DNA of 34,605 nt, taken from IMG/VR virus record IMGVR_UViG_2690316131_000023, one strand, 5' to 3'. The position numbers and the translations under genes were made by a program. The notes under the pieces are model-generated. The model did no database searches. It had not been told where the DNA came from and saw only the letters and a program-made list of their open reading frames with translations. This DNA comes from a virus (taxonomy: Duplodnaviria > Heunggongvirae > Uroviricota > Caudoviricetes). This document shows, in pieces, positions 1 to 34,605 of the stretch. Each line of letters starts with the position of its first letter. Positions within the stretch are counted from its first letter, which is position 1.

Positions 1-177
<177 letters not shown>

Positions 178-244
178 CCAATTAATGAAATTCATGGCGT
201 AAACCCGCCGGGCATTCCTTTATCTAAATTCAGGAGAATTGATT

Positions 245-478
245 ATGCGTAATATTGAAACCCTCTCGACTAAAACCGGACCGGATGACGCAGGACTTAA
301 TATTTTACTGACAGAGGCTCGTCTGGAAGAACGTCGGGCAAGGGCTGAGGCAATGGCTGCCCGCCTTGATAGCCTTGCGTGTCATATCACATCCCGCCAG
401 CTAAACCACGTCGAAGCAGCAGAACTGCTGCGTGTGACTGCTGAAGCAATCCAGAACGAAGCGCAGGAGGTCCACTAA
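245..478 (+). CDS. small hypothetical early protein (P2 orf80-region-like)
   Basis: ORF 239-478; first ATG at 245 preceded by AGGAG (232-236); stop overlaps the next start (TAATG). Confidence 0.45.
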   Translation: MRNIETLSTKTGPDDAGLNILLTEARLEERRARAEAMAARLDSLACHITSRQLNHVEAAELLRVTAEAIQNEAQEVH

Positions 479-705
479 TGGCTGATGCAATGGATCTCGT
501 ACAGCAGCGCGTTGAAGAAGAACGCCAGCGCCATATCCGTGCTGCCCGTACCAAAACGCCGGGCGTGTCCCGCGTACTTTGCATTGAATGTGAAGCGCCA
601 ATTCCGCCAGCACGACGCCGCGCCATTCCGGGTGTGCAGCTTTGCATTACCTGTCAGGAAATCGCAGAGCTGAAAGGCAAGCACTACAACGGAGGTGCTG
701 TATGA
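478..705 (+). CDS. TraR/DksA-family C4 zinc-finger protein
   Basis: 75 aa with CxxC...CxxC (CIECEAPI...CITCQ) typical of the DksA/TraR zinc finger; GGAGG RBS at 464-468. Confidence 0.7.
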
Positions 706-1004
706 CAAGGGCAGTGCGTATCCATCAATTAAAAATTGCACCTAAGTATTTCAACGCTGTGGTTGCAGGTCAAAAGACGGCTGAACTTCGTAAAGACGAT
801 CGTGGCTATAAAGTTGGTGATGTTCTTTCTCTTTGCGAATGGAAGCATGCTGTATTTACGGGTAGGGAATGGGCCGCTGTTATCTCTCATGTGCTTCCGG
901 CTAATGACGTCATGGCAGTTTCAGAAAAATGGGTGATGCTATCAATTCGCCCATTAACCCCATTAGAAGCTTTAGGATATGTTATTGCAGGAGGTGCTGT
1001 ATGA
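702..1004 (+). CDS. hypothetical protein, possibly DUF3850/ASCH-like
   Basis: ORF 642-1004; internal ATG at 702 preceded by GGAGGTGCTGT, the same RBS context as the next gene; sits in an operon with dam. Domain call is recollection only. Confidence 0.4.
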
Positions 1005-1858
1005 GCACCATCCTGAAATGGGCGGGAAATAAAACCGCCATTATGTTCGAACTGAAAAAACACCTTCCTGCTGGCCCGCGACTGGTTGAACCTTTCGCGG
1101 GTTCCTGTGCTGTGATGATGGAGACGGATTACCCCAGCTATCTGGTTGCGGATATTAATCCTGATTTAATCAACCTCTATAAAAAGGTTGCCGCTGATTG
1201 TGAATCGTTTATATCTCGCGCCAGAGCTTTATTTGAGGAAGCAAACAGGGAGGTGGCTTATTACAACATAAGGCAGGAGTTTAATTACTCCACTGAAATT
1301 ACTGATTTCATGAAAGCGGTATATTTCCTGTATCTCAATCGTCATGGTTACCGTGGATTATGTCGCTATAACAAGAGCGGGCATTTCAACATTCCGTACG
1401 GTAATTATAAAAATCCGTATTTCCCTGAAAAAGAAATTCGCGCATTTGCAGAGAAAGCCCAGCGTGCAACGTTTATCTGCGCAAGCTTTGATGAAACGCT
1501 GGCGATGCTGCAGGTGGGGGATGTGGTGTATTGCGATCCGCCGTATGACGGTACGTTTTCCGGCTATCACACTGATGGTTTCACTGAAGATGACCAGTAT
1601 CACCTGGCATCCGTTCTTGAACATCGGTCATCAGAAGGACATCCGGTCATTGTTTCTAACAGTGATACATCCCTGATCCGTTCGCTGTATCGCAATTTTA
1701 CTCACCACTACATCAAGGCAAAACGCAGCATCGGTGTAGCAGCTGGTGAGAGTAAATCTTCAACAGAAATCATCGCTGTTTCCGGGCCGCGCTGCTGGGT
1801 GGGATTTGATCCTTCGCGTGGCGTGGATAGTTCTGCCGTGTACGGAGTGCGTGCATGA
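1001..1858 (+). CDS. dam: DNA adenine methyltransferase (Dam-like, N6-adenine)
   Basis: N-terminal ILKWAGNK and FAGSCAV (SAM-binding) plus the DPPY catalytic motif (VYCDPPYDG); start at the internal ATG 1001 with GGAGG RBS. Confidence 0.85.
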
Positions 1859-4269
1859 GCCATGCTGATATGAACAACTGCAGCGGCTTTAACGAGGTCG
1901 CCGCAGCATTCTCATGGAACAGCCCGAAAAAGGCCATTAACCCTTATCTGGACCCGGCGGAAGTTGCGCCGGTTTCTGTGCTTTCAAACCTGATCACTCT
2001 GTACGCTACCGATAACGAGCAGGAACAACTGCGCCGCGAGGCTCTGAGTGATCAGGTATGGGAGCGTTATTTCTTTAATGAATCACGTGATCCTGTCCAG
2101 CGCGAAATGGAGCAGGATAAGCTCATTAGCCGGGCAAAGCTGGCGCATGAGCAGCAGCGTTTTAATCCGGGCATGGTCATCCTGGCGGACGTTAACGCCC
2201 AGCCTTCCCATATCAGCAAGCCGCTGATGCAACGTATTGAATACTTCAGCAGCCTGGGCAGGCCAAAGGCTTATTCCCGCTATTTGCGTGAGACGATTAA
2301 GCCATGTCTGGAACGACTGGAGCATGTACGCGACAGTCAGCTATCCACTTCTTTTCGCTTTATGGCAAGCCATGAAGGGCTGGACGGTCTGCTGATCCTG
2401 CCTGAAATGAGTCAGGATCAGGTGAAACGCCTGTCCACCCTGGTAGCTGCGCATATGAGCATGTGCCTTGATGCCGCTTGTGGCGATTTGTATGCCACCG
2501 ATGACGTTAAGCCAGAAGAAATCCGCAAGACATGGGAAAAGGTGGCGGCGGAAACCCTGCGACTGGATGTCATACCACCTGCGTTTGAGCAACTCCGCCG
2601 GAAAAGAAACCGCCGTAAACCCGTGCCCTATGAACTCATTCCGGGGTCGCTGGCGCGTATGCTGTGCGCCGACTGGTGGTATCGGAAATTGTGGAAGATG
2701 CGTTGCGAATGGCGGGAAGAGCAGTTGCGTGCTGTTTGCCTGGTCAGCAAAAAAGCATCTCCCTATGTCAGCTATGAAGCCGTGATGCATAAACGTGAGC
2801 AGCGCCGTAAGTCGCTGGAGTTTTTCCGTTCTCATGAACTGGTGAACGAAGACGGCGACACGCTGGACATGGAGGATGTGGTAAACGCCAGCAGCAGCAA
2901 CCCTGCGCATCGCCGCAATGAGATGATGGCCTGTGTTAAAGGTCTGGAGCTTATCGCGGAAATGCGCGGTGACTGCGCCGTTTTCTACACCATCACCTGT
3001 CCGTCACGTTTCCATTCCACGCTAAATAACGGCAGGCCCAACCCGACCTGGACAAATGCGACGGTAAGACAAAGCAGTGATTATCTGGTCGGCATGTTTG
3101 CTGCATTTCGTAAGGCGATGCACAAAGCCGGGTTGCGCTGGTATGGCGTGCGGGTGGCTGAGCCGCATCATGACGGCACAGTTCACTGGCACCTGTTGTG
3201 TTTCATGCGCAAAAAAGACCGCCGCGCCATTACTGCATTGTTGCGTAAGTTTGCTATCCGTGAAGACCGCGAGGAGCTGGGTAATAACACGGGGCCACGC
3301 TTTAAGTCTGAGCTGATAAACCCGCGCAAAGGAACGCCGACTAGCTACATCGCGAAATACATCAGTAAGAACATTGACGGGCGTGGTCTGGCTGGCGAGA
3401 TCAGCAAGGAAACGGGTAAATCTCTGCGTGATAACGCTGAATACGTTAATGCCTGGGCGTCTCTGCATCGTGTTCAGCAATTCCGCTTCTTTGGCATTCC
3501 GGGGCGTCAGGCTTACCGTGAACTGCGATTGCTGGCTGGTCAGGCGGCAAGGCAACAGGGTGACAAAAAAGCAGGTGCGCCGGTACTGGATAACCCGCGC
3601 CTTGATGCCATTCTGGCTGCAGCTGATGCTGGTTGTTTTGCCACCTACATCATGAAGCAGGGCGGCGTACTGGTTCCCCGTAAATATCACCTCATCAGAA
3701 CCGCTTATGAAATCAACGAAGAGCCGACCGCCTATGGCGATCACGGCATTCGTATTTATGGCATCTGGTCACCCATTGCAGAGGGCAAAATCTGCACTCA
3801 TGCCGTGAAGTGGAAAATGGTTCGTAAGGCCGTTGACGTTCAGGAGGCGGCAGCCGACCAGGGCGCTTGCGCCCCTTGGACTCGTGGCAATAACTGTCCC
3901 CTTGCTGAAAATTTGAACCAACAGGAGAAAGATAAATCAGCTGATGGGGACACCAGAACGGATATTACCCGCATGGATGACAAGGAGTTGCACGATTATC
4001 TGCATAGTATGAGCAAAAAAGAGCGCCGGGAACTGGCAGCAAGGTTACGCCTGGTTAAGCCGAAACGGCGTAAAGACTACAAACAGCGAATTACAGATCA
4101 TCAGCGACAGCAGCTCGTCTATGAACTGAAGTCCAGAGGATTTGATGGCAGCGAGAAAGAGGTCGATTTACTCCTTCGCGGTGGCAGTATTCCGTCAGGA
4201 GCAGGCCTGCGTATCTTCTATCGGAACCAGCGTTTGCAGGAAGATGATAAGTGGAGAAACCTGTATTAA
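1855..4269 (+). CDS. A: P2 gpA-like rolling-circle replication initiator (replication endonuclease)
   Basis: 804 aa; HWHLL histidine motif and YIAKYISK tyrosine motif typical of P2/186 A proteins; canonical position. Confidence 0.9.
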
Positions 4270-4338
4270 TTACGCGGGTTAACAATTCGTGCTCTTAATA
4301 ATACCAGGCATATCAGGCTGATGAACGTAAAAAAACGT

Positions 4339-4381
4339 TTTACATCAGTAAGATTATTATATACTGTAAATATAAACAGTG
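4339..4381 (+). promoter_or_regulatory. candidate SOS promoter: -35 TTTACA (4339-4344), -10-like TACTGT overlapping a LexA box TACTGTaaatataaACAGTG (4362-4381)
   Basis: CTGT-N8-ACAG at 4364-4379 matches the LexA box consensus; it is part of a perfect 14-bp inverted repeat (4362-4375 / 4383-4396), about 40 bp upstream of ORF 4422. Confidence 0.55.
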
Positions 4382-4421
4382 GTTATATTTACAGTATTGC
4401 TTTGGTGTCATAGGAGGAAAG

Positions 4422-4610
4422 ATGCAGGACTATTTTTTGGAGTCTTTGAAGCTCCAGCGCATTGATTTTTTTCTTAAGCTTGTAGCGGCTAGTGAGTGTA
4501 GTGATGAAGAGAAGGGGCTGGCTCTGCAGTGGGTTTCTGAACTGACAGATGAACTCATGGCAAAAATCAGAACCCACGAATACAACCGCTCAATGGATGT
4601 CATCAGCTGA
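4422..4610 (+). CDS. small hypothetical protein (62 aa), first gene of the LexA-controlled pair; possibly the N-terminal part of a Tum-like antirepressor
   Basis: Strong RBS AGGAGG (4412-4417) then ATG 4422; overlaps the following DinI-like ORF in another frame. Confidence 0.45.
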   Translation: MQDYFLESLKLQRIDFFLKLVAASECSDEEKGLALQWVSELTDELMAKIRTHEYNRSMDVIS

Positions 4611-4620
4611 GGTGACTTTT

Positions 4621-4854
4621 ATGCGCATTGAAATAATGATCGATAAAGAGCAGAAGATTAGCCAGTCTACACTGGACGCCCTTGAATCCGAGCTTTACCG
4701 CAATCTGCGCCCCCTGTATCCCAAAACGGTAATTCGTATTCGCAAAGGTAGCTCTAACGGTGTGGAACTGACCGGACTGCAACTGGACGAAGAAAGAAAA
4801 CAAGTGATGAAAATTATGCAGAAGGTGTGGGAAGACGACAGCTGGCTGCATTAA
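4621..4854 (+). CDS. DinI-family protein (DinI/MsgA-like, 77 aa)
   Basis: MRIEIMIDK...LESELYRNLRPLYP...MKIMQKVWEDDSWL aligns by eye with E. coli DinI (MRIEVTIAK...ILQETWESADDW); start taken at internal ATG 4621. Confidence 0.75.
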   Translation: MRIEIMIDKEQKISQSTLDALESELYRNLRPLYPKTVIRIRKGSSNGVELTGLQLDEERKQVMKIMQKVWEDDSWLH

Positions 4855-4989
4855 GAAACGTTGCTGGCGTCTGAACTTGTTTCTGGCGTCAGCAAGGTTG
4901 AACAACGAGCCCTTGCGAGGCGTTAGCTCTGTAGTGCATGTCTATGCCGCATGAGATCGCATGATCGTTTGAGGATCGTTTTTGCTAAG

Positions 4990-5014
4990 GCCCGCCAGAA
5001 CTGGCGGGCTTTTG
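4990..5014 (+). terminator. rho-independent terminator (GCCCGCCAG-AA-CTGGCGGGC then TTTTG)
   Basis: Perfect 8-9 bp GC-rich stem at 4991-5008 followed by a T-run; downstream of the dinI-like gene. Confidence 0.55.
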
Positions 5015-5057
5015 CGTAGATCATGCACCTGCATGAAAACCACTACATAAAGCGGGC

Positions 5058-5076
5058 AGGCGTGGCGGGGATACGA
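5058..5076. other. candidate cos (cohesive end) site, 186/P2-like
   Basis: GGCGTGGCGGGGA at 5058-5070 matches my recollection of the first 13 nt of the 186 cohesive end (GGCGTGGCGGGGAAAGCAT; P2 GGCGAGGCGGGGAAAGCAC), followed by GCGCGCGCT. Confidence 0.5.
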
Positions 5077-5129
5077 GCGCGCGCTATCACGTAAAATAGG
5101 CAAAATACTTCTGGAAAACAGAAAGTTGA

Positions 5130-7076
<1,947 letters not shown>

Positions 7077-7117
7077 TGAACAGCCCTAACGTTATGAATG
7101 CTAAGGCTGATTTTTCG

Positions 7118-8146
7118 TTAAAATTTATATGGTTTGAATTGTAATATATTATCTTCAAGCCATTTATTTAATTCCTGCATCCTTTTCTGTAAGGGTATTA
7201 ATTCGTTCCTCACAAACACTAAACTCGCTTTTTCCACATCCCCAAACCCCCCGACATTATTTGGCATAATCCCCATCATTTGCGGTGGCACACGGTGCGC
7301 TGCCATCATGTCATCGCGGCTGACATTTTTGATATTCAGAAACTCATCCTTCGCCGCCACTTCTGACAACGGGATAATCTGAAGCCCGTCCTTTTTACCG
7401 TTAGGCGAGTACATAAACAGGTTACGGAAGTTACCAGGACCTTTGGCGCTTTTCATCGCATTGCGGAGGTTGTTCACATCCTCCTGGTTCTGCGCTGCAT
7501 CGGTCATGTACATGATGAAGCCTGCATGACTGCCGTTAATGTAATACTTGCGGCGGAACAGCGTGGCGGACTCGTTGAGCAGAGCTGACGGAATGGCAGA
7601 AAGATAACCGGGCAGGCCGTAGATCTCCTGGTTGATGTCCGGTTCCATCAGATGAAAAATGTTGCCTTTCGTGAACTGATACGGCTGCGTAGTCATGCCG
7701 TATTGCACAAACCAGTAGGTATCAAGGTCTAACCCGCGTCGGGTGTATTTTGCCAGTGCAGGCTCAAGGGCGATAACTTCACCGAAGCGGTTCGTGCGTT
7801 TCTCCAGGTAGGCGTTACCAAAAACCAGATAGTCCTGTACAAAACGCGAAAAAGCCTGCTGGCTGAGCAGCGGGTGAGGGATGTAGGTGCTGGTCAGAAT
7901 GTTGCACTTCACTGCAATCGGTGAGCTGTGATGCACGGCGGCGCGGAAGGTTCGCGCCAGTCCGTCGAAACTCACAGGCGGCTCGTACCAACGATCCATC
8001 TGTACGCATTCCACATAGTCCAGCAGTTCGCGGCGGTCCAGAACAGGAACGGGATCACCGAAGCTGAATGCTTCGGCTGAAGTCTGGCTTTTATGCTGGA
8101 TCTGTTTCGTCGACGCAGCGCGGTTCTTCTTACTCTTTCCCATCAA
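7118..8146 (-). CDS. Q: P2 gpQ-like portal protein
   Basis: 342 aa, minus strand, directly downstream of terminase P in the canonical Q-P arrangement. Confidence 0.9.
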   Translation of the reverse strand: MMGKSKKNRAASTKQIQHKSQTSAEAFSFGDPVPVLDRRELLDYVECVQMDRWYEPPVSFDGLARTFRAAVHHSSPIAVKCNILTSTYIPHPLLSQQAFSRFVQDYLVFGNAYLEKRTNRFGEVIALEPALAKYTRRGLDLDTYWFVQYGMTTQPYQFTKGNIFHLMEPDINQEIYGLPGYLSAIPSALLNESATLFRRKYYINGSHAGFIMYMTDAAQNQEDVNNLRNAMKSAKGPGNFRNLFMYSPNGKKDGLQIIPLSEVAAKDEFLNIKNVSRDDMMAAHRVPPQMMGIMPNNVGGFGDVEKASLVFVRNELIPLQKRMQELNKWLEDNILQFKPYKF

Positions 8147-9909
8147 AAAATCTCCACAATATTGCTGGTATTGGCGGACTCGCCCTGCAGCGGTTCGTTA
8201 AACAGTGCGTGCATTGTTGCCCAGGCCAGATCGGCATGGCTGGCTTCTTCGCTGCGGCTGGCTTCATAGGTCGGGCGGTTGCCACTGGCAGTGGTAGCGC
8301 GACGGATTGCCATAAATGACTGCGCAATGTCGGTGTGCCCGGCGTCAAACTCCAGACGGCGGTGGCTGATAATGTCGTAGGCCTTGAGTACCAGGGCGTT
8401 TTTAACGTTGGGGTTATAGACAAACTCCCTGACGGCAGGAAAAAACGCTTTCACGTTCTCGTAAACCCCGTGACCGACGCCGGTCGAGTCGATACCGATA
8501 TAGGTCACGTTATACTGTTCGGTCAGTTTTTTGATGGCGTCAGCCTGGGCGCGGAAGTCCATCCCGCGCCACTGGTGACGCTCAAGAATGCGGAACTTAC
8601 CACCCGGCACGGCTGGCGGAGCCACCACCACGCATCCGGCACTGTCGCCGTTCTGCGTACCTTTTGCCGGGTCATAACCGATCCACACTTCGCGCCAGCC
8701 AAACGGGTGCAGGGCCAGTGCATGAAAGTCGGTCCAGACTTCCCAGCTGTCCACCATGCACGCCTGCAGTTCGCTGAGCGGGAACACGGACGCGAGATCG
8801 TCCACGAACTCGCACATCAGCAGGTTCTGGTATTCGTCCGGGCTGTACTCCATGCGCAGCTGGTCGAGGTCGAACAGGTTACAGCCGCCGCGCACCGCAT
8901 CTTCCACGGTGACTATCTGGCGGTATTGCCCGTCTGCGCACAGCAGGCCGGGGGCCAGATTGCTGTGGGACAGGTCGATGTCCACCTTGTCAGCTTTGTT
9001 GCGTCCACGGTTGAACAGCGCACCGGACCAGAACGGATAAGCACTGTGGGTCAGGCTGGATGGCGTGGAAAAATAGGTTTGTCGCCATTTCTTGTGAATA
9101 GCCATCCCGGAAGCCACTTTGCGCAGCTCCTGGAATTTCGGTATCCAGAAATATTCATCCAGATACAGGTTGCCGTGATAACTCTGGGCCGTGCGGGCAT
9201 TGGTGCCGAGGAAGTAAAGCGTGGCTCCGTTAGGAAGCACCATCGGATCGCCTTTTAGCTCCACCTCGACTTCTTTGGCGAAGTCGATGATGTATTGTTT
9301 AAAGACGTGGGCCTGAGCCTTACTGGCAGAAAGGAAAATCTGGTTACGTCCGGTAAGCAGGGCGTCAATCAGGGCTTCACGGGCAAAATAGAAGGTCGCG
9401 CCGATCTGGCGAGACTTCAGCAGGTTGCGGATGCGGTTGGTTTTTCCGGCTTCCCACCAGTGGCGCTGGTAGTTGAACATGGAGGAATGGAAGATTTCTT
9501 CCAGCTTCTCAATCTGCTCATCGGTGAAAACATTCTTTTCCGGCTGACGGCGCGGGCCTTTGTTGCGGTTGGCGACGTTAGGGTTTAAGTCGGCTTCGTT
9601 GCCGCCATTGTTAAATTTGCCGATCCGCGCGTGGCGCTCCGACTGGCGCGCCAGCAGGTCAATCTCTTTGAAATCTTTCCCTTCTTTGTGCTCCTTCATG
9701 ATGAGCTGGCAGTAGCGTGCGGCGGTGGTGAGCTGCATCTGATCCAGCGGCCCATAGTCACCCCACTTGTCGCGTTTTTTCCAGCTGTGAACGGTTGCAA
9801 CTTTCTCGCCCAGCATTTCAGCAATGCGGGCTACGCGGTATCCCTGAAAGTACAGCAGCATGGCCTGCCGACGGGGATCGAGATCTGCGGGTGTCAGTGT
9901 GGTGTTCAT
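8143..9909 (-). CDS. P: P2 gpP-like terminase large (ATPase) subunit
   Basis: 588 aa, minus strand, divergent from the O-N-M-L operon as in P2. Confidence 0.9.
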   Translation of the reverse strand: MNTTLTPADLDPRRQAMLLYFQGYRVARIAEMLGEKVATVHSWKKRDKWGDYGPLDQMQLTTAARYCQLIMKEHKEGKDFKEIDLLARQSERHARIGKFNNGGNEADLNPNVANRNKGPRRQPEKNVFTDEQIEKLEEIFHSSMFNYQRHWWEAGKTNRIRNLLKSRQIGATFYFAREALIDALLTGRNQIFLSASKAQAHVFKQYIIDFAKEVEVELKGDPMVLPNGATLYFLGTNARTAQSYHGNLYLDEYFWIPKFQELRKVASGMAIHKKWRQTYFSTPSSLTHSAYPFWSGALFNRGRNKADKVDIDLSHSNLAPGLLCADGQYRQIVTVEDAVRGGCNLFDLDQLRMEYSPDEYQNLLMCEFVDDLASVFPLSELQACMVDSWEVWTDFHALALHPFGWREVWIGYDPAKGTQNGDSAGCVVVAPPAVPGGKFRILERHQWRGMDFRAQADAIKKLTEQYNVTYIGIDSTGVGHGVYENVKAFFPAVREFVYNPNVKNALVLKAYDIISHRRLEFDAGHTDIAQSFMAIRRATTASGNRPTYEASRSEEASHADLAWATMHALFNEPLQGESANTSNIVEIF

Positions 9910-9955
9910 GGCACAAACCTACAGTCTTGAATGAAGGCTTTCCCCGCCTGCGGTT

Positions 9956-9973
9956 TGTGTGGTTGTCGGTACA
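9956..9973 (+). promoter_or_regulatory. candidate Ogr-dependent late promoter element (TGT-N12-ACA) upstream of O
   Basis: TGTgtggttgtcggtACA in the P/O divergent intergenic region, centre about 87 bp upstream of the O ATG. Confidence 0.4.
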
Positions 9974-10051
9974 AATACCGCGCATTGTTTCACTGCCCTC
10001 ATCACCGCAACCATAAGGCTCCAGTAAGTTTTTTCTAACGGAGCACGGCTC

Positions 10052-10885
10052 ATGACAGTGAAAGCAAAGCGTTTTCGCATCGGGGTGGAAGGTGCCACCA
10101 CCGACGGACGCGAAATCCAGCGTGAATGGCTGGAACAGATGGCAGCCAGCTACAACCCCGCAGTGTATACCGCGCTGATTAACCTTGAGCACATCAAGTC
10201 TTATCTGCCGGACAGCACCTTTAACCGCTACGGCAAGGTGACGGCGCTGTTTGCTGAAGAAATCACGGAAGGCCCGCTGGCAGGCAAGATGGCGCTGTAT
10301 GCCGACGTTGAGCCAACGGAGTCCCTGGTGGAGCTGGTGAAAAAAGGCCAGAAATTATTCACCTCTATGGAAGTCAGCCCGAAGTTCGCTGATACGGGCA
10401 AAGCCTACCTGGTTGGCCTGGCTGCCACTGATGATCCAGCCAGTCTGGGTACGGAAATGCTGACATTCAGCGCCAGTGCAGCCCATAACCCGTTGGCAAA
10501 CCGCAAGCAGAATCCCGCCAATCTTTTTACCGCTGCAGAGGAAACGGTGATCGAACTGGAAGAAGTCCAGGATGACAAACCGTCCCTGTTTGCCCGCGTC
10601 ACGGCGCTGTTCACCAAAAAAGAGCAGTCAGACGATGCCCGGTTCTCTGATGTGCATAAGGCCGTGGAGCTGGTCGCCACTGAGCAGCAGAACCTGAGCA
10701 CACGCACCGAAAAATCCCTGGCTGAACAGGAAGAACGCCTGTCTGAGCTGGAGACTGCTCTGCAGGAGCAGCAAACCGCCTTTAAAGAACTGGTGAATAA
10801 GCTGAGTCATGAAGACAGCCGCCAGGACTACCGCCAGCGTGCAACAGGCGGTAACGCCCCCGCTGACACTCTGACCAATTGCTGA
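10052..10885 (+). CDS. O: P2 gpO-like capsid scaffolding protein
   Basis: 277 aa, first gene of the O-N-M-L operon. Confidence 0.9.
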   Translation: MTVKAKRFRIGVEGATTDGREIQREWLEQMAASYNPAVYTALINLEHIKSYLPDSTFNRYGKVTALFAEEITEGPLAGKMALYADVEPTESLVELVKKGQKLFTSMEVSPKFADTGKAYLVGLAATDDPASLGTEMLTFSASAAHNPLANRKQNPANLFTAAEETVIELEEVQDDKPSLFARVTALFTKKEQSDDARFSDVHKAVELVATEQQNLSTRTEKSLAEQEERLSELETALQEQQTAFKELVNKLSHEDSRQDYRQRATGGNAPADTLTNC

Positions 10886-10901
10886 TGGAGCACAAAACCT
10901 G

Positions 10902-11960
10902 ATGAAGAAGAATACCCGCTTTGCTTTTAACGCTTACCTGCAGCAGCTGGCGCGTCTGAACGGTGTGGCAGTTGAAGAACTGTCCAGCAAGTTCACCGTG
11001 GAGCCGTCTGTACAGCAGACGCTGGAAGACCAGATCCAGCAGTCCGCCGCTTTCCTGACGCTGATTAACGTCACGCCAGTGACTGAGCAGTCCGGTCAGC
11101 TGCTGGGGTTGGGTGTTGGTAGCACCATTGCCGGAACCACTGACACCACCGCGAAAGAGCGTGAACCTGTCGATCCTACGCTGATGGTCGATGTTGAATA
11201 CAAATGCGAGCAGACCAACTTTGACACGGTACTGACCTACGCGAAGCTGGACCTGTGGGCGAAGTTTCAGGATTTCCAGGTGCGTATCCGTGACGCCATC
11301 GTGAAACGTCAGGCACTGGACCGCATCATGATCGGCTTTAACGGCGTGAAGCGTGCGAAAACCTCCAACCGTAGCGAAAACCCGCTGCTGCAGGATGTGA
11401 ATAAAGGCTGGCTGCAGAAAATCCGTGAGGATGCACCGGATCACGTCATGGGCAGCACCACCACGGGTGGTGAAACCACACCGGGTGCGGTGAAAGTCGG
11501 GAAAGGTGGCGAATATGCCAACCTGGACGCCGTAGTGATGGATGCCGTCAATGAGCTTATCGACGTGGTTTACCAGGACGATGACGATCTGGTGGTGATT
11601 TGCGGGCGTGAACTGCTGTCTGACAAGTATTTCCCGCTGGTCAACAAAGAGCAGGAAAACAGTGAAAAACTGGCTGCCGATATGATCATCAGTCAGAAAC
11701 GCATGGGGGGCCTGCAGGCCGTGCGTGCGCCGTTCTTCCCGCCGAATGCGCTGCTGATCACCCGTCTGGATAACCTGTCCATCTACTGGCAGGAAGACAC
11801 CTGCCGCCGTTCAGTTATTGACAACCCGAAACGTGACCGGATTGAAAACTTTGAATCTGTTAACGAAGCCTATGTGGTTGAGGACTACCGCTGCGCCGCA
11901 CTGGTGGAAAACATCCAGATTGGCGACTTCAGCGCCGCCGCAGCAGAAACCGGAGCGTAA
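10902..11960 (+). CDS. N: P2 gpN-like major capsid protein
   Basis: 352 aa; N-terminus TRFAFNAYL resembles P2 N (TRFKFNAYL); position. Confidence 0.9.
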   Translation: MKKNTRFAFNAYLQQLARLNGVAVEELSSKFTVEPSVQQTLEDQIQQSAAFLTLINVTPVTEQSGQLLGLGVGSTIAGTTDTTAKEREPVDPTLMVDVEYKCEQTNFDTVLTYAKLDLWAKFQDFQVRIRDAIVKRQALDRIMIGFNGVKRAKTSNRSENPLLQDVNKGWLQKIREDAPDHVMGSTTTGGETTPGAVKVGKGGEYANLDAVVMDAVNELIDVVYQDDDDLVVICGRELLSDKYFPLVNKEQENSEKLAADMIISQKRMGGLQAVRAPFFPPNALLITRLDNLSIYWQEDTCRRSVIDNPKRDRIENFESVNEAYVVEDYRCAALVENIQIGDFSAAAAETGA

Positions 11961-11963
11961 TCC

Positions 11964-21483: not shown

Positions 21484-21904
21484 GCCATTCAATATCTGGA
21501 GCACTGGAGGTATCAACCAGTTCCAGTGCGTCCAGATAATCCAGCCACAAATTATATTGCGCCAGTTCCTCACCTTTCAGACGACCAATAGCCGCTTTAC
21601 CGGGCCATTGTTTACTGTTCATGTATTCGTTGACCTGGTTAATCAATTGCTGCTTTTTCAATTCGGCTGCGGCAATCTGTTCCTCATGTGTTGGTGGTGG
21701 AATATCTGCCCATGATGGCATTCCATCTTCACCAACGCACCTGTATTTTCCTTCTGGTGCTGGTTTAAGTGCAAATTCTTCGAAAACAGAATATTTAACG
21801 GGTTTTGCATCTGCTGGAAAAGAATTAGATTTAATATATTCTTGTTTCAAATGCTCAGGGTAAAATGCATTATTTATAGAGCTGTAGTATATTATGCTCG
21901 ACAT
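21455..21904 (-). CDS. alternative tail fibre assembly chaperone (Tfa2), reverse orientation
   Basis: 149 aa, convergent with Tfa1; C-terminal LWLDYLDAL...DIEWPTPP Tfa motif; identical copy on the plus strand at 22293-22742. Confidence 0.75.
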   Translation of the reverse strand: MSSIIYYSSINNAFYPEHLKQEYIKSNSFPADAKPVKYSVFEEFALKPAPEGKYRCVGEDGMPSWADIPPPTHEEQIAAAELKKQQLINQVNEYMNSKQWPGKAAIGRLKGEELAQYNLWLDYLDALELVDTSSAPDIEWPTPPAVQAR

Positions 21905-21907
21905 TTT

Positions 21908-21933
21908 ATAATCCTTATATTGGTTTGGGAGAA
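21908..21933 (+). other. hybrid (pseudo) crossover site: ATAATCCTTATA TT GGTTTGGGAGAA
   Basis: Right half-site identical to the hixL right half-site; left half is non-consensus arm sequence; lies at the left arm/core junction. Confidence 0.45.
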
Positions 21934-22272
21934 GCGGCCAAATTGCCTGCGATTAGTGGCTCTTTATCATCATCTGGCTGGATAAAAATCCCTGTTATAG
22001 AGGGGAAGTCTTTTATTATCCAATGGGGAAGAATCGGACCTTCTGATAGTAAAACTGGTGTTGCAACAGGAAGTTATCCTATTGCTTTTCCAAATTCTGC
22101 ATTTATGGCATTTATTGCTGAAAAAACCGCAGTATCCACAGGCCCAATAGGTATTAATTCCTGGGGAGTGTCCGAACTAACAAAAACAGAATTAAAGGCC
22201 ATTTGTGCTGCAAGGACTATATCAACTTCAGCCGCAACTGAAACAGGTGATTTTCTGGTACTGGGATATTGA
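21925..22272 (+). CDS. promoterless alternative tail-fibre C-terminal cassette (Hv2, about 115 codons), unique core of the palindrome
   Basis: Frame opens on the same GLGE junction residues as Hv1 in H, directly after the hybrid site; followed 20 bp later by Tfa2 in the same orientation. Confidence 0.5.
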   Translation: MGEAAKLPAISGSLSSSGWIKIPVIEGKSFIIQWGRIGPSDSKTGVATGSYPIAFPNSAFMAFIAEKTAVSTGPIGINSWGVSELTKTELKAICAARTISTSAATETGDFLVLGY

Positions 22273-22292
22273 GCTTCCATAAGGATTATAAA

Positions 22293-22742
22293 ATGTCGAG
22301 CATAATATACTACAGCTCTATAAATAATGCATTTTACCCTGAGCATTTGAAACAAGAATATATTAAATCTAATTCTTTTCCAGCAGATGCAAAACCCGTT
22401 AAATATTCTGTTTTCGAAGAATTTGCACTTAAACCAGCACCAGAAGGAAAATACAGGTGCGTTGGTGAAGATGGAATGCCATCATGGGCAGATATTCCAC
22501 CACCAACACATGAGGAACAGATTGCCGCAGCCGAATTGAAAAAGCAGCAATTGATTAACCAGGTCAACGAATACATGAACAGTAAACAATGGCCCGGTAA
22601 AGCGGCTATTGGTCGTCTGAAAGGTGAGGAACTGGCGCAATATAATTTGTGGCTGGATTATCTGGACGCACTGGAACTGGTTGATACCTCCAGTGCTCCA
22701 GATATTGAATGGCCTACGCCTCCGGCAGTTCAGGCCAGATGA
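22293..22742 (+). CDS. tail fibre assembly chaperone Tfa2 (second, forward copy; cognate to Hv2)
   Basis: Identical to the 21455-21904 minus-strand protein; start at ATG 22293. Confidence 0.75.
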   Translation: MSSIIYYSSINNAFYPEHLKQEYIKSNSFPADAKPVKYSVFEEFALKPAPEGKYRCVGEDGMPSWADIPPPTHEEQIAAAELKKQQLINQVNEYMNSKQWPGKAAIGRLKGEELAQYNLWLDYLDALELVDTSSAPDIEWPTPPAVQAR

Positions 22743-23316
22743 CATCCGGCGCGGTGCTGGTATCTGTTGCCGTCACCGCGTCAATGTAATCCAGCACGGC
22801 GTTAAGTCGGGTGTTTTCTGTCTGCGTCAGCTTCCGCCCGGCCTGTAATTTCAGTTGAATCAGACTGATAGAAGCCATTGCAGCATCAATCAGCGACTGG
22901 CGCTGTGCTTCTGCCGCTTCTACTGCGGCGCTATGCTGTGCCTCAGTATCGGTCACCCATTTCTCACCATCCCATTTATCGTATGGCGTTAACGGTGCGA
23001 GAGTGGTTGTTTTTTCGGGATAGTCGCCTGGTGCTGTGATTTCTTTGGCATCTCCCGTTTCGGTGTTATAGACAATTTCACCGCGATGGTCTGGCACATA
23101 TTCCCATGAGTTAAAATCTGCTGAGCGGCAGATAGCATAACCAGCTTTATGTGTAACTGGCGCATCTAAACAAGAACATGCCGGGATACCGACGCCAACA
23201 GCAAGATATTCAGTTGATGTAGAAATATATTCCCGCGTTTCACCATCATAATTATAAACGGTAATATCTCCCGCCTTTGTGGCGATGAGTTCCTTATTTA
23301 ATATAGCTTTCTCCAT
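22714..23316 (-). CDS. tail fibre assembly chaperone Tfa1 (second, inverted copy)
   Basis: Translation identical to 20881-21483. Confidence 0.8.
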   Translation of the reverse strand: MEKAILNKELIATKAGDITVYNYDGETREYISTSTEYLAVGVGIPACSCLDAPVTHKAGYAICRSADFNSWEYVPDHRGEIVYNTETGDAKEITAPGDYPEKTTTLAPLTPYDKWDGEKWVTDTEAQHSAAVEAAEAQRQSLIDAAMASISLIQLKLQAGRKLTQTENTRLNAVLDYIDAVTATDTSTAPDVIWPELPEA

Positions 23317-23827
23317 CAGGCAGCCCTCACGATATAATTAAAGGCAATGTTACGGGGTCGATTTTCGTTTGCAGTTGGAACAATTCTTGAAGCATCAAGG
23401 CCAATCACTTTTGGGTAAACAGCGCCGTCTGCTCTTTCTGTCACCATACTTCTGGTTAAGGAGAAATAACTATTGTTTGTAGAGGGACTCAATGGCACTA
23501 TGGCCCCCTTAAACGAGCCTGCTGTTTCCCATATTGAATAATTTTCAGTGTTTACAGTTCTGAACTCACCATAGATATTACGTATGGCATCGCCCTGAGC
23601 TGATAATATTGCCCTCCCCGTATCCATACCACGTCCGTCATCCCAGCCACGAATAAACTCACCACGTAAATCAGGCAATTTATTTGTCGGGTAAGCCTTT
23701 GCCAGTTCCGGGTATTCTTCAGCAGAAAATGCTGCACCGTTGCATTTCAGCCAGCCTGTTGGCGGAGTGGCGGAAGGCCACGGAACAGGCACACCAACGG
23801 GTAATGCCGAACCTTCTCCCAAACCAA
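23316..23827 (-). other. promoterless inverted copy of the Hv1 tail-fibre tip cassette (silent in this orientation)
   Basis: Translation identical to the H C-terminus from GLGEGS onward; ends at the hixR crossover. Confidence 0.6.
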
Positions 23828-23839
23828 CGTTTAAGAAAA
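23814..23839 (-). other. hixR/gixR-like crossover site: TTCTCCCAAACC AA CGTTTAAGAAAA (inverted relative to hixL)
   Basis: Left half identical to the reverse complement of the hixL right half-site; about 55 bp upstream of the invertase gene. Confidence 0.6.
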
Positions 23840-23894
23840 TGCAGCGATTACGACTAACTGGCATCATCCCCGGTTTTTATTCAGGGGATTGATC

Positions 23895-24461
23895 ATGCTT
23901 ATTGGCTATGTACGCGTGTCAACAAATGACCAGAACACCGATTTGCAACGTAATGCACTGAACTGCGCGGGATGTGAGCGGATTTTTGAGGACAAAATCA
24001 GTGGCACTAAGTCCGACAGACCGGGGCTTAAAAAACTGCTCAGGACACTATCGGCAGGTGACACACTGGTTGTCTGGAAGCTGGACAGGTTGGGGCGCAG
24101 TATGCGGCATCTCGTTACGCTGATAGAAGATCTGCGCCAGCGTGGCGTGAATTTCCGAAGCCTGACTGACAGTATTGATACCAGTACCTCAATGGGCCGT
24201 TTCTTTTTTCATGTCATGGGGGCCCTGGCTGAAATGGAACGCGAACTGATAGTTGAACGTACCAGGGCAGGGCTGGCTGCAGCTCGCGCCAAAGGCAGAG
24301 TAGGTGGACGCCGTCCTAAGTTGACTACCGAACAGTGGGCACAGATTGGACGTTTACTCGAGGCCGGAGAATCAAGACAGCGTATTGCACTGATTTTTGA
24401 TGTGGGCGTTTCTACCATTTATAGAAAATTTCCGGCGAATGAGAACAATGAATCGCCCTGA
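23895..24461 (+). CDS. serine site-specific DNA invertase (Gin/Hin/Pin/Cin family)
   Basis: MLIGYVRVSTNDQNTDLQRNAL...VVWKLDRLGRSM...GRRPK is close to Mu Gin as I recall it; catalytic-serine YVRVST motif; C-terminal HTH; start taken at ATG 23895. Confidence 0.9.
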   Translation: MLIGYVRVSTNDQNTDLQRNALNCAGCERIFEDKISGTKSDRPGLKKLLRTLSAGDTLVVWKLDRLGRSMRHLVTLIEDLRQRGVNFRSLTDSIDTSTSMGRFFFHVMGALAEMERELIVERTRAGLAAARAKGRVGGRRPKLTTEQWAQIGRLLEAGESRQRIALIFDVGVSTIYRKFPANENNESP

Positions 24462-24509
24462 GTCAGCATTATTTTGATTTTTCCTGTAAGCGGACAAATA
24501 CCGTTATTT

Positions 24510-24527
24510 TGTGTGAATAACGACACA
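24510..24527 (+). promoter_or_regulatory. candidate Ogr-dependent late promoter element (TGT-N12-ACA) upstream of FI
   Basis: TGTgtgaataacgacACA, centre about 85 bp upstream of the FI ATG. Confidence 0.4.
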
Positions 24528-24603
24528 ACTGCGCTTAGCTGTTTGTCAGGCACAATCACTTCAACATAGGGCGAAGCCTAATCCAATCAGGAGGTTCGCC
24601 ACT

Positions 24604-25776
24604 ATGGCTCAGGATTACCACCACGGAGTGCGCGTTGTTGAAGTCAACGAAGGCACCCGATCCATTACCACGGTGAGCACCGCCATCGTGGGTATGGTCT
24701 GCACGGGCGATGATGCCGATGCAAAAATGTTTCCTCTTAATAAACCCGTGCTGATCACTGATGTGCTGACTGCCAGCGGTAAAGCGGGTGAGTCCGGTAC
24801 GCTGGCCCGTTCGCTGGACGCCATCGCTGACCAGGCAAAACCCGTGACCGTTGTTGTGCGTGTGCCGCAGGGTGAAACGGAAGAAGAAACCACGACCAAT
24901 ATCATCGGAGCAGTGACCGCTGAAGGTAAAAAAACAGGCATGAAAGCCCTGTTATCTGCCCAGTCACAGCTCGGCGTTAAACCGCGCATTCTCGGCGTGC
25001 CAGGTCACGATAACAAAGCCGTTGCTACTGAGTTGCTGAGTGTGGCGCAAAGCCTGCGTGGGTTTGCTTACCTGTCAGCGTATGGCTGCAAGACGGTGCA
25101 GGAGGCGATCACTTACCGTGAAAACTTCAGCCAGCGCGAAGGAATGCTGATCTGGCCCGACTTTACTGGCTGGGACACGGTGCTGAATGCCGAAGCAACG
25201 GCATATGCCACCGCCCGTGCGCTTGGTCTGCGCGCAAAAATTGACGAGCAGACCGGATGGCACAAAAGCCTGTCCAATGTGGGCGTTAACGGTGTCACCG
25301 GAATTTCTGCTGATGTGTTCTGGGATCTGCAGGACACGGCAACCGATGCTGGACTGCTGAACCAGAACGACGTCACCACCCTTATCCGCAAAGACGGTTT
25401 CCGCTTCTGGGGTTCCCGCTGCCTGAGTGATGACCCGCTCTTTGCCTTCGAAAACTACACCCGCACGGCGCAGGTGCTGATGGACACGATGGCAGAAGCA
25501 CACATGTGGGCGGTGGATAAACCGCTTAACCCGTCGCTGGCCCGGGACATTATCGAAGGTATCCGCGCCAAAATGCGCAGCCTGGTCAGTCAGGGCTATC
25601 TCATTGGTGGCGATTGCTGGCTGGATGAGTCGGTGAACGACAAAGACACTCTGAAAGCCGGAAAACTCACCATCGATTACGACTACACGCCAGTGCCACC
25701 ACTTGAAAACCTGATGCTGCGTCAGCGCATCACCGATCAGTACCTGGTGAATTTCGCCAGCCAGGTCAGCGCGTAA
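24604..25776 (+). CDS. FI: P2 gpFI-like tail sheath protein
   Basis: 390 aa; GGAGG RBS; position. Confidence 0.9.
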
Positions 25777-25785
25777 GGGGACAAC

Positions 25786-26301
25786 ATGGCTTTACCACGT
25801 AAATTAAAACACCTGAACCTGTTTAACGACGGGAATAACTGGCAGGGGATCGTTGAGTCGCTGACGCTGCCGAAATTCACCCGCAAATATGAGAAGTATC
25901 GCGGCGGCGGAATGCCGGGTGCAGTGGATGTGGATCTGGGGCTTGATGACAGTGCGCTGGACACAGAATTTTCCATTGGTGGTACTGAACTGCTGCTGTT
26001 TAAACAGATGGGCAAAGCCACGGTGGATGGCATCCAGTTGCGCTTTACCGGCTCTATCCAGCGTGATGATACCGGGGAAGTGCAGGCCGTGGAGCTTGTG
26101 GTGCGTGGACGTCACAAAGAAGTGGATTCCGGCGAGTGGAAGACGGGCGAAAGCAACACCACCAAAGTGACCAGTACCAACAGCTACGCGAAGCTGACTA
26201 TCAATGGTGAGGTGCTCTATGAAGTGGACCTTATCAACATGGTGGAAATTGTGGACGGTGTGGACTTGATGGAAGCGCACCGCAACGCCCTCGGCCTCTG
26301 A
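25786..26301 (+). CDS. FII: P2 gpFII-like tail tube protein
   Basis: 171 aa; position after the sheath gene. Confidence 0.9.
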   Translation: MALPRKLKHLNLFNDGNNWQGIVESLTLPKFTRKYEKYRGGGMPGAVDVDLGLDDSALDTEFSIGGTELLLFKQMGKATVDGIQLRFTGSIQRDDTGEVQAVELVVRGRHKEVDSGEWKTGESNTTKVTSTNSYAKLTINGEVLYEVDLINMVEIVDGVDLMEAHRNALGL

Positions 26302-26355
26302 TGTATCTGAACGGCGCGGAATGCCGCGCCAGAACCCAATTTACAGGACAGCAAA

Positions 26356-26658
26356 ATGAGCGATAAGCAGACTGAAAAGACCATTCTACTGGATACCCCC
26401 ATCATGCGTGGTAAAACAGAAATTACCGAAATTGTGCTGCGTAAACCGCAGTCCGGTGCGCTGCGCGGTACACGCCTGCAGGCCATTATGGATATGGATG
26501 TGAACGCGATGATGACCGTGATCCCCCGCATCTCCAGCCCGGCGCTGACTGCACAGGAAATTGCAGAGATGGACCCGGCAGATCTCACTGCCATGTCGGT
26601 TGAGGTTGTCACTTTTTTGTTGAAGAAGTCGGTGCTTGCCGGTTTACCGACAGCCTGA
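26356..26658 (+). CDS. E: P2 gpE-like tail assembly chaperone
   Basis: 100 aa; position between tube and tape measure. Confidence 0.8.
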   Translation: MSDKQTEKTILLDTPIMRGKTEITEIVLRKPQSGALRGTRLQAIMDMDVNAMMTVIPRISSPALTAQEIAEMDPADLTAMSVEVVTFLLKKSVLAGLPTA

Positions 26659-26792
26659 CGGTTGACGATCTGGTGGCAGATATCGCCACCATTTTTCACT
26701 GGCCGCCATCCGTTACTGACGTTATGCCGCTGACCGAAGTGCTGGAATGGCGGTATAAAGCGATTCAGAGAAGCGGGGCTAACGATGAGTGA
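26356..26792 (+). CDS. E+E' tail chaperone extension via programmed -1 frameshift at slippery T TTT TTG (26613-26619)
   Basis: Six-T run plus G near the 3' end of E; the -1 frame stays open to TGA 26790-26792, overlapping the start of T. Confidence 0.55.
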
Positions 26793-29700
26793 TAATAACC
26801 TGCGCCTGCAGGTCATTCTTAATGCGGTTGACAAACTCACCCGCCCATTCCGTGCTGCACAGGCCAGTTCGAAAGAGCTGGCTGGCGCAATTCAGAATAC
26901 CCGAAACAGCCTCAAAGAATTGAATAAGCAGGCTGGCAGAATTGATGAATTTCGCAAGACGCGCTCGCAACTAGCCATAACAGCCAACAACCTGAACGCA
27001 GCCCGCGAAGAGGCGGCAAAACTCGCCACACAATTTGCTGCCACTAACAGGCCAACCGCCGCGCAGGCAAAGTTATTCAGTCAGGCCAAAACACGAGTAC
27101 AGGAACTTCAGCAGACCTATAACGGCTTGTTGGGGGCGGTCCAGAGACAACGTCAGGCACTTAAAGAATCAGGGATTGATACCAGACAACTCAGTAGTGC
27201 CCAGCGAGAACTTAAGAAAAATGCTGAAGAAACAAGGCAGGCACTGGAGGGCCAGCAAAAAGCACTTAAACGTCTGGGTGAGCAACAGGCACGGATGAAC
27301 GCTGCCAGAGAACAATACTCAAGACGGCTTGAAGTGCGCGATCGCATCGCAGGAGCCGGAGCCACTACCACGGCTGCAGGGCTGGCAATGGGTGCGCCAG
27401 TGATGGCGGCAGTAAAAAGCTATACCAGCATGGAAGATGCCATGAAAGGTGTGGCAAAGCAGGTCAATGGTCTGCGTGACGATAATGGCAACCGCACTGC
27501 ACGTTTTTATGAAATGCAGGATGCCATCAAGGCTGCCAGCGAACAGTTGCCGATGGAAAACGGTGCGGTGGACTTCGCTGCACTGGTTGAAGGTGGTGCG
27601 CGCATGAACGTCGCAAACCCTGACGACAGTTGGGAAGACCAGAAACGTGACCTGCTGGCCTTCGCCAGTACGGCAGCAAAGGCGGCAACAGCCTTTGAGC
27701 TGCCAGCGGATGAACTGTCAGAAAGTCTGGGGAAAATCGCCCAGCTCTACAAAATACCTACCCGCAATATTGAACAGCTCGGCGATGCGCTGAACTATCT
27801 GGATGATAACGCCATGTCGAAAGGGGCGGACATCATTGATGTGATGCAACGTCTGGGCGGTGTGGCTGACCGTCTGGATTATCGTAAAGCGGCGGCACTG
27901 GGTTCCACCTTTCTGACACTGGGTGCTGCGCCGGAGGTTGCAGCCAGTGCAGCAAACGCGATGGTGCGTGAATTGTCCATTGCCACCATGCAAAGCAAGA
28001 GTTTCTTTGAAGGGATGAATCTGCTGAAACTCAATCCTGAAGTGATTGAAAAGCAGATGACGAAGGATGCGATGGGAACTATCCAGCGTGTGCTGGAGAA
28101 GGTGAACGCACTGCCGCAGGACAAGCGTCTGTCTGCCATGACCATGTTGTTTGGTAAAGAGTTTGGTGATGATGCAGCGAAACTGGCGAACAACCTTCCG
28201 GAACTGCAGCGCCAGCTAAAACTGACAGCGGGCAATGATGCGCTCGGTTCCATGCAGAAAGAATCCGACATCAACAAAGACTCACTTTCCGCTCAGTGGT
28301 TGCTGGTCAAAACCGGAGCGCAGAACACCTTCAGCAGCCTGGGCGAAACGCTGCGCCAGCCGCTGATGGATATTCTGTACACGGTGAAAAGCATTACGGG
28401 GGCGTTGCGCCGCTGGGTGGAAGCTAACCCGGAACTGACAGGCACACTGATGAAAGTAGCGGCTGTTGTGGCTGCGGTTACCGTAGGCCTCGGCACCTTA
28501 GCGGTGGCGCTGGCTGCAGTGCTGGGGCCGCTGGCAGTGATCCGTCTGGGATTCTCTGTGCTGGGTATCAAAACGTTACCTTCCGTTACGGCAGCAGTAA
28601 CTCGAACCAGCAACGCGTTGTCCTGGCTGGCTGGCGCTCCACTGGCACTGCTGCGACGCGGGCTTGCTTCATCGGGCAACGCCGCAGGTTTACTTACTGC
28701 GCCGTTGTCGTCTTTGCGCCGCACGGCATCACTGACGGGAAATGTCCTGAAAACTGTAGCAGGTGCGCCAGTTGCACTTTTGCGGTCTGGATTATCCGGT
28801 TTACGTGCTGTTGCTGTGATGTTTATGAATCCTCTGGCGGTACTGCGCGGTGGACTGGCCGCCGCAGGCTCGGTGCTGCGAGTACTGGCATCTGGTCCAC
28901 TGGCGATGCTGCGCGTTGCCCTGTATGCCGTATCTGGTCTGTTAGGTGCTCTGCTCAGTCCGATAGGTCTTGTGGTTACTGCACTGGCGGGCGTGGCGCT
29001 GGTTGTCTGGAAATACTGGCAACCCATCACCGCATTTCTCGGTGGCGTGGTGGAAGGATTCAAAGCGGCGGCAGGTTCCGTCAGTGAAGCATTCGAACCG
29101 CTTAAGCCCGTGTTCCAGTGGATTGGCGACAAAGTACAGGCGCTGTGGGACTGGTTTACTGATCTGCTGACGCCTGTTAAGTCGACCTCTGCCGAACTGC
29201 AGAGTGCAGCGGCAATGGGGCGACGATTCGGGGAGGCACTGGCGGAAGGGCTGAATATGGTCATGCATCCGCTGGACTCCCTGAAATCCGGCGTTTCCTG
29301 GTTGCTTGATAAACTCGGCATTGTCAGTAAAGAGGCTGCAAAGGCGAAACTGCCGGAAAGCGTGACGCGTCAGCAACCTGCGACGGTGAATGCAGACGGT
29401 AAAGTGATGATGCCATCGGGTGGTTTTCCGTCATGGGGATATGGCTTTGCGGGGATGTATGACAGCGGCGGCTATATCCCGCGCGGGCAGTTCGGCATTG
29501 TCGGTGAAAACGGGCCTGAAATTGTCAACGGTCCGGCAAACGTGACCAGCCGGAGAAATACAGCTGCACTGGCTGCGGTTGTCGCCGGAATGATGGGCGT
29601 TGCTGCCGCGCCAGCAGAGCTTCCACCGTTACATCCTTTGGCGCTTCCCGCGAAAGGCGGCGAAGCGATGGTGAGTCGCGCAGCTACAGTGCCGCCCGTT

Positions 29701-29862
29701 CACCGGATTGAGGCACCGACGCAGATCATCATCCAGACGCAGCCAGGACAAAGTGCGCAGGATATTGCGCGGGAGGTGGCACGCCAGCTTGATGAACGTG
29801 AACGCAGGCTGAAGGCAAAAGCCAGGAGTAACTACAGCGATCAGGGGGGATACGACGCATGA
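26785..29862 (+). CDS. T: P2 gpT-like tail tape measure protein
   Basis: 1025 aa; N-terminal coiled-coil-like region and C-terminal Ala/Gly/Leu-rich repeats; position. Confidence 0.85.
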   Translation: MSDNNLRLQVILNAVDKLTRPFRAAQASSKELAGAIQNTRNSLKELNKQAGRIDEFRKTRSQLAITANNLNAAREEAAKLATQFAATNRPTAAQAKLFSQAKTRVQELQQTYNGLLGAVQRQRQALKESGIDTRQLSSAQRELKKNAEETRQALEGQQKALKRLGEQQARMNAAREQYSRRLEVRDRIAGAGATTTAAGLAMGAPVMAAVKSYTSMEDAMKGVAKQVNGLRDDNGNRTARFYEMQDAIKAASEQLPMENGAVDFAALVEGGARMNVANPDDSWEDQKRDLLAFASTAAKAATAFELPADELSESLGKIAQLYKIPTRNIEQLGDALNYLDDNAMSKGADIIDVMQRLGGVADRLDYRKAAALGSTFLTLGAAPEVAASAANAMVRELSIATMQSKSFFEGMNLLKLNPEVIEKQMTKDAMGTIQRVLEKVNALPQDKRLSAMTMLFGKEFGDDAAKLANNLPELQRQLKLTAGNDALGSMQKESDINKDSLSAQWLLVKTGAQNTFSSLGETLRQPLMDILYTVKSITGALRRWVEANPELTGTLMKVAAVVAAVTVGLGTLAVALAAVLGPLAVIRLGFSVLGIKTLPSVTAAVTRTSNALSWLAGAPLALLRRGLASSGNAAGLLTAPLSSLRRTASLTGNVLKTVAGAPVALLRSGLSGLRAVAVMFMNPLAVLRGGLAAAGSVLRVLASGPLAMLRVALYAVSGLLGALLSPIGLVVTALAGVALVVWKYWQPITAFLGGVVEGFKAAAGSVSEAFEPLKPVFQWIGDKVQALWDWFTDLLTPVKSTSAELQSAAAMGRRFGEALAEGLNMVMHPLDSLKSGVSWLLDKLGIVSKEAAKAKLPESVTRQQPATVNADGKVMMPSGGFPSWGYGFAGMYDSGGYIPRGQFGIVGENGPEIVNGPANVTSRRNTAALAAVVAGMMGVAAAPAELPPLHPLALPAKGGEAMVSRAATVPPVHRIEAPTQIIIQTQPGQSAQDIAREVARQLDERERRLKAKARSNYSDQGGYDA

Positions 29863-34605: not shown

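Follow-up and report, generated by a model that had tools for sequence, protein, structure and literature searches.

Counterparts of the three genes considered here have already been characterised or catalogued, namely the Dam methylase of the Ec67 element (1990), P2 Orf82 and P2 Orf91. The 34-kb Ec67 element is credited with a Dam methylase in later papers citing Hsu, Inouye and Inouye (1990 PNAS 87:9454), in agreement with an earlier note on the present DNA, and Dodd and Egan (1996 Virology 219:115) are cited for its being a 186-related prophage, or 'retronphage'. P2 Orf82 belongs, with lambda Orf73 and F TraR, to the RNA polymerase (RNAP) secondary-channel regulators, which have a C4 zinc finger and a DxxD tip in common with the protein described below (PMC9239242, PMC6970531). 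It competes with DksA for RNAP, inhibits rrnB P1 in the absence of ppGpp (IC50 250 nM) and can complement the loss of dksA; there is no Ala (A8) in its DxxDxA tip, and its activity, although present, is weaker (PMC9239242). P2 Orf91 is a member of the DUF3850 family (PF12961), for which a structure from Enterococcus faecalis (3iuw) is available and which corresponds to PHROG 986 ('RNA-binding protein'); the ASCH signature GxKxxExR is common to these proteins, and no member has an assigned function. DUF3850 is also mentioned in a preprint of 2025 about prophage-encoded ParB-CTPase fusions.

The window analysed here, i.e., the whole 34,605-nt stretch of viral DNA, is an element of the same kind as the Ec67 element: a ~34-kb P2/186-like prophage in which retron Ec67 adjoins the portal gene and which likewise has a 285-aa Dam homologue 5' of gene A. 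At the level of these features, no substantive difference between the two was detected. According to the ORF calls, positions 478-1858 hold three genes on the + strand, flanked by a DUF2732 gene on one side and replication gene A on the other. The features of this region are as follows.

245-478, + strand: DUF2732 gene (P2 Orf80 family; PF10809, 6e-29; PHROG 128), the first in the coupled run
478-705, + strand: TraR/DksA-family C4 zinc-finger protein, 75 aa (P2 Orf82 family; PF01258, 3e-11)
691-705, + strand: direct repeat copy 1, GGAGGTGCTGTATGA, which spans a Shine-Dalgarno sequence, the final four codons of TraR (GGAV) with its stop, and the overlapping ATG of DUF3850
702-1004, + strand, ATG at 702: DUF3850/ASCH protein with a PUA-like fold, 100 aa (P2 Orf91 family; DUF3850 6e-24, ASCH 4e-5)
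990-1004, + strand: direct repeat copy 2, GGAGGTGCTGTATGA, which spans a Shine-Dalgarno sequence, the final four codons of DUF3850 (GGAV) with its stop, and the overlapping ATG of Dam
1001-1858, + strand, ATG at 1001: Dam-family (D12 class) N6-adenine DNA methyltransferase, 285 aa (PF02086 MethyltransfD12, 3e-76)
1855-4269, + strand: replication initiator/endonuclease gpA (gene A; PF05840 Phage_GPA, 1e-127)

Family assignments from Pfam, NCBIfam and PHROGs agree for the gene run. They bear out the earlier note, which had recognised a TraR/DksA zinc finger and a Dam-like DPPY methylase and had guessed, correctly, that the small ORF between them would belong to DUF3850/ASCH. All three exact proteins are already present in public databases under the names TraR, DUF3850 and Dam, and they are ordinary, annotated accessory genes of a common P2/186-like prophage family. 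The sole new detail is a precise 299-bp cassette polymorphism that is bounded by a duplicated 15-nt junction and concerns the DUF3850 gene. Taken as a whole, we consider it very likely that the locus is an early operon that carries a TraR-type regulator and a GATC-methylating Dam together with a dispensable DUF3850 cassette.

The three genes upstream of gene A overlap from stop to start, as had been noticed previously, through 4-nt ATGA overlaps at 702-705, 1001-1004 and 1855-1858, and the DUF2732 stop and the TraR start overlap within TAATG at 476-480. Each overlapping start is preceded at a distance of 6-8 nt by GGAGG or GGAG, which lies inside the upstream gene. Since the starts overlap the preceding stops, the run is probably translated by coupled re-initiation. 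We could not find any sigma-70-like promoter on the + strand in positions 1-5200 or any match to Rfam families in positions 1-7200, which fits a single polycistronic early message; on the same grounds, independent expression of Dam from an internal promoter or RNA element was rejected. Terminator-like matches on the + strand inside the genes were weak (5-6 bp stems), with 11 observed versus ~5.8 in shuffled sequences, and antisense ORFs in 387-741 and 1358-1624 were taken as shadows of the annotated genes. Positions 245-4269 would thus represent the distal part of the early (lytic) operon in a P2-family prophage of the 186/Fels-2-like type, which harbours retron Ec67 as well, with DUF2732, TraR, DUF3850, Dam and gpA presumably read off one polycistronic message.

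The TraR homologue scores above the family cutoffs of both PF01258 (zf-dskA_traR; 43.5 bits, cutoff 24.9) and TIGR02419 (65.9 bits, cutoff 59.7), and matches the structures of TraR (5w1s/6n57, 3e-9) and YbiI (2kgo, 9e-11). Its C4 zinc finger can be read directly as C35xxC38-17-C56xxC59. The protein is 47% identical to P2 Orf82 and occupies the same position in the P2-family early operon; the genes next downstream are DUF3850 and Dam here but Orf83 (DUF5405) in P2. Compared with the DxxDxA motif, its N-terminal tip (D3-A-M-D6-L-V8) keeps both Asp residues and has Val in place of Ala, a residue that P2 Orf82 lacks as well. By analogy with P2 Orf82, lambda Orf73 and F TraR, the protein most likely binds the RNAP secondary channel and mimics the action of DksA plus ppGpp, which would lower the activity of rRNA promoters and raise that of amino-acid promoters. 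It is therefore best regarded as a regulator that most likely reprograms host transcription during lytic growth.

Assignment of the third gene to the Dam family is clear from PF02086 (257 bits, cutoff 22), TIGR00571 (322 bits, cutoff 114.85) and the EcoDam structures 2g1p/4gol (1e-73). The D12-class fold and the DPPY motif are common to EcoDam, T4 Dam (1q0s/1yfj), P1 Dam and the phage protein, in which DPPY (motif IV) is located at residues 179-182 (nt 1535-1546) and aligns with that of EcoDam. Six of six EcoDam residues that we take to be GATC- or DNA-contact positions (K9, Y119, L122, R124, P134 and Y138), whose roles were reportedly worked out by Horton and colleagues in 2006, are kept in the aligned phage protein. 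It differs from EcoDam in motif I (F32-A-G34-S-C36 versus FxGxG, the last Gly being replaced by Cys), in two substitutions (N120 to R and R137 to N), in a C-terminal extension of 22 residues, the final codons of which overlap the gene A start, and in being phage-borne within an early lytic operon. Its score of 288 bits against the NCBIfam host-Dam equivalog is below the cutoff of 441, as expected for a phage paralogue. The exact sequence was found on 119 contigs, and one of the 4038 members of its 90% identity cluster bears the name 'retron EC67 DNA adenine methylase'. Specificity of this methylase for GATC is a well-supported prediction from homology and the prior literature, although the altered motif I and the substitutions of N120 and R137 speak against taking activity and strict specificity as certain.

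The biological role of the methylase can be approached from its distribution and its position. The TraR-Dam block is present in phages of E. coli, Salmonella, Klebsiella and Yersinia, hosts that already methylate GATC, and what advantage a second Dam would confer is therefore not obvious. As the hosts methylate GATC and Dam would be made together with the replication initiator, maintenance of phage-DNA methylation is favoured over a primary anti-restriction role: the enzyme most likely ensures that phage DNA undergoing rapid replication stays fully methylated when host Dam becomes limiting, and full methylation would evade activities directed at unmethylated or hemimethylated GATC, namely MutH nicking, SeqA binding and, in a new host, DpnII/MboI-type restriction. 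The other possibility, which we consider unlikely but deserving of some weight, is that Dam is primarily an anti-defence protein that pre-empts GATC-cutting restriction or methylation-sensing defences in new hosts. Phage Dams are widely seen as anti-restriction functions (10.1101/2020.06.22.160242). The spread of the block across phages of the four genera is in line with such a role, as is the only mild under-representation of GATC in the window (110 sites, observed/expected 0.74): the site is not avoided, so that protection would be needed. However, DNA packaged in Dam-positive hosts should already be largely protected, and the product of an early-operon gene comes only after the injected DNA has been exposed. 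Methylation maintenance thus remains the favoured role.

The DUF3850 protein was assigned by PF12961 (84.4 bits, cutoff 22.9) and PF04266 (ASCH; 24.7 bits, cutoff 21.2). Modelling with AlphaFold from 29 homologues gave a confident structure (pLDDT 88) with a PUA-like beta-barrel fold, whose closest relatives are ASCH proteins and N4-acetylcytidine (ac4C) amidohydrolase, not YTH. E. coli YqfB, the ac4C amidohydrolase (9kyf), is 15% identical, a resemblance at the level of the fold and not of family membership. The motif GxKxxExR, reportedly described as the ASCH-domain signature by Iyer and colleagues in 2006, is kept as G23-Q-K25-T-A-E28-L-R30; among the 29 homologues G23 is invariant, K25, E28 and R30 are conserved in at least 90%, and several basic residues are conserved besides. 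On the basis of this signature, the conserved basic surface and the PUA-like/ASCH fold, we propose that the protein may be a nucleic-acid-binding or base-modification-processing accessory protein, dispensable and independent of Dam. P2 Orf91 is 44% identical to it and has 109 aa instead of 100; its gene follows gene A, whereas the gene examined here precedes Dam and gene A and forms an indel of precisely 299 bp with the 15-nt repeat on either side.

Because DUF3850 lies directly 5' of a D12 Dam, usually with overlap, in nine P2-like lineages (the window, L002-L005 and L079-L083), an adjacency that persists down to 57% identity in DUF3850 and 53% in Dam, the two could be imagined as a writer-reader pair, with DUF3850 reading, binding or processing N6-methyladenine or another modified base. 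We regard this as improbable, since each gene is often found without the other. Dam occurs without DUF3850 in ~94% of the E. coli prophages of the P2/186-like family; conversely, P2 has no methylase and carries its DUF3850 gene (orf91) elsewhere, Yersinia phage MHG51 has DUF3850 without Dam, and so do the loci L085 and L086, where DUF5405 comes next. We also examined ORFs within 3 kb on each side of 73 DUF3850 loci in other bacteria. When the first 148 of these ORFs (~28 loci, outside the P2 family) were compared with Pfam, only two were D12 methylases, and ParA-type ATPases, VRR-NUC, Rep, SSB and HNH proteins dominated; a general DUF3850-methyltransferase linkage was therefore rejected. The relatedness of the fold to ASCH proteins and not to YTH also argues against such a pair. 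A slightly less probable version holds that DUF3850 is a PUA-like reader or eraser of a nucleic-acid modification (one that binds DNA with m6A in GATC or hydrolyses a modified host-RNA base, for instance) that tunes or exploits the adjacent Dam, its scarless cassette serving as a population-level on/off switch. We conclude that DUF3850 is a free-standing accessory gene of early/replication modules, usually but not always located beside Dam in P2-like prophages.

The earlier note had also pointed out that two of the genes share one ribosome-binding context, and GGAGGTGCTGT indeed stands upstream of the starts of DUF3850 and Dam alike. The match extends to an exact 15-nt direct repeat, whose two copies are 299 nt apart. 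Comparison with other genomes reveals what this repeat delimits. In a megablast search of positions 200-1900 against phage genomes, 43 records cover at least 80% of the query, and those listed have ~96% identity, 83% cover in two pieces and a span shorter by 299 nt. Exactly 299 bp are absent from Salmonella phage RE-2010, many Klebsiella phages and most E. coli prophages, one 15-mer being kept; in the RE-2010 alignment, the gap runs exactly from repeat to repeat and TraR is joined directly to Dam. Of 5426 complete E. coli genomes, 1244 have the TraR-Dam block and 76 the DUF3850 cassette, and only two states were seen among the E. coli matches listed, with spans of ~1399-1402 or 1698-1701 nt. 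The middle gene is therefore an optional presence/absence cassette of 299 bp. The term 'cargo', which had been applied to all three genes, suits this cassette only, as TraR and Dam are standard backbone genes.

It is very improbable that the identical 15-mers arose by chance or by convergence imposed by a Shine-Dalgarno sequence and an ATGA overlap, without duplication of a junction. Some constraint does exist, since the pattern GGxGGxGxxxxATGA recurs at further junctions of diverged relatives and GG-x-x forms the C-terminus of many DUF3850 proteins. However, the match is exact over all 15 nt, including the unconstrained TGCTGT; a search allowing up to two mismatches returned three matches (two exact and one with two mismatches), a number reached in none of 100 shuffles (mean 0.06, largest 1); and the cassette-less relatives have exactly one 15-mer, with a gap that coincides with the repeats. 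The duplicated junction is thus preferred, and the shared ribosome-binding context results from its flanking the indel and does not represent an independent regulatory design. In diverged relatives (65-79% identity in DUF3850), the junction pairs are similar but non-identical, and the duplicated-junction architecture is therefore old. As both borders of the cassette are the same 15-nt junction, its loss or gain always restores a working coupled junction. Such loss or gain could proceed by recombination, either from one repeat to the other or inside the flanking genes, which are ~96% identical, and the common cassette-less form may derive from deletion mediated by the repeats or from exchange via these flanks.

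The co-occurrence of Dam with an Ec67-like retron in one element, which had also been pointed out, is real, the window containing msr/msd and a 586-aa reverse transcriptase (RT) at 5316-7076, which the PGAP names identify as that of Ec67, but it is nothing special: the Ec67 retron was found in only 15 of the 5426 complete E. coli genomes versus 1244 for the TraR-Dam block, which indicates that the combination came with the backbone and does not reflect a functional link. At least eight Ec67-retron prophages have the cassette, and those of S10 and NCTC8623 are without it. In E. coli B REL606, a strain with retron Ec86, the same TraR-Dam block is present but lacks the cassette, so that prophages with either retron carry this Dam. 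Four GATC sites are clustered at 4955-5019, 5' of msr. In genomes without the retron, the match to the 5030-7100 query is confined to its initial 77-80 nt (ending at ~5106-5109), and the retron-specific sequence therefore starts 3' of this cluster, which belongs to backbone sequence common to retron-free prophages; the lack of GATC in msr/msd (5100-5320, ~200 nt) is uninformative, the chance of such an absence being ~0.6. A functional tie between Dam and the retron, through regulation of the RT promoter by GATC methylation or through interaction with msDNA, can hence be given hardly any credence, even though overexpressed Dam triggers retron Sen2 by methylating GATC in its msDNA (10.1101/2020.06.22.160242).

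The pairing of Dam with the retron is accordingly not to be read as functional, and the TraR-Dam block is a standard part of a prophage family that about one in four complete E. coli genomes contains. The cassette neatly illustrates, on a small scale, how tiny genes are exchanged in P2-family early operons while translational coupling stays intact. DUF3850/P2 Orf91 is a widespread phage protein, and the natural isogenic pairs with and without the gene make it easy to test.

No GATC site was found in the msr/msd region of retron Ec67 (window 5100-5320), although its absence in about 200 nt is not statistically meaningful, and therefore the co-resident Dam methylase would have no canonical target in msDNA-Ec67. 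In this respect, msDNA-Ec67 differs from retron Sen2, which is triggered by overexpressed Dam via GATC methylation in its msDNA, but a stretch of this size is too short for the difference to carry statistical meaning. Immediately upstream of msr, four GATC sites (4955, 4963, 4974, and 5019) are present within 65 bp, versus an average of one per ~315 bp for the window. The features of this region are as follows:

4622-4854, dinI-like gene
4955-5019, GATC cluster, between the dinI-like gene and the terminator-like hairpin region, just upstream of the retron msr
about 4990-5013, terminator-like hairpin

This cluster could be a Dam- or SeqA-sensitive element. Hsu (1990) reportedly drew attention to GATC sites close to a promoter. 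A 20-nt inverted repeat was also observed within the 5' portion of gene A (arms 1980-1999 and 2046-2065), whose arms are 85% complementary, lie 46 nt apart, and each contain TGATCA, i.e., one GATC site.

The spacer between the dinI-like gene and the retron differs among Ec67 prophages. From the dinI-like gene to the Ec67 reverse transcriptase gene, E. coli S10 is ~580 bp longer than the window and has additional small ORFs, and NCTC8623 contains an opposite-strand hypothetical gene (352 aa). The region around the retron is a hotspot for cargo. A mosaic breakpoint was observed at window 1-143: the match of near-identical E. coli prophages begins only at base 144, and the DUF5347 genes of RE-2010 and NCTC8623 both fail to align with the 3' end of the gene that precedes DUF2732. 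This segment is a different allele or gene compared with the relatives.

In Yersinia phage vB_YpM_MLG42 (PP599993), the TraR and Dam genes were left out of the deposited annotation, which instead has an antisense ORF (2280-2477). Both genes are intact in the ORF listing:

2271-2498, TraR gene, 75 aa
2788-3645, Dam gene, 285 aa

DUF3850 genes in Lachnospiraceae and other Bacillota prophage loci (L007-L064) are typically longer (about 108-140 aa). Their neighbouring ORFs include those for ParA-type ATPases (11 of 148) and VRR-NUC nucleases (9 of 148), and Rep/SSB genes are likewise found near DUF3850 in these loci. The proximity to ParA agrees with the ParB-CTPase-DUF3850/parA association (bioRxiv 10.1101/2025.10.10.680097). 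Phage P2 also encodes a DUF3850 protein, which is 44% identical to that of the window:

4817-5146 (phage P2), orf91, which immediately follows gene A and overlaps its stop

DUF3850 is a small module that occupies different early-operon slots in different P2-family phages.

Follow-up and report, generated by a model that had tools for sequence, protein, structure and literature searches.

A two-gene module behind LexA boxes, probably the split tum operon of a 186/Fels-2-type prophage

Organization of the locus downstream of gene A

In the window, by which we mean the whole 34,605-nt stretch of viral DNA analysed here, gene A ends at position 4269 and is followed from about position 4339 by a compact module. 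It comprises a putative SOS promoter with two LexA boxes, a 62-aa ORF, a 77-aa DinI-like ORF and a structured 3' region (Table 1), and it adjoins retron Ec67. The same order, gene A and then the module, is found in phages 186 and PSP3 and in the Fels-2 and DuoHS prophages.

Table 1. Features of the module and its 3' flank (positions in the window).
Feature	Position	Strand	Basis or remark
Putative -35 TTTACA of SOS promoter (p95 equivalent)	4339-4344	+	Sequence; analogy with 186 p95
Putative -10 TACTGT	4362-4367	+	17 nt after TTTACA; left end of box 1
LexA box 1, TACTGTAAATATAAACAGTG	4362-4381	.	Overlaps putative -10; 17/20 against consensus TACTG(TA)5CAGTA
LexA box 2, CAGTGGTTATATTTACAGTA	4377-4396	.	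15/20 against consensus; 5-bp overlap with box 1
Shine-Dalgarno AGGAGG of 62-aa gene	4412-4417	+	4 nt before ATG 4422
tumA-type gene, 62-aa antirepressor, homologue of 186 Tum N-terminal half	4422-4610	+	phrog_698, orthologues
Shine-Dalgarno GAGGTGA of DinI-like gene	4609-4615	+	Overlaps tumA stop codon
tumB-type gene, 77-aa DinI-family protein	4621-4854	+	PF06183, phrog_189
Long hairpin in 3' untranslated region, just past DinI stop	4861-4895	+	RNA fold
Likely rho-independent terminator, GCCCGCCAG/CTGGCGGGC stem then TTTT	4987-5013	+	Inverted repeat, predicted fold

The core of box 1 is a perfect CTGT-N8-ACAG, and the pattern TACTGT-N8-ACAGT occurs at this single site in the whole window, in which 0.32 matches with up to one mismatch would be expected by chance. 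In each of 11 other loci, drawn from seven annotated Peduoviridae genera and from E. coli prophages, the homologous small ORF, or else full-length tum, is likewise preceded by a LexA box. The promoter sequence flanking the box has diverged among these loci, and retention of the box is more than chance. Box 1 is identical in Fels-2, DuoHS and the prophage of NZ_CP148326, as is the TTTACA hexamer in the aligned loci. It ends 40 nt before the start codon of the 62-aa gene, whose AGGAGG motif is unchanged across four aligned loci. The near-consensus LexA box about 40 bp upstream of a strongly RBS-led 62-aa ORF, described earlier in a sequence-only reading of this DNA, is thereby confirmed.

The -35 and -10 elements were placed on the model of p95, the annotated promoter of 186 tum (-35 TTCACA, -10 TACTGT), whose -10 forms the left end of the LexA site in the phage 186 record. 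By this analogy, the -10 overlapped by box 1 is best read as the TACTGT hexamer given in Table 1. The overlap between box and -10 that had been proposed from the sequence thus stands by comparison with p95, while a consensus promoter scan did not call the SOS promoter at 4339-4367. The LexA box lies directly upstream of the operon and overlaps its putative promoter, as in Tum-type SOS operons.

The region downstream of the DinI-like gene is highly structured (4855-5030; predicted folding energy -75.7 kcal/mol, z = -4.4 relative to shuffled sequences). The inverted repeat at its distal end likely terminates the two-gene SOS transcript; a terminator scan missed it because its T run comprises four residues. 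It is located upstream of the retron msr-msd, which was recognised by its flanking inverted repeats, while an Rfam search of 4200-7200 found nothing. This order of terminator and retron fits the title of a paper on retrons Ec67 and Ec86 (Dodd and Egan, 1996, as listed in PMC6868368).

The first 143 nt of the window are the end of an IS5-family element inserted in the early operon of the prophage. The window starts in this element and contains no CI gene, and the prophage may for these reasons be defective even if the tum module fires. The NZ_CP148326 prophage, whose early region is 99.9% identical to window positions 144-5130, carries a 186-type int-CI-apl-cII-fil immunity region, as does DuoHS. 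A 186-type CI with apl/cII, as would be expected of a cognate repressor, is present in NZ_CP148326 and DuoHS, and likewise in Fels-2; none lies in the window, which begins inside the early operon.

The operator and its colicin parallel

A perfect 14-bp inverted repeat had been reported around the LexA box, and we recovered it with arms at 4362-4375 and 4384-4397, inside a longer repeat with 18-nt arms (4361-4378 and 4380-4397; 94% complementary). Both repeats are explained by two overlapping LexA boxes, the centres of which are 15 bp apart; the left half of box 2 reads GTG, not CTG. Two 20-bp boxes thus overlap by a few bp, with their outer half-sites in a long palindrome, which is the layout of a double operator. 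In sequence, the region of the 14-bp repeat corresponds to a double LexA operator with overlapping boxes, of the kind found at colicin genes. Window positions 4360-4398 are 89.7% identical over 39 nt to the operator that precedes colicin-like bacteriocin genes of Col plasmids. The double SOS boxes of colicin and klebicin genes have the same geometry and a near-identical sequence (TACTGTATATAAAACCAGTGGTTATATGTACAGTA in pCKO3 vs. TACTGTAAATATAAACAGTGGTTATATTTACAGTA in the window), and their start codons lie about 25-46 nt away, a distance comparable to that in the window. The likeness is limited to the operator of about 40 bp, since colicin and klebicin operons contain unrelated genes (bacteriocin, immunity, lysis) in place of an antirepressor and a DinI homologue.

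The overlapping colicin boxes bind two LexA dimers, resulting in very tight repression (PMC2994835), and by analogy both boxes of the window operator are probably occupied by LexA. The outer half-site TACAGT is retained at a fixed 15-bp offset in all Fels-2-type loci, and a single LexA box is found in 186, PSP3 and ESSI-2-type loci. We tentatively posit, at odds a little short of even, that in Fels-2/DuoHS-type prophages the single 186/PSP3-type box has been replaced by a colicin-type double operator. If both boxes bind LexA, this would create a tighter switch than that of phage 186, with a higher threshold and later firing, and the near-identity would suggest that Col plasmids and P2-like prophages have exchanged a promoter-operator module.

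The 18-bp palindrome might instead be no second LexA site, serving as the operator of another regulator (e.g., a phage protein) or as a DNA or RNA hairpin. This would agree with the weaker match of box 2 and its GTG half-site, as well as with the 14-bp symmetry, which is not strictly kept (Fels-2 and DuoHS differ from the window at one or two positions of the box 2 spacer). We consider it unlikely in view of the almost base-for-base recurrence of the 35-bp arrangement upstream of colicin-like bacteriocin genes, where two LexA dimers bind, and of the Fels-2-type loci, which conserve the TACAGT half-site at its offset and not the potential to form a hairpin. An RNA hairpin in particular would be excluded if TACTGT is the -10 element, because transcription would then start inside the palindrome and the RNA would lack the hairpin. 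A double LexA operator is the reading that we carry forward.

The 62-aa protein, its DinI-like partner and their junction

Pairwise BLASTP of the 62-aa protein against the N-terminal half of 186 Tum and against PSP3 TumA gave no alignment, and profile methods were therefore used. The ORF matches phrog_698 (E = 3.6e-38), phrog_8554 (2.4e-8) and phrog_1993 (2.2e-3), and the same three families are matched by Tum residues 1-70 (E = 6.7e-6, 3.3e-12 and 2e-23, respectively), collinearly over positions 7-44 in the case of phrog_698. With hhalign, columns 2-43 of the ORF pair with columns 2-43 of the Tum N-terminal half (P = 4.7e-4; a probability of 32%, from shallow alignments), and in a MAFFT alignment the first 52 columns are collinear, with E7, R13, L20, C26, A34, E40 and K48 conserved. 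The protein is furthermore identical at 61 of 62 residues to Fels-2 STM2728 and to DuoHS Tum (ECHS_RS04495). Homology of the upstream product to the N-terminal half of Tum, and to TumA, is thus supported by the PHROG cross-matches and by its DuoHS orthologue. The alignment of both ORFs to Tum envisaged in the sequence-only reading accordingly succeeded for the DinI-like protein and, through PHROG, for the 62-aa ORF, where BLASTP had failed; the resemblance to Tum N-terminal regions on which that reading hinged is present.

A Pfam search assigned no family to the 62-aa ORF, and a sequence comparison with solved structures yielded no match. AlphaFold2 models the protein as a helical hairpin (pLDDT 89.6), for which Foldseek returned no significant match in the PDB, generic two-helix matches being the only ones. 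When 1.84 billion representatives were searched by profile, the N-domain was free-standing in 114 clusters (median length 68 aa) and fused in 2. TumA-like ORFs with a LexA box are also found in ESSI-2, ESSI2_ev015 and vB_YenM_06.16-2, where no DinI gene is annotated downstream. The same TumA (98-100% identical) is paired with CI repressors that are 41-55% identical overall and conserved mainly in the N-terminal DNA-binding region. Several prophages that share a cell but differ in CI might consequently be induced by one and the same antirepressor; we found no literature report on binding of CI by the Fels-2-type 62-aa protein.

The downstream product is homologous to DinI over its full length, corresponding to TumB and to the C-terminal half of Tum. 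The 77-aa DinI-like ORF proposed from the sequence matches PF06183 with E = 6.6e-23 (81.3 bits against a curated cut-off of 24.2 bits; residues 14-76 on profile positions 1-63 of 63) and covers positions 71-148 of 151 in phrog_189. In an alignment with the solved structure of E. coli DinI (1GHH), its residues 1-75 pair with residues 1-77 (E = 2.7e-6), and the acidic WEDDSW segment at the C-terminal end is covered. The protein is identical in Fels-2 and DuoHS, 78% identical to PSP3 TumB and 41% identical to residues 71-145 of 186 Tum (E = 3e-24). E. coli DinI binds RecA filaments (references cited in PMC3121763), and it is plausible that the DinI-like protein modulates RecA in an accessory role, which is compatible with an antirepressor as the main effector.

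Functional evidence is available for the DuoHS orthologue. Both a deletion of tum and a lexA(Ind-) allele abolished mitomycin-C-induced lysis and viral foci in a 2025 study (PMC12055606); the DuoHS tum gene carries the locus tag given above. The deletion primer joins ATAGGAGGAAAGATG to TGAGGTGACTTTTATGCGCATTG (PMC11195241), which correspond to window positions 4410-4424 and 4608-4630; the 62-aa ORF alone was therefore removed, with the DinI gene left intact. The deletion shows that the 62-aa gene is necessary for induction, not that it is sufficient.

This result bears directly on the view that the operon is a RecA/SOS modulator only, with the DinI-like protein as effector and the 62-aa ORF as an unrelated small protein or leader peptide. 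The 62-aa ORF, a 'hypothetical' protein in databases, has indeed no match nearly as strong as that of the DinI-like protein to its family, and LexA-controlled DinI homologues are common in prophages (PMC3121763). Loss of induction after in-frame removal of the 62-aa orthologue nevertheless makes this view very improbable, as do the profiles that group the ORF with stand-alone families of TumA-like proteins and with the N-terminal half of Tum, and the LexA-boxed TumA-like ORFs without an annotated DinI partner. Non-polar dinI deletions, moreover, had no significant effect on the induction of Gifsy prophages (PMC3121763). We retain the antirepressor reading.

The two ORFs had been described as overlapping, which we could not reproduce: the TGA stop codon of the 62-aa gene (4608-4610) is separated by 10 nt from the ATG of the DinI-like gene. 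An overlap appears only if the DinI frame is mechanically extended to 101 aa, starting from ATG 4549; the Pfam match then begins at residue 38. Among the relatives the junction measures 3, 10, 11 or 12 nt and is in each case purine-rich right before the ATG, which suggests that the two cistrons are translationally coupled. The two-cistron layout, with a ribosome-binding site for each cistron, is kept in Fels-2, DuoHS, SopEPhi, MLG42, ST437-OXA245phi4.1 and PSP3, in relative frames of 0, 1 and 2. Both cistrons have a pN/pS of 0.12-0.18 at a pS of about 0.5 and are, on this measure, under purifying selection. As both are so constrained and their relative frame varies among relatives, the split is best taken as ancestral, without a frameshift, and the fusing frameshift that had been suspected within 4540-4625 finds no support.

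That a recent frameshift has left the pair as an inactive remnant of a full-length 186-type tum, or that programmed ribosomal frameshifting fuses the two ORFs, is scarcely credible: the two ORFs are together about Tum-sized as had been remarked (62 + 77 vs. 146 aa) and lie in different frames (+1), with the DinI frame open back to 4549, but the gaps and relative frames of the conserved split layout vary among relatives and thus leave no single conserved frameshift, both ORFs are constrained, the module or part of it is matched in 1281 of 5426 complete E. coli genomes, free-standing N-domain clusters far outnumber fused ones, and deletion of the 62-aa ORF alone abolishes DuoHS induction. A terminator-like hairpin flagged by a scan across the junction (4599-4616) was dropped, as its stability does not exceed that of shuffled sequence (z = -0.8).

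Split tum operons and the proposed switch

The closest relatives of the module are DuoHS (ECHS_RS04495 and ECHS_RS04500) and Fels-2 (STM2728 and STM2726.1), which carry essentially the same two genes after gene A, with identical ribosome-binding sites and an identical 10-nt junction; the DuoHS prophage lies beside ybjL, as does that of the window. The anatomy of the operon, its homologies and the conservation of its operator are observed directly in the sequences analysed here. Homology to the window ends right past the DinI stop codon, where DuoHS and Fels-2 continue with further ORFs (225-aa and 243-aa hypothetical proteins) and the window with its structured 3' region, terminator and retron Ec67. 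The IS5 end in the early operon is a further difference of the window prophage. According to Lemire et al. (2011; PMC3121763), Tum joins an antirepressor and a DinI part in one fusion protein, and tum is split in Fels-2 and PSP3, with antirepressor activity in the upstream gene. The primary paper on Fels-2 tum is that of Bunny, Liu and Roth (2002), as cited in PMC3121763.

In PSP3, a LexA box, a 60-aa tumA and a 77-aa DinI homologue, tumB, follow gene A as in the window, and tumA is annotated as 'similar to 5' end 186 tum; UV induction of prophage'. PSP3 TumA shares about 22% identity with the 62-aa protein in the multiple alignment, a divergence that possibly reflects adaptation to different CI repressors. 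PSP3 further differs in its one LexA box (19/20), located 20 nt from the start codon, whereas the window has a double box, and in its cistrons, which are in the same frame with a stop codon and a 3-nt gap between them.

Phage 186 provides the fused counterpart. Its Tum (146 aa) is expressed from the LexA-repressed p95, with the -10 within the box as in the window, and tum follows replication gene A near the right genome end. The description of Tum in the sequence-only reading as LexA-regulated, encoded near the right genome end and DinI-like in its C-terminal part is consistent with the 186 record and with our alignment. The N-terminal part is a homologue of the 62-aa ORF at the profile level, and the 186 record lists a truncated Tum starting from an internal GTG at residue 71, which aligns with Met1 of the window DinI-like protein. 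In 186, both parts reside in one polypeptide with a linker of about 25 residues, whereas they are split in the window; 186 has one LexA box, and orf97 is next in its operon. Tum binds CI and blocks its binding to DNA (Shearwin et al., 1998, as summarised in PMC3121763).

The GfoA and GftA operons of the Gifsy prophages likewise place a small antirepressor and a DinI homologue under a LexA box, and binding, rather than cleavage, inactivates the repressor (PMC3121763). They differ from the window in that dinI comes first and in that the phages are lambdoid, with other repressor and antirepressor families (PMC3121763). No tum module is present in the P2 record. P2 orf91 was considered as a DinI-like gene and rejected, as the record gives Orf91 as a DUF3850 protein.

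We posit, with a probability of about 0.9, that this module serves a 186/Fels-2-type prophage (Peduoviridae) as its SOS operon, with tum split into tumA and tumB. The sequence-only reading of a split, Tum-like and LexA-controlled module in a 186-like, SOS-inducible prophage is in this respect supported by the profile links to Tum, by the DuoHS orthologue and by the split genes of PSP3 and Fels-2. By analogy, the window copy is expected to behave like its orthologues with regard to LexA control, induction and CI binding. In an undamaged cell, LexA on the double operator over the -10 would keep the operon silent. Upon DNA damage, activated RecA would promote self-cleavage of LexA, and the derepressed operon would yield the helical-hairpin TumA-type protein and the DinI-family TumB-type protein from adjacent, probably coupled cistrons on a transcript ending at the terminator near 5010. 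The 62-residue antirepressor would then inactivate a 186-type CI, which is not cleaved by RecA, and thereby allow lytic growth. The DinI-like protein would be accessory, most likely modulating RecA filaments, and insufficient for induction.

The split Tum SOS switch of 186/Fels-2-type prophages is already documented, and the finding is in this sense correct but ordinary. We met neither the double operator at Fels-2/DuoHS tum nor the pairing of one TumA with several CI repressors in the literature that could be searched, which did not extend to Bunny et al. (2002), and an earlier description is possible. The tum module marks the prophage as belonging to the SOS-inducible 186/Fels-2 type and not to the P2 type, which is not inducible. 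Antibiotics that damage DNA should trigger the window operon and, in related intact prophages (found in about one in four complete E. coli genomes), lead to the release of phage. The colicin-like double operator adds a small, testable refinement concerning the induction threshold. The practical value lies in annotation, in that the 62-aa ORF should be named a TumA-type antirepressor. Most records give it as a 'hypothetical protein' or, misleadingly, as a 'levan regulatory protein'.

The SOS module and its characterised relatives

The LexA box, the inverted repeat, the 62-aa ORF led by a ribosome-binding site and the DinI-like ORF that the sequence-only reading described downstream of gene A are all present. 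The two ORFs were also said to overlap; the coding regions are in fact separate, and only a mechanical 101-aa reading from ATG 4549 produces the overlap. LexA box 1 is the sole site of its kind found by a motif scan across the 34.6-kb window. The product of the 77-aa ORF is a complete member of the DinI family (Pfam PF06183, E = 6.6e-23); its residues 1-75 align with the solved structure of E. coli DinI (1GHH). In the AlphaFold2 model (pLDDT 89.6), the 62-aa protein forms a helical hairpin, with one helix at residues 2-23 and the other at 28-61.

Features of the SOS module, the retron and the prophage end in the window, with the CI genes of comparison loci L003, L005 and L015 (own coordinates)
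Feature	Position	Details
Gene A	ends 4269	P2/186-type replication endonuclease, 804 aa
AT-rich promoter region	4339-4344, 4362-4367	TTTACA and TACTGT, spacing 17 nt
Inverted repeat, 18 nt	4361-4378, 4380-4397	94% complementary
LexA box 1	4362-4381	TACTGTAAATATAAACAGTG; 17/20 consensus positions
LexA box 2 (putative)	4377-4396	CAGTGGTTATATTTACAGTA; 15/20, weaker; shares 5 bp with box 1
Ribosome-binding site, 62-aa ORF	4412-4417	AGGAGG
62-aa ORF	4422-4610	
Ribosome-binding site, DinI-like gene		GAGGTGA; overlaps stop codon of 62-aa ORF
77-aa DinI-like ORF	4621-4854	begins 10 nt past 62-aa ORF
Long hairpin	4861-4895	
Terminator (predicted)	about 4987-5013	
Retron Ec67 (Retron-Eco2), canonical	5148-7076	
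Retron inverted repeats	5148-5160, 5266-5278	ACGCATGTAGGCA and TGCCTGCATGCGT; flank msr-msd
Retron reverse transcriptase	starts ATG 5316	586 aa
ogr, right end of prophage	31499-31750	abuts host ybjL, ybjM, grxA (31750-34605)
CI, NZ_CP148326 prophage	L003:2816-3412	
CI, DuoHS	L005:3700-4269	
CI, Fels-2	L015:3592-4224	

The 62-aa protein is identical at 61 of 62 positions to STM2728 of Fels-2 and to ECHS_RS04495 of DuoHS, a prophage of E. coli HS. The DinI-like protein does not differ among window, Fels-2 and DuoHS, and LexA box 1, both ribosome-binding sites and the cistron junction have the same sequence in all three. The tum gene of the DuoHS study is ECHS_RS04495 according to its supplement, and the deletion primer joins ATAGGAGGAAAGATG to TGAGGTGACTTTTATGCGCATTG (preprint PMC11195241). 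Compared with the sequence, this deletion covers exactly the 62-aa ORF and spares the DinI gene. The DinI-like protein is therefore insufficient for induction, since it is still present in the non-inducible delta-tum strain. In PSP3, tumA (60 aa) is annotated as 'similar to 5' end 186 tum; UV induction of prophage' and tumB as 'similar to dinI and 3' end of 186 tum'; the pair is preceded by a LexA box, and TumB is 78% identical to the DinI-like protein. Lemire et al. (2011; PMC3121763) noted that Tum resembles an antirepressor-DinI fusion and that a stop codon splits the tum of Fels-2 and PSP3 into two genes. Together with the profile matches to Tum described below, these identities, annotations and published observations support the interpretation as a split Tum-like SOS antirepressor, a feature already known as PSP3 tumA/tumB and as the tum of Fels-2 and DuoHS.

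Database names for the 62-aa protein are uninformative or misleading: most entries read 'hypothetical protein', UniRef and some Klebsiella phage records have 'levan regulatory (domain) protein', and the equivalent gene is named tum only in PSP3 and one Yersinia phage.

Homology to 186 Tum and the split layout

Phage 186 makes its Tum (146 aa) from p95, a promoter under LexA repression; the -10 of p95 (TACTGT) is also the leftmost part of the LexA site (186 record). The DinI-like protein is 41% identical to Tum residues 71-145 (E = 3e-24), and the alignment starts exactly at the internal GTG start annotated for truncated Tum in that record. BLASTP found no similarity between the 62-aa ORF and the N-terminal half of Tum. 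Profiles do link the two: the 62-aa ORF is a member of phrog_698 (E = 3.6e-38) with further matches to phrog_8554 (2.4e-8) and phrog_1993 (2.2e-3), and Tum residues 1-70 match the same families (6.7e-6, at collinear positions 7-44; 3.3e-12; 2e-23). Direct comparison of the two families by hhalign mutually aligned columns 2-43 (P = 4.7e-4), and MAFFT aligned them gapless over the first 52 columns, with E7, R13, L20, C26, A34, E40 and K48 conserved.

A frameshift fusing the two ORFs, as the earlier reading had also considered, is contradicted by the conserved layout of separate cistrons. Across six Fels-2-type loci and PSP3, the cistron gaps are 3, 10, 11 or 12 nt, the relative frames 0, 1 and 2, and every junction is purine-rich immediately 5' of the ATG; pN/pS is 0.12-0.18 for both cistrons at pS ~0.5. 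The module is split, not broken. When 1.84 billion representative proteins were searched by profile, 114 clusters matched the N-domain alone (median length 68 aa) and only 2 were fused forms, long outliers being start-calling or frameshift artefacts. LexA-boxed TumA-like ORFs of 60-74 aa without an annotated DinI gene downstream occur in ESSI2_ev015, ESSI-2 and vB_YenM_06.16-2 (loci L010, L011 and L012), so this type of switch can dispense with the DinI partner. On these counts the free-standing small antirepressor is the common form, with an optional partner, and the fused 186 Tum the exception. The TumA-like ORF of ESSI-2 is unannotated in its record. Of 5426 complete E. coli genomes, 1281 match all or part of the module, BL21(DE3) among them.

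The operator and the proposed switch

The 14/18-bp palindrome can be explained by the weaker putative box 2, which overlaps box 1. This two-box arrangement is present in all Fels-2-type loci examined, in contrast to the single LexA box of 186, PSP3, ESSI-2, ev015 and the Yersinia phage. Hundreds of small Col plasmids carry, 5' of colicin-like bacteriocin genes, an operator that is 89.7% identical to the 39 nt at 4360-4398; in both pCKO3 and pF2_18C_Col, ~40 nt separate the end of this match from the bacteriocin start codon. We infer that, with the double operator, the Fels-2-type switch would be repressed more tightly and need more damage to fire; its colicin-type character is a minor open point.

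Very probably, LexA represses the promoter of the two-gene operon and, upon its self-cleavage after DNA damage, a two-gene transcript is made that stops at the terminator near 5010. The 62-residue protein would then inactivate the non-cleavable 186-type repressor CI. A probable role of the DinI-like protein is to tune the activity of RecA filaments. Reports of direct binding to CI concern 186 Tum only. In DuoHS, the NZ_CP148326 prophage and Fels-2, TumA is 98-100% identical and the CI repressors share only 41-55% identity overall, with invariant positions mostly N-terminal (about residues 6-70) and a divergent C-terminal half. This suggests that TumA may contact the conserved N-terminal part of CI, or that one TumA may act on several different CI proteins; the pairing is likewise a minor open point.

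Prophage context and retron Ec67

The window holds a Peduoviridae prophage of the 186-like type, running from the early operon through gene A, the SOS module, the structured 3' region with its terminator and retron Ec67 to the portal and terminase genes (minus strand), then late genes to D and ogr, followed by host ybjL, ybjM and grxA. In E. coli HS, DuoHS likewise adjoins ybjL just past ogr, with rcdA on its other side. Neither an integrase nor a repressor gene was found within the window. Positions 1-143 are one end, with the terminal inverted repeat (...GGAACTTGTTCGCACCTTCC), of an IS5-family element that sits in the early-operon gene for a DUF5347 protein; matches to related prophages begin only at position 144. 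Since this end breaks up the early operon, with the immunity region (outside the window) on one side and the replication genes on the other, the prophage may be defective. Its tum module is intact, and prophages related to it could still be acted on in trans. The NZ_CP148326 prophage (E. coli Z1323HEC0475), 99.9% identical over 144-5130, has a 186-type immunity region with integrase, CI, Apl-like gene, CII and Fil.

Exactly at the DinI stop codon, homology to Fels-2 and DuoHS stops. The region that follows (4855-5090) is highly structured (z = -4.4), and this 230-bp segment is common to many E. coli prophages, with similarity ending near 5085-5095. Such a pattern is consistent with a hotspot for cargo between the SOS operon and cos. 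Retron Ec67 is identified by the repeats flanking msr-msd, the first ending in a CAGA motif, and by the 586-aa reverse transcriptase, which agree with the description of Retron-Eco2 (PMC6868368). No Rfam family matched the retron region. A 646-aa mechanical ORF from 5136 reads through msr-msd and was rejected as an artefact. Directly 5' of gene A lies a DNA adenine methylase gene (929-1858; mechanical ORF of 309 aa, 858 nt in RefSeq), the one that publications call the 'retron Ec67 Dam methylase'; it belongs to the conserved early operon of Fels-2/DuoHS-type prophages, not to the retron itself.

Follow-up and report, generated by a model that had tools for sequence, protein, structure and literature searches.

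A very probable two-state tail-fibre switch of the Mu G-segment type in a P2-like E. coli prophage, recorded as a palindrome across a one-base scaffold join

The window, the whole stretch of 34,605 nucleotides analysed here, consists mostly of a P2-like E. coli prophage, in which genes for gpA, portal, terminase, V, W, J, I, H, sheath, tube, tape measure and D can be recognized. The contractile tail is represented by V, W, J, I, H, FI and FII. The right end of the window is made up of E. coli chromosomal genes; an Asp-Al_Ex/TrkA_C permease gene and YbjM occupy 31986-34318, which places the prophage boundary at about 31.5-31.9 kb. Several further genes are carried by the element. A Dam-like D12 orphan methyltransferase is encoded upstream of gpA at 929-1858 (+). 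The 646-aa reverse transcriptase at 5136-7076 (+) (PADLOC RT-Toprim_I-C, 2.4e-217; Pfam RVT_1) looks like retron type I-C defence cargo, with the gpA/DinI genes on one side and the portal gene on the other; an Rfam scan of positions 4200-5400, upstream of the reverse transcriptase, gave no match to a retron msr/msd. An FRG-domain protein (Pfam, 2e-19; PADLOC candidate system PDC-S15, 8.8e-32) is encoded at 15877-16812 (-), on the opposite strand and flanked by tail gene S and baseplate gene V. Since a DUF2971 gene is found in the same slot of the relative L025, the S-V slot can be regarded as a variable cargo position.

The locus of interest extends from the tail-fibre gene H to a gene for a serine DNA invertase, and the coordinates of its features are displayed in Table 1. 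The gene H consists of a constant part, Hc, and a tip, which in the window is Hv1; this arrangement is termed state A. H with Hv1 has 519 aa, and the exact protein is listed in 124 blocks of public assemblies. A second tip, Hv2, comprises 116 codons, of which the open reading frame at 21925-22272 covers 115 aa from a TTG. Each tip has a chaperone gene, Tfa1 and Tfa2, respectively. The two chaperones share 34% identity, only across the C-terminal 80 residues. Tfa1 and Tfa2 are convergent, and their 3' ends overlap by 29 bp (window 21455-21483 and 22714-22742), so that conserved C-terminal codons lie on opposite strands of the same DNA.

Table 1. Positions of the features of the tail-fibre locus within the window
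Feature	Position	Strand	Evidence or remark
Hc, constant part of tail-fibre gene H up to the crossover	19322..20369	+	Pfam Phage_tail_fib N-terminal domain, 3.6e-65
X-left crossover site, inside H: TTCTCACATACC-TT-GGTTTGGGAGAA	20358..20383	+	gix-like half-sites
Hv1 tip (Collar domain), fused to Hc here (state A)	20370..20881	+	Pfam Collar, 1.2e-14
Tfa1, chaperone cognate to Hv1	20881..21483	+	Caudo_TAP, 5.6e-32
Tfa2 copy, end of left-hand (state A) contig	21455..21904	-	redundant with 22293-22742
Scaffold join	21919	.	'A' in window, 'N' in public record CYDD01000029.1
Hv2 alternative tip: core TTGGTTTGGGAGAAG and gp53-like C-terminal domain	21920..22272	+	Pfam Gp53-like_C, 1.9e-9
Tfa2, chaperone cognate to Hv2, 149 aa	22293..22742	+	Caudo_TAP, 1.5e-35
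Tfa1 copy, right-hand (state B) contig	22714..23316	-	perfect inverted copy of 20881-21483
Hv1 copy, silent position of state B	23316..23827	-	gene callers' ORF reaches 23867
X-right crossover site: TTTTCTTAAACG-TT-GGTTTGGGAGAA on the reverse complement	23814..23839	-	inverted relative to X-left
Gin-type serine DNA invertase, 188 aa, Ser9 present	23895..24461	+	Resolvase 2.4e-52 and HTH_7 1.5e-15

An earlier note, made from the sequence alone, had described Hv2 as a silent alternative tip that possesses neither a start codon nor a ribosome-binding site. The latter part of this description was borne out: the sole 'start' is the TTG within the crossover core TTGGTTTGGGAGAAG, and no Shine-Dalgarno sequence is present upstream. 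Also, the GLGE frame entry said to be common to H and Hv2 is real, as the 15-mer encodes (L)GLGE at both 20370-20384 and 21920-21934, each time in frame with the downstream tip. The distinct Tfa gene does follow Hv2 after 20 nt in the same orientation (Hv2 stop at 22272, Tfa2 ATG at 22293), and its ATG is preceded by an AAGGA ribosome-binding site. The fibre similarity anticipated for the 115-aa segment was found, both as the Gp53-like_C domain and as matches to the extreme C-termini of phrog_4209 and phrog_2557, one annotated as a tail fibre protein and the other as a virion structural protein. A sequence search of Hv2 against solved structures gave no match at E <= 1, and tblastn against deposited phage genomes gave only distant matches (34-42% identity). 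Going by these sequence matches, the Hv2 tip is known from prophages and not from isolated phages.

The invertase shares 76% identity with Mu Gin, including the conserved MLIGYVRVS(9)T, and matches the Gin structure 3UJ3 in the PDB at 6e-91. The two crossover sites, X-left and X-right, are 26 bp each, with 12-bp half-sites and a central TT common to both; the half-sites resemble the Mu gix halves TTATCCAAAACC and TTCCTGTAAACC as read from phage Mu (NC_000929). The first 260 nt of the invertase gene are identical to Mu gin at 177/260 positions. A scan with the Fis consensus gave 60 matches, one of them at 23965-23979, versus 73 expected in shuffled sequence; this is fewer than chance, and neither a recombinational enhancer, expected in the 5' part of the invertase gene, nor Fis sites were demonstrated by the consensus scan.

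At face value, the order of genes in the window is Hc; Hv1, Tfa1, Tfa2(-); Hv2; Tfa2, Tfa1(-), Hv1(-); invertase. A perfect inverted repeat of 1549 bp, 20370-21918 versus 22279-23827 with zero mismatches, surrounds a 360-bp core, which is Hv2, and duplicates Hv1 and Tfa1 as well as Tfa2. The crossover core is present in 3 copies, two of them direct (20370 and 21920) and one inverted (23827). Taken literally, such an arrangement implies that no single inversion could fuse Hv2 to Hc. The copy at 21920 has the outer half ATAATCCTTATA, which is not gix-like.

Comparison with relatives revealed a different and simpler layout. Matches to the region occur in 3463 of 5426 complete E. coli genomes, at a median of 2 places in each, but none of these genomes has a single place that covers at least 80% of its 5.1 kb; even the best matches extend over only about 3.55 kb, compared to 5.15 kb. 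In L001 and L002 the order is H (Hc-Hv1), Tfa1, Tfa2(-), Hv2(-), invertase. The exact 519-aa H was read on 24 contigs, and 4/4 of the place types shown were canonical, one of them broken by IS1; in these contigs the invertase lies 1.55 kb nearer to H than it does in the window. All other contigs read with the identical H gene follow the canonical layout, in which Hc-Hv1, Tfa1, Tfa2(-) and Hv2(-) precede the invertase. In all close relatives Tfa2 is immediately 3' of Hv2, and the gene matching the minus-strand Tfa2 copy of the window runs directly into Hv2(-) in canonical genomes. The cassettes Hv1-Tfa1 and Hv2-Tfa2 thus converge, each tip with its own chaperone (order from L001, L002, L023-L025 and L029).

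The identical Hc is joined to Hv1 in some genomes and to Hv2 in others. State A is found in L023-L026, and state B in L028, L029 (plus 6 similar places) and L031. In state-B genomes Tfa1 and Hv1 are inverted and lie next to the invertase; the 183-aa open reading frame of the silent Hv1 copy adjoins the invertase in L028, L029 and L031 as it does in the window. The predicted fusion of 19322-20369 with 21920-22272 (466 aa) proved 100% identical in other genomes with the same prophage. Called genes of L028 and L029 and a reading frame of L004 encode exactly this protein, with Tfa2 directly downstream and no frameshift, and it carries the domains Phage_tail_fib and Gp53-like_C. A further candidate for the H-Hv2 fusion, H62, was set aside as a degraded, IS-ridden element. 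With fibre similarity found, the fusion present in other genomes and Tfa2 directly behind it, the view of Hv2 and Tfa2 as a swappable tip with its cognate chaperone is upheld. As for the junction from 20370 to 21922 that the earlier note had proposed, an H-Hv2 junction does exist, but its route is an inversion of the 1908-bp segment, presumably by the Gin-like invertase, and not a join between direct repeats. Silence of Hv2, in turn, is state-dependent, since the right-hand contig from 21920 comes from a state in which Hv2 is expressed and Hv1 silent.

The same IS1 insertion in Tfa1 (window 20978-20987) is found in L026 and in L028, and yet these are in opposite states, which shows inversion within a lineage. 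The IS1 lies at 7722-8419 in L026 and at 6714-7411 in L028, and the two isolates have adjacent accession numbers. It probably disables Tfa1, the Hv1 chaperone, while the segment still inverts. Additionally, junctions of both states were found inside the single assemblies L030 and L004.

The origin of the palindrome can be seen from the source record. Look-up of the exact 183-aa silent-Hv1 open reading frame gave ten contigs, of which L030 has the palindromic gene order of the window. L030 (GCA_001284925.1, CYDD01000029.1) equals window 17316-29867 (12,552 bp) but for an n at 21919, where it reads ...CCTTAT n TTGGTTTGGGAGAAG...; the letters of the window contain no N. Therefore, the N was rendered as A. 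In the window the sequence across this point is ...CCTTAT-x-TTGGTTTGGG..., x being base 21919. By BLAST against L001, the window is collinear with state A up to 21918 and with state B from 21920, and 21919 fits neither. The left piece is Hc-Hv1-Tfa1-Tfa2(-) of state A, and the right piece is Hv2-Tfa2-Tfa1(-)-Hv1(-)-invertase of state B. Base 21919 is the only novel junction, and the rest agrees with canonical layouts. An 81-nt junction sequence had a spanning megablast match in 0/5426 complete E. coli genomes, and an exact 35-mer of the junction was absent from IMG/VR, GTDB species genomes and JGI metagenomes. L031, a contig of an independent assembly, ends at window base 21920, the start of the right-hand piece.

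Because the sole non-canonical junction is a one-N join in the source record, the palindrome, the plus orientation of Hv2 relative to H and the second Tfa2 are properties of the scaffold and not of the genome. The second Tfa2 copy reported earlier on the minus strand at 21455-21904 is thus present and identical, but its orphan layout is a product of the one-N join. One convention of the scaffolder SSPACE is to insert a single N where an overlap between two contigs is predicted but none is detected; a literature statement that scaffolders write one N for an expected but missing contig overlap was not found. One observation counts against the scaffold explanation: the left contig stops at CCTTAT (21918), 360 bp before the end of the segment.

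Similar difficulties are seen in other records. The IMG/VR prophage L004 (IMGVR_UViG_2698536450_000021), which is 100% identical, is redundant in another way. At its position 7008, a state-B piece (Hc-Hv2-Tfa2-part of Tfa1) is followed by a single N and then by a state-A piece that begins anew midway through Hc, so that part of H and the entire invertible segment are duplicated by the join. The 1878-bp 'plasmid' NZ_CP148330.1 (L021) of a RefSeq complete E. coli genome holds only Hv2, Tfa2, Tfa1 and Hv1, circularised; this circle is most likely an assembly artefact and less likely an excised deletion circle. Assemblers evidently struggle with the locus when the sequenced DNA holds both orientations.

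Both states, the exact fusion protein, the N join and the canonical layout of other genomes were directly observed. From these it can be concluded that this P2-like E. coli prophage very probably carries a two-state tail-fibre switch of the Mu G-segment type, and that the window joins a state-A contig to a state-B contig. The features of such a switch that were found are an adjacent serine invertase, inverted gix-like sites, a site within the fibre reading frame, convergent cassettes of tip and chaperone, and the occurrence of both orientations in nature. Features of a multi-site system are absent, as the third core has no gix-like outer half, an N lies between, and only two distinct tips occur in the window.

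According to this two-state model, one 1908-bp segment with the two convergent cassettes, Hv1-Tfa1 and Hv2-Tfa2, would lie between two inverted 26-bp sites, one within H at the L-G-L-G-E codons and the other just upstream of the Gin-like invertase gene. Inversion would trade the last 170 codons of H (Collar tip, 519 aa) for 116 (gp53-like tip, 466 aa), and would place the cognate chaperone gene behind the fibre gene and into the late transcript. The unfused tip, having no promoter or start codon of its own, would be silent. By analogy with Gin, the exchange would be catalysed by the adjacent invertase, and the inversion would be expected to depend on Fis and an enhancer. The receptor bound by the phage would likely change, and with it a host-range effect may be expected. 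The real genome would contain one copy of each gene, the palindrome having come from a one-N contig join with the N written as A.

A variant of the scaffold explanation would draw the two halves from two resident prophage copies fixed in opposite states, a double lysogen, rather than from one prophage that flips. The Hc-Hv1 and Hv1(-)-invertase junctions found in the assembly are impossible in one canonical molecule, which means that the sequenced DNA held both states or, less likely, two prophage copies. These junctions would be explained equally well by two copies, and several matches to the region are often found per E. coli genome, as the median of 2 places indicates. However, the double lysogen is less parsimonious, and the halves agree base for base across 1549 bp. 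The IS1-marked pair L026/L028 shows that the segment flips within a lineage, and for loci of this kind a mixed population is the documented rule (PMC4272514). The double lysogen is very unlikely to be the correct account.

The alternative that the palindrome is real would require an inverted duplication of Hv1-Tfa1-Tfa2 and a three-site system (20370, 21920 and 23827), in which Hv2 reaches H by an X1-X3 inversion followed by an X1-X2 inversion. The window as given does contain no N, its three 15-bp core copies are oriented as this two-step path needs, and three inverted repeats with four variants are on record for a P2-like prophage (PMC4272514). Against these points, the sole novel junction is an N in the source record, the middle site has no gix-like outer half and reads ATAATCCTTATA, and the arms are undiverged over 1549 bp. 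Moreover, the junction occurs in no other collection searched, and the other contigs read with the identical H gene are all canonical. A perfect inverted repeat of 1.5 kb is also not resolvable by short reads. A real palindrome is therefore extremely unlikely. An invertase acting at a quasi-site in the Hv2-Tfa2 spacer was considered as the origin of 21918-21920 and rejected, as the outer half is not gix-like, an extra base would be needed and that base is N. A fold-back or template-switch origin of a real palindrome became superfluous once the N was found at 21919.

In principle, the single N at 21919 could mark a genuine junction with an ambiguously called base. The N would then hide a 1.55-kb perfect inverted duplication around Hv2, which might stem from aberrant repair of an invertase-cleaved site, and the locus would be a three-site switch; this is scarcely credible. 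If the duplication were real, Hv2 would be expressed only after two ordered inversions. Next to no probability attaches to Hv2-Tfa2 as a permanently silent direct cassette that is switched on when the DNA between the direct repeats at 20370 and 21920 is deleted. A direct 15-bp repeat does occur, and deletion between its copies would yield the exact canonical state-B sequence, but the direct arrangement exists only across the N join, invertases of the Gin/Hin family use inverted sites and disfavour deletion, and state-B genomes retain the inverted Tfa1 and Hv1 as inversion predicts and deletion does not, with none seen that had lost Hv1 and Tfa1.

The two-state switch inferred for this prophage has the same gene logic as the Mu G segment with Gin (Sc, Sv-U / U'-S'v, gin), that is, a constant fibre part, two convergent cassettes of tip and chaperone, and an invertase gene immediately downstream. 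The invertases are 76% identical and the crossover half-sites are alike. Unlike Mu, the present locus has a P2-like backbone, a segment of 1.9 kb compared to about 3 kb, and shorter tips of 170 (Collar) and 116 codons (gp53-like C-terminal). The P segment of e14 with PinE, the C segment of P1 with Cin, and Min of p15B likewise exchange the C-terminus of a fibre by means of an invertase from this family, all on backbones other than that of this phage. Of these, e14 is a defective lambdoid element, and p15B Min differs in having six sites and many isomers.

Close parallels come from the EPEC strain E2348/69, in which invertible loci in mixed orientation were reported in two P2-like prophages (Goldberg et al. 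2014, PMC4272514). Like the present locus, they combine a P2-like prophage, an adjacent invertase and alternative fibre C-termini (PMC4272514). Both orientations coexist in one culture of that strain, as detected from sequencing reads (PMC4272514). At one locus of that strain, three inverted repeats are combined with three alternative C-termini (PMC4272514), compared to two sites and two tips here; the likeness is one of organization.

The entire invertible segment recurs at 99.6-99.8% identity in L027, L006 and L007 (about 1.9 kb each) with different flanks. In L027 the context is a Mu-like prophage (gp45-gp48 baseplate genes) with another constant fibre part and another invertase gene. The Hv2-Tfa2-Tfa1-Hv1 cassette thus appears to move between unrelated phage backbones, and its presence in a Mu-like prophage is consistent with the known horizontal exchange of fibre modules. 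Two distant IMG/VR relatives, L009 (5622-7685) and L010 (6001-7649), appear to have multi-tip forms of the switch, akin to Min or a shufflon: two or three Hv2-like tips lie there in both orientations beside an invertase of 85-87% identity.

The switch itself is already known: it is textbook material in Mu, P1 and e14, examples from P2-like prophages of E. coli have been published, and the exact cassette is already annotated in many genomes. Little is therefore added to the biology by this locus. Its meaning lies rather in how such loci are recorded: invertible segments in mixed orientation give rise to redundant contigs, one-N scaffold joins and spurious small circular 'plasmids', and an N rewritten as a base lends them the false look of an exotic palindromic multi-site system. 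In scans for odd repeat architectures around invertases, the source records should be inspected for Ns first.
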